Shown: positions 1-64,000 of the stretch, piece after piece
How the letters are laid out: each line of letters begins with the position of its first letter
Position numbering within the stretch: the stretch's first letter is position 1
Assembly: GCA_016748015.1 (NCBI GenBank)
Contig: JAAOMT010000127.1
Span: forward strand, 33,312-97,311
DNA: 64,000 nucleotides
Source: Geosiphon pyriformis uo1
Lineage: Eukaryota > Fungi > Glomeromycota
Reading direction: 5' to 3'
Position numbers and translations under genes: made by a program
The notes under the pieces: model-generated
Seen by the model: the letters and a program-made list of their open reading frames with translations, nothing else
Told to the model about the DNA's origin: nothing
Databases searched by the model: none

Positions 1-954
1 CTGCAATCTGTGGTACCTTTAACAAATGATCAGAAAAAGCCCCAGTATTTGAATTCAAAGAGGAGAAAGAAATGCCACTTACTGAAACCTACATGGCTCT
101 TGAATCAACATTCAATTGGACTGAAGAAACAGAACAGGAGATTTTTAAAGAATCAAGAGGATGGAAGAAAGTTAGATATTTTATACCAAAACCACAGAAA
201 CAACCACCCTATATTTCACTCAAATGCAAAGATTGCAACAAAAAACTTTCATCAATGGAAGCATGTATTTTTCCAGAAGAGGAATATGAAACTTGTACCT
301 GTTACTTTTGCAAAGCATACCATAGAGAACAATTTAGATCTCCAAAAAGAAGTGGAAAATAGGACAACACATCTTGTCTTACATGTGGAGAAATGCTACC
401 AGAAGAATGCAATTGGATTGATGTAGCAATAAGAGAAGGAGTATGTAATCAAACCTGTCAATATGCTCTATCAATTTCGGAAAAAGTCAAAAGAGGAACA
501 CCATTTGATGCAGCATACAACAGTGCTCTCAATAAACTTTACCACTACCCTCATGATGCTGAAATAATTTTTGACTTAGCAATGGCATTGATCAATGAAG
601 CTACCAAGAAGATGTCCGCCAAATGAAAAAAGCTAAATACATTGAGTATACCATGGAATTAGCTAGATTTGATTATGAAAATAAAGTAGAAACCTACCAC
701 TAAATTGCAAGCCATATATATCCGACCAAAGAAACTCAAATTCAATGATTAGAGCAAATGAACATTCAATTGTGTGAAAAATGTGTTATGCCTTGTGATG
801 ACCAATGGTGTTTAAAATGTTATGCTCTTAGCATTTCTCTGCCAGATGAGAATGATGAAAATGAAATCGAATTTGGAGTATCTGAACTAGTAGAAGAACT
901 ACCAACCACCCCCATCTATCTTCTTGAAAAGCAACCATCTCTACAACTTAAATA

Positions 955-1375
955 TTTTGACAATTATGGCCAAGGAATCAGACCAGAAAAAGCACACGAA
1001 ATTGATGCTGGATATGACCTAAGATACTCAGGAAAAGATACTTTGGTTCTCCAACCAAAGTTCTTAACAAAAATTAATCTCAAAATTGCTCTTAAAATTC
1101 CATTAGGATCAATGGTTCAAATTGCCTCCAGATCATTATTGTCAAGCAAAGGAATCAATATTAGAGGAGGAGTTATAGATGCAGGATATACTGGAGACAT
1201 TACCATCATGTTACAGAATGAGACAGACAAACCATTCAAAATTGAACATGCTAAAAAAATTGCTCAAGCGATTTACTTACTCTTAATTAACATATTGGAA
1301 TTACAATCAGTAAACAACAGAGAACAATTGGGAAAAAGTGAAAGAGAAACTCAAGATTTTGGTTCAACTGGACGA
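955..1375 (+). pseudogene. dUTPase domain within pol of element A
   Basis: All five trimeric-dUTPase motifs in ORF 758..1960: AGYDL, IASRS, GVIDAGYTG, IAQ, R..QDFGSTG. Confidence 0.92.
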
Positions 1376-1859
1376 TTTACAGTTCCAGTAAACATAGCTC
1401 TTAATACACAAAATGAATCTTACCAGATTCTTCAACTTCCCCAGCCAATTACCATTTCACCTTTTGAAAAACATCATGAAATTTACACTTGCTCAAAATC
1501 CACCACTACACAACAAATCTTTGAATCCAATGAACAAATCTGTTTGAAGCATGAAATCTTAATTCCAAACGTTTATATCCCCAAAGGAATGAAAAAATTT
1601 CAAATTACATTCTACAACCCCAATAATTACCCTATTGTCTTATTAAACAAATTAGAGATTGGAATCATACACAGCAATATTTTTCAAGAGGAAGACCCTC
1701 AAATTGTTTTTAATTTCATCGAAATTGTAAGGCACACTCTACTCCCAAATCCAAATATCATTCCCACTACTGAAAACTACCACTTTTTGGAAGAAAAACT
1801 CTCTCAAATCAACATGAGTTTCTTAAAACCTCAACAACAAAGACAATTGAAACAATTGA

Positions 1860-3220
1860 TAGCTGAATTTGCAGATATATTTGCAAAAAACAACAATGAC
1901 TTGGGAAAAACAGACATTGTTCAACATCAGATCCATACAGAAGATGCTTCACCAAAATGACAACAAGCTTATCAAGTGCCACCTGTCAGCCACCAATTCA
2001 TCAGAGAAGAGGTCCAAAGAATGCTCAATAATAGACTGATTCAACCATCAAGAAATCCTTGGGCCTCACCAGTAGTTTTAATTAAAAAGAAAAATAGAAA
2101 AATCAGATTCTGTGTTGATTATAGACAACTGAATAGTGTTACAATTGGAGATGTCTACCCTCTTCCAAGAATTGATGACATGCTAGATGCTCTAGGAAAA
2201 GCCAAGTTCTTTTCAACTTTAGACTTAGAAAGTGGATACTGGCAAGTCGAAATGAACCCAAAAGACCGACCCAAAACAGTATTTACCATTCAGGGAAGAA
2301 ACTATAAGTTCAATGTTATGCCTTTTGGACTCTGTAATGCACCAGCAACATTCCAGCAACTCATAGATGTTGTATATGAAGGACTCTTGTGGCAATCAGT
2401 AGTTGTCTATCTTGATAACACTGATGTATACTCACCAAGCTTTGAGACTCATCTCATTTACTTGTGAGAAGTTTTTCAATGATTATGGAAAGCAGGATTA
2501 AAGTTAAACATTGAAAAATGTCACTTTGGAAAAACAAGCTTGATTTTTCTTGGACACATAGTTAGTAAAGATAGAATCAAACCAAACCCCAGAACAATTA
2601 GTGCTGTCAAAAATTTTCAAACTCCCAGAAATACTACAGAACTAAGAGAATTTGTAGGATTAGCCTCTTACTATTGAAAATTCATAAAAGAATTCTCCGA
2701 AATTGCCAAACCACTCAATTATTTTACCAACAAAAACATACCATACAAATAGACTGAAGAACAACAAAAAGCTTTTGAAACTCTCAAAACAAAATTGACA
2801 ACAGCCCTAGTTCTTGCTTACCCAGACTTCAACAAACAATTCCAATTAGCTACTGATGCTTCACACATAGCATTTGGTGCCATTTTATCACAATTAGATG
2901 AAAATGGCCAGGAACAAGTTATTGCCTATACCAGCAGAACACTCAAGTCAACAGAATTCAAATATGGCTCAACTGAATTGGAAGCTGCTGTAGTCATCTG
3001 GGCTTTCAAACACTTTCAACAATACCTGAAAAATAGAAAAGAATTTGACATAATAACTGACAATATTGGTCTCAAATGGCTTAATAAAAAGAAAACTAAA
3101 CAAAGTGCCAAACAGTCTCAATGGAATGACTTCCTAGCAGACTACAGATACATTGTACATTACAAACCAGGAAAATTACACACCAATGTTGATAGCCTCT
3201 CAAGAATGAGACAATATTAA
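1860..3220 (+). pseudogene. Reverse transcriptase + RNase H of element A (interrupted by stops)
   Basis: ORFs 1976..2467 and 2795..3220 carry Gypsy RT and RNase H motifs; ends NVDSLSRMRQY-stop. Confidence 0.93.
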
Positions 3221-3287
3221 TACCAACATCAACACCAACAAAACACCAACAAACTTAACAATAGAACAAATAACAAGATCAACAACA

Positions 3288-4674
3288 ATGGATCCAGAAA
3301 ACTACAACAACATCAAAAACTATTTGAAGACTCTTACCATGCCAGAAAATTGGTCTCCAAGTGAAAAACATTGATTACAACACCAATCCAAACAATATTT
3401 TATACACTATAACAAAATTTATTACAAAAATTGTAAAAACCCAAACCAACCACTCAGATTAGTACAGGAAAATAAAAAAGAAACAATTTTATATAACATG
3501 CACACAGATCCTTCTTCAGCACATTTGGGGAGAAATGGAACAATTCAAAAAACTCTTGAACATTATTTTTGGCCTCATATACAAAAAAAACATTCAACAA
3601 TATGTAGAATCTTGTAATAGTTGTCAAAGAAGAGGAAGAATCTGTCCCACAGAACCTTTAAATCCAATCAAAATTGAACAATCTTTTAACAGAGTTGGAA
3701 TTGATTTAGTCAGACCATTACCTATCACAACTCAAGGAAATTGTTATATTGCAGTTGCAGTGGATTATCTTACCAAATGGCCTGAAGCTAGAGCCATCCA
3801 AAGAGCAGATGCAAAATCAGTAGCAAATTTCATCTATGAAGACATTATCTGTAAACATAGATGCCCAATTGAATTCTTATCTAATCAAGGAACACATTTT
3901 GTGAACAACTTGATACAAAAAATTTGTGAATGGTTCAATGTCAAAAGACCTCTATTATCACCTTATCACCCTCAAACAAATGGACTTGTAGAATGTTTCA
4001 ACAGAACATTGTGTGAATCTCTAGCCAAAGTTTCAACAGACTTTGAGCAGGAATGGGATATCTTTATTCCATCAGTGTTACTAGCATACAGAACACTAAA
4101 ACAAGATACTACAAAACACACACCATTTGATCTTACTTATGGAAAAACAGCAATATTACTAATTAATTTCACAGTGAAAACATATCCAATGCAACCAATC
4201 AATGAAGAAAACTTTCAAGAAACACTCCAAAGAAGAGCCTACACTCTTCTTAGTACACTGGAAGAAAAAAGAAGAATAGCAGCAACTCATATTAAACATT
4301 CCTAAGCTCAACAAAAAGAAAGACATGACAACAAATTACCATCTATTACCAACGAATTTAAAGTTGAAAATAAAGTTCTCTTACACAGAACTAAGACTGA
4401 AAAACAATGGAGTGGGAAATTTGAAAACAAATGGGATGAACCATTTTATATTCACGAAATTCTAGACAATGGATCATACAAGTTAAGACTTGATGACAAA
4501 ATACTAGCAAAAGTTACACATGGAGCTAGATTGAAACACTATTATTCCAGAAACAATTCTGAACCATTAATTCCACAAATTGGTACACATTCTCTTTTAA
4601 TTAATCCTGAAAATATTCTCCAAAATTTAGAACCAATAATTATAATAGAACAACAACCAAACTTGAACACTTAA
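3288..4674 (+). pseudogene. Integrase of element A (own ATG; frameshift and stops)
   Basis: ATG 3288 (MDPENYNNIKNYL); HHCC zinc finger (H..H, CNSCQ); DDE core in ORF 3535..4305; GPY/F-like C-terminus (WDEPFYI...GSYKL); no chromodomain seen. Confidence 0.88.
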
Positions 4675-4816
4675 ATTTTACAATAATTTTCTAATAAAAA
4701 CACAAAGACAAAAATAGTAAATAATTACAAAACACCCAAACCCAAAAACAAATAAAAACCCCATATCCAAAAATAATTTTCTTTATTTTTTCTTTTCATA
4801 ATTAGTCAATTTTATC

Positions 4817-5446
4817 ATGATTATTCCCCGAAATATTCAACAAATATCCCAAAAATTAATGTTAGCCTTGAAAACACTTCCTGACTTATCTATAACGATT
4901 AATGAAAGTCAAATTAATTACATTCAGAAAGAAACCACAGCCCCAGTAGCAAATCATTCACAGAACTATCACCCCTATAGAAGAAAAACAAGAAGTCACT
5001 CTGAGAATAGATTACCAAGACTTTTGAAGCAAGCACTAGAAGAAAATTTTTTAATTGCCCCTATTGACATTTTACCAAATGCTACAATGCAACAAAAACT
5101 TCTACTACTTTTCAATGAACAGAACAATGAACACACCTCTATTTATAAATACTTTCACATTGGAAAAACACTTTATGAACAAAAACTGGAACTTAAAGCA
5201 ACAAACCTCATTTCTGAAGCTATACAAAAACAAATCCACAATGAATTTAAAACAGCAGCTGGACCAACAAACACTCCCTACAAACTTAGAGCAGCTTTTA
5301 GACTCTATGACTTGTTTAATACTTGTGAAAATGTTCTTCACAGAACTGAAATTTCAACAATTTTCAGACCAGATTACTTCAATTATTTTGGATTACTATC
5401 TCAATATTACAGATTGTGCTTGGACTTCAACAGAGCTCAGTCTTGA
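4817..5446 (+). CDS. Accessory ORF3 of Gypsy element A, 209 aa, unknown function
   Basis: Open frame between integrase and PPT; a homologous degenerate ORF sits at the same position in element C (40926..41555). Confidence 0.7.
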   Translation: MIIPRNIQQISQKLMLALKTLPDLSITINESQINYIQKETTAPVANHSQNYHPYRRKTRSHSENRLPRLLKQALEENFLIAPIDILPNATMQQKLLLLFNEQNNEHTSIYKYFHIGKTLYEQKLELKATNLISEAIQKQIHNEFKTAAGPTNTPYKLRAAFRLYDLFNTCENVLHRTEISTIFRPDYFNYFGLLSQYYRLCLDFNRAQS

Positions 5447-5457
5447 GGAGAAGATTA
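5445..5457 (+). other. Polypurine tract of element A
   Basis: GAGGAGAAGATTA immediately before the LTR-start TG. Confidence 0.7.
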
Positions 5458-6448
5458 TGTTACCAGTAGAATTTTAGCTATTAATTAGCATGAAATTACC
5501 CTTATAATTTCTATAATTAATTGGTATATTAATATCATTTCAAATTATCATTTATTATTTAATCAATTATTACATATCACGATTCAATTAAAATAATCTA
5601 ATTAGTATAACAGAAGTAGGATGATCAAATTATACAATACCCTGAACTTTGTAACATTCAAAAATTCGCCGAAATTTATAAAAAATTCGCCGAAATTTAC
5701 AGAAATTCGCCGAAATTATGAATAGTTCACCCAAATTAATTAATAGTTCAGCGAAATAACTTGTAGTTCATCAAAATGTATCTTTAGTTCGCCAAAATTT
5801 GAGCAAAGAGAAAAAGTGCAAGTTCATAGACTAGTACTACAACAAGTTATATAAAAGAAGAGCTTTTCTCTTCAGGAAAATGTATCTTACTTTAGATTTA
5901 TTACTTAGAACCATTCCTACACACACAAAAAGAAATAAATATCAAATAATTCGAAAAACCAAATTCTTTAATTATTGCACTTGGAAAATCCTCAAAATCC
6001 AACTAACATTTTGAAATTGATTAGCTACCAATTTCAGTAAACTGTTAATGACTCCAGGCCTAGATAGAAAACGTTTCTCTTGATAAAATCCTATTTCTTT
6101 TACATTTTTTTTATTTTTCTTTTCTTTTCTTATTACAATTATTAGGGTAGCCTACAGACAAGATTCCTGTAGAAGAGTTGACTTTTACAGCAAAGTAACT
6201 ACACATTTTTAGTGAGCTTCTAGACGAGCAATTCCTGGAAAAGAGTTGATGTTTACTACAACATAACTACATAAAGTAACTGGCAAGGAATTGGCCACTC
6301 CATTTATAAGCCCAGTAGTTCAAATTATAGGAGATAATTTGAAGACAAATTCAGTTACTGGAGGTCCAACTACTTCTTGAAAACGTGAATTTACAGCAAA
6401 TCAATATTAACAACACTCAAGAAAAGAAACCAAAAACCTCCAATAACA
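5458..6448 (+). repeat. 3' LTR of element A (~990 bp)
   Basis: TGTTACC...TAACA termini; homologous to 38585..39568 and 55559..56505; internal ~21-bp repeats with AATTCGCCGAAAT core at ~5660-5800. Confidence 0.9.
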
Positions 6449-8900
6449 TTGTACTAAATAGTAAAAAAACTTCTTTCAAAAAAACTTTAGACTCTTTTTT
6501 GGGAATTTTGGATGAAAAAGAGGTTTTTTGAATTTTTGAATCTTCTAAATTACCTGTAATAATAATAACTAATTTGTTAACTAGTATAATTTATCTTTTT
6601 AGAATAATTGAATCCTTTGTAATTAGTTTTAATAGATACAAATTATATTTATTTATTTTTGGTTTAAATAATAATATGAGAGTTTATATAAATATATAAT
6701 ATTGTTTTGTTTAATCTGAATGACTAGTTATATATAATAAATATATAAATTATGTTTAATCTAAGTTATTTAGTTTAATTCTGTATACTAGATAGCAATT
6801 AAACTTTACTTATTAATTAATTATGATAAAAAAAATTTTTTTAGATTTAACAAAAAATAAAAAAATTACTTATGTTTAAACTAATATATTAAATTATATA
6901 ATTAATAAAATTTATTACAGTTTTATTATTGTTAATAAAAATATTATTGATTTTAAAAAATTTGTTTGTAATATTTAAAATAATTTATATAATTGTATAA
7001 TTATTTTTAATTTAAATTATGTTATTTATAAATATTTTAACTATAAAATAAAAAATTAATCTTATAATATTCTTAATTTTTTCAGTTTTAATTACAGATT
7101 TTAAGTTAATTTTATAATTATATAAATGTTTATACTTATTTATTTTATACAAAAAAAATCATAAAAAATTTTTATAATAGAAAAAAAACTTTACTTTAAT
7201 CTAAATTATTATATATTATATAATTTGTTATTAAACCAAATTTTGTTATAATTTTATTTATTTTATTATTATAAATATGTTTAAAAAACCTAAATTTATT
7301 AATTCAGATTTTAATTATATTATTTTTGAAATAAAGCTAATTTATTAAATTTACAGTAAAAATAAACATATAAATAAAAATTTTTTTAAGTACAAAAAAT
7401 TATTTTTTGCTGTTTTTATCAAAGTTATTAAATACATATTTATTAAAATACTTTTTTATTTATAAAACTTAAAAATTATTAAAATTTAAGTTTTTTTTAT
7501 TTATTTAAAACTATTTTTATATATAAATAAAAATTTATAATATTTAACAAAAAGTTTATAACTATTTTATATATTTTATTTAAAATACCAAAAAAATTAA
7601 TGATTTTGTTATTTAATATTTTTTTAATCATTTTTATTTATAATATTAAAAAAAATTTTATTATTAATATAATTATAAAAATTATATTGTAATTAATAAA
7701 TATTAGAAATTATATTTAAAATTATATACTTCTTAGTTTATGTTTTTATTTATTTTGAATTTAATTAACTTAAATTCAAAAATAATGTTTTTATTAAATA
7801 TTAAATAATTCAAAACAACTTTTTTAAAAAGCTTTTTTAATACACTTTTAATTTTTTATTTTTTATTTTTAACAAATTTTTTTATTTGTTTGTTAATAAC
7901 CAAATAACTTTTTGTATTTTAGTTTTAAATAACTTAAAAAACTTATATAATTTTTTAATTTTAGCCAAAATTTAAAAGATTAATATAATAAACTTTAATA
8001 TTTAAAAACTTTTGAATTTACCAATTTTAAACTAATTTAATTTGATTTAAATTTATAATAAAATTTTTAATTTGATTTTATTATTTAAACAATATGTTTT
8101 TAAAAATTTTAAATCCAATTTTTTTTATTTAAAAAGCTTAAATGTATTTTTTAACTAAAATAAATCAAAATTACAAAATTAAATTTTATAAAATATATTG
8201 TTAGCTAATAAAATTATTATCTTTTTTAGAATTTTTTACATAGTATTAATATTAAAAAACTTTTTAATGATTTTAAAAACTTTATGATGCTTAATAAATT
8301 AACCAAAAATGTAATGGCAATTTTTTTTATTTGTTAGCATTTTTTAAACTTATATTGTATTTTTATTTGTCTTTATTAACTTGTTTATAAACTAAATTAA
8401 AATAAATATTTAGCAAACTTAATACCAAACCAAAATAATAACAAGTTTATTAAATATTATTTGCCAGTTATTAATTTATTAAAAAAAACACAAAAAATGC
8501 TTAAAAATAAGCTTATTTAGTTATTAATAAGTTTATAAACTTTATTAATGGTTTTTATCAAAAATAAAAATTATAAAATTTAATTTTGTATAAATTATTA
8601 GCAACTCAATAATGTCATAAGTGAAAATACTTATTTTTATTTTGAATAGATAATATGTTATATATTTTTGGTAAATTTAAATATTTTTTAACTTTAGATT
8701 TGAAAAGTAAATATTAGCACTATTTTGTTGGTATTCAATATTAAATAATTGTTTTTTGTAATTACAAAAATCTTTAATATTTTATAACAGCTAAAACTTT
8801 TAATTAGTGCCAAGTTTGGTTCATTTTAACTTAAATTATAATTAAAAAAAAAGTAAACCTTTTTTTAATTAAATCAATATATGTAAAATAAAATACTCAG
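6449..8900. other. Extremely AT-rich low-complexity desert (similar tracts at ~12500-13330, 20100-21150, 31610-33400, 55230-56540, 58290-59190)
   Basis: Almost no G/C, essentially no CpG, no credible ORFs; boundaries approximate. Confidence 0.8.
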
Positions 8901-10105
8901 CTTAAAGACAATTATTAAAATTATAGAAATACTTAACATTTATTTATATTAAATGTATTTTGTTAAACGATTGCAAAATACAAAAAAATAATTGAAATAG
9001 CTAAAAAATAATTTTCAAGTAAATTAATACTTGCAACCATAGAAATTGATTTAAAAAAATACATTTTAAATCACGCTTTAAAATTGTAAACCAAAAATTA
9101 TATATTTGACATAATTATTTTATTATATTAATTTGCTACAATTTTACTTTATTCACTTCTCTTTGACTTTTCTAACTACTTTTTGTCATCAGAAATTATA
9201 CAAATAAGAATTGCAAAATTGGTTCACTTATATTATGTATTATGTATGTTAATTAATTTCTTTAACTCTCAAAAATATTTAATGTGATTATTATAAAAAT
9301 AAGAAAATTTGGTTTAAACTACTTAATATATTATAGAAGTAAAAACATCCTTATCACTAATAATATTTTTAAAGAAATAATTTTATTACCTAAACTATAT
9401 TACCTAAAAATAACGCATAAAGATGCTATCCGGCTTAGTTTTAACTCGAATCATGATCAAACTTTTAAAATTAAATCTAACACAAGGAAGAATTAAAAAA
9501 AAGTATATAATAGTTACTTAAGAAATATATGTATTTAAGCAGCAAAAATTAGTATTCAAACTCATTATAAATTTGAAAGCTTGCAACATATTAGTAAATC
9601 AAGATATCTTATAGTTGGTTTTTTTAATGTAATTATTTTATTTATCTATTTATTTTCTAAATCGTATTTACTCCTTAGGGATTTTAACCTTGCAAAGCTA
9701 TCTATCAAATATTAATTATAGCTTATAAGGAGGATAATTAAGATTATCAAGGTTTTGTACTAAATATGATATAATCCATTTTAACGCCTTCCCATCGTTA
9801 AGAACCTTATCATATTAAGGTCTTAAAATAAATTCGAAGGTGGTATTTCGAAATAATGAAATAATGAAATTTAAAATTTCTTTTAGATCTGCTCGCGATA
9901 TAGATAAAGCTCATCGTTCTAGTGATGATAGGTAACAGAAAAAAGGTTATATAAGAAAGTAATTTAGTATTTATTGACTTTCAATGAAAGTTTAGATTAA
10001 AATTTATTTCCAATTGGTTTTTATTAAAAAAACTTCAAATTATTGTTTTAATCTAAAAGAGCATAGTAATAAAACATCTAAATTTCTTTTTATCTATGCG
10101 AGCCT

Positions 10106-10534
10106 TTAGCAAAGCCCACCATAACCCCGGAATGAGGATAGTCCTCCCATATAGCCAGTGCCGTAGCCGAGATTACCATATCCAACACCACGGCCGAGAT
10201 AACCATCAATTGGAGCATACAGATTACTTTGAAGAGGGGCTCCAATAATTCCATCATATCCAATTGGTGAAACGGCAAGCGGGCTTACAATATTTTTGAT
10301 CGGGGTAATGGGATTGAGCACACCTAAACCAACTGGAGCTATGGTTCCAATCTTCGCAGCTGCCGTGGCAGGCAAAGCAGTAGCAATCGGGGCTTTATTG
10401 ATAATTCCATCAGAGGGTTCCCTTTTATAAAAGCTCAAATGCGAGTTTGAATTATTAATAATTGGAGCTGATTGGATTTGGATAGCGAGAAGAATTGTAA
10501 AGAAACTAGCAAAAAATTTTTTAAAGGAGGGCAT
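10106..10534 (-). CDS. Small secreted Pro/Ala- then Gly/Tyr-rich protein, 142 aa, signal peptide + KR-EP processing site (copy 1)
   Basis: Intact ORF with ATG in AAAATG context; N-terminus MPSFKKFFASFFTILLAIQIQS-AP resembles a signal peptide; YKR|EP; GYG/GY-rich tail; CpGs retained, unlike the surrounding TEs. Confidence 0.85.
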   Translation of the reverse strand: MPSFKKFFASFFTILLAIQIQSAPIINNSNSHLSFYKREPSDGIINKAPIATALPATAAAKIGTIAPVGLGVLNPITPIKNIVSPLAVSPIGYDGIIGAPLQSNLYAPIDGYLGRGVGYGNLGYGTGYMGGLSSFRGYGGLC

Positions 10535-11023
10535 TTTAAAATAAAATATTTTAATTTTAAATGATATTTTTTTTAAAGAGATTATTCTTTTACAAAGAAA
10601 AAAAATGCTTTTTTAATATTAAATACTAGGAATAAGAAGAATCTTATTTATAATACCTTTTTTAGTGCTTTATGAAATTTCCGACTTGAAAAATCGTCTT
10701 TCACGCATAAATTTAGATCAAATCTTTAAAAGAGATAGCATAAAGTAATAAAATTGCTTCAACTTTTATGGCATAATTCAAGTTTGATTTTTCTAGCATA
10801 ATATCATATTTTCTTAAAAAGATTAAAAACTATTTAGCATAATATAAAAACCTAATTTAATCAGAAAGCACATAGGCAGGGAAAGAAATGGTAAAATGAT
10901 TGCATTATCTAAAATTCATATTTATGAATTGCTAAACTCTTCCCCTAAAAAAAGTATCCACTCATTAAAAAATAAAAAACTCCCAATTTAAAAGCAATTT
11001 GACAAAATTTGATAATTATCAAA
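10535..11023. promoter_or_regulatory. 489-bp divergent intergenic region, probable bidirectional promoter (second copy 22858..23346)
   Basis: Lies between head-to-head start codons; AT-rich with TATA-like words (e.g. TATAAAAA ~10843); no specific site assigned. Confidence 0.5.
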
Positions 11024-11983
11024 ATGATTAACAGTAGAGCTAAGCTTGTCAAACTTTTGGTCACTCTTATTGCTCTTTCGTCTTCTATCTTCCAAAGCTT
11101 TTATGCATCTGCAGCTCCTATTGAAACGCGTAGTTTTCTGACAGGGTATAAGCCAGTTATTCTTCTCAATACCGCCCAAGAAACCATTGCATGTAATGAA
11201 GCCGCCAATACTAATCAACTCGAGATCGAAGCAGCCAATGCAGCTCAGACAGCGAATACATATGACAATGAAGCTGCAACAACTTTCTTATTCAATAAAC
11301 GGAATTTACTGCCAGGGTATAAACCAGTTATACTTTTCAATACCGCCCAAGAAACCATTGCATGTAATGAAGCCGCCAATACTAATCAACTCGAGATCGA
11401 AGCAGCCAATGCAGCTCAAACAGCGAATACATATGATAATGAAGCTGCAACAACTTTGCTTTTTAATAAGCGCAGTTTTCTAACAGGATATAAGCCAGTC
11501 GTTCTTCTCAATACTGCCCATGAGACTATTGCATCCAATGAGGCCGCCAACGTAAACCAACTCGAGATTGAAGCAGCCAATGCAGCTCAAACCGCAAATA
11601 CTTATGATAATGAGGCTGCTGCTACTTTACTTGTCAACAAACGGAATTTCTTGGGTCAATATAAACCCGTCATTCTACTTAATAGTGCACAAGAAACTAT
11701 CGCTTCCAATGAAGCCGCCAACGTAAACCAACTCGAGATTGAAGCAGCCAATGCAGCTCAAACCGCCTGTAGCTATGATAATGAAGCTGCGACAACCTTT
11801 TTATTTAATAAACGCAATTTTCTAACAGGATATAAGCCAGTCGTTCTTCTCAATACTGCTCATGAAACTATTGCATGCAATGAAGCTGCCAACACAAATC
11901 AACTTGAAATTGAGGCGGCTAATGCAGCTCAAACGGCAAATACATATGATAATGAAGCCGCCGCTACCCTTCTCGTAAATTAA
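11024..11983 (+). CDS. Secreted Kex2-processed repeat protein (KEP): 36-aa leader + five 55-aa peptides separated by KR, 319 aa (copy 1)
   Basis: ATG at 11024 (ORF-track start 11009 is non-ATG); hydrophobic signal ending ASA-AP; ETR| then 171-bp/57-aa repeats, the first four ending NKR; last unit ends at the stop exactly where KR would be. Confidence 0.92.
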   Translation: MINSRAKLVKLLVTLIALSSSIFQSFYASAAPIETRSFLTGYKPVILLNTAQETIACNEAANTNQLEIEAANAAQTANTYDNEAATTFLFNKRNLLPGYKPVILFNTAQETIACNEAANTNQLEIEAANAAQTANTYDNEAATTLLFNKRSFLTGYKPVVLLNTAHETIASNEAANVNQLEIEAANAAQTANTYDNEAAATLLVNKRNFLGQYKPVILLNSAQETIASNEAANVNQLEIEAANAAQTACSYDNEAATTFLFNKRNFLTGYKPVVLLNTAHETIACNEAANTNQLEIEAANAAQTANTYDNEAAATLLVN

Positions 11984-13329
11984 AAGCAAATTTTTTAAAA
12001 TTAATGCTAATCACACACACGTTATATTTTTCCTGTAATTTTACAAGATTAAATAATTATGTAATCGAGTTTTATTCGGTTAAATTTATCTTGAAAAAAA
12101 TTTCAGTCCGCTTAAATAAAACTTGGTTATTTTAATTTGAGGTTATCTTAAATTGAACTAGGTCTTATCTTGCAAACCTTTCTTTTTCTAACGAGTCTTG
12201 AATAATAGCTCTTTTGAACTATTAAGCAATGACGAATCAAAGTCCAAAAATAGCTATTATGAAAATTTTATAAAATACTTTAACGCAAGTTCGCCATGAA
12301 AATTGAAAATGTAATAGGATAAATTATATGCTAAAAATATCGCGGTTTTATCATTTCAGGTTTATAAAAAAACAGTTTTTTTGGAAATATTAATTCTGTA
12401 TAATCATTAATATTGTATTAAACATTGATTGCCAGAAATTGTTATTAAGGTGAATAAGTGTGATATTTTGTAACAACTAAAGTTCATTAAGACTAGTTGA
12501 AAGTTGATTTGGTTTTTTATTTTTAAATGTAATTTATAGATAGTAGTTAGATTCTTAAAGAATATAATACATTAAAATAAATGTTTAATTAATTTAAATT
12601 AATAAATTTATAATTTAATACTTATTCTTAAAGTCTATGAGATTTTATTAAACTCTTAAAAAAATAATAATAAGAATTCTAATGAATATTATCTGGACAA
12701 ATTAAAGTAATATAATTTAATATAATTATTTTTGTATCTTTAAAGCTTTTTAATAAAATATAAATAAACTACATTATTAAAATAACCAACTATTATTATT
12801 GCTTGTTTTGATGTAGTTTTTAATTTATTGAATTTTTAAATATATCTTCTATAACAAAATTATTTCATAAATAAAACAAAAAACAAGCTTTAAATATTGC
12901 AATTATAATGGGTATTATTTAAAATAGTAATTAGAATATAAATTTTAAAAAATATTTATAATATAATAAGTATTTTACAGCAGTATATGTTGGTATATTA
13001 TTAAAAACAATTGCTAATAATTTAGTTTTTAACATCTAATATATTTTTAATTATAACTTTAATCATTTATTTTCATTTTGAACTTATATTAATTACTTCT
13101 CAAATTTAAAATTTATTTGCTAATAAAATAATAAAAAGCCAAAAATAGGTTGGTTTAAAATATTTTTCTATTTATCAAATATCAAAATAATTTTAATGCT
13201 GTTTTTTTTATGTAATATAATTAAATTGGCTTTTTTAGCATTTAAAATACTATTTAATAAAGCAGTTAATTAAAAAAAATTAAAATTAGATTTAAAAATT
13301 TAAAAAATTTTGAATTATTAAATTTGTTA

Positions 13330-16300
13330 TTTTTTTTTTAATTGCTTAATGAGTGAGGTCCAAACACTACCTAGTACTATACATCAAAGAATTGATCTAA
13401 ACTAGGCATGAATCATGTACTTTCTACACATGACCAGCCACTCGGGCCAATCAGAACAACACTATGCAGCTATATGAACTGATACTGATTCACCTATACC
13501 TGAAAAAAACAAACAAGACTTGTGAAAACCAAAATAAACACCTAGAGCATTAGTGATGCCAAGTAACCTAACCACCTCTGCAGAAAACCTCTAAGCCAAA
13601 CCATGAACTGAGATGATGGCCGAACCATCTAGCAGGATCAGTCCATTCTTCTCCATATATGCACGATGCTTAACACAAACCAACTAGACATCCTCCCTGA
13701 AAGCAAGACCAAGAGAGTGCACAAACTTGACAATCTTCAAAACAGCAATCTTGGGGTTGTGAAAGATGGAAACAGTCTCGCAAAACCACTTATTGAAAAC
13801 AAAGCCCTTAAAAAAAGCCATGGACACAGAGGAATCAGAAATACTGAATGATAACAGCTGCAATATACCTGAGGAAGAATAAGAGAAACCAGAAAGTGCC
13901 TTCCAGGACCCTACATGAGAATCCAACAACTGACTTCGAACAGACTCGTCAACCTTGTAAGAGAACACATGATCCGACACCTCTACCTTATCACAATACA
14001 AACACAACACGCTAAGATAATGTCTATTATAGAGGCGCTTTCGAACAGCAACTGGCAGCCGATGGTGTAAAGACTTCATAAAGTAAGTACGCATACTGGA
14101 CAAAGACCTGTTGGTGAAACCTGCAGCCATATGCAAATTAGAATGCCATACCAACAATGAGTGAGGCCAATCAACCTCAGAAGACAAGCTGCTCACCAAA
14201 ACCCCAGAACCAGAACCAACCTCTCATTGTGCATGACAAATAGAATGATAAATATCATGAACAAAATGTCTCGAATTTCCAGAAACAATACTACCATCAG
14301 CTGACAAGAAGTGCTTACTCAAGTGAGAAGGAAGATACCAATTGGAGAGAGAAGTAGCACCAGCAATCGCGTCAGCACGCTTGTTTCTCAAAACACCAGA
14401 ATGATCTTTTACCTTGTGAAAGCTAACCCTCAACTTCTTACTGCAAATCACGTTAACAATATGACGACGTTTGACCCAATACTGATTACGATAATCGGAA
14501 TACACCAGACCCAACTCCGACCTGCAAGCATCCAAAGCCGATTGACTATCTGAGAACAAACAAACAGAGCTTGATGAGAAAACACACTCCAGAGCCAAGG
14601 CAACAGCCTGCAATTCCGCCAAAGTAGACGACATCAAACCCAACACACTAACGCCCAAATCTAAACCAATGTCCTCAAAAAAAACAGCAGTGCCAGCTCT
14701 ACAGCCAACCGTGCCATGATTACTAAGGGACCCATCTGTATATACTAACAGGCTGCTAGCACTGGTTGCCAAGAGATAATCACAAACAGACACAATTCAT
14801 CAGACTCAAGAATGTTTGAAAGACCACCATCACCCAAAACTAAAGACTGAACATGAAAAGATCTCACACTATTGAGAAACAAAACAGAATGCTTGAACCA
14901 CTCAGGAACTGGGCCATGGGGGTCCAATCTCTTCCACCACTTGAAAGTGTACCAATCATAGACAGCACCATGACGGTCATGAAGTTGATCCACAAAGGCA
15001 ATACTATACCACCGAAGGGAAGGGAGAAACCTAAGAAACCTTGACTCGCCCAAAAGCTCAGACATAGGCACTCCACCATAAGACCGAAAGGAACTAACTA
15101 AAGAGCCACCCAGAAACACATTGCAATCGAGAAGAACACAAATCATGCCTGCCAGAAAGTTATTAGATGCACTGACATAAATACGAACAGGAGAACTCAA
15201 TGGATGAACAGGACGCCAACACAAAACTTGCAAGTCATGAGACCTGTAGGAAAACAAATAACCCAAGATACCACCAGAGTTTGCAAAACTGACAAGGGAA
15301 GCAATCTTGCTTTCAGATTGAACTTGAAAAAATGACTTTAAACCATAAAATGAAGGGTGATAAATCACATCATTAGGGAAATCGAGTGGCAAACCAGACT
15401 TGAGCTTCAAACCTTTATGAATCAGAGCATCCCACTTGTTGTACACACCAACAGGAATAAAACTGAACTGAGTTCTGTAGCTGACTATTGGATGCAGAAC
15501 TGCCAACACCAAATACAAGAACTGCTTATCTGAGACCACCTTCCTCAACACCAGATTGGTAAAAAAGCGAATGTCCGAATGTGCCTTAACCAAGCTAGGC
15601 TTTGAAAGACCCTCAGTTGATAGAAAAATGCCCAGATATCAGTAAGATTCCCCCTTTTAGGCAATAGAAATGGGTGAACCACTAATAGAAAGAAAGGGAT
15701 TGCTAACTCTGCTATTGATAGGAATGGCTACCATTTTGTTATTATTAATAGAGATGTCATTAACACGAAAAAATTCACTAGCAACATTAAGAATATGCTG
15801 AGTAGCCATCTGACTGCTGCCAACCCAAATCGTATCATCAACAAAAGCACCAGTGGCAAAAAAAAAAGAAAATCCAGCCTGAGGTTTGGAACAACTATTC
15901 TTGGAAACAAAGTGAGAAATCAACCTATACCCACATATACTCTCCTGTCTTTTGACTTCGCACAAAAAAGGATCATAAAATATGTGCCAGAGAAGAGGAG
16001 AGAAGACCTCTCCCTGGTCCAAACCATTATGCACACAATAACCACTTGTTAATCCAAAATCAGTCATGACTTGATTGGTACGATTCCTATGAATACCGCC
16101 AAAAAACCGAATAAATTTGCTACACATCTTAATCCTGACCAAACTCTTCTTGAGATGCTCCCAGCCAACTGAGTCATATGCCTTTCGCATGTCCTGTAAA
16201 ACCAGCCAGAGTTCCCTGTTTTTTTCCAAAGCATTTTTGACCACTGAACCAATTGCAAAAATAGGAAACTGGGTCGTTGTACCTTTCAGAACTGAAAAAT

Positions 16301-19300
16301 TGGCCCCCCGAAGCACATTAAAAGTACTACATGCCAAAGAAATCCTGTTAGAGAGGATCTTGGAAAGAATCTTGTGAGCCATTTCAATTAAGGCAATAAG
16401 ACATGTATTTATCAAAACATTTTTCCACTCATAAAATTTGGGAATCATTAAGACCTATGCTTCCTTCCAAGGACCGGGCACTGATTCACTAGACAAACAA
16501 GAGTTCAAGAGCACCAACAACATATCTAAAACCGACCTATCACAATGTTTCCAAAGCTCATTTGAAATACCCAACAAACCAGCCGCTTTACCATCCGGAA
16601 GATCAGAAACCACCCCAAGGAACTCATCATACTCAATCGAACACATGACTTTAGAAAAAGCTTTATCAAAAACATACTCCAGCAGCTAATATTGGAGGTG
16701 CCAATCATCCGAGACATTATCAATCACCCGACACTTCCTAGTCCAACCTTCTATGATCGCATCCACCTTGGACTTGACCTGCTTAGGTTCTAAAATCAAA
16801 TCATCATCAACTACCAAATGATCCAGCACAATCTTACGAAACAGGCACTCTAACACACTCTTTATTGTATGATCTTTATCTACTTCAAAGCTTTCCATCC
16901 TCTTGTCAATCACAGACCTGATGTTTGCATCTTTAGTACTCTGAGATTTAACAAGCTTGGACACCCGATAAGATTTCTTGGCACCAAAAAGAGCAGAATG
17001 AACATGATTAGATTCCACACCAGATCCTAAACAACCGAAGCCTTGACACTGTTTAGAGAAGCCCAACACTTCATAAGAAAAGCAAAATCCACAGCACACC
17101 TCACACGAAACGCCTTAATAATCTTTGAAACCAGAAGTTCTAACTTGTGAAATCTTGAAGACTCTTTGGTAAAAATATCATTAAATTCCTTAAACCACTT
17201 TTTCTTGAACACTTCACTAGCCAAAAGAACTATTATCTTGTGAACAACATCCCATATTGCATCCAAATCTGAAAAACCCACAAAAATAGTGAACTCATTT
17301 GAGAATATTGTTGCATTAGCCAACGTGGCATACTTAAAATTGATCCATTTACCCTTATCAGCACCCTTGAAATCGAACTTCCATCTGTTCCTGTTTGCTT
17401 GTTTGCGAAAAGAGTTCAATTGCATATCCAGAAGTTCACCTAGACCCAAAGACACCAAAACAGCTTGATGATCTGTGTCAGAATGCTCACTGACACCTGA
17501 AACATTACGACGTATCATCACATTGACCAGATTTGGAGAGACAAACATGTAATCAATTGTTCTCTTGACACTCCTAGAATTCTCCCAAGTGGGCATTTTT
17601 ACAGCCAGGCTCCTGACCAAAGAGTTAATCAATCCCAAATCAAGGCACTTCTTGAAACTCGCACACTTACAAGAGCCATCTTCATTAAAATCACTGCTGA
17701 GAATAACAAAGGAAGACTCATTAACAGCCTTTGCAATGATAGAGTTGATTTTGTCTGTCTGAGAGAACCAGACTGCTGAAGAAGCACCAGCATAAATTCC
17801 CAAAATTGACACAGAGAGCTTATTCTTAAAAAGTAATTTGATAGACATGAGCTGACCCAGCACCTCAAACACCTTACACACATGTTTCGCCAAAGAAGAG
17901 TTCATAACTACCACCACACCAGCACCCAGATACCCAGAATCCAAGCCAGTAGTAAACACCCAAACTCCATTAAACTTGTTAATGATCTAGGGTCGAACCC
18001 TATCCTTTAACTTAGTTTCAGTAAAAATAGAAATTGAATTGTCTATGTCCTTATGCCAACAAACAACATCACTCTGCTTCGCAGGGTTGTTCATTCCTCT
18101 AACATTGCATGTAGCAACTTTCTATACTAATTCACTCATTGGGAGGGAGATTGGAAGTTCGCACTACCAGTCAAAACCAGACTATCAAAACAAGCGGACA
18201 AGCTTAACACAGATTTGGAAAGGCCCTTTAACATATTTTCTAATCTAACAACATAAGGGGATGTAGACGAGTCCACAAACATGGCAGACTCATGGCCATT
18301 GGCCATACTCAAATCTATTTCCACTGTCACATTACTTTCTGAATTCTGCAGTGGGATAATCACTGGCAGCCAGCATTTGTGACCAGGCTGGGGAACCACC
18401 AGCATGAGCAACTCTAATTTCTTAGTTAACTTATCAATTTGTCCTGCAAGACTGACAAGACCATCTTCAATACTAACCAATTTCTTTTCTAAATTTTTTG
18501 CAACAGGAGGGGTAGGTTTACCATCGATGATGGAACCAAAATGTGCCTTACTACCAGAGAGAGAGGGAATAGAGAAAGCACCAACCACTAATGCCCAAGT
18601 TTTACTGTCAAAAGCCAAAAGACGAGAGATAGATGCAGATTTCTTTGCATAAATTTTTGCCAATCTGGATTGGTCCTGAGCCAAAAGGGGAGCCTTTCTG
18701 CCTTCTGCAATCCCAGCATTTTTGACTGATCTACAACTGAGTGCAGTATGACCAAAATTCTTACAAACCGCACATAAAGCCAAAGAAAGACAAGACCAAT
18801 GGAGACCAAGTCTTTTATAACTGGGGTTGTTGCCATTGCATTAACTAATTCCACTTCTGAGCTAAAACACACAGTGGCACAGCGGATGTGAGAATAACTG
18901 ACGGGATTGTGATTGATAAAGCAGGTTTTTCCACCAATAGAACCAATAAAATCCCACAAATCATGAGCAGTAGTTCCCATGGGGAGAATATATAGCAAAG
19001 TCCTAAAATTATTCCTGGCATCCCATAATTGTTTGTCGATGTCAGCCCTGGCTACCCGAACCATATCCTTCTCAATAAGGATAGACCACTTAGAGGCTAA
19101 AAAATCAGTCTGGTCTTAATCTTCCAATTCGATGATCGCTTTTTGCCATAAACTCACCAGCTGCATTTTGATCGACTTAATGATGCCAAATTCGGCCACA
19201 GTCGTACGCACAGTCTCCAAAGATGTTCCCACAGGAATTTTCTTTAGCACAATTGCCCGATTTGTACAATTGTTGACAGGGCACTTGAGATTAGTGTTTA

Positions 19301-20091
19301 CCATAACACTATGATCATTAGCCAGATTTGCCACAGTTATCATCACCTCTTCAGAAGTAAACGTGGCCTGAATGATTCCACCAAATTTTGAGGGGGTAAA
19401 AGCTCCCCCAAAACCATTCACACTAGAGAAAAGTTTTCTGACAAAATGTAGTTTTTTCTGAGATGATTTTCCAGAAACAGCCACAAGATCAATATTCAAA
19501 GCAAAGGATTTACAAACAGAAATTTGAATAGAAGGTTTAAGCAGAAGAGGTGGTAGAAGAAGAATAGAATTATCCAAAACATCATCATCATCATTGCTTT
19601 TTCTGCCAAAATCAATAGTACTTAGAGGCTTTCCAAGAACACGCTTGGTAACAATTCTCTTGGGACCTTTGGGTGTTGCTTCAATGTCATTACCTCCAGA
19701 CTCTCTTTTACTCTCAAGCTGAAAGCTTGTTTCTTCGATCAGATATTTTTCCCCTATATCGACACTTTCCAACTTAGTAATATTTCCACTCTCATGCCTA
19801 ACCAAATTGCTAGAGGCGGCACCTGCAGAGACACCAACTATCTTGACAGGTTCTTTCAGCAACCCACCTTTGCATTTCTTCCTGGAAGAGGAGTTGACTA
19901 CAGCTGTACCAGAAAGTGATTTTTTTTTGGACCCCTTTATAACAGAAATGCCACCGCCGACAGCAGCTTTGTATTCAAACAAAAACGGTTTTGAAGTATC
20001 TAACTGAATAGCGACAAAAAATACGAGAAACAAAAAACTTTTTTCAAAATATGTACTTTTTCAGAACTTTGGGAAGTAGGAGAGAAAGAAG
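13330..20091 (-). mobile_element. Full-length non-LTR retrotransposon (LINE copy 1): ORF1 + ORF2 (APE, RT, RNase H, C-terminal Cys motif); degenerate
   Basis: ORF1 with zinc knuckle CAVCKNFGHTALSC; ORF2 ~18139..13462 with TCNVRG, DFN, IDY, TDH (APE), QDMRKAYDSV, QGEVFSP, FVDDT (RT), YTDGS...DSQ (RNase H); poly(A) tail as T-run at ~13330. Confidence 0.93.
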
Positions 20092-21897
20092 TTTTGTTTT
20101 TTTTTCTAACAAAAATGTTGACAGTTATTTTGATTTAATTAAACTACTTAAGCTCATTAAAGTCTTTTGTTATCTATTAAAATGTTTATTTATTTAATAT
20201 TATTATTCAAAACAATAATTACTTTTTTTTATAATATTTTTAACAATAAAATTAATTATTAAATTTAATAGTTTTTTAAATAATATAAGTAAAATAAAAA
20301 AACATTAAAAATTATGTTGCTTATATAAGTATTATTATTTATCAAAAATAATAATTGTATATATATATAATACAATTTTTAAAAATTATTAATTAATTAA
20401 TATGTTAATATTTTGCGATTTTTTTAAGCTTAAAAACATTTGCTTTATTATTTGTCTTGTTATAATAAATGTTTACAACTTCTTAAGATTTTAGTTTAGT
20501 ATAAAAATATGTATATTTTTTTAAATAATTTTAAATAATGTTTTTAATGAATAAGTTTTTTAAAGTTTTTTTTATAATTAAAAGCTTTATTACAAACTTT
20601 ATATATAGGATAATTATTGTATTTATTTGTAGCTTTTACATTAATATAATATTATTTGTAAATTTATGTTTTTTAGAACTATTAATGTGTTGTCAAGCTA
20701 TTTTATATATATATACAATTATATATTTATTATTTTATATGTAAAAATTCTTTTACCAAGTTATTAAAAACATTAAACATTATTGAATCTTTTAATAAAC
20801 AAAAATTTTAAATAAAAAGATTTAGGATAATTTTTTATTAGAAGTTGTTTTATTATATAATTCTAGTTTAGTTAAGTTCAATTTTAGTAATACTTACTGG
20901 ATATTTCAATGAACATTATTAATATATATGCTCTAAAGTAAACATAATTATGTATTTTTTACATATAACTAGCTATTCAAATTCAAATACAAATATAAAT
21001 ATCTTTTAAATATTAATTTTGTTTTTTAATTTTCAATGTTATTTATAAAAATAATTAGTTTTATTCAAATGCTTTTTCTTGTAGTTGTATGCTATAAACT
21101 TTTTAAAATTTATTGTTTGTTAAAAAAATTTTTTATAATTAGTTCAAGATTTTCAATTTTCAGGTTTTTATTTTAGATTATTTAAAAGTCGAGAGTTCAA
21201 AATATGAATAATATCTTTTTTAGAATCGGGAATCTCTATTATTTTATATTATACTTTAAATAATAATAACAATAAGTTAAAACTTAAAGAAATTTATGAC
21301 TAAAAGAAATAATAGTTTCAAGATAAAATTTCTATTAACGTCAATATTCTTCTAATTTCTTTAACTATTTTATTAACTTAAAAAAAATCACTTAGTTTAT
21401 TGCTTTTAAAATATTTTATGCAAAATTCAAAATTCTGCAAATAGAAGTTATGCATTTATTTAATACAATATTAATGATTATACAGAATTAATATTTCCAA
21501 AAAAACTGTTTTTTTATAAACCTGAAATGATAAAACCGCGATATTTTTAGCATATAATTTATCCTATTACATTTTCAATTTTCATGGCGAACTTGCGTTA
21601 AAGTATTTTATAAAATTTTCATAATAGCTATTTTTGGACTTTGATTCGTCATTGCTTAATAGTTCAAAAGAGCTATTATTCAAGACTCGTTAGAAAAAGA
21701 AAGGTTTGCAAGATAAGACCTAGTTCAATTTAAGATAACCTCAAATTAAAATAACCAAGTTTTATTTAAGCGGACTGAAATTTTTTTCAAGATAAATTTA
21801 ACCGAATAAAACTCGATTACATAATTATTTAATCTTGTAAAATTACAGGAAAAATATAACGTGTGTGTGATTAGCATTAATTTTAAAAAATTTGCTT

Positions 21898-22857
21898 TTA
21901 ATTTACGAGAAGGGTAGCGGCGGCTTCATTATCATATGTATTTGCCGTTTGAGCTGCATTAGCCGCCTCAATTTCAAGTTGATTTGTGTTGGCAGCTTCA
22001 TTGCATGCAATAGTTTCATGAGCAGTATTGAGAAGAACGACTGGCTTATATCCTGTTAGAAAATTGCGTTTATTAAATAAAAAGGTTGTCGCAGCTTCAT
22101 TATCATAGCTACAGGCGGTTTGAGCTGCATTGGCTGCTTCAATCTCGAGTTGGTTTACGTTGGCGGCTTCATTGGAAGCGATAGTTTCTTGTGCACTATT
22201 AAGTAGAATGACGGGTTTATATTGACCCAAGAAATTCCGTTTGTTGACAAGTAAAGTAGCAGCAGCCTCATTATCATAAGTATTTGCGGTTTGAGCTGCA
22301 TTGGCTGCTTCAATCTCGAGTTGGTTTACGTTGGCGGCCTCATTGGATGCAATAGTCTCATGGGCAGTATTGAGAAGAACGACTGGCTTATATCCTGTTA
22401 GAAAACTGCGCTTATTAAAAAGCAAAGTTGTTGCAGCTTCATTATCATATGTATTCGCTGTTTGAGCTGCATTGGCTGCTTCGATCTCGAGTTGATTAGT
22501 ATTGGCGGCTTCATTACATGCAATGGTTTCTTGGGCGGTATTGAAAAGTATAACTGGTTTATACCCTGGCAGTAAATTCCGTTTATTGAATAAGAAAGTT
22601 GTTGCAGCTTCATTGTCATATGTATTCGCTGTCTGAGCTGCATTGGCTGCTTCGATCTCGAGTTGATTAGTATTGGCGGCTTCATTACATGCAATGGTTT
22701 CTTGGGCGGTATTGAGAAGAATAACTGGCTTATACCCTGTCAGAAAACTACGCGTTTCAATAGGAGCTGCAGATGCATAAAAGCTTTGGAAGATAGAAGA
22801 CGAAAGAGCAATAAGAGTGACCAAAAGTTTGACAAGCTTAGCTCTACTGTTAATCAT
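21898..22857 (-). CDS. Secreted Kex2-processed five-repeat precursor (copy 2, identical protein)
   Basis: Translation identical to 11024..11983. Confidence 0.92.
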   Translation of the reverse strand: MINSRAKLVKLLVTLIALSSSIFQSFYASAAPIETRSFLTGYKPVILLNTAQETIACNEAANTNQLEIEAANAAQTANTYDNEAATTFLFNKRNLLPGYKPVILFNTAQETIACNEAANTNQLEIEAANAAQTANTYDNEAATTLLFNKRSFLTGYKPVVLLNTAHETIASNEAANVNQLEIEAANAAQTANTYDNEAAATLLVNKRNFLGQYKPVILLNSAQETIASNEAANVNQLEIEAANAAQTACSYDNEAATTFLFNKRNFLTGYKPVVLLNTAHETIACNEAANTNQLEIEAANAAQTANTYDNEAAATLLVN

Positions 22858-23346
22858 TTTGATAATTATCAAATTTTGTCAAATTGCTTTTAAATTGGGA
22901 GTTTTTTATTTTTTAATGAGTGGATACTTTTTTTAGGGGAAGAGTTTAGCAATTCATAAATATGAATTTTAGATAATGCAATCATTTTACCATTTCTTTC
23001 CCTGCCTATGTGCTTTCTGATTAAATTAGGTTTTTATATTATGCTAAATAGTTTTTAATCTTTTTAAGAAAATATGATATTATGCTAGAAAAATCAAACT
23101 TGAATTATGCCATAAAAGTTGAAGCAATTTTATTACTTTATGCTATCTCTTTTAAAGATTTGATCTAAATTTATGCGTGAAAGACGATTTTTCAAGTCGG
23201 AAATTTCATAAAGCACTAAAAAAGGTATTATAAATAAGATTCTTCTTATTCCTAGTATTTAATATTAAAAAAGCATTTTTTTTCTTTGTAAAAGAATAAT
23301 CTCTTTAAAAAAAATATCATTTAAAATTAAAATATTTTATTTTAAA

Positions 23347-23775
23347 ATGCCCTCCTTTAAAAAATTTTTTGCTAGTTTCTTTACAATTCTTCTCGCTATC
23401 CAAATCCAATCAGCTCCAATTATTAATAATTCAAACTCGCATTTGAGCTTTTATAAAAGGGAACCCTCTGATGGAATTATCAATAAAGCCCCGATTGCTA
23501 CTGCTTTGCCTGCCACGGCAGCTGCGAAGATTGGAACCATAGCTCCAGTTGGTTTAGGTGTGCTCAATCCCATTACCCCGATCAAAAATATTGTAAGCCC
23601 GCTTGCCGTTTCACCAATTGGATATGATGGAATTATTGGAGCCCCTCTTCAAAGTAATCTGTATGCTCCAATTGATGGTTATCTCGGCCGTGGTGTTGGA
23701 TATGGTAATCTCGGCTACGGCACTGGCTATATGGGAGGACTATCCTCATTCCGGGGTTATGGTGGGCTTTGCTAA
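23347..23775 (+). CDS. Small secreted Pro/Gly/Tyr-rich protein (copy 2, identical protein)
   Basis: Translation identical to 10106..10534. Confidence 0.85.
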   Translation: MPSFKKFFASFFTILLAIQIQSAPIINNSNSHLSFYKREPSDGIINKAPIATALPATAAAKIGTIAPVGLGVLNPITPIKNIVSPLAVSPIGYDGIIGAPLQSNLYAPIDGYLGRGVGYGNLGYGTGYMGGLSSFRGYGGLC

Positions 23776-24785
23776 AGGCTCGCATAGATAAAAAGAAATT
23801 TAGATGTTTTATTACTATGCTCTTTTAGATTAAAACAATAATTTGAAGTTTTTTTAATAAAAACCAATTGGAAATAAATTTTAATCTAAACTTTCATTGA
23901 AAGTCAATAAATACTAAATTACTTTCTTATATAACCTTTTTTCTGTTACCTATCATCACTAGAACGATGAGCTTTATCTATATCGCGAGCAGATCTAAAA
24001 GAAATTTTAAATTTCATTATTTCATTATTTCGAAATACCACCTTCGAATTTATTTTAAGACCTTAATATGATAAGGTTCTTAACGATGGGAAGGCGTTAA
24101 AATGGATTATATCATATTTAGTACAAAACCTTGATAATCTTAATTATCCTCCTTATAAGCTATAATTAATATTTGATAGATAGCTTTGCAAGGTTAAAAT
24201 CCCTAAGGAGTAAATACGATTTAGAAAATAAATAGATAAATAAAATAATTACATTAAAAAAACCAACTATAAGATATCTTGATTTACTAATATGTTGCAA
24301 GCTTTCAAATTTATAATGAGTTTGAATACTAATTTTTGCTGCTTAAATACATATATTTCTTAAGTAACTATTATATACTTTTTTTTAATTCTTCCTTGTG
24401 TTAGATTTAATTTTAAAAGTTTGATCTTAAAAAAATATAAATTAATCCAAATATAAATTTTTTATTTTTTAAATTAATAAAGCAATTATATAGACAATAT
24501 TTTAAAAGCAGATTAAACATATTAATATATTTTTGGTATTTATTAATGATTTAAGACTTTTAAAAAGCTTTATTTTGTTTTTTTAATAGTATAATATAAT
24601 ACACAAATATTAAATTACTTATAATATAACTAAATTATAACAAAAGAATCTTAACAATATTTTTAAATTGACAAAGACTTACTGTTTTTAAAATATTATC
24701 AAGCTTAATTTTATAAAATTTTTAAATAATTTATAGATTATGTAATTACAATTAAGATAATTTAAAAATAATAACACAATATAAA

Positions 24786-27700
24786 CTTTTTTTTTTTTTT
24801 TTATTAAGCTTTTAATAAGTGTAGCCCAACTACTACCTAAACTATAGCAATATACAAAATTCTATATTAAGTGTGGCTCATGCACTTCCTACACATAACT
24901 AGCTACTCAGACCAATTAAGACAACACTAAATACTTAAACCACCAATTATTAGAAAGTCATTTAAAAAACTGAAATGTGCACTGAGCAGATGAGGATGTA
25001 AATTATAACATACATGAATACCTAGTCTGATACCAAAATCAAAGATCGCACTGAGAGACCACAAAGAAGCCAGACCAGATACCACTAGTATTACAGATTC
25101 ATCACATGACAAAAAACTACACTTCTTATAAAGTACTCTTAACTTGGTGGTTAGCAGCTACATAGCAGATCTATGACTTTTAGCAAAGCTTCAGACTAAA
25201 CCAATGACTAAAGACTTACTGTCAGAGCCACCATCCAGCAGATAAACTGTATCAGCCACCCAATTTCTCAAAACAAAGCCCTTGGCTAAAAACATATATA
25301 AACAATTTAATGACTCAGTGTCTTATAGAGAGCAAATTACCACACTGTCAGCAGCAAGACCACTAAACATATTAATCTAACAATCAATAGTCTTTGAAAT
25401 TAACTCTTTTCTAGCACCAGCATCATAAATGCAAAAGAACATGTGATTAGAATCCTCAACCAACCCACATCAAATACATAGCATGCTCAGATAACCCAGA
25501 TCATAAAGCCTTTTCCTCTTGGCTATAGAAAGACAGTTGTGAACAGCTTTTATAAAGTAGGATCAAAGACATACAAAAGAATAGCTGGTGAAGCCTAATT
25601 GAAACTAATTGTCAAAATACTATACACTAAACATATATTGTATATTAATCTCATTGTACAGCATTTTTTCTACAGCATAGGTTGCACATTTGGCTTCTCA
25701 ACTGACAAAGCTCACAGTATTAAAAAGATGCCTAACAAAATGGTGGGCATTTCCAAAGACAGATTTTTCTTTAATAGACAAAAAATGGCAGAATGTTCTA
25801 ACAGATAGCATAGTGTCAGAGCTAGTAGCAGTATTGGCCAATAAATCAGCGTGTTTATTGCCATAAATCTCAGAGTGGCTCTTGACTTTATTCCAGACTA
25901 CTGACAAGTTTTTCAATATAATGGTCTGCCAGATCCACTCCCTTTTAATTCAACATTTATTACGAAAATCAGAACCAGTAAAATTTTTATAAGAGGTACA
26001 AGCATCCAAGAATGCCTAACTGTTTGTGAAAAAAGTAACCAAACTGGAAACAGGAACACACTCCAAAGCAAGAGTGATGGCATGTAATTCAGTCAGAGTT
26101 GACAAAAGCAAGCCACTTACTCCAACTTTCACACCAACATTAATATTGGGAAAATAAGCAGCAACACTACTATGAGCACTTATAGAACCCAAACTTTTAA
26201 CTGAGCCATCAGTATAAACCACTACACCATCTGAAGTGTTTTCAAGAAGACATTCACTGATAGAACTTAGACTAACTAGACAATCACCAGGAATTGGATT
26301 AAAAGCTAGGACATGACTACTGACCAAACCACCATTTCCAATGAATTTTGTTAACATACTAAACCAACTAAAAGCCAGACCTCTTGAATTTAGTCTTTTT
26401 TATCTGTGAAAATTACTTCATGTAAAACATGTACTGTAATGGTCCAAAAGTTGGTTTGCAAAAATAATGCCAAATTTCTTCAGCAAACCAATCATACTTA
26501 TATACTAATCCAAACCCAAAACATCAACAACAGTTATGCCACTACCAGTCTAGAAAACATTTGGCAAAACATTGCCCAAGAAGAGTCTGCATGACACTAG
26601 AGTGTTGGTTACATTAGCTAAAAAGAAATTCATAGGATCCAATAACAACATGACCAGAAAACTAAAGAATTGCCAGGACATTCAACTAATGGCCTGTAGA
26701 TTCATTGTTCTGTGTTCGAATAATCTGCTGAGAATGCTTTTCAAATTGGCAAACAGTACCAAATTAGCCAAAGAGTTTTCAGCTTACAGCTGTCTAAAAG
26801 TCTTGAGACCATATAATTCAGAATGTGAAATGGCTTCATTGGGGAAATCCATGAGCAAGTTGGCTTTAAGTTTCAGATTCTTTTTTAGCAGACTATTTTA
26901 TTTCTCACAAACATTCATAAAAGCATGACTAAACTACAATCTATATTTAATGATAAGTTGTAAAACAGCAGACACCAAATAGAGAAACTGTTTATCAGAA
27001 ACTGCTTTCCTCAAGACCAAGTTAACAAAAAATTTCACATTTAACTGGGCTTTGGCAAGGCTGGGCTTTGAAAGACCATCAGTAGATAAAAAAATTCCTA
27101 AGTATCTATGAGCCTTGCCTCTTTTAGCAATTGAAATATCTGAACCACTAATTTTTAAATAAAAAACTTCAACTCTGCGATTAATAGGTATAGCTACTGT
27201 CTTCTTAGTGTTAATTGAAATGTCATTAAGATGGAAAAATTTACTAGCTATATTCAAGATATGCTGGGTAACAGCCATGTTATTTCCAACCCAAATAATA
27301 TCATCCACAAATGCCTTTGCAGCCAAATATAATATCAAACCATCCTTGTAATCCCATTTGCAAGTTCATGTAAAAAATTTTGAGTCTAGCTGGTATTTAT
27401 ACAAACTTTTATGTCTCTTAACCTTATATAGCAAAGGATTATAAAAAATTCTCCATAACAAAGGTGAGAATATCTTATTCTGATCCAGGCCATTATGAAC
27501 AATGTATCCATTAGTGAGTCCAAAATCTGTTATTATTTGATTAACATGGTTATTATATATGCTCCCAAAAAACTCAATAAAATGGGGACACATTTTAATT
27601 TTGACTAAGCTGTCTCTTAAATGAGACCACCCAACTGAATTATAAGCTTTACACATATCCTGAAGAACAAACCACAGCTCATAATCCTTCTCTAGAGCAT

Positions 27701-30700
27701 TTTCAATAATAAAATCTACAGCAAAAATTGGGGTTTGAGTGAAAGTGCTCTTCAAAACTAAAAAATTATCTCCATGTAACACATTATAATTGCTACAAGC
27801 CAAGGAAATCTTATCAGACAGAATTTTGGATAAAATTTTCTGAGCTGTTTCAATTAATGTTATTGGTCTTATATTAGTGAGAGCTCCCTCCCAATCATAA
27901 GGCTTTGGTATTATAAAAATTCAGGCCTTTTTCCATTGCTTAGAAACTGTACCAGATCTTAAACACTCATTCAAAATATTCAGCAAGCCACTGAGAATCT
28001 GCTGGTCATCATGTTTCCAAAGCTCATTAGGAATACCAGAAAAACCAGTAGTCTTCCCATCAGGCAGAGACTTAACTACCTACAAAAACTTATCAAATCC
28101 AATATCACACATAATGCCTGAAAAGACCACATCATCAACATAATTAAAAGGAGCATATTGGTTGAGCCAGCGAACAGGAGTAGAACTAGGCACCAAATGC
28201 TTTCTTATCCATTTTTTTATGATATTATTGATCATTAATTTGACTATCTGAGATTCCAAAACAAGCTTGTCATCTACCACCAAATGATCAAGTATCACTT
28301 TTCAAACAGGACGATTTAGGACACTTCTAATTATTCTACCCTTATCAAAACAAAATTTTTCCATATGTTTGTTAATAGCTTTCCTGATGGAATTATCTCT
28401 GGCAGCCTTGAATTTATAGTATTTGGACTTGTAATAACTTTTCTTGACACATAACAGATGATGTAAGACAACACCAGAACAAATACCACTTTCAATCATG
28501 CCACAAACTTTGACAGCTTCTCCTTCATCAATGGCAGCCCATGTGTTAATAAAATGTGCAATCCTCAAAACTTGATTAGAGCTCATGTTTTTCACTAGCT
28601 TTGCCACCAACAATTCAAGTCCAACAAACTTTGACAACTGTTTATCCACTGAGACATTGGACCCAGAAAACCACAACCTAGAAAACACCTCATCAGCAGA
28701 AACTACCACCATCTCCTTCAGAATCTCTCATATTGAGTCCAAATTTCCATGATACTTAGCACTATTGAAAACTCCCAACTTCTCCAAAAATATGTTCAAA
28801 GAACAGCTTCTAAATTGCAACCAACTCTCATTACTAGCATCCTTGATTTGGAATTTCCATCTATTTCTGTTTGTCTGTTTATATATACTGTTAAGATATA
28901 CATCCAGGAAACCACCCAAACTAACCACTATTAATACTGCTTTGTGATTAGTATCAAAAAATTTAGAAACTGGCTCCACTTTATGGCCAACAATAGCAGA
29001 TACCAGACTGTGAGTAACAAAAATAAAATTAATGACTTTTTCTATGCCTTTAGAATTGCTCTAAATACATGACTTACCTAATGAATATTCATGAAAAGAG
29101 TTGACTAACCCCAGATCCATGCAAAACTTGAAACTTGCACTCTTTTTAGTATCATCTTAATTGAAATATCCCACTACTGCAAAAGTACTGGAATTGACAG
29201 CTTTGGCAATAAAAAAATTAATTTTAGATGTTTGACCATATTTTGCCTCAGCAGACATACCAGCATATAATCCTAAAATTGTAACAGATAACTTCTTCTT
29301 AAACAAAAACCTAATAGAAATAATTCATTCAGAAACTTTTTCAATTTTAAAAACATAATAGACCAAAGAATTGTTCATAATAATGGCCACTCTGGCACCA
29401 AGAAAACCCTTGTCCAAACCAGAAGAAAAAATTCACACCCCTTCAAATTTGTTTATAATTCAAAGTCTAATGCTAGGCTTTAACTTCATCTCTGTGACAA
29501 TTGAAATCATGTTACCCAAATCTATGTGTTAATGCACAATGTCATTTTGCTTAGCTGGAACATTAATGCCATAAATATTGTATGTAACAATTTTTCAAAC
29601 CAGATTATTCATTGGGACAAAGAAAACATCAAAAAACTTAAGCCAGCATATAACTGATCTAACTTCACCAGAACTGAGTTTACAGAGGCCTCAAAAGCCA
29701 CAAATTTTAACTTTAAACTGTTCACCTTGGCTGTCAAAATTTTTGAACTACTAATACCCAAAGCTAAAACATCATAAACAGCATGAAAGAGAGATGAAAA
29801 GACTAATTCAGAACCATCCAAAACCATGTCTTGGCCCAAATTCAAACTGACAGTTATTGAAATAGCTGAAATGCTAGAATGAGAAAGAGAAGCCAGGGGC
29901 ACTAATTTCATGCCACTCAATTTTCACACAATGCCAGAAATCTGATCCACTAAAAGCTCCAGAGAATATTCCAAAAAAACCAACTGAGCATTCAAAGCTA
30001 AATTATTAGCTGAGACAAGAGAGGAATCACCACCCAAACCAGAGATGTCAGTAAGAGGGAGAACCAAAACCAGAACCAGAACTAAAAGAAGAGCTACCTA
30101 AGACTAACTTAAGTAAAACTATCTGAGCTCAAAACTTGCCACCAAAAGCAGCAGGACGAGAAATTAGAACACACTTTTTAGCATACAATCTAGCAAGCTG
30201 AAGACAGATTTCTTCCAAGACAACTTTTTTATAAGATCTTTGGAGGGATGAGACTAACATATTTAAGGAATCACACTTAAGAGCAGAATGCCCAAAACAG
30301 CCACACCTCTTATAATGAACCAAATCTATCCTAGTCCATAAAAGTCTAATACCACCAAAAATTGGCTTCATGTGAAATGCAGATTCCAGGTCTTTATCTG
30401 AATTAAAACCAATCACAGTGCAGCAAATCTGATTGCCAGTAACAAGAGAGCAATTAATAACACATGTTTTCTCATCAGCTTTTTTTAACAAAGTCCCTAA
30501 ATTATAAGATGTTGTTCTCACAGGCAGAGTAAACAAAAGTGCTCTAAATTGATCCCTAAAAGTTCAAATCCCACAATCTCTTACAGCCTTGGCTATACAC
30601 ACAGTATTTTTCCCAATTAGAAATGATTATTTAGCCACCAATTAATTAGCCTGGCTTGATTTAGCAAATTCTATTATAGCTTTTTGTCATGATCTGATAA

Positions 30701-31609
30701 GCTGCAATCGAATTGATATTACTTGGCCAAATTCAAAGAGAGCTGTGATAATTATTTATCTTGGTGTATCTGTGGAAATTTTTTTTATAACCACAGTTTG
30801 ATCTGAATGGATCTCTTGTTTTTTGAGATTGATGTTAATGATAATCTCATTTTCTCTGGCCAATGAAGTGGCTTTTTTCATGCTCATTTTTGAAATAAAC
30901 ATCAATCAGATGATTTTTTGGAATTTTGAAGGAGTAGTGACTCTTCAAAACCATTGATCATTAAAAATAATTTTCTAATCACTTGAGTCTTTGCTGTTGT
31001 CAATTTGTCTTTCACAGCCAAAATATTGATGTTTAAAGCAAATGACTTTTTAACAGCAACTTCTATCTAAGTCTTAATAATTTTAGAGTCAATTCATTTT
31101 TTATCTTAGGAGATTGGAAGACAAAAAGAAAAAAAGACTTCTTCATCATTATCTATAACAAAATTAGGAGATCCAAGAGAAGAACCAAAAACAGCACCAA
31201 TATTAATGCACTTTGTCTTGAGAGTGTTAACAGCCAAATCCAGAAGAGACCCAACATTAATGCCAGTTATGTTAGCACCTTCTTCATTATCAGACAAACT
31301 ATCTATATCAGAAAAAATATTGTCACTAGGCCCAGACTTATTCAAAGAGATATCTTTTTCATTACTTGAGTGTTTAATATTCCCAAGCACAATTTTTTTC
31401 TTCTGTGAAAAGAAGCCACCTACAGGACCATGAAAAGCACTTTTAGAAGCTTTTTTTTTAGATATTTTACCACTAAAAACAGCTTTCAAGTTCACAAAAA
31501 AAGGTTATTAAAAAGAGAAATTGTGAGATAGATTAACAAGAAACTTAAAAAAACCTCTTTTTTTAGAAAAGTGCTCTTTAAGAATTTGTAGATGTAAGAG
31601 AGAAAGAAG
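24786..31609 (-). mobile_element. Full-length LINE copy 2 (divergent subfamily), heavily degenerate
   Basis: Same domain order in fragments: ORF1 31495..29609; APE, RT (QDMCKAYNSV, FVDDI), RNase H (YTDGS); poly(A) T-run 24786-24802; 5' end CTTCTTTCTC shared with other copies. Confidence 0.9.
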
Positions 31610-33420
31610 TTTTTATTTTTATTATATTTTTAAACTTTTAATAATATTAAAAAAAAATTTTACAATTATTAATTAAAAAAATAATTATTGAATTTTATAA
31701 ATGTGTTATTAATAATTTTTAATAATTTAAAATACTATTTTTTTTGTTTTAAAAATTTATTTATAAAATTTATAATACTTAAATTATTAAATTTTTTTTT
31801 AATATATAAAATCTTATTACTATTTAATAAATATAATTATTATATGTTCTAAATTAAATATAATTTACATATTTTTTATATATAACTAGATTATGTTAAA
31901 ACTATAAATGCAAACCTACTTAAAAAAGCTATTTTTTAAACTATTTTAATTATTTTAATATTATTAAAAATTAAATCAGTTAATTATTTAGTTGTTTTTA
32001 TAAGATTTAATTTAATATAAGAAGTTTTAAACTTCTAAAATATTATTAATTTGTTAAAAATCTCTTTATGTTTAAAACAATTTAAATTTTTAGTTATGTT
32101 AACATTAATATTAAAATTAAATATAATTAACTTATTATTTACATTATATTTTATTTTTAAATTCACAATTTTTTATTTAAATTACCAATTATTTTTTTAA
32201 AAATACCAATAAATTTTTCAATTTTAAGAATTTTGTTATTAAATTTACTTTGTATAATAATATTAATTTCAAAATAAACAGAATTTTAATATTTAGTTTA
32301 ATTTAGTTCGAATTTAATTAAATTATTAAATTAAATTAAATTTGAACAGAGATTTCAGCTAAATTTTGAACTTAAATTTGAAGTGAATTTAAAATTATTA
32401 AATTTGAATTAAACTTAAATTCAAACAACAAGTTTGATTCAAAGTTCATAAACATGTTTAAATTTAACTATTAAAAATTATATTATATTATTAACTAATT
32501 TTTTTTAATAGTTTTTGCATTTATAATTAAAAACACTATGCTGCTTTTATAATTTTAAGCACTAAACAAAATTTTATATCTGCAATTATATTTTTACTTG
32601 CAGAAAAAGTATGTTTAAAAACAACAAATAATTTTTAAATTACCAAATAATTACAAACTATATGTACAAAATAAGAAAATTCTGTCTAATATGCTTAAAT
32701 ATTGAATTTTTAATAAAAATAATAATTAAAATAAATGTTTTTTGTAATATATTTTTTACTATATCATTACATTTATTTTTTATTGGTTAATTTTTCAGAT
32801 ATATAATAATTAATATTATTAAAGTCTATTTCCAATATAAATTATATAATTAATGCTATAATATTATTAAAATTATCATTTAACAAAAAACTATTATTAA
32901 ATATAAGTTTAATAACTAGTATATATTCTGTTTTAAAAAAAATATGTATTTTTAAAGTTTATTTATTATATAAAAATTAAAAAATAAAACTATTTAAATA
33001 AATAAATAACTTATAATTTTTTTATTTTATTAATATTATTATTCAAATTTTTTTTTTATAAAATAATGAAATTTTTTTCTTAAATTCAATACAATACAAA
33101 GCATTATAATTGTATTTGTTTTAAAATAATATTTAATTAACTTTTTTTTACTGTTTTAGTTATTATAATAAGTAATAGATTTAATATTAAATATATTAAA
33201 ATAAATAAATAAATTCAATTAAAATTATGATGTTTTATTAGATTTATTATTATTAACTATGTTTTTAATATAATTAAAAATAATATTAAAGAAAAAATAA
33301 TTAAAAAAACAGTATTATTTAAATTAGCTAATATTTTAATCATAATATTCTTAGAAAATTTAGAAAATTTAACAATTCTATCAAAAACAATTCAATAATT
33401 GTATGAGAATAAAAAAAAAA

Positions 33421-36313
33421 CTTTTTCTCATCAATCCCCTGGCCACTACAAGAGCAAAAGATTTTTTTGGAGAAATCACTTTACTTTATTCTTTTCTTCT
33501 TTGTTTGTTCAAGTTATTTCTTCTATTATACACTTTTTCATTGCGATGGAACTAGTAAGCTTGTCTGCTGGAGAATCTGGTTCAGTTTTGGCTGGTTTGG
33601 GGACCTGCTTAAATGCTAAAAAGAATTGTTTGGATACAGTCTATTCCTATAGTGCATCCTACAAGAAAATAAAGAAGCATATGGCCAGCATTATGGTTGA
33701 TTTGTCTACAGGCCCTTTGAGTTTGGAAGATATTGGTAATGCTGGCATCAAGCCTGTGGTGTTCTGGGGCAGCAAAGTTGGCAGCATTGCCAGCAGCATA
33801 AACAATCTGTTGGATGTTGAGAATATGGCAAATATGGTGGCCAAAGAGACCAACTATGTGAAATCTGATAAGGATGATAATATGGATGACGGTATAAATG
33901 AAACTACACCAAGGAAAACCCGCACTTGAACATACATGCTAGGAAACCTGCCAAAGCAATTTTTTTTCAACTATATGAGCAACGACGATAATAAGCTGGT
34001 ACTTCCTCCTAGTATGATTTTGAGATCCAATAAGCTGCTGCCAATTGAATCATGTGCCATGGATAAATGGAGCTTCAATTTATCAAAGTTCTTTGCACTT
34101 GACATTAAACTTTTAGCTGTGTCTGGTAAGACTGTTGGTGATAAGTTAATCTGTGTGAAAAAAATTTTTTATCAAGTAGATGGTTTTGGGGAAGCTTCCA
34201 CTCCCTTAAAATTCTCAGAGATCATCTAATCTTTATTTATCTCTGAATCTAGCTTGAATAAGACAAAAAAATTGGCAATCTGTAAGAAAATTGTGGTGAA
34301 TGATAATCTCAAAAAGATTAGCAATCATTCAGATAAAGAAATTATTGTTAAGAAGATTCCAGTCAATTTTCCCAGATCAGCTATAGAATCCATTTTTCCA
34401 AGTTTGGAAAGATTGTATCAATCAAGATGCAGTTGATTGGTCTGTGGCAGAAGGCATTAGTGGAGTTCGAATCATTTGAAATAGCTGATTTGGTCACAGC
34501 TAAATGGTCAGTTTACATGGGAAAGAATTCTATTTGTGTGGTGAAAGTTGTTGATAATAAACATTCATGAGTTTCTAGAAATCTCCATCAGGCATTGCTG
34601 TACACTCTTTCAGTTGGTATAACAGCTCATAATCTTTTGGATTTGTTGGAATCATATGGTGGAAAAACTTGTTTCATTGACTGTAATCTTATTTTATATG
34701 CACGTGATAGATGTGCAATTGTGTGTTTTGTTGATGAAGCATCCAAATTGGCTGCTATTGGTTCCACTCCAGTGTTTAAGAATGTGAATTTGCACTGGGC
34801 TGGTTTTTTTTTGGTCTGTTGTGCTCATTGTAAACAGTTTGGTTATATCTCTACAAAGTGTTCATTGGGTGAGAATTCTGGTACTCGCAGCAAGCGGGTG
34901 GTAACTTCTTAGGATTAAGTCCATTTGGCAAACATATATAAGAAGAAAAAGCAAGCACCAATTGTTCGCCCAGTTTTTTTTGGTGAGAAAACTTGGGCCC
35001 AGGTCACTGGTGGCTCATTTTTTCATGAGGTTTCATCAAATTTTTTTGGTGTTGGCTCATCTTTAGGTGCAAAACCTGTTCTATTGGTTTCTGATTCCCA
35101 TGGTAATTTCTGTTTGGCTGAGTGATTGGCTTCTCTGGCTTTGAAGCTTTTAGCAGACCAAGTTTCGGATATTTTGAAAAAATTGAGTTTTATAGAATTG
35201 GTGCCTCTGGCATCCAGTCCCCATGTATCTCATCTAGTTGTTATTGCACCTATTACTGCTAATATGAATTTGGATATGATTCTTGATGATACAATAATGT
35301 CATCTCTTCCTTCTCTTTCAGCTGTTGCTGATTCAGTTGTTAATCTAAGCTCAAGTAGTTCTAAAGTTTTGACCACCAAGGTGGGTGGATTAGAATCTAA
35401 AATGATGGCTTTGGAGGTATCGGTGGAATCTGTTTTGGAGAGGTTGGATCGTTTGTGCTCAGGTTTGGGTTTATTGGCTTTATTTTCTTCTTAATAAATG
35501 ATCTCATCTGGAAAATTGTGACATATAATATAAGAGGCTTAAATAATCCAGCCAAACAGACTGATGTTATTTGATGGCACAAAGATATGAACAATCTGGT
35601 TTCAATTTTCATTGAGACAAAACTTAAGGGTAAGATTTGCCCATGGATAGTCAACAAATTTGATGGGATTTGGGTGTTCACATCTGGCCTGAATTCTGGT
35701 CACATGGGTTCTAAGATTGCTATTGCTATGAACAATTCTTTAGCAAAGCATGTTTACAAAGTTTCTAAGGTGTCTGGTTAGCTTCTATCTATTAAGCTGT
35801 TGTTTAAAAATAAACTTTCCATGTCAATTTTGAGTCTTTATGCTGGTGCCTCTGCATTGGTTTGGTTCTCTCAAGCTGGTAAAATCAACTCTCTCATTGT
35901 AAAAACTGTTAATGAGTTTTCTTTTATTGTTTTCGGCAGTGACTTTAATAAGAATGGGTCTCAAAAGTGTGCTAGTTTTAAAAAATGCTTTAATTTGGGC
36001 TTAATGAATTCTTTAAATGGGAGCCTTACTGCAAAGGCACCTATTTGGTGCAATTCTCGTGGTGTTTCAAAAACAATTGATTATGTGTTTGTCTCCTCAA
36101 ATCTGGTTAATGCTATTGTGAACTGTAGTGTGGCTGATGTTGTGAACTATTTCAATACTGATCACATGGCTGTTTCTGTCTCTGTGGGTTTGGATGGTTT
36201 GCTTGATGTTTGACTGAACTTGTTGTGCAAACAAGCAAATAAGGACCATTGGAAATTTGATGTCAAAAATACAAATGATGTCAAAAGGTGTAAGTTTAAT
36301 GCATCTACAACAG
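33421..36313 (+). mobile_element. LINE copy 3, 5' part (ORF1 + APE), split by element B
   Basis: ORF1 fragments including CAHCKQFGYISTKC; APE motifs (ETKL, SDFN, IDYVF, TDH); coding sequence resumes at 51222. Confidence 0.9.
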
Positions 36314-37321
36314 TGTTATCTGAGTAGAAAAACCAATTCAAAGTTATGAAAAAACATAACCAAAATGTAACATAACACAGAATAGCACACAATAATATTG
36401 AATAACATGTTATAACTTAGAATAACACAGAAAAATGCATTATAATATAGGATAACACAGAATAATATGTAATAACACCAAATAACATGTTATAACATAA
36501 GATAACTAGTAATAACATAGAAAAACAAAACAATTACAAAAATAGCAAAGTAATAGTTAACAATAACAGAACAATCAGAAGCAATCCTGTAGAACAAAAA
36601 AAATGTATAAAATAAGTAGCTGTAAAAGTTAGAAAGACATTTAAAAAAAAAATTAGACTTTCAGAAGTCAATTAAACTCTCAGAGTCAATTAGATTTGCA
36701 GGTCATAATTATTAAATACTCTTTCTTTCAAAGATAGTTGCTATTAACTGAAATGGAATTATATTAATAAAATATCTCTTTAATTCTTCAAATCCATGTT
36801 ATTATCTATTACTTAATCTGCTGGCACAATAGTTCTTGATCATGGCTATTGACAGAACACTTATTTCTTATTTTTATTTTCTTTATTTTATTTTATTTTC
36901 TTTTATTTTATTTTATTTTTTTTCTTTTTTTCTCTTGTAGAACGGCAACATAAGAAAATCAACTGTCTGGGAATAGACTTCATAATAGTCTGGTAAAAGA
37001 AGGAGCCTCCCTCTAGGTTTTAGATATTAACATTATCTTGATAGCTTACCAGAAGGGCAAAAAGACAATGCCAGACCCTAATGACTGTGCTCATTAGCTT
37101 GGAGAAGAAAGCTCACATTTACAGAAAATATTGCAATCAACAAAAAACAAACTCTGTGCCTTATAACCAAAAAACTTAATGAGTAAAATCACATCCAGGA
37201 ATAGACCTTCAGAGACTGATAATCAAGACTAAGCTAACAGAATTACGCAGAAGAGGCATTATCAATAATTGAGAACACCAAATATTACCATTTTCTATAC
37301 CTACTAAGTTTACCCATAACA
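36314..37321 (+). repeat. 5' LTR of element B
   Basis: TGTTA...TAACA; matches 50203..51221; ATAACA-type short repeats in the first ~250 bp. Confidence 0.9.
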
Positions 37322-37340
37322 TTTGGTGCTCCCTGTAAGG
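37322..37340 (+). other. Primer-binding site of element B
   Basis: TT-TGGTGCTCCCTGTAAGG directly after the LTR; nearly identical to the PBS of C; resembles the complement of a tRNA-Ile(UAU) 3' end (inference). Confidence 0.7.
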
Positions 37341-37454
37341 TTATAAAATCCACAGAGACAGAGCACTCCAGAAATTCACAAAAGTGAAAAACCAAGAAAA
37401 AACAACAGAAAAATCATTTAAGATTTGTGAAATTCTTATTTTAGCATTTCCTTT

Positions 37455-38400
37455 GAAAAACTTGTTAAATTAAAACTCCGATTATTTAAGACCCAATCCT
37501 TAAAACCCTGAATATTCAAAAATTACCATTGATAAATTTATTAAAAAAAAATTGTTAAAATTAAAACTCTGATTATTCAAAACCCGATTATTAAAACCCC
37601 AAACATTTGAAACTTACCTTTAATAAATTTATTAAAAACTCGTTAAATTAAAACTCCGATTATTCAAGACCCAATCATTAAAACCCTGAACATCCGAAAA
37701 TTACTGTTGATAAATTTGTTAAAAAAAAAATCATTAAAATTAAAACTCCGATTATTCAAAACCCAATTGTTAAAACTCTGAATATTTGAAACTTACTTTT
37801 AATAAATTTGTTAAAAACTTGTTAAATTAAAACTCTGATTATTCAAGACCTGATCATTAAAACTCTGAATATTTGAAAATTACCGTTGATAAATTCGTTA
37901 AAAAAATTGTTAAAATTAAAACTCTGATTATTCAAAATCTGATCATTAAAATCTCAAACATTCAAAACTTATCTTTAATAAATTCATTAAAAACTCGTTA
38001 AATTAAAACTCCGATTATTTAAGACCCAATTGTTAAAACTCCAAACATTCAAAAACTACCTTTGATAAACTCATAAAACTTGTTAAAATTAAAACTCAGA
38101 AAATTATTCGAAACCTGATAATTCCAACCCTACTATCATATAAAAAACTTACCTTCAATAAACTCATTAAATTAAAAACTCTGAAAATTATTTGAAACCT
38201 GATAATTCTAACCCTGCTATCATATAAAGAAACTTATCTTTGATAAAACTTGTTAAAACTCCAATTCTTCAAGACCCAATAGTTCAAAACCCGAACATTC
38301 GAAACCCAATAAATTTTAAACCTGCTAGTGTAGAAAGAAACTTATCTTCAGTAAAACTTGTCAAACCTCTAGAAATTCAAAACTCCGATTATTTAAAGAC
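37455..38400 (+). repeat. Tandem array inside element B, ~89-bp monomers alternating as ~179-bp dimers
   Basis: AAAACTC(C/T)GATTATT recurs at ~37472, 37563, 37650, 37742, 37829, 37918, 38006, then diverged units. Confidence 0.85.
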
Positions 38401-38584
38401 CTGTTGGAAGAATTCCAGAAAAAAACTACCTAAATTCATACTTATCTGTGTGAAGACTGCCTTCTTCTATGCCAAAAGTCAGTGTTAGGAGAGTGTTAAT
38501 ATAAAAAAGACTTAGAGAAGAAAAAAGAATTTGAGAATCAGCAGTACCAAAATTGATCAACAAATCATCAAACTCACCTGATGG

Positions 38585-39568
38585 TATTACCAACCGAAAC
38601 TTGAGATATTAACATAATATTACCCTTATAATTTCTACCATTAAATTAGCATATATTAATGTTCAAATTATCACTTATTATTTAATCAAATTATCAAATA
38701 TTATTAATCAATTAATAACCTGATTTGTACTATAGAAATTAGGATGATCAAATTACACAATACCCTGAACCATTTAATATTTAAGAGTTTGCCAAAATTT
38801 GTAGAAATTTGCCAAAATAATTAATAGTTCACTGAAATATTCAATAGTTCATAGAAATATTCAATAGTTCATAGAAATAACTTGTAAGTTTACCAAAAAG
38901 TATCTTTAGTTCATTGAAACCATAGTAAAGAAAATAGTTCAAGTTCATAGACTAGTACTACAACAAATTGTATAAAAGAAAAGCTTCTCTTTTCGAAAAA
39001 ATGTATCTTACTTTAGATTTATCACTTAGAATCATTTCTACACACACAAAAAGAAATAAATATCAAATAAATTTGAAAAACCAAATTCTTTAATTATTGC
39101 ACTTGGAAAATCCCCAAAACCCAACTAACATTTTGAAATTGATTAGCTACCAATTTTATTAAACTGTTAGTGACTCCAGGCCTGGATAAAAAAACGTTTC
39201 TCTTGATAAAATCCTATTTTTTTTACATTTTATTTTATTTTTCTTTTCTTATTACAATCATTAGAGTAGCTTACAGACAAGATTCCTGTAGAAGAGTTGA
39301 CTTTTACAGCAAAGTAACTACACATTTTTAGTAAGCTTCCAGACAAGCAATTTCTGGAAAAGAGTTGATGTTTACTACAACATAACTACATAAAGTAACT
39401 GGTAAGGAATTGGCCATTCCACTTATAAGCCCAGCAGTTCAAATTATAAAAGATAATTTGAAGATAAATTCAGTTACTGGAGGTTTAACTACTTTCTAAA
39501 AATGTGAATTCACAGCAAATCAACATTAACAACATTCAAAAAAAGAGACCAAAAACTCTCCGGTAACA
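38585..39568 (+). repeat. Solo LTR of family A inserted in element B
   Basis: Colinear with 5458..6448; ends CCGGTAACA; flanked by ATGG/ACAG (decayed ACGG TSD). Confidence 0.9.
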
Positions 39569-39572
39569 ACAG

Positions 39573-39894
39573 CCCTGAGTTACAATCTACTTCCATGCAT
39601 TATATATTCGAACTCCGAGGAAGATGAGCCAATCAGCAAGAATTGGAATCAAAACTTAATCCCGATTCAAACTCCATTGATAATGATGACGACAATTCAA
39701 ACTCCACCAACAATGACAACAATGATTCAAACTCCACTTCAAATACCAAACAATATATCATACTTCTAGATCTTACAATAGAGCAGGAATTAACTCAATT
39801 TAGTGATAATAATGAGGGCATTATGGCTAAATGTATGCATAATATGAATGCAGAATTTGAAATTAGATATCTTGGACAGACCCTTATAATTTAA
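39573..39894 (+). pseudogene. Remnant of the pre-dUTPase linker and dUTPase N-terminus in element B
   Basis: QYIILLDL...SDNNEGIM...AEFEIRYLG matches element C QYIALPDL...SDNGEGIM...AGFDLRYPG. Confidence 0.75.
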
Positions 39895-40039
39895 AAAAAA
39901 AAAAAAAAAAACACCATTCACATACCAAAATAGATTTAATAATAGCAATAGAAATTACAACAACAACATTGAAACAAGAGAGAAATTTAGAAGATTTTAT
40001 AGGAGCTCAATTCTAAAAGAGAGAGATAATATTACCCAA

Positions 40040-40912
40040 TGTTATAGGTGATTATTTCTGCTGTTGGATTAAATAACAAACCTGTAACTTGGTGCTCAAA
40101 AGCTACTTCTGTTGATGATGTTCTGCAAGTGTTGTATCTGAAGATTTTGATGAAGTTCTTTGTATAACAGACAGAGATTCAACAGTGTCAATAGTAGATA
40201 TATCTTTCCAAAAGTTTTCCCAATTTCTTTCTTAGCGTGGTGGCCAAATTTAGTCTGGCAGTCATGCTCTTCTGGTAAGCTATCCAATAATATATAAAAT
40301 TTTGCCCTTATTTCTGGGTCTTTTACCAGGCTATCTTTGACGTCAATAACTCAGTGCTTAATCTTTTAATCAATTAGTATACCACAATAAAATCAAAGAA
40401 GAAAAAAAATAAAATAAAGAAAATAAAATAAAGAGAAATAAAGAAAAGAAGCCAAGGCAATTTGGTACGTTAGTATCTCATCAATAGTCATGATCAAGAG
40501 CTATTGTTCCAGCATGGTTAAGTATCAATTACTATCAACATGAAGTGTTGATAGGAAGGAGTGGATTGTGATATAAAATAATTATTTATTTGATAATTGT
40601 GTTTCTGAGTTAAGGATTCTGTCATATTGATTCTGTCTTTTCTGTTTCTAATTCTACTACTATATATACATAATTGAAATTCCTTAATTCCTTGATTCTT
40701 CATGATAGGAATCCTGGAATTCCTGAAATCTTGCAATTCCTATGCAAAAAATCCTGGAATTCTGGAATCTTGCAATTCCTTGTCGGGAAATCCTGAAATT
40801 CCTAGAATCCTGCAATTCTTGAAAAGAATCCTGGAATTTTACATTTTACTATGCCTACTTCTGATTGGCTAATAATCATGCCAATATATTTCCTATATTT
40901 TTATGAGTAACA
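40040..40912 (-). repeat. 3' LTR of element C
   Basis: Direct repeat of 49330..50202; contains GGAATCCT/GAAATTCCT short tandem repeats ~40670-40840. Confidence 0.93.
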
Positions 40913-40925
40913 TTATTTCCTCTTT

Positions 40926-41555
40926 TTAATATTGAGCTCTGTTGAAATTCAACCCATTTAATTCTCCCTCTTGAAGTATTTCTTGGATTTTGTTTTTGAA
41001 AATTACTTGTGTTATTTGGGTTTGTAATTCTTCAAATTGAGCAATGGTGATCTTTCTCAATTGATTACTGGTAACCATATCTATTGTTTTGCTAAGCAAT
41101 ATTTTTGGTCTATCCTGAAATGCTGTGTGTATTTGATATATGGCTCAGGCCTGTGTGGATAAGTTGTTTTTTCTCTCAAAATGTTCTAATTGTTGTAGTA
41201 TTCTTTTGTTGAATAATCGCTTTGTTTTATCCATATATAGATTCTGGATATTTACGTGTTGTCCCAAGTAAAAATAACAATAGTTTTATGAAAATTGTTG
41301 TCTCCACCAATTCCAAGTTTCTTTAGTCAACTCTTGATATAGTGACTCTTTTGTCGACTTTTTTATTGCTAATTTTACTTTCACAATGATTTTGTCCACA
41401 GTATTTTCAGTTTTCTTCTGTGTTCTGAGTTGCAATGTCTTTCTAGTATCTTGATATCAAATGGTTTGTTGATTGATTGTAATCTCCATTTCCTGGTGTT
41501 GGATTAATTGAAAGAGTTGTTGTGCTAGTAAGTGAATGTTGTCTGTAATTTCCAT
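40926..41555 (-). pseudogene. Accessory ORF3 of element C (internal stops)
   Basis: Manual translation: MEITDNIHLLAQQLFQLIQHQEMEITINQQTI...YFYLGQH...FNRAQY-stop, aligning with ORF3 of A. Confidence 0.7.
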
Positions 41556-41609
41556 TTTTCTGATATTTTCTGTCACGTTTACTATGTCTTTATATATTCT
41601 CTTAATGGA

Positions 41610-42992
41610 TCAGTTTAATGTGTTGTTGTCAATAATAATGATTGGTTCCAGATCTTGTGGAATCTCATTTGGTTGAACTAGTATTCTCTGTACTCCTAAT
41701 TGTGAAATATTACTGGCAAATAGTAGTGTGATGTTGTGATATGGTTTTAGTTGATCTCCATGTGCTGTTTTGGTTAAAATTTTGTTATCCAATCTTAATT
41801 TGTAGACTCCATTTCCTAGAATTTCTTCTATGTGAAATGGTCTGTCCCATTTGGGGTCAAATTTTCCACTCCATTGTTTTTCCGCTTTGGTACAATATAG
41901 TAATACTTTGTCTCCAATCTTGAATTCAACTGGTTTGTCTGGTAGTTAACTATTGTGTTTTTTTTTCTGTTTTTCTTGTGACTTTTGAATATTATCAGCT
42001 GCTCTTCTTCGTTTGTTTTCTAATGTTTCCATTAAGTCATATGTTTTTCTTAGCAATGTTTCTTGAAAATTTTCTTCTGTTATTGGTTCAGCTGGATATG
42101 TATTAATTTCTCTCTCTACTGGTAACATTGCTGTTCTTCCATACACTAATTCAAATAGTGTTGTTTGTGTAGTATCATGTTTCATTGTCTGATAAGCAAA
42201 TAGTACTGATGGTATGAACAAATCTCAATCGTTCTGGTTTTCTTAGCTGAGCTTAGCTATTGTTTCACACAATGTTCTGTTGAATTTTTCTACTAATCTG
42301 TTGGTTTGTGGATGGTATGGTGATGATAATGGTCTCTTGATTCCAAATCTTTGGCTCAATTCTGTTAATGTTCTATTCACAAAATGAGTTCCTTGGTCTG
42401 ATAATAATTTTTTTGGACATCCATGTTGACAAATCAAATTCTGATGAACAAATTTGGCAATGGATTCTGTATCCACTCTTTGAATTGCTTTCACCTCTGG
42501 CCATTTAGTGAGATAGTCCATAGCTACTACTATGTATTTGTTTCCTTTGCTGGTAATTGTTAATGGTCCGACTAAATCAATTCCAATACAGTTGAATGGT
42601 TGTCCCACTTTGATTGGTCTTAATGGTTCACTGGGTCTTGTTCCTCCTCTTTGCTGACAAGCATTACAATTTTGAACATATTGAATGATGTCTGGGTATA
42701 TTGATGGCCAATAGTATCTCTTTTTGGTTCTTTCTATGGTTGCTTCTTTGTGAAAATGTCCTGCTGTTGGATTTGAGTGCATGTTGAATAATATTGTCTC
42801 TTTTTTTGGCTCTGTAATTACTCTGGTTGGTTGATCTAGATCTCTTCTATTTTTCTGATAAAGTATATTTTGGTAAATGATAAAATATTTTGATTGTTGT
42901 TTGATACTCTTTCATTCCATTTGAGATAAATTCTTCTTGAACTGTTGAGTGGTTATATAATGTTGAAGTTGTTGATATTTTTGTATGTTCAT
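41610..42992 (-). pseudogene. Integrase of element C
   Basis: ATG 42992 (MNIQKYQQLQHYI); HSNPTAGH, CNACQ, GIDLVGP, SDQG, YHPQTN in ORF 42243..42782; C-terminal fragments 41946..42221 and 41610..41792. Confidence 0.9.
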
Positions 42993-43055
42993 CTTTTGTT
43001 GTATTTTTTCATTGGTATTGTTCTGGTTTTGTTATATTTTTGAATTGAAATGTCC

Positions 43056-46000
43056 TTAGATTTGTCTTATTCGCGACAAACCGTCAGCATTTCCATTGTC
43101 TTTTCCTTTCTTATAGTGTATAATATAAGTATATTGTGATAGTGCCATTTTCCATCTGAATTGTCGGCCATCATCAAATTCTTGCTTTTGAAGTAACGTT
43201 AATTCTTTATAATCCATATATATATCAAACTTTTGGCTTAAGTATTCATTCCATTTCATGACTGCCCAATAGATTGCTAAATGTTCTAGTTCTGGTGTTC
43301 CATAGTTCTTTTTGGCTGGTGTTAGATCTCGGCTGGCATATATTACTGGATGTTCTTTGCTGTTTGGCCCCTTCTGAGATAGTACTGCTTCTAATGCTTG
43401 GCCAGATGCATTGGTAGTAATGATGAATGGTTTGTTGTGATCTGAGTAGATCAGTACTGGAGCTTTCTTTTCAGAATATTAAAAGCTTCTTGTTGATTTT
43501 TTGTCCATTCATATTTGGTATTCTTGGTTTGCAGATTATTGAGCAGTTGAGCTATCTTTGAAAAGTTTTTTATAAAGCATTAATAATAGCTTGTGAATCC
43601 CAAGAATGATTTCAATTCAGTTATATTGGTTGGCACTGGAAAGTTCTTTACTATCTTTATTTTCTCTGGATTTGTTTTAATGCTGTCTTTGCTGACTATG
43701 TGTCCCAAAAATTTTAGTTTTGTCTTGCCAAAAAAGCACTTTGTTGCATTTAACTTTAGCCCTGCTCTTTTTAGTCTTTTAAACACTTGTTGAAAATAAT
43801 AAAGATAATCATCAAATGTTTTTGAAAATACATTGGTGTTGTCCAAGTATACAACTACTGATTTCTACAATAAGTCAGTATAGACAATTTCTATTAGCCA
43901 TTGAAAAGTGGCTGGTGCATTGGTTAAACCGAATGGCATTACTTCAAATTCGAAATTCCTTTTTTTTGTGGTGAATACTGTCTTCTCTTTGTCAGCTAGA
44001 TCCATGGCCACTTGTCAGTAACCACTGTTCAAGTCTAATGTTGAGAACCATTTGTTCTTACCAAAAGCATTAAATAATTCCTGTATCTGTGGAGTTGAAT
44101 AGCTGTCTCCACGAGTTACACCATTGAGTTTCCTGTAGTCCATACAAAATCAGATCTTTTCATTTTTCTTATGGACGAGTACCACTGGTGATGACCATGG
44201 GCTCATTGATGGCTGAATTAGCCCATTGTCAAGCATTCGGATTATCTCTTGATGAATAATCTTGTGGCTGGCTGGTGACACTCTGTATGCTCTTTGTTTA
44301 ATTGGCATTGCATCTCCAGTCTTAATCTGATGCTGGATGATATCAGTTCGGCCAAACTCATTTTCACTGGCAAAGATGTCATTGAACTGGTTGAGCAACA
44401 TCTTGAGTTGCATATGTTGGAGTGGATCTAAGTTTCTCATGTTCATTTGTTCCAATTGTTCTGGTTGGAGCAAATAATATTCACTTCGTCCATATATTGT
44501 TTGTGATATAATATCAACATATCCACAAAGTTGTGAAAAGTCTGGAATGGAATTTGGTAGTTGATCCTCTATTTCAGTGCTTAAGTATCCAATGATGGTT
44601 CTGGTTGGTATTACTATGACATTTTCTGTGTTGTTGTAGATGAAAATTTTGATGTGGCTGTGATCTTTGGCTGGTATGTGAAAATTGATGAATCCAACTT
44701 CTCCTAATTCACAAAGACTGGCTTCTGCTTCAAAAATTTGTGCTTGGTCTTTTTCCTTCCTTTTTATTGCTAGCATGTACTGATTATATAGTGGAATGAA
44801 AATAGCTTGACCAGTTGAGATAATTTTTCCTTGGCCAACAATTTTTTCCTCCGCCATATTAACTGGTACATCTATTCTACCTGTTAATCCAAATTTCTGT
44901 ATTCCTCTCGCTGTTATTCCCAATTCCTCCCTTTTTCCCACTGATACTAACTGAGTTACTCTAACCAGAGGCAGGAATATTGTCTGTGCTATCTTTTTGT
45001 TGGGCTCTATTATATAGGCCTTTTCTGAGTCATTTTGTAGCATAGTGATGATATTTCCTACATATCCTGCATCAATTATTCCTCCTTTTATATTAATCCC
45101 CCTTTTTGCTAAACTATTCCTAGATGCTAATTGAACCATTGTTGTTGCCGGAATTTCTAGTGCTACTTTCAGATCAATGCAAGTGCATGAATGTGGTTCC
45201 AATTTGATGGCATTTTTTCCTGGATATCTCAGATCAAACCCTGCATCAGTATCATGTACACGTTCTGGCATAATACCTTCCCCATTGTCACTATACCATT
45301 TTAACTCTTGTTCCTTGGAGAGATCTGGTAGTGCAATGTATTGTTCGTAGTTTAAATCGGAGTTTGAATCTAAGTTGAAATCGGTATTGTTGTTGTTGCC
45401 ATATTGAATGGAGCTAAAACTGGTGTTTTTGTCATCATCATTGTTGGAGTTTAAATCAGGATTGAAAATCAATTCTGATTCTGATGCACATCTGCTGATT
45501 GGTTCTTCCTCTTCAGGGATTGTATAGATCATGTGTGGTGGTGGATTGTAAATGAGGTCACACTCATCACAATACTAAAAGTCACAGAGAATTAGGCAAT
45601 GTTGACATAGTCGAGCGTTCAACTGCTCTAACTGTTGTTCTTGTTCTTCCCTTGTGAGTGCTAATTCTTGGTAGTGTTTGTGAAATTGTTCTGGATCCAG
45701 AAGATTTATGATGGGTTCTGCATCCCAGTCAAGCTCTAAAGGTTCTGAAAGGTTGTCTTTGATTGTTTTTATTTCCTCAGGCAACGTCCCTTCAATTTTG
45801 GCAAGTGCCATTTGCCAAATTTTGTTGTTGTTATGTAGACAACTATCCAGTTGCTGCACAGCTCTTCTCCAGGCTGCTTTTATTGGGGTTCCTTTCCTTA
45901 TTCAGTCATTTATTAGAATCATGTATTAACACAATGCGTCGCACATTCCTCTACATCTTGGGATGTTGTTCCATATTTCTTCATCCAGCAGAGTCTCCCC

Positions 46001-49000
46001 ACAAGTGAGACAAGGTTGGTTATCCCATTTTCCTTGCCTCTTTGGTCATCCAAAGTGTTTGAGCAAGCATGGATGACAGTAGAGCTTTGTTGCAGTGTGG
46101 TATTCCTCATCCTTGCCATAGCATGCACCCATTAATGACAGTTTCTTGCCACAATCAACGCATATCAGTTTGGATCAGTGATAGGTTGATGGTTGTTGTT
46201 AACCATAGGTGTATGGGATATAAGTGTTGTTGGCTTAAGTGTTTTCTTCCTCCCTCTTTTTCCCTTTTCCCTTTTTTTCTTTGTTTTCTTCCTATTCTCA
46301 GCTTGAAGTCGGTTTATTCTCGTCGTTGTCAGTCCATGTCAAATCATCAGTTTTCCAGGTAAGTTTTTCTTTTTGTTTCCCTTTTTCATTGTCGTTGTCA
46401 TCTCAGGGGAGTATTGGCAGCAGTTTGTTGTGTTTTTTATCAGCCCACAACACTTAGTAGGCTTCCCAGGTAGGTTTCTCTTTCTTCTCCTCCAGTTCAA
46501 TCAATAGTTTCTCTCTTGGAAGAGTCTTAAAGTGGCCACACATGGCTGGTACACGTATGTGTTGGCCCTGATATGTTAGCTGAAGTTCCTGGGTGTTCCA
46601 GTCTAATGTCACGTTGACTTTGGATAACCAGTCATTACCAACAAGAGCTTGGTATTGAGTGGCTTCCATCACTAGAACTTTAATGGGAGTCATGATACTA
46701 TTGACTTTGAAAGAAAAGTTGTCAATTTCGCTGATTAGAGTTTTGGTCGCTCCATTAGCTGTGATGATTTTGGCACTGGCAGCTCAATTAACTTGGCAAC
46801 CTAATTGATCCATGAGTTGTCATGTGATGATGCTGCCTGCTAAACCACTGTCAAGGATCAATTTGATGAATTGTCCCTTGACTTTGGCATCAGTGTACAT
46901 CACGGTGATTGGTTTGGCTTCAAGAGTGGCTCCACTAAATAATGGTATTGCAGCTGTTTCTTCAAATTCGAATGAGAAGATAGCAGCCAAGGACTTGTCT
47001 TTAGTGATAGTAGCAGATGGGATATTACTGATGAGTGGTTGTTTTTGGGCGAATGTTGGGTTATTGGTTGAGGTGTCTTCTGTGGTGACCAGAAGACTTA
47101 AATAATTCTGAGAATTTGGATTCTGGGTTTGACTGGTACCTGAATTTTACTGGTGTAATCCAGATGGTTGCTGTGAAAAACTGGAGATCAGTTGATGGAC
47201 TACCATTGCCGATCTCCAGCTCTGTTGAGTCATTTTTGGTCTTTGGGTTCCATTGGGTGGTAAGCTTTGGGGCAGTGTTTGGATTTGTTAAGGTTGATAG
47301 ATTATTTGTGACTGCAGTTGTTGATAAACCACTTGTGGCTACAGTTGATAGATTGAAGCTTGATACACCGGAGACTGATAGATTAATGACTGCATCACTG
47401 GTAGGTAAGTGAGTTGGTTTTGATTTGGGTACTGATTCAGAGTTTGGAACTGGCAATTGGGGTTTCAATATTGATTTCCTGATTGTTGGTTATTTAATTA
47501 CTGGTAACAGTCAATTTGAATATGTCCTTGTTTACCACAATAGTGGCAGATATGTGTTTCCAGTTGTCACTGTTGATTGGTCAATGAAGATAAATGTGGC
47601 TGATTTTGGGCACAATTAGAATTTCCTTGATTATTGCGTCATTGTAGAGACTGATAAATGGTGTAATTGTCAGCTAAGTATTCTTCCAATCTCTTATTAA
47701 TTGATTTACTGAACTTCTCCAATTTGGAATCCAATTCAGATGATCTGTTTATTACTAGATTAACAGCTTGGGTATGGTTAGCCTCTGACTCAGTGGATTC
47801 AAAATCTCTGGCACGTGTAACTGTGTCTTGAAGGGTGCCTGGATGCAATGGATGTATATGTTGCAAGATACTGCTGCACAGGCCATGGATAAACTGATTG
47901 AGTATCTGTGATGCTGTGAAATAGTTGGTGTTAATTGCTTGAATTTGGCGCAGGTTTCAATGGAAGTGTCCCAAGTAAGTGGTAACTGCTTCAGTTTCTC
48001 TTTGTTTTATGATGGTGAATGTATTGACTAGGCAATTGATGCTGTTATTGTTGCTGAAGTATTTTAGGAATTCCGCTTTGAAAGCATTGAAATCTTGAGG
48101 TTTATTAACCAAGCTCTGATACCATAAATTGGCAGTATCCTTGAGAAAGTAGAGAATGGCTTGCATTGCTCAAGTGTCATTCCATCCATTGGCTACTATG
48201 GCCTTTTCTACATCATTCAGCCATACTTGAGTGTCATTTTCTTCACCAGTAAAGTTGTTAAGTTTTGCGATTGGTGTGTAGGCCATTGGATCTAAGTTAG
48301 GTGGTTGTGGTGGCTATTGGAGCAGTTGTTGTTGTCTTGGCTGCTGGGGTGGTAGTTGAAGTGGCTGCTGTATGGGTTTGGCTATGGAATTAATCGGTGG
48401 TTGATCGATGATAATTACCAGAGGTAAGTTTTGCTGATTAATTAATTCGGGGTTTGGATTGTTCTGCCTTTGATGATTTGGAGTTTCAATTTCCGAATTT
48501 TCTAGATTTAGATTTTGCTGAGTTTGAAAATTCGGGGTTTCAACTTCTGGGTTTTCAGTAATCGGGTGCTGGTAAGTGAATTCTTGGTCCTCTGATTTTT
48601 TTTCCTCTTTTTCTGATTCTGCTGCTTCTCACAAATCAGAGATTCCGAAATCTGGTGGAGGTGGTGGTAATCGAAGTCCTGATGGAGTTAATGATTGCGA
48701 ATTAAATCTCTCAAAGTATTTGCCATATGGTCCTAATAATTCTGTTTTCTTTTGTCTACTTTGGAATAGGAATTGTCCAAATGCTGATGTCACAATTGAT
48801 GGGAACGTGTCTGTTGATGATATGTGGATGGCACTTTTAGGTGTATAGTGGTAAGATGGGTTGCTTAGGGATTCAATTCTGTTTTTCTTTCAAGTAGGCA
48901 GCTGTATTTTTCTGGGTGTTACTGCTGGTGTTTGTAATTTTCCCTTGTCTTTACTAGTGTATGTAATTGGATATCTTTGTTGAGTGTGATGTTCAATTTC

Positions 49001-49267
49001 TTTGTTGATTTCAGTAATGATGGATGCGAAATTATGATTTGTTGGTAGGTTGGTGTTTTGAATTAATTCTTTATAGAAAGTTTCTCTTGCTGATTCAGTA
49101 TTCACTGGTGTTCCTAATAAAGAGAAAATCTTTTCATTGATGTAGAAATTGAAGGCTGATTTAGTAGATATATGATTGTAATTTAATCCCAAGTATTGAC
49201 AATAGTGTTGAAATAAAAATTTTGCAAATCCTAAATGGTTTGCTCCTATATTTTCTGATTCTGCCAC
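43056..49267 (-). pseudogene. gag-protease-Cys-rich-dUTPase-RT-RNase H region of element C
   Basis: Gag (YFLKDTANLWYQSL), protease (LDSG, ALVGNDWL), dUTPase (AGFDL, GIIDAGYVG, FGLTG) in ORF 44150..45532, RT (PWSSPVV), RNase H ending NADGLSRIRQI-stop. Confidence 0.9.
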
Positions 49268-49329
49268 TTTTGGTTTGGTGTCGTTGGTGCTGGTTCTCTG
49301 TAGAATTATACCTCACAGGGAGCACCAAA

Positions 49330-50202
49330 TGTTACAGGTGATTATTTCTACTGTTGGATTAAATAACAAACCCGTAACTTGGTGCTCAAAAGCTACTTCC
49401 ATTGATGATGTTCTGCAAGTGTTGTATTTGAAGGTTTTGATAGAGTCCTTTGTATAATAAACAGAGATTCAACAGTGTCAATGGTAGATGTATCTTTCTA
49501 AGAGTTTTCCCAATTTTTTTCTCAGCGTGGTGGCTGGATTTAGTCTGGCAGTCATGCCCTTCTGGTAAGCTATCTGATAATATATAAAATCCTACTCTTA
49601 TTTCTGGGTCTTTTACCAGGCTATCCTTGACGTCAATAACTCAGCGCTTAATCTTTTAATCAATTAGTATACCACAATAAAATCAAAGAAGAAAGAAAAT
49701 AAAATAAAGAAAATAAAATAAAGAGAAATAGAGAAAAGAAGCCAAGGCAATTTGGTATGTTAGTATCTTGTCAATAGCTGTAATCAAGAGCTATTGTTCC
49801 AGTGTGGTTAAGTATCAATTACTATCAACATGAAGTGTTGATAGGAAGGAGTGGATTGCAATATAAAATAATTATTTATTTGATGATTGTGTTTCTGAGC
49901 TAAGAATTCTGTCGTATTGATTCTGTCTTTTCTGTTTCTAACTCTACTGCTATATATACATAATTGAAATTTCTTAATTCCTTAATTCTTCACAACAGGA
50001 ATCCTGGAATTCCTGAAATCCTGCAATTCCTATGTGAGGAATCCTGGAATTCTGGAATCCTGCAATTCCTCGTTGGGGAATCCTGAAATTCCTGGAATCC
50101 TGCAATTCCTGAAAGGAATCCTGGAATTCCACATTTTATTATGCCTACTTCTGATTGGCTAATAATCATGCTAATATATTTCCTATATTTCTATGAGTAA
50201 CA
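49330..50202 (-). repeat. 5' LTR of element C
   Basis: Direct repeat of 40040..40912; followed on the minus strand by PBS TGGTGCTCCCTGTGAGG. Confidence 0.93.
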
Positions 50203-51221
50203 TTGAGTAGAAAAACCAATCCAAAGTTATGAAAAAACATGACCAAAACATGACATAACACAGAATAGCATGCAATAATGTTGAATAATATGTTATAACT
50301 TAGAATAACACAGGATAATGCGTTATAACATAGGATAACACAAAATAACATGTAATAACACCAAATAACATGTTATAACATAGGATAACTAGTAATAACA
50401 TAGAAAAACAAAGCAATTACAGAAATAGCAAAGCAATAGTTAGCAATAACAGAACAATCAGAAGCAATTCTGTAGAACAAAAAGAATGTATAAAATAAAT
50501 GGCTGTAGAAGTTAAAAAAACATCCAGAGAGAAAATTAGACTTTCAAAAGTCAATTAAACTCTCAGAGTCAATTAGACTTGTAGGTCATAATTATTAAAT
50601 ACTTTTCCTTTCAAAAATAATTGCTATCAACCAAAATGAAATTATATCAATAAAATATCCCTTTAATTCTTCAAATTCATGTTATTATTTACTACTTAAC
50701 CTGCTGGCACAATAGCTCTTGATCACGGCTATTGACAGGACACTTATTTCTTATTTTTATTTTCTTTATTTTCTTTATTTTTTTTTATTTTTTTTTATTT
50801 TTTTTTATTTTCTTTTTTTATTTTTTTTTTTCTCTTGTGAAGTGACAACATAGGAAAATAAACTGTCTGGGAATAGACTTCGTGATAGCCTGGTAAAAGA
50901 GGAAGGCTCCTCCTAAGTTTTGGATATTAATATTATCTTGATAGCTTACTAGAAGAGCGAAAAGACAATGCCAGACCCTAACAACTGTGCTTGTTAGCTT
51001 GGAAAAGAAAGTTCACATTTATGGAAAATGTTGCAATCAACAAAAGACAAACTCTGTGCCTTATAACCAAAGAACTCAATGGGTAAAATCACATCCAGGA
51101 ATAGACCTTCAAAGACTGATAATCAAGACTAAGCCAACAAAATTACGCGGAAGACGCATTATCAATAATTGAGAGCACTAAATGTTACCATTTTTCATAC
51201 TCACCAAGTTTACCTGTAACA
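50203..51221 (+). repeat. 3' LTR of element B (main part)
   Basis: Matches 36320..37321; ends CCTGTAACA. Confidence 0.9.
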
Positions 51222-54200
51222 GCAGCCAATGCTGCCATGTTTTTGGATGATTTCTCTTCGGCCAGTAAGTTTTTGGATCTGAAAGCTATGTGAAACATTA
51301 TTCGCAAAATCATGGTTCTCTCAGCAAATAGAACATTTAAAAAAAGGTGGTTTAAAAGTTTTGAAGATGTTTTTACCAAGGTGTCTTCCAGATTTCATAA
51401 GCTGAAATTGCTAGTTTCTAAATTGGTTAAGGCTTTGCATTTGGTCTCTAGTGATAATTTTGCTTTTTTGCTGGAGGTATGAAACAGGCTCAATTCTGCT
51501 GGTGCATCAGCAGTGAAATCTTTTTTTTTCTTAGATTCTAATTTTGGTCTTATTTGTTCTGCACTGGCCAAGGCAAGAAAGTTGTACCACTCTTCCAAAT
51601 TGCTGGAATTCAGACATGCTGAGGAGTCTTCTATTAAGCAGACTATTAATAAAAAATGGAAAGTTTTGAGTTGGACAAAGGCCATATCATCAGAAATGTG
51701 TTGGAGTGTTCTTTTTGCAAAGTGGTATTAGACTATTTGGTTGTGGATGATGAGCTGGTCTTGGAGCCTGAGTTGGTCAAGTTTAAGATGGATGTGATAA
51801 TAGAGGGATGAACTAGGAAGCGTGGGGTGGTGACTAATATCTCGGATGATTAGATTTGTCAATATCAGCCCTTGGATTATGTCTTTAATGATGTTTTTTC
51901 TAACATTATGAGCTCGATTGGTTTTGATGAGATGTTTGCTGTGGTATTGAATCTGCCTGATGGGAAAGCAGCTGGTTTTTCTGGCATCTCGAATGAATTA
52001 TGGAAGTGCTGTGACAAGTCAGTTTTAGATATGCTTTTGGTGCTCTTAAATTGTTGTTTGGTTTGTGAGTTTGTTTCTGGTCCTTAGAGAGAAGCCTGGA
52101 TTTCGATGATTTCTAAACCATATGAGTGGAAGGGTGTTCTTACAAACACCCATCTCATTGCATTGATAGAAATGGCCCACAAAATCCTTTCCAAGATTCT
52201 CTCAAACAGAATTTCTTCAGCTTGCAGCACTTTTGATATTCTTCGTGAAGACAACTTCTCTGTCTTGAAAAGTACATCAATACAATCTCCCATTTTTGCC
52301 ATTGGTTCTGTGATTGAGAATGCTTTAGAAAAAAACCAGGAGCTGTGACTGGTGTTACAAAACATGCATAAGGCCTATGATTCTGTTGGGTGAATTCATC
52401 TCAAGAGAAGCTTAGTTAGAATCAAGATGTGTAACAGGTTCATTAGATTTTTTGGTGGGATTTACAATGGTTGTGTTAACAGAGTGATGACAGACTTTGA
52501 TTTAACTGATGGATATTGTGTTTATGATAGTTTAGATCAGGAAGAAGTCTTCTCACCTCTTTTCTGGCACATTTTCTATGATTCACTTTTGTGTGAGGTC
52601 AAGAGACAGAAGAGTGTGTGTGGGTACAGGTTGAATTTTTATTTTGTTTCCAAAAATGGCCAGACAAAGTTTCAAGCTGAGTTGATGTTATTTTTCGCTG
52701 CAAGTGCTTTTGTTGATAATACCATTTGGATAAATAGTAGCCAGACTGCTACACAACACATTTTCAACATTGCTGGTGAATTTTTTAGATTTAATAACAT
52801 TTTCATAAACAATGACAAAACTGTGACCATTTCCATTAATTGTTAGGTAGTATTTCCACATCTGACTATCAGTAGCGTACCAATTTCTATTACAAAGAAA
52901 GAAGAACCTCATCATTATCTGAGTATTTTTTTATCGACTAAGGGCTTGTTAAAGCCCAGTTTGGCTAAGGCTCATTTGAATGTGCATTTTTTTGTTAATC
53001 TTGTTCTGAAAAAGGCAATCTCAGATAAGCAGTTTGCTTATTTGGTGTCGGCTGTCCTGTTTCCAATTATTGGCTACAGAACTCAGTTTAGTTATGTTTA
53101 TTTCAGTGTGTGTAATAAGTGGGATGCTCTAATCTACAAATGTTTGAAGTCTAAATCTGGTCTCTTTCATGATTTCTCCAGTAATGTACTTTATCATCCA
53201 TCCCTATACAATTTGAAATTTTTTGAGCAAATTCAGGCTGAGAGCAAATCTGCTTTTGCAATTTTTTTTGCAAATTCGGCTGAAATTTTAAGTTGGTTGT
53301 TTTCTCACAGATTTCATGATCTTCAAGTTCTTAGCCAGAACCCTCGTTACTCTTTACAGTTTCCATTTTGTGTTAGAATAAATTTTTTAAACAATTTTTT
53401 GGCTGGTATGGTCTGTATTTTTTCTGGGTGTGATTTGTCTTTGGGTGGCTCTCTGGTCAGTGCTTTTTGTCTTTGTGGTGAAACTCTTTTGTCTTTTGTT
53501 CTTAGTGAGCCTGTTTATTGTAAATATGTCACTTTCTTTTGGCATTATGGTGTTGCTTTCATGGAGCAATTGCATGACCGGAATGATGTTGTTTTTGATT
53601 AAAGAACATTCAAACATTAGAAGTGGTTGGATTCTCATGGCCTAGTTCTCTTGTGGTTTAAGCTTTTGGTTCACTTTCTTATTGGGGTGGATTCTTTGTC
53701 TGTCTACTCTCCACTTTTGGATGACTGTTTCTCTTCTAACATTTTTCAGTCTAATGGGTTTGGTATTGTTAGTAATAGTCTCTTGTGTGTTGATGCTAGT
53801 CATTTGTCTGTGTATATGGATGGGTTTCTTAGTGGGTTGAGAACTTTAGGTATGAAGGCTGGTGTCACTGTTTTTTTTGAGGATGTGGGTTTAGGTTTGG
53901 GGTGTAGGAGTGTCTGGTTTGGTTTCTTCTACCATGACAGAGTTGTAGACCATCACTTTGGCTCTTGAGTGTGTTTTTCCTTTTCATTATGTGGATTTGT
54001 TCTTGGATAGTCAAGCTGCTCTGGATGCATGCAAGGTGGAGTCTTTGTTGGTTTGCCCAGATTTTAGAAATTGGTGTTGGATCGAACATCACCATGTCTT
54101 GAATGTTATCTGTCATAAGAATTTAGTTGTTAATTGGGTCAAAGTTAAAGGTCACTCAGGTGTCTTAGGCAATAAGCATGCTGATAAACTGGCTAAAGAT

Positions 54201-55229
54201 ACTGTGTTTTTGGATTGGTTTCTGCCTTACTTAGTTGGCAAGCATTTTCTAAAGACAGATGGTACTGCAGTTTTTGGTAACTCTAGACATTTCATTCATG
54301 ATGTTTTTAGGTCTGTTCATTGAGCACATTATGAGGTTGGTTCTGGTTCATGGGTCGTGGTGAGCAGTTTGTATGCTAATATTAATTGGTACAGATTATC
54401 TTTGGTTTGGTACCCAGATTCTCACTTAGCTGCTGGTTTTACTAGTGTGCAGACTGCTGGCTTCTGGATGTATTTTATAAAAGTTCTATATTATTGGCTT
54501 CTTGTTGCTGTATGCAAACAACTCTATGATAAGTGTTATCTCAGTGTGGTATGTTTGTTCTGTGGTGATATTGAAGTTTCAGACCACATCTTTTTTTGTT
54601 CTTTCGATATTGTTACACACATTCAGCTGTTGGATGCTTATGCTTCTGCTTGGTTGGTGTGTTCTGATTTATCTCATTTTTTTCATGCATTGTACAGTTG
54701 TTGGCCACTTGTGCTGCTGACATAGAAGTTAGCTCTGCACTGTGTAAGGGTTTTGTTCTCAATAATTAGTACTGTGAATCTGTTGCTGTTTTCAAGGACT
54801 TAAAAATTGCAAGTCTCAATATTGTGGGTTTTGTGCATGAGTTTTGTCTTGCTTTCTAGGAGGATATTTGGTTGGTTTGCACCAAATACTGGGTTTTCAT
54901 GAAGAAAAACAATCTGATTCCATGTGATAGTTCTGTTCCCATTTTAGTTATTGGCTTTTCTTCAGTGTTTTCAGCTGGTGTAATTAGATTGTTGGGAATT
55001 ACAGATGCTTTGGGTGTTGGTTTTGGGTTTCATAAATCTTGCTTGTTTTTTTCGGGTATTGGGAACTTGGTCTCTGTTAATATAGGGGTATAATGTTGTT
55101 CTGATTGGTCTGAGTGGCTGGTTATGTGTAAATAATACATGATTTGCACTTAGTTTAAATCATTTGTATGATGTATGGTACTAGGCTGCATTTGGACTTC
55201 ACTCATTAAACATAAATAATAATAAAAAA
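51222..55229 (+). mobile_element. LINE copy 3, 3' part (RT, RNase H, 3' UTR, A-rich tail)
   Basis: RT and RNase H fragments 51872..55093 (KVKGHSG); conserved 3' end CACTCATTAA + A-rich tail. Confidence 0.9.
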
Positions 55230-55558
55230 TTGTATGAAATAATATATTAATAAAAATTAATATAAAAATTAATAAGAATATTAAATACTTATAAATTTAC
55301 AATTAGAATTTTTGTATTTAAAATATACAAAATTAAAAATTAAAAATTTGTTAATTTAAGAAATAACTTATTTTTAATCATATTATAAATAAAATTTTAC
55401 TAAATAAAATAATTTTATAATATTTAATTTAATATATATTATAGACATATTTAAGAAATTTAAAATATTAAAACAAGATATAAATTGCAAAATTAAGTTT
55501 TTTAATCTTAAATTATATAAAATTTATATTAAAAAAGTTTTAAGTAAATTATATTTAA

Positions 55559-56505
55559 TGTTATCAACAAAAATTTAAGCTATTAATTAGCATAAAATTA
55601 TAAAAATAATTTTTATTATTAATTAAAATATAATATTATTTTCAAATTATTATTTTTTATTATATAAAATTATTTAAATTATTATTCAATTAATAATTTA
55701 ATTTATACAAAACACAAATATAACCAAATTGTGATAATTAAATTATGTAATATTTTAAATTATATAATATTTAAAAATTTGCTGAAATATTTAAAATTTG
55801 ATAAAATATTCAATAATTTACCAAAATAATTAATAGTTTGCAGAAATAACAAGTAATTTAATAAAATATATTTTTAATTTGTTGAAATATTTTAAAAAAA
55901 ATGTTAAATTATAGAATAATAGTATAATAAATTATATAAAAAAAATGTTTTTTCTTTAAGAAAATGTATTTTTTATTTTTTATTTTAATTAAAATTAACA
56001 ATTAATTATTATAAATTAATTTAATAAAACTTACTTTAAAAATCCAAAAATTTCTAATTATTATTGTTTAAAATTAACAAATTAAATAATAATATTTTAA
56101 AATTAATTAACTACTAATTTCAGTAATTGTTAATACTTTTAGGTTTGAATTTGAAATGATTTTTTTGAAATCTATTTCTTATTTTTTTTAATTTAGTTAT
56201 TTTTTTATTTTTTTTACATTTTTTATAATATTAGATAGTTTACAAATAAAATTTTTTGTAAAAAAATTAACTTTTATTACAAAATAACTACATAAAATAA
56301 TTAACTTTTATTACAAAATAACTACATAAAATAATTGATATAAAATTTGTTATTTTATTATAAATTTAATAATATATAAGATTTAAAATATAAAAAAATA
56401 TCTTGGAAAATAAATTAGCTTATTAAAGATTAATTAAATTTTGTAAAATTAATAACAAAATAGCATTAATAATATTAAAAAAAGTATAAAATTTTTTTAA
56501 TAACA
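55559..56505 (+). repeat. Hypermutated solo LTR of family A
   Basis: Starts TGTTATCAACAAAAATTTAAGCTATTAATTAGCATAAAATTA (cf. 5458 TGTTACCAGTAGAATTTTAGCTATTAATTAGCATGAAATTA), ends TAATAACA, flanked by TTAA/TTAA; colinear with LTR A at several internal blocks with most C>T and G>A. Confidence 0.82.
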
Positions 56506-56542
56506 TTAATTTGAATATTTAATAAATATCTTAAAAACAGTA

Positions 56543-58290
56543 TTTTTTTTTTTTATTAAAGCTTAACGAGTGAAGTCCAAATGCCACCTAGTGCTATACA
56601 TCATACAAATGATCTAAACTAAGCGCGAATCATGCCTTTGCTACACGTGACCAGACATTCAGACTAGTCAAAACAACACTATGCACTTATATGAATAGAA
56701 GTCATGTCACCAACACTTGCATAAAACAAACAGTGCTTACGATACCCAAAATTGATGCCAATTGCATCATTAACACCCAGCAACCTAATTACTCCAGCCG
56801 AAAACAATGAAAAAAAACCAGAAACAGCAACAGGAACAGAACCATCATGTGGAATCAGCTTATTCTTCTCCATAATGACCCGGTGTTTCACACAGACCAG
56901 CCAGATATTATTATGAAACACAAGACAGAACTCACATACAAAATTCACAACATTAACCACTGCCACCTTGGAATCCTTGTAAACAGAAACAGACTCATGA
57001 TACCAATCACTGAAAACAAAGTCTTTACACAGGACTGTACTGACAGCCACATCTGAAGCACAAGTCGACAACAACCATGCAACGCATAAAAAAGAATGAG
57101 ACAGGCCAGAATGTACCTTCCAGGCAGCTGCATAAGTGTCCAACAAATTGGCGTGACCATCAGTGTCAAAAGAGCAAGAAAAAACATGGTCTGAGACCTC
57201 AACCTCATTACAGAACAAACAAACCACACTGGGATAGCCTCTATTATACAGATATTTTTGCACAGCAACAGGAAGGCGATGATAAAGGGCTTTTATGAAA
57301 TATGTATGAAAGCCAGCTGTTCTAATACTAGTAAAACCAGCTGCCATGTGGGAATCTGGGTGCCACACCAGAAAGGACCTCAACCAGTTAATATCAACAT
57401 GCATACACCCCGGAACAACCCGGGAACCAGAACCAATCTCCCAATGTGCACAATGAATTGACCTAAATACATCACAAACAAAATGCCTTGAATTGCTAGA
57501 AACCGTGTCAACACCAGCCTTCAAAAACCTCTCACTGACCAAGTGGGGCAGGTGCCAGGTAGAAAGGGCAACATCCTTAGCCAGTGCATCAACACGTTTG
57601 TTGTCTAAAACACCCAAATGGCTCCTAACCTTAATCCAATTAACATTCAAATTTTTGCGACAAATGACATTGGCAATGTGACAATGCTCAATTCAACAAC
57701 AATTCCTGAAATCAAAGCCAACTGATAAAGACTCTGACCTGCAAGCATCGATAGCCACCTGGCTGTCCAAAAACAAGTCAACCAAACAAGAAGAAGGAAT
57801 ACACTCAAGAGCTAAAGCAATGGCCTGTAATTCCACCAAAGTAGAAGAAACCAAACCAGAAACCCTCACACCCAGACCCGAATTAATGTTCTCAAAGAAA
57901 ATCACAGTACCAGCCAACATGTCAACAGTGCCCAGGTTACTCAGAGACCCATCTGTGTACACAGAAAGGCAGGCAGCAGCAACATTCAATAGATCATTAC
58001 AAATAACACCAAAACCAAAAGACTGATGGACGTCAGAAGAGCCACAAACACCCTTATGAGGAAAATAACCAGAAGAAAAAGCTATATCATCAAGAAAATA
58101 CACAGAGAAATCAAACCAGGAGGGGACTGGGCCATAGGGGTCCAGTCTTTTCCAATGCTTGAAAGTTTTCCAATCGAAAACAACACCATTTCAGTCACAA
58201 AGCTGTTCTATGAAAGCAATATCATAACACCTGAGAGAAGAGACACATTTGAAAAAAATTGTCTCGCCGAGAACTAGAGACATAGGAGTG
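56543..58290 (-). mobile_element. 5'-truncated LINE copy 4 (RNase H + C-terminus + 3' UTR)
   Basis: ORFs 57693..58103 (YTDGS, DSQ) and 56679..57650; T-run tail; abrupt junction with AT-rich DNA at 58290; possible short TSD GTATTTTTT. Confidence 0.9.
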
Positions 58291-59198
58291 TATTTTTTAT
58301 TTTATTTAAAACTTGTATTATTAAATTAAAAATATGATTAAAACATTAAAATCAAAAATATTCTAAATTTTATTGAATGTTTTTTTTTTATAAAAATATT
58401 ATTATTTGTAATATTATTTAAAATAATAACAAAAAATTATCAAAAAAAATTTAGTTTAATAATCAATAAAATTAATAGTAAAATTATATAAAAAAAAGTA
58501 AATATAATTTTTTTAAATTGTTTTTTTAACTTTTTTGACTGAAAATTCAGCTTAAAGCAATAATAAAAACCACTTAATTTAATACTAAAAAAACATTATT
58601 TTTAATAATATAGATATTGTAATAATTTTAAATTTCAAATAATACTAATATCAAAAATTTGGCTTTAAAACAATAATAAAAACTAATTTAAATCAACATT
58701 AAAAAAACATAATTTTTAATAATATAAATACTATAGCAATTTTAGGTTTTAAATAATATTATTACAAGTAAATTTATTAAATAAATTAATAGTTTTGTAA
58801 TTTAATATTTAAGTTGATAAATATTGTAATCTGAAAATTTTTTAAAGATTTAGTTAATAATGTTTTTTATATAATAAACAGATATTTAATATAATTATAA
58901 TTAATTTAAATATATGTTTTTTTAATATAGTGATTGGTTTATTCTGATATTTACACTTTTTTAATAAGCAATTTTAATTCTATATTTATATTTACATTTT
59001 TTTTGGTGTTTTTTATTAAACAATTATTGATTTTATAATCTTAGTATTTTTTTTAATCAATTTAATAAACAAAAAATAAAAATAAAAAATAAATAAATAA
59101 ATTAAAAGTTAATATCTTATTAATAATTATAATTAAAAGTTATTGTTCTAATATTATTAAGTTAATATATTTAATGCTAATAATATTAATAAAAAAAA

Positions 59199-60878
59199 CT
59201 CTTTTTCTCCTTCATTCCAAATTCCTGAAAAAGAGTCATATTTTGAAAGTAGTTTTTTGTTTTTCACTTGCTGTACCTTAACATTTCTCTTATAAATAAT
59301 CTCTTTATTGTGGACTCGGAAGCTGCTTCTGGCAGTAGTATGTCGAATAAGAAAGCTTCTGTTGGTGCTTCTTCTGGTTCTGTTGGTGGTCTCTCTTCTC
59401 AAAAAAAAAGAATTTCCTTTCGCCATATGGATCAGTCTGGTGATAAAAACAAAGCTGCTTTGGCTAAATCTATTTCTGGTGGGAGTCAATACTCGGATAT
59501 GGAAAGTGATTCTGGTGACAGTGTTGCTAGTGGCATCTTGGCTGGTGGTAATGATGGTTTTCTTCTTGGCTTGGCTACAACTACTCCTAAGGCAAAGAAA
59601 GTTAAGAATAATTTGGACTGCGGCTCTCTTTTTGGTTTGTTAGATTACAACATAAATGATGATGATGGTGGTCCTTTCCTCCTTTCTCTTGGTATTCTTT
59701 TAGAAAAAATGTGGTTGAATCCCAAGATTGTTAAATCTCAAGTGGAAGTTGCTGTTAGGAAATCCTTTGCATTAGATATTAATCTCTCGGCCGTGGAAGG
59801 CAAATCGGTGACTGTAAAAACTCAATTGATCAGAAAATTGTTTTCAAAAATCAACGGTTTTGGGAGGGCCACTACCCTCTCAAAATTTGAAGAGATCATC
59901 AGATTGACGTTTACTTTATCAGAGAGCATGGAAAAGGCCACATCATTGGCCAAGAAAAATAACATAGTAAACAGCAATCTTAAGAGACAAAAAATTTGCT
60001 CAGATCGGGCCGTAGTAATCAAAGAAATTCCCATGGATATGCCAAAGGAAATGATCATCACCGCAGTATCCGAGTATGGTCAGATAGTGTCTATCAAAGT
60101 TCAGTTAATTGGGCTATGACAGAAGACTGTGGTGGAGTTTGCCGAATCTAGCCAGGCTGATCTGTTGGCGTCAAAATAGTCTTTCCTAATTGGGAAAAAT
60201 TCTGTGCATGTGGCCAAAACTGTGAGAGATCATGAAACATGGGCTTTTAGGAATCAATTTAGGGTGCTTCTGTTCACTTTGCTGGTGAGAACGACAGCTC
60301 ATGATCTTGGGAATCTTTTGTAAGGGGCTGGTGGGAAAACTTGTGTCATTAATCATTCATTGGAGACTGACAACAGAACACGCTGTGCTGTGATATGTTT
60401 TGAATCTTTCACACGGAGCCAATCTTGGGTGGAGTGAGACTCTCATGGGCTAGGTTGGATTTGGTTCACTGTGAACAGTATGAGAAGTTCGGTCATTCTG
60501 TCTTGGAATGTGATGCTGAGGTTGCATCAGATTCTCAATCATACAAATCTTTTAAAAAGCCTGCTAACTTGGATACTCGTTTCCAGTTGGCCAAATTATA
60601 TGCTAAAAAGAAAGTTCTGATCTCTCGTCCTGTCGCTTTTGGAGGCAAATCCTGGGCCCAAGTGGTCTCAATTGCTTCGGTCTCTCGTGTTTCTCTTGAT
60701 GGCTCTGGTTCTGGTTCTCTGTTCTTTGGTGCTTCAAGTTCTGGTAATACCCCTCTCCCTCCCTCTATGGTTGATGCCCCCTTGGGTGCACGTTTGGCAC
60801 GTCTGGAACGCTCTGTAGAGTTTTTATCCTATCAAATTTCGAACATTCTTCTTTATTTTGACAATTTCAGTTTGGTGC
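59199..60878 (+). mobile_element. LINE copy 5, 5' part (ORF1), interrupted by element D
   Basis: ORFs 59268..60119 and 60425.. are homologous to ORF1 of other copies (KSFALDINL, FGGKSWAQVV). Confidence 0.88.
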
Positions 60879-63800
60879 TGTTACAGTTTAAGAATTTAGC
60901 AAAAAGAATCATAAAAATAATACAAACTATTCAATCATAATATAGCACAGTAATAATCTTAGAAAAGTAATGATTAACATAGTAGCAAACACCATTTCGC
61001 GATAGTGGCAAGCACCAGTTCACAATAGCAGCCAATACCAACTGGTGATAGCAGCAAACACCAGGTTGAAATATCAAAAAGAAAGTATTTTCTTGTAGAA
61101 CTACAAACATGTATATATACAGTAGTTTTAATATNNNNNNNNNNNNNNNNNNNNNNNNNNNNNNNNNNNNNNNNNNNNNNNNNNNNNNNNNNACAGTGAC
61201 ATTATCACACAAATAGAATTGAGGAACTCATGAAAGACTGATTGCAATTAAAGCGGAATATCAGCAATTAAATATAACAAGAAAACCATCCCGTAACATT
61301 TGGTGAACCCTACGAGGAAAGAAAATCAAAAAGGAAATAATAATTAGCAATAATTCATTGCTAAAAAAAAAAAGACAAAAGTGGCGACAAAAACCCCTAA
61401 TCTTACTGTTCTTGAATTCTGCCGTGCTATTTACACACAAAATTAAAGTGATCTTGGATTACCAGAAGGGTGTTGTCCAGCAGAATCTGCTCTCACTTAT
61501 TATATCAATGCCAGAATAAATTATCATATAGGAAAGGAAGAAAAACCACACGACGCAAAACTTGGATTGTATAGAGAATTATCACAATATACTACAAAAG
61601 AAGTAGCAGTAATAGCCACAACTATTGTCAAAATCCATCGAGAAATTGAGCAATACGCCAACAAAAATTTTCCAATATCCACAGGAAACACTAGGGAACA
61701 CACCAACAAAACCAAAGAAAATTTAGAAACTAATCAGGAAAGTAACCAGCAAAAACTAGGAACACCAGCTCAAACACCAAAGAAAACTGTCACTCAATCA
61801 ATAAAGAAACAACGTATTTATTCACCAGAAGATAAATCATACCATTTTTCACCAAAAAATAAGATACAAATTCCATTAGGAGCTGCATCATCATCAACAT
61901 CAACTCCACAAACGCCAAGAACTCCTAGTTATATTGATAAAATTAAACAACATAACTGGGGAGACATACCAATTACAGGAGGATATTCATTACTATTCCA
62001 AAACCCTCTTTTTCAGCCAAAATTTAGAACGGGGTTTGAAAACCGTGAAGAGGAGTCTGAATCGGAATCCGAAAAAGAGACCAGCAAAAAAACAATCACA
62101 AGACCAGTCACTGGAACAAGCAGCCAGTCCAGAAACCAAGAAACTCGTGATCAAGAAGAAGAACCGGATATAAGAGAAGCCACCTTTAGGAACGCTCAAG
62201 GAAATATCATCCCACCTCCTCTTAGACCAATAAATCCACCAGCAGAAAACGGCAACGAAATGACTACACCATACATTGCAAGACTAACAGATTTTTCAGG
62301 AGAGGAAGAAAAAACGGACGTGCACACATGGCTCAGAAAAGCACAAAAAGCCATCCAGGCAAATAACTGGAATGACCAAAGAGCAATTCAAACATTATCT
62401 TTCTTCCTGAAAGGCACAGCCGACTCGTGGTATCAAAGCCTAGAAACAAAACCCACGAGCTTTGCCGAATTTAAAAATGCACTCCTGGAGTATTTTAGCA
62501 ACCCAAACACCATAATCCAACTACAGAACGAATTCAATACTATCAAGCAAAATACTGGTGAAACTGTCATCCAATACCTTGCTCGATTCAATCGAATTCG
62601 CCGTCAGATTGAAGCGATTGAACAAGGATACTACACTGATCCTCAAGTTTTAAATCAGTTTATTAGAGGATTAAAAAGCAGCATTTTAGAAAGAGTATGC
62701 TCTGCCCACCCTAATTCCTTACCAGAAGCCGTTACGCTCGCCAGAGCCCTTGAATCGAGAAAAAAGCTAACCATAGTCAAATGGTTAACATGGTAATGGA
62801 GGAAAATAAGACAGAAACATTAGAGAAAAGAGTAACGCAATTAGGGGAGGAACTCTCTAAAAAAATAGAAAGTTACCTCATCCCGGATCCGAGAAAAAAT
62901 ACATACCAACCACCCCAAAGATGCAGCCAGGAAGTCAGTGACAGTCGAAATAATCGCTTGTTGCACCAGGAATTCAGAACAGAAACACGCGTCTGCCATT
63001 TTTGCAAACGTGTAGGACATTTGATTAGTCAATATCGAACGTGAATGATACAGGAAGCACGCGAAAATAATTACTATGCGCCACTCCAAATGCCCAGAAA
63101 CCAGTACACGCCAATACCACACCAATATCTCACCACATATCAAAATCAAGGAGCTTACCAGCAACAGCCCATGATAGCCAACCCGAATTGGCGTCTCGAG
63201 GCCCGAAATCAGCCCATGTGGAACCAGAACGCGTTGGTTCAGAGGAATCCAAACCGCGCCGGAACCAATCAGCAAACCAATCCAAACTACCAAAATTATC
63301 AACAAACTTATCTTAATATACCAGAAAACCTGATCATCGGAAACAATGACGGTAGAAACATAAACAGAACCAAGAATTCTTCCAAATTGAGCCAGACAAT
63401 ACCACTGAAGATAGCAGCCTCGCAGCTATTTTTCCTTTTGAATTAGAGGAAAACGAGGCTATGTTCAGTGGAGCAGCATTGGATGAAAAACACCCAATCA
63501 CTGCTATGTATATGGAAGCCACTGTAAACAATACCCCAATCAAACTTATCTTAGACAGCGAATCCGCTAGAAACATTGTAACACTTTAACTAGTAAACCA
63601 ACTGGGTTTCAAAGTTGATCGTGCCGCGACGTCCCAAATTATAACAGCCAATGGAAGTACAAAGCTGCCTCATGGCGAAATCGACTCATTCCCTTTCGAA
63701 ATTAATGGCATAGTAATACCTACAAAAGTATTAGTAATGGACGCTACACAATATCAAGCATTAGTAGAGAATGACTGGCTAACAAAAGCCAACGCCACCC

Positions 63801-64000
63801 TAGACTGGACCACCCAAGAGCTTCTAATCAATTATAATGGCCACCAGGCCAAAATTCCAGCCACCTGTGGCCACTTCCAAAAACCCAGCGCCAACCAAAG
63901 ACCTACCTTCGAATTTGAGGAAAATCCAGCACTACCAGCCATCGAAACCTATCAGCTCTCTTGGGCTGATGACCAAAGAACAGGACTACCAGCCGTACCA
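60879..64000 (+). mobile_element. Ty3/Gypsy element 'D', 5' portion: LTR 60879..61298, PBS, gag, zinc knuckle, protease; continues beyond the window
   Basis: TGTTAC...GTAACA LTR (contains an N gap); PBS TGGTGAACCCTACGAGG; gag ORF 61567..62796 homologous to C; CHFCKRVGH; ILDSES protease; more CpGs retained than A or C. Confidence 0.9.
61135..61192. other. Assembly gap (N run)
   Basis: Run of n characters inside the LTR of D. Confidence 1.

Follow-up and report, generated by a model that had tools for sequence, protein, structure and literature searches.

A repeat precursor of the KEP type in Geosiphon pyriformis and its peptide family across Glomeromycota

Introduction

Which product is made from a gene of Geosiphon pyriformis that encodes five nearly identical units of 55 residues, and what might this product serve for? 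Arbuscular-mycorrhizal (AM) fungi and Geosiphon are difficult objects for genetics, and a role is known for very few of the molecules that they secrete. An earlier note, made from the DNA letters, had read the gene as a secreted precursor from which Kex2 releases linear peptides, and had put these forward as a candidate repellent or functional-amyloid system, or else as a host-directed effector or signal. The window is the whole stretch of DNA that was analysed (64,000 nucleotides); positions refer to it unless another contig is named. The Geosiphon assembly that was searched comprises 128 Mb.

Results and discussion

Architecture of the precursor and of its units

The coding sequence of the precursor (11024..11983, + strand) consists of 319 codons plus stop in a single exon, as deduced from the list of ORFs, the identical protein P0001 and the purifying selection described below. 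The ORF (11009/11024..11983, +) is intact, and the 319 residues are counted from the first ATG; in the other frames across the locus the longest open stretch is at most 98 aa. Between 11134 and 11958, Tandem Repeats Finder determined a period of 171 nt with 4.8 copies, 81% matches, 0 indels and a score of 1004. Splitting the protein yields first a pre-pro piece of 36 aa with TR at its end, then four 57-aa units that close with KR, and finally a 55-aa unit. According to a heuristic reading of hydropathy, residues 1-30 (11024..11113, +) resemble a signal peptide with a basic n-region, a 13-residue hydrophobic core (Kyte-Doolittle value of about 2.0) and a putative cleavage site between ASA and AP; the N-termini of all homologues are likewise hydrophobic. 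The adjacent pro-piece APIETR, which ends in the monobasic TR, was delimited by the protein split and by comparison with homologues (11114..11131, +). Units 1 to 4, each of 55 aa plus KR, follow at 11132..11302, 11303..11473, 11474..11644 and 11645..11815; unit 5 (11816..11980) has 55 aa, lacks KR and precedes the stop codon (all + strand, protein split). The units make up 283 of the 319 residues (89%). The five-unit plan with KR separators and the consensus that had been read from the letters are therefore correct, and the signal peptide and the short pro-piece ending in TR were found as described, the former on heuristic grounds.

The predicted peptides have masses of 5.78-5.91 kDa, a pI of about 4.1 and a net charge of about -5 each, and contain no N-glycosylation sequons. 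Their most frequent residues are Ala (20%), Asn (15%), Thr (11%), Leu (10%) and Glu (9%). Each peptide begins with a hydrophobic head (FLxGYKPVILL), continues with a core rich in Asn, Ala, Thr and Glu and ends with a hydrophobic tail (TxLF/V). At position 11602, DNA contigs carry a T>C exchange with about two thirds of the summed depth; it stems from one contig and lies 33 nt from its end. It is probably a cross-placed sibling unit or paralogue and not a true variant.

Age and selective constraint of the units

The array might also be no functional gene but a tandem repeat of DNA that, in surroundings full of transposons, is open in one frame by chance. The surroundings of the array would suit this explanation, being rich in transposons and in AT (15-19% GC in intergenic DNA of the window, 34-43% in coding-like stretches). 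Between the five units, however, dS ranges from 0.24 to saturation, dN from 0.04 to 0.16 and dN/dS from 0.03 to 0.20. Because dS is high and dN is low, the units are old and each is held by purifying selection; the high dS between them further means that the array is no recently homogenised satellite. The comparison of the precursor with its paralogue on contig C789 gave a dS of 0.92, a dN of 0.087 and a dN/dS of 0.096. Such low ratios in the presence of saturated synonymous change argue against a chance reading frame, as do the conservation of the family across orders of Glomeromycota, the orthology of unit positions between Dentiscutata species and the single open frame. A non-genic origin is thus extremely improbable and effectively refuted by the data on selection and conservation; judged from these comparisons, the precursor is a real and strongly constrained gene.

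Distribution of the peptide family

Relatives were searched for by words and, exhaustively, with the profile of an alignment of 20 units against 1.84 billion representatives. The profile search yielded only 20 proteins at E<=1e-3, and all named ones are from Glomeromycota. The closest named proteins are the hypothetical proteins G9A89_023661 (85% identity) and G9A89_023662 (84%) of Geosiphon pyriformis. Members were found in at least nine genera, namely Geosiphon and Ambispora (Archaeosporales), Acaulospora, Dentiscutata, Racocetra, Gigaspora and Diversispora (Diversisporales), Entrophospora, and Funneliformis (Glomerales). The plan of signal, pro-piece and 3-6 units is present in Geosiphon, Ambispora, Acaulospora, Dentiscutata, Racocetra, Gigaspora and Entrophospora; Funneliformis has a one-unit form, and Diversispora is represented by a short match of 55 aa. 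No homologue from Rhizophagus was found in a search that had no positive control or covered an incomplete database.

No characterised family was matched by the profile of the 55-aa unit: the 20 hits consist of proteins from Glomeromycota and two bacterial-type proteins. A Pfam scan at E<=1 returned GTP_EFTU_D3, CATSPERG_NTD and others with no significant single stretch; these matches are artefacts of summing over repeats. There was no match to the precursor among PDB sequences, no look-alike in the ESM Atlas, and no match to the profiles of curli or of other functional amyloid repeats defined in Pfam.

In a tree of 61 units, these group by lineage, and the units of two Dentiscutata species group by position. 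The unit arrays are therefore stable and not constantly homogenised. The Geosiphon genome contains 24 copies of the unit. Taken together, this is a peptide family without a described function that is found across Glomeromycota, and its type of precursor is already well known.

The published RIC proteins of Geosiphon, which are GN-rich and 456-470 aa long, are different proteins. For Gigaspora rosea, Kamel et al. (2017, PMC5293756) list GrSP2479 and GrSP2488 as KEX2-repeat secreted proteins, and the expression table contains large, highly significant fold changes for GrSP2479; both may be members of the family. Although the files of the KEP catalogue supplements that were covered, a part of the whole, contain no match to the peptide strings of the units, the family may already be listed in an earlier KEP catalogue.

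Dibasic sites and predicted processing

A signal, a short pro-piece ending in (K/A/T)R and 3-6 units recur in every multi-unit member of the family. At least 90% of the aligned units contain K56 and R57, and in the domain table with its 86 unit matches, the dibasic pair closes nearly every internal fungal unit. The C-terminal units across the family lack it. In paralogues from Acaulospora and Dentiscutata, the pair is doubled around a spacer (KR-spacer-KR, for example NEDKR, DENKR and DQHPSSDQKR), and in Funneliformis-type proteins the single unit is still trailed by KR and then by further KR-bounded pieces. The residue at P4 of the KR site is hydrophobic; Kex2 prefers a hydrophobic P4. A kexin gene with exons for Peptidase_S8 and P_proprotein is located on contig C608.

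KEPs are defined by a signal peptide and by at least three near-identical repeats that cover at least 15% of the protein and are separated by KR, RR or KK (Le Marquer et al. 2019, PMC6339444). The Geosiphon precursor has a signal peptide according to the heuristic reading, the repeats, and KR between the units, and the genome encodes a kexin. Because dibasic pairs bound the units throughout the family and a kexin is at hand, every sequence feature of a KEP is in place. It is therefore highly likely, as far as a comparison of sequences can tell, that the protein is a pre-pro-polyprotein of the KEP type, and cutting at Lys-Arg into five near-identical acidic peptides of 55 residues is very probably its predicted fate. 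The structural reading of the earlier note, namely a secreted precursor of an early-diverging fungus with Kex2-type release of linear peptides and no RiPP tailoring, is well supported by the comparison and by the kexin gene, from which we infer the cleavage.

The signal peptide would take the precursor into the ER. A late-Golgi kexin would then cut after each Lys-Arg, and probably also at the end of the pro-piece, after Thr-Arg. Once a Kex1-type carboxypeptidase had trimmed the basic residues, five linear peptides could be exported that are nearly identical and have 55 aa each (about 5.9 kDa, pI about 4.1, charge about -5). The first cleavage site is monobasic in Geosiphon and Ambispora (TR or AR) and is KR or AR in other genera; that it reads TR and not KR in Geosiphon is an observation that speaks against KEP processing.

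Alternatively, the secreted protein might act uncut, as a repetitive or intrinsically disordered wall protein in which KR is a linker or a partially used site. This question has been debated for SP7 of Rhizophagus, which is described as acting natively despite its KR sites (Kamel et al., PMC5293756), and the AlphaFold model of the whole precursor is unstructured, with a pLDDT of 30 and no confident fold. The latter is what is expected of a polyprotein. Against an uncut protein, nothing at the unit ends varies less than the dibasic pair, which is doubled around spacers in some genera; it is missing exactly at the C-terminal unit, it still trails the single unit of the one-unit forms from Funneliformis, and a kexin is present. 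We therefore regard action of the uncut protein as improbable and retain the KEP-type precursor in what follows.

Comparison with known repeat precursors

The KEP class has already been documented in Glomeromycotina, namely in Rhizophagus, Gigaspora and Diversispora, in two surveys (PMC6339444; Umemura 2020, PMC7329392). With KEPs, the Geosiphon precursor shares the signal peptide, at least three near-identical repeats, KR between them, a coverage of 89% and a kexin in the genome. In contrast to them, it encodes a long peptide (55 aa) without the STE13 dipeptides that are typical of KEPs from Rhizophagus. This peptide also matches no described KEP peptide that was found, the catalogue supplements being covered in part.

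The Saccharomyces precursor of alpha-factor, MF-alpha1, has the same pre-pro-repeat plan and the same route of processing by Kex2 and Kex1. However, the Geosiphon units do not carry XA or XP (STE13) after KR but start with S/N-F/L-L, and the peptide is about four times longer (55 compared to about 10-15 aa) and without sequence similarity. Because the STE13 dipeptides are lacking and the peptide has 55 aa, this is not a precursor of the alpha-factor type.

Ece1 of Candida albicans is a secreted polyprotein that is cut by Kex2 at KR and trimmed by Kex1, and one of its peptides is helical and bioactive (PMC5784256). Ece1 serves here as an analogy only; unlike its peptides, which differ from one another, the Geosiphon product would comprise five near-identical and strongly acidic peptides. 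Candidalysin is a membrane-active toxin.

Precursors of ustiloxin- or phomopsin-type RiPPs likewise combine a signal peptide with repeats separated by KR, but the Geosiphon units exceed RiPP cores by far in length and show no conserved core motif containing Tyr. The profile of UstYa/DUF3328 (PF11807) found no match in the whole assembly, in a search without a positive control. Since a UstYa gene was not found, we do not consider the gene a precursor of ustiloxin-type RiPPs. The neighbourhood agrees with the claim that tailoring enzymes are absent nearby: it consists of retrotransposon remnants and of a small secreted Gly/Pro-rich gene.

The likeness to Rep1 of Ustilago maydis bears on function. 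Both are secreted precursors with Kex2 sites that give rise, in Geosiphon by prediction, to many similar peptides with hydrophobic and hydrophilic parts. The Rep1 repellents have 34-53 aa (PMC3133707, summarising Wosten 1996 and Teertstra 2009), compared to 55 aa in Geosiphon. Geosiphon itself appears to be hydrophobin-less, as hydrophobin profiles gave no match in the assembly in a search without a positive control. On the other hand, there is no detectable sequence relation to Rep1, and none of the 20 matches of the profile search is from Basidiomycota. Rep1 peptides build amyloid fibrils in the wall and provide surface hydrophobicity or attachment; for the Geosiphon unit, the hints in this respect are indirect, namely the period-2 conservation described below, against which stands the helix predicted by AlphaFold.

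Unit structure and candidate functions

For a single unit, modelled with the alignment of 61 units, AlphaFold predicts an unstructured hydrophobic head (residues 1-13) and one long helix (residues 14-54); the mean pLDDT is 75, and the two central blocks of ten residues average 87-89. Across the columns of the family alignment, conservation has no helical periodicity (100 degree, p of about 0.5). Instead, it alternates with period 2 at positions 28, 30, 32, 34, 36 and 38 and then at 41, 45, 47, 49, 51 and 53. Over residues 14-54 this signal has a p value of 0.007, and over residues 26-54 one of 0.001; if units that are more than 80% identical are removed, the two values change to 0.03 and 0.007, respectively. 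The region was picked post hoc, and the signal weakens after redundancy filtering and correction for multiple tests. The alternation would fit an extended, beta-like strand that is constrained on one face. Because the region was chosen after the pattern had been seen, we hold this signal as suggestive only.

We lean, tentatively and with a weak hold, towards peptides that form abundant self-assembling material of the fungus's own wall or surface, similar to the Ustilago repellents. A role in the wall or surface is favoured over that of a host-specific effector because the peptides are conserved from Geosiphon, whose partner is a cyanobacterium, to AM fungi that live with plants, are present in 3-6 copies per precursor and display the beta-like alternation. 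The amyloid or repellent idea of the earlier note is the most attractive hypothesis on what the peptides may do. Observations that speak for self-assembly are the Rep1-like size of the peptide, its conserved hydrophobic ends, the multi-copy dosage, with 24 units in the genome, and the lack of a hydrophobin match in the search without a positive control. The helical model of the unit and the charge of -5, which disfavours aggregation at neutral pH, speak against it.

A serious rival is a diffusible signal. The peptides might be a self-signal resembling a pheromone or hormone, or a broad effector of symbiotic partners (candidates are plants, cyanobacteria and hyphosphere bacteria), that acts through a conserved receptor or target and does not self-assemble. 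Alpha-factor and further signalling peptides are found among the KEPs (PMC6339444), the very strong conservation of the core fits a ligand with a conserved partner, and the AlphaFold model is that of a soluble acidic helix. The unit found in a bacterial protein, which is described below, further hints at the interface between fungus and bacterium. Yet 55 aa are long for a fungal signalling peptide, the STE13 signature is absent, and conservation extends to the hydrophobic ends. Rapid evolution is usual for effectors, whereas this peptide has been conserved across hosts as unlike as Nostoc and land plants. We consider a diffusible signal possible but not probable, and keep self-assembling wall or surface material as the preferred, loosely held reading.

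The peptide core is nearly unchanged across the orders of Glomeromycota, including the cyanobacterial symbiont, and there are several copies per precursor and several genes per genome. Conservation and dosage make the peptide a candidate for a basic, lineage-defining function, be it as wall or surface material, in self-signalling or as a factor of the interface in general. Its small size would permit synthesis and thereby a direct test of its properties. If self-assembly were true, the peptides would represent a second, independent repellent solution outside Basidiomycota, and the rare bacterial carriers would indicate that exchange takes place where fungus and bacterium meet. If the peptides were an ordinary KEP product, a well-defined, unannotated family would be added to the catalogue.

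Unit-like segments in bacterial proteins

Two secreted, bacterial-looking metagenome proteins carry one unit or unit-like segment each. The first, P0018 (L011:909-1322), has 137 aa and is encoded on a 1.6-kb contig with 66-69% GC next to a glyoxalase-type neighbour. It possesses a Sec-type signal and one C-terminal unit, which matches that of Geosiphon with 67% identity over 48 aa (library-wide E of 1e-11). In the tree, this unit is nested among those from Archaeosporales with weak support (91/60). The second, P0027/P0030 (L009:8001-8564), has 187 aa and stems from a proteobacterial-looking 12-kb contig; its unit-like N-terminus (E 8e-4) is joined to RTX calcium-binding repeats. Searches of 185k bacterial and archaeal species genomes and of metagenome contigs, together with the word search, revealed no further bacterial relatives. 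The simplest reading of these matches would be a rare transfer of the unit from fungus to bacterium. The most far-reaching combination, namely that the peptides are an ancient, self-assembling cross-beta surface or wall material of the Glomeromycota crown that takes, in these hydrophobin-less fungi, the place which hydrophobins and repellents have in Dikarya, with the module passed at least once to a bacterium, seems rather unlikely to us.

Palindromes, gene copies and the neighbouring gene

The window contains a perfect inverted repeat whose left arm of 2,968 bp (9455..12422) contains the precursor gene; the right arm is located at 21459..24426, and the spacer comprises 9,036 bp. The right arm harbours identical copies of both the precursor and its neighbour gene. 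The second precursor copy (21898..22857, - strand), which is 100% identical, had been overlooked in the sequence-only first note. In Logan contigs of one DNA run, the depth is about 177-186 in the arm and about 89-105 outside, and the contigs break exactly at 9455 and 12422. Because the depth is about twofold and the breaks coincide with the arm ends, the two copies are real and no assembly artefact, unless this run is the assembly's own source, which is possible. It is the one DNA run that contains the region; the two other runs of the sample, X2 and X3, have no coverage.

Head-to-head with the precursor lies a gene for a secreted protein of 142 aa, rich in Gly, Pro and Ile and with one KR pro-site (10106..10534, - strand, ORF list); its second copy is found in the right arm (23347..23775, +). 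Both secreted genes have in common a divergent intergenic region of 489 bp (10535..11023), defined by the ORF list, and this arrangement recurs at a decayed module on contig C789. The neighbour protein consists of a pro-piece ending in KR and a mature part rich in Pro, Ile, Gly and Tyr. It has no Pfam match and relatives only in Geosiphon; matches in the Atlas are sub-threshold and cuticle-protein-like. Beside the homologues in Ambispora, Entrophospora, Acaulospora and Funneliformis, the neighbour gene is absent, and the head-to-head pair appears specific to Geosiphon, as far as tested. A kinship of the neighbour protein with the Gly-rich tail that is fused to the unit in Funneliformis-type proteins was rejected (BLASTP E 0.73 and 34).

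The spacer of the palindrome is filled by a fragmented non-LTR retrotransposon (13684-20033, -), whose endonuclease, RT and RNase H are encoded by separate ORFs. Elsewhere in the window, in the pol region of an LTR retrotransposon (758-4305, +), RT, RNase H and integrase are preceded by a dUTPase domain, and further RT fragments are located near 27.4 kb.

A second palindrome on contig C789 (C789:331138-336257; L024:1639-6758) carries a convergent pair of precursors with 5 and 4 units. Its arms are 94-98% identical, and the copies are identical unit for unit except for one missing unit of 171 nt. The two palindromes suggest gene conversion from arm to arm or recurrent inverted duplication at precursor loci. 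About 10 kb away, the decayed third head-to-head module (C789:342495-344011; L025:4496-5964) contains a precursor with frameshifts and stops, of which a 145-aa ORF with 2 units and further units in other frames are left, and a neighbour gene truncated to 120 aa. One orphan unit is present on contig C614.
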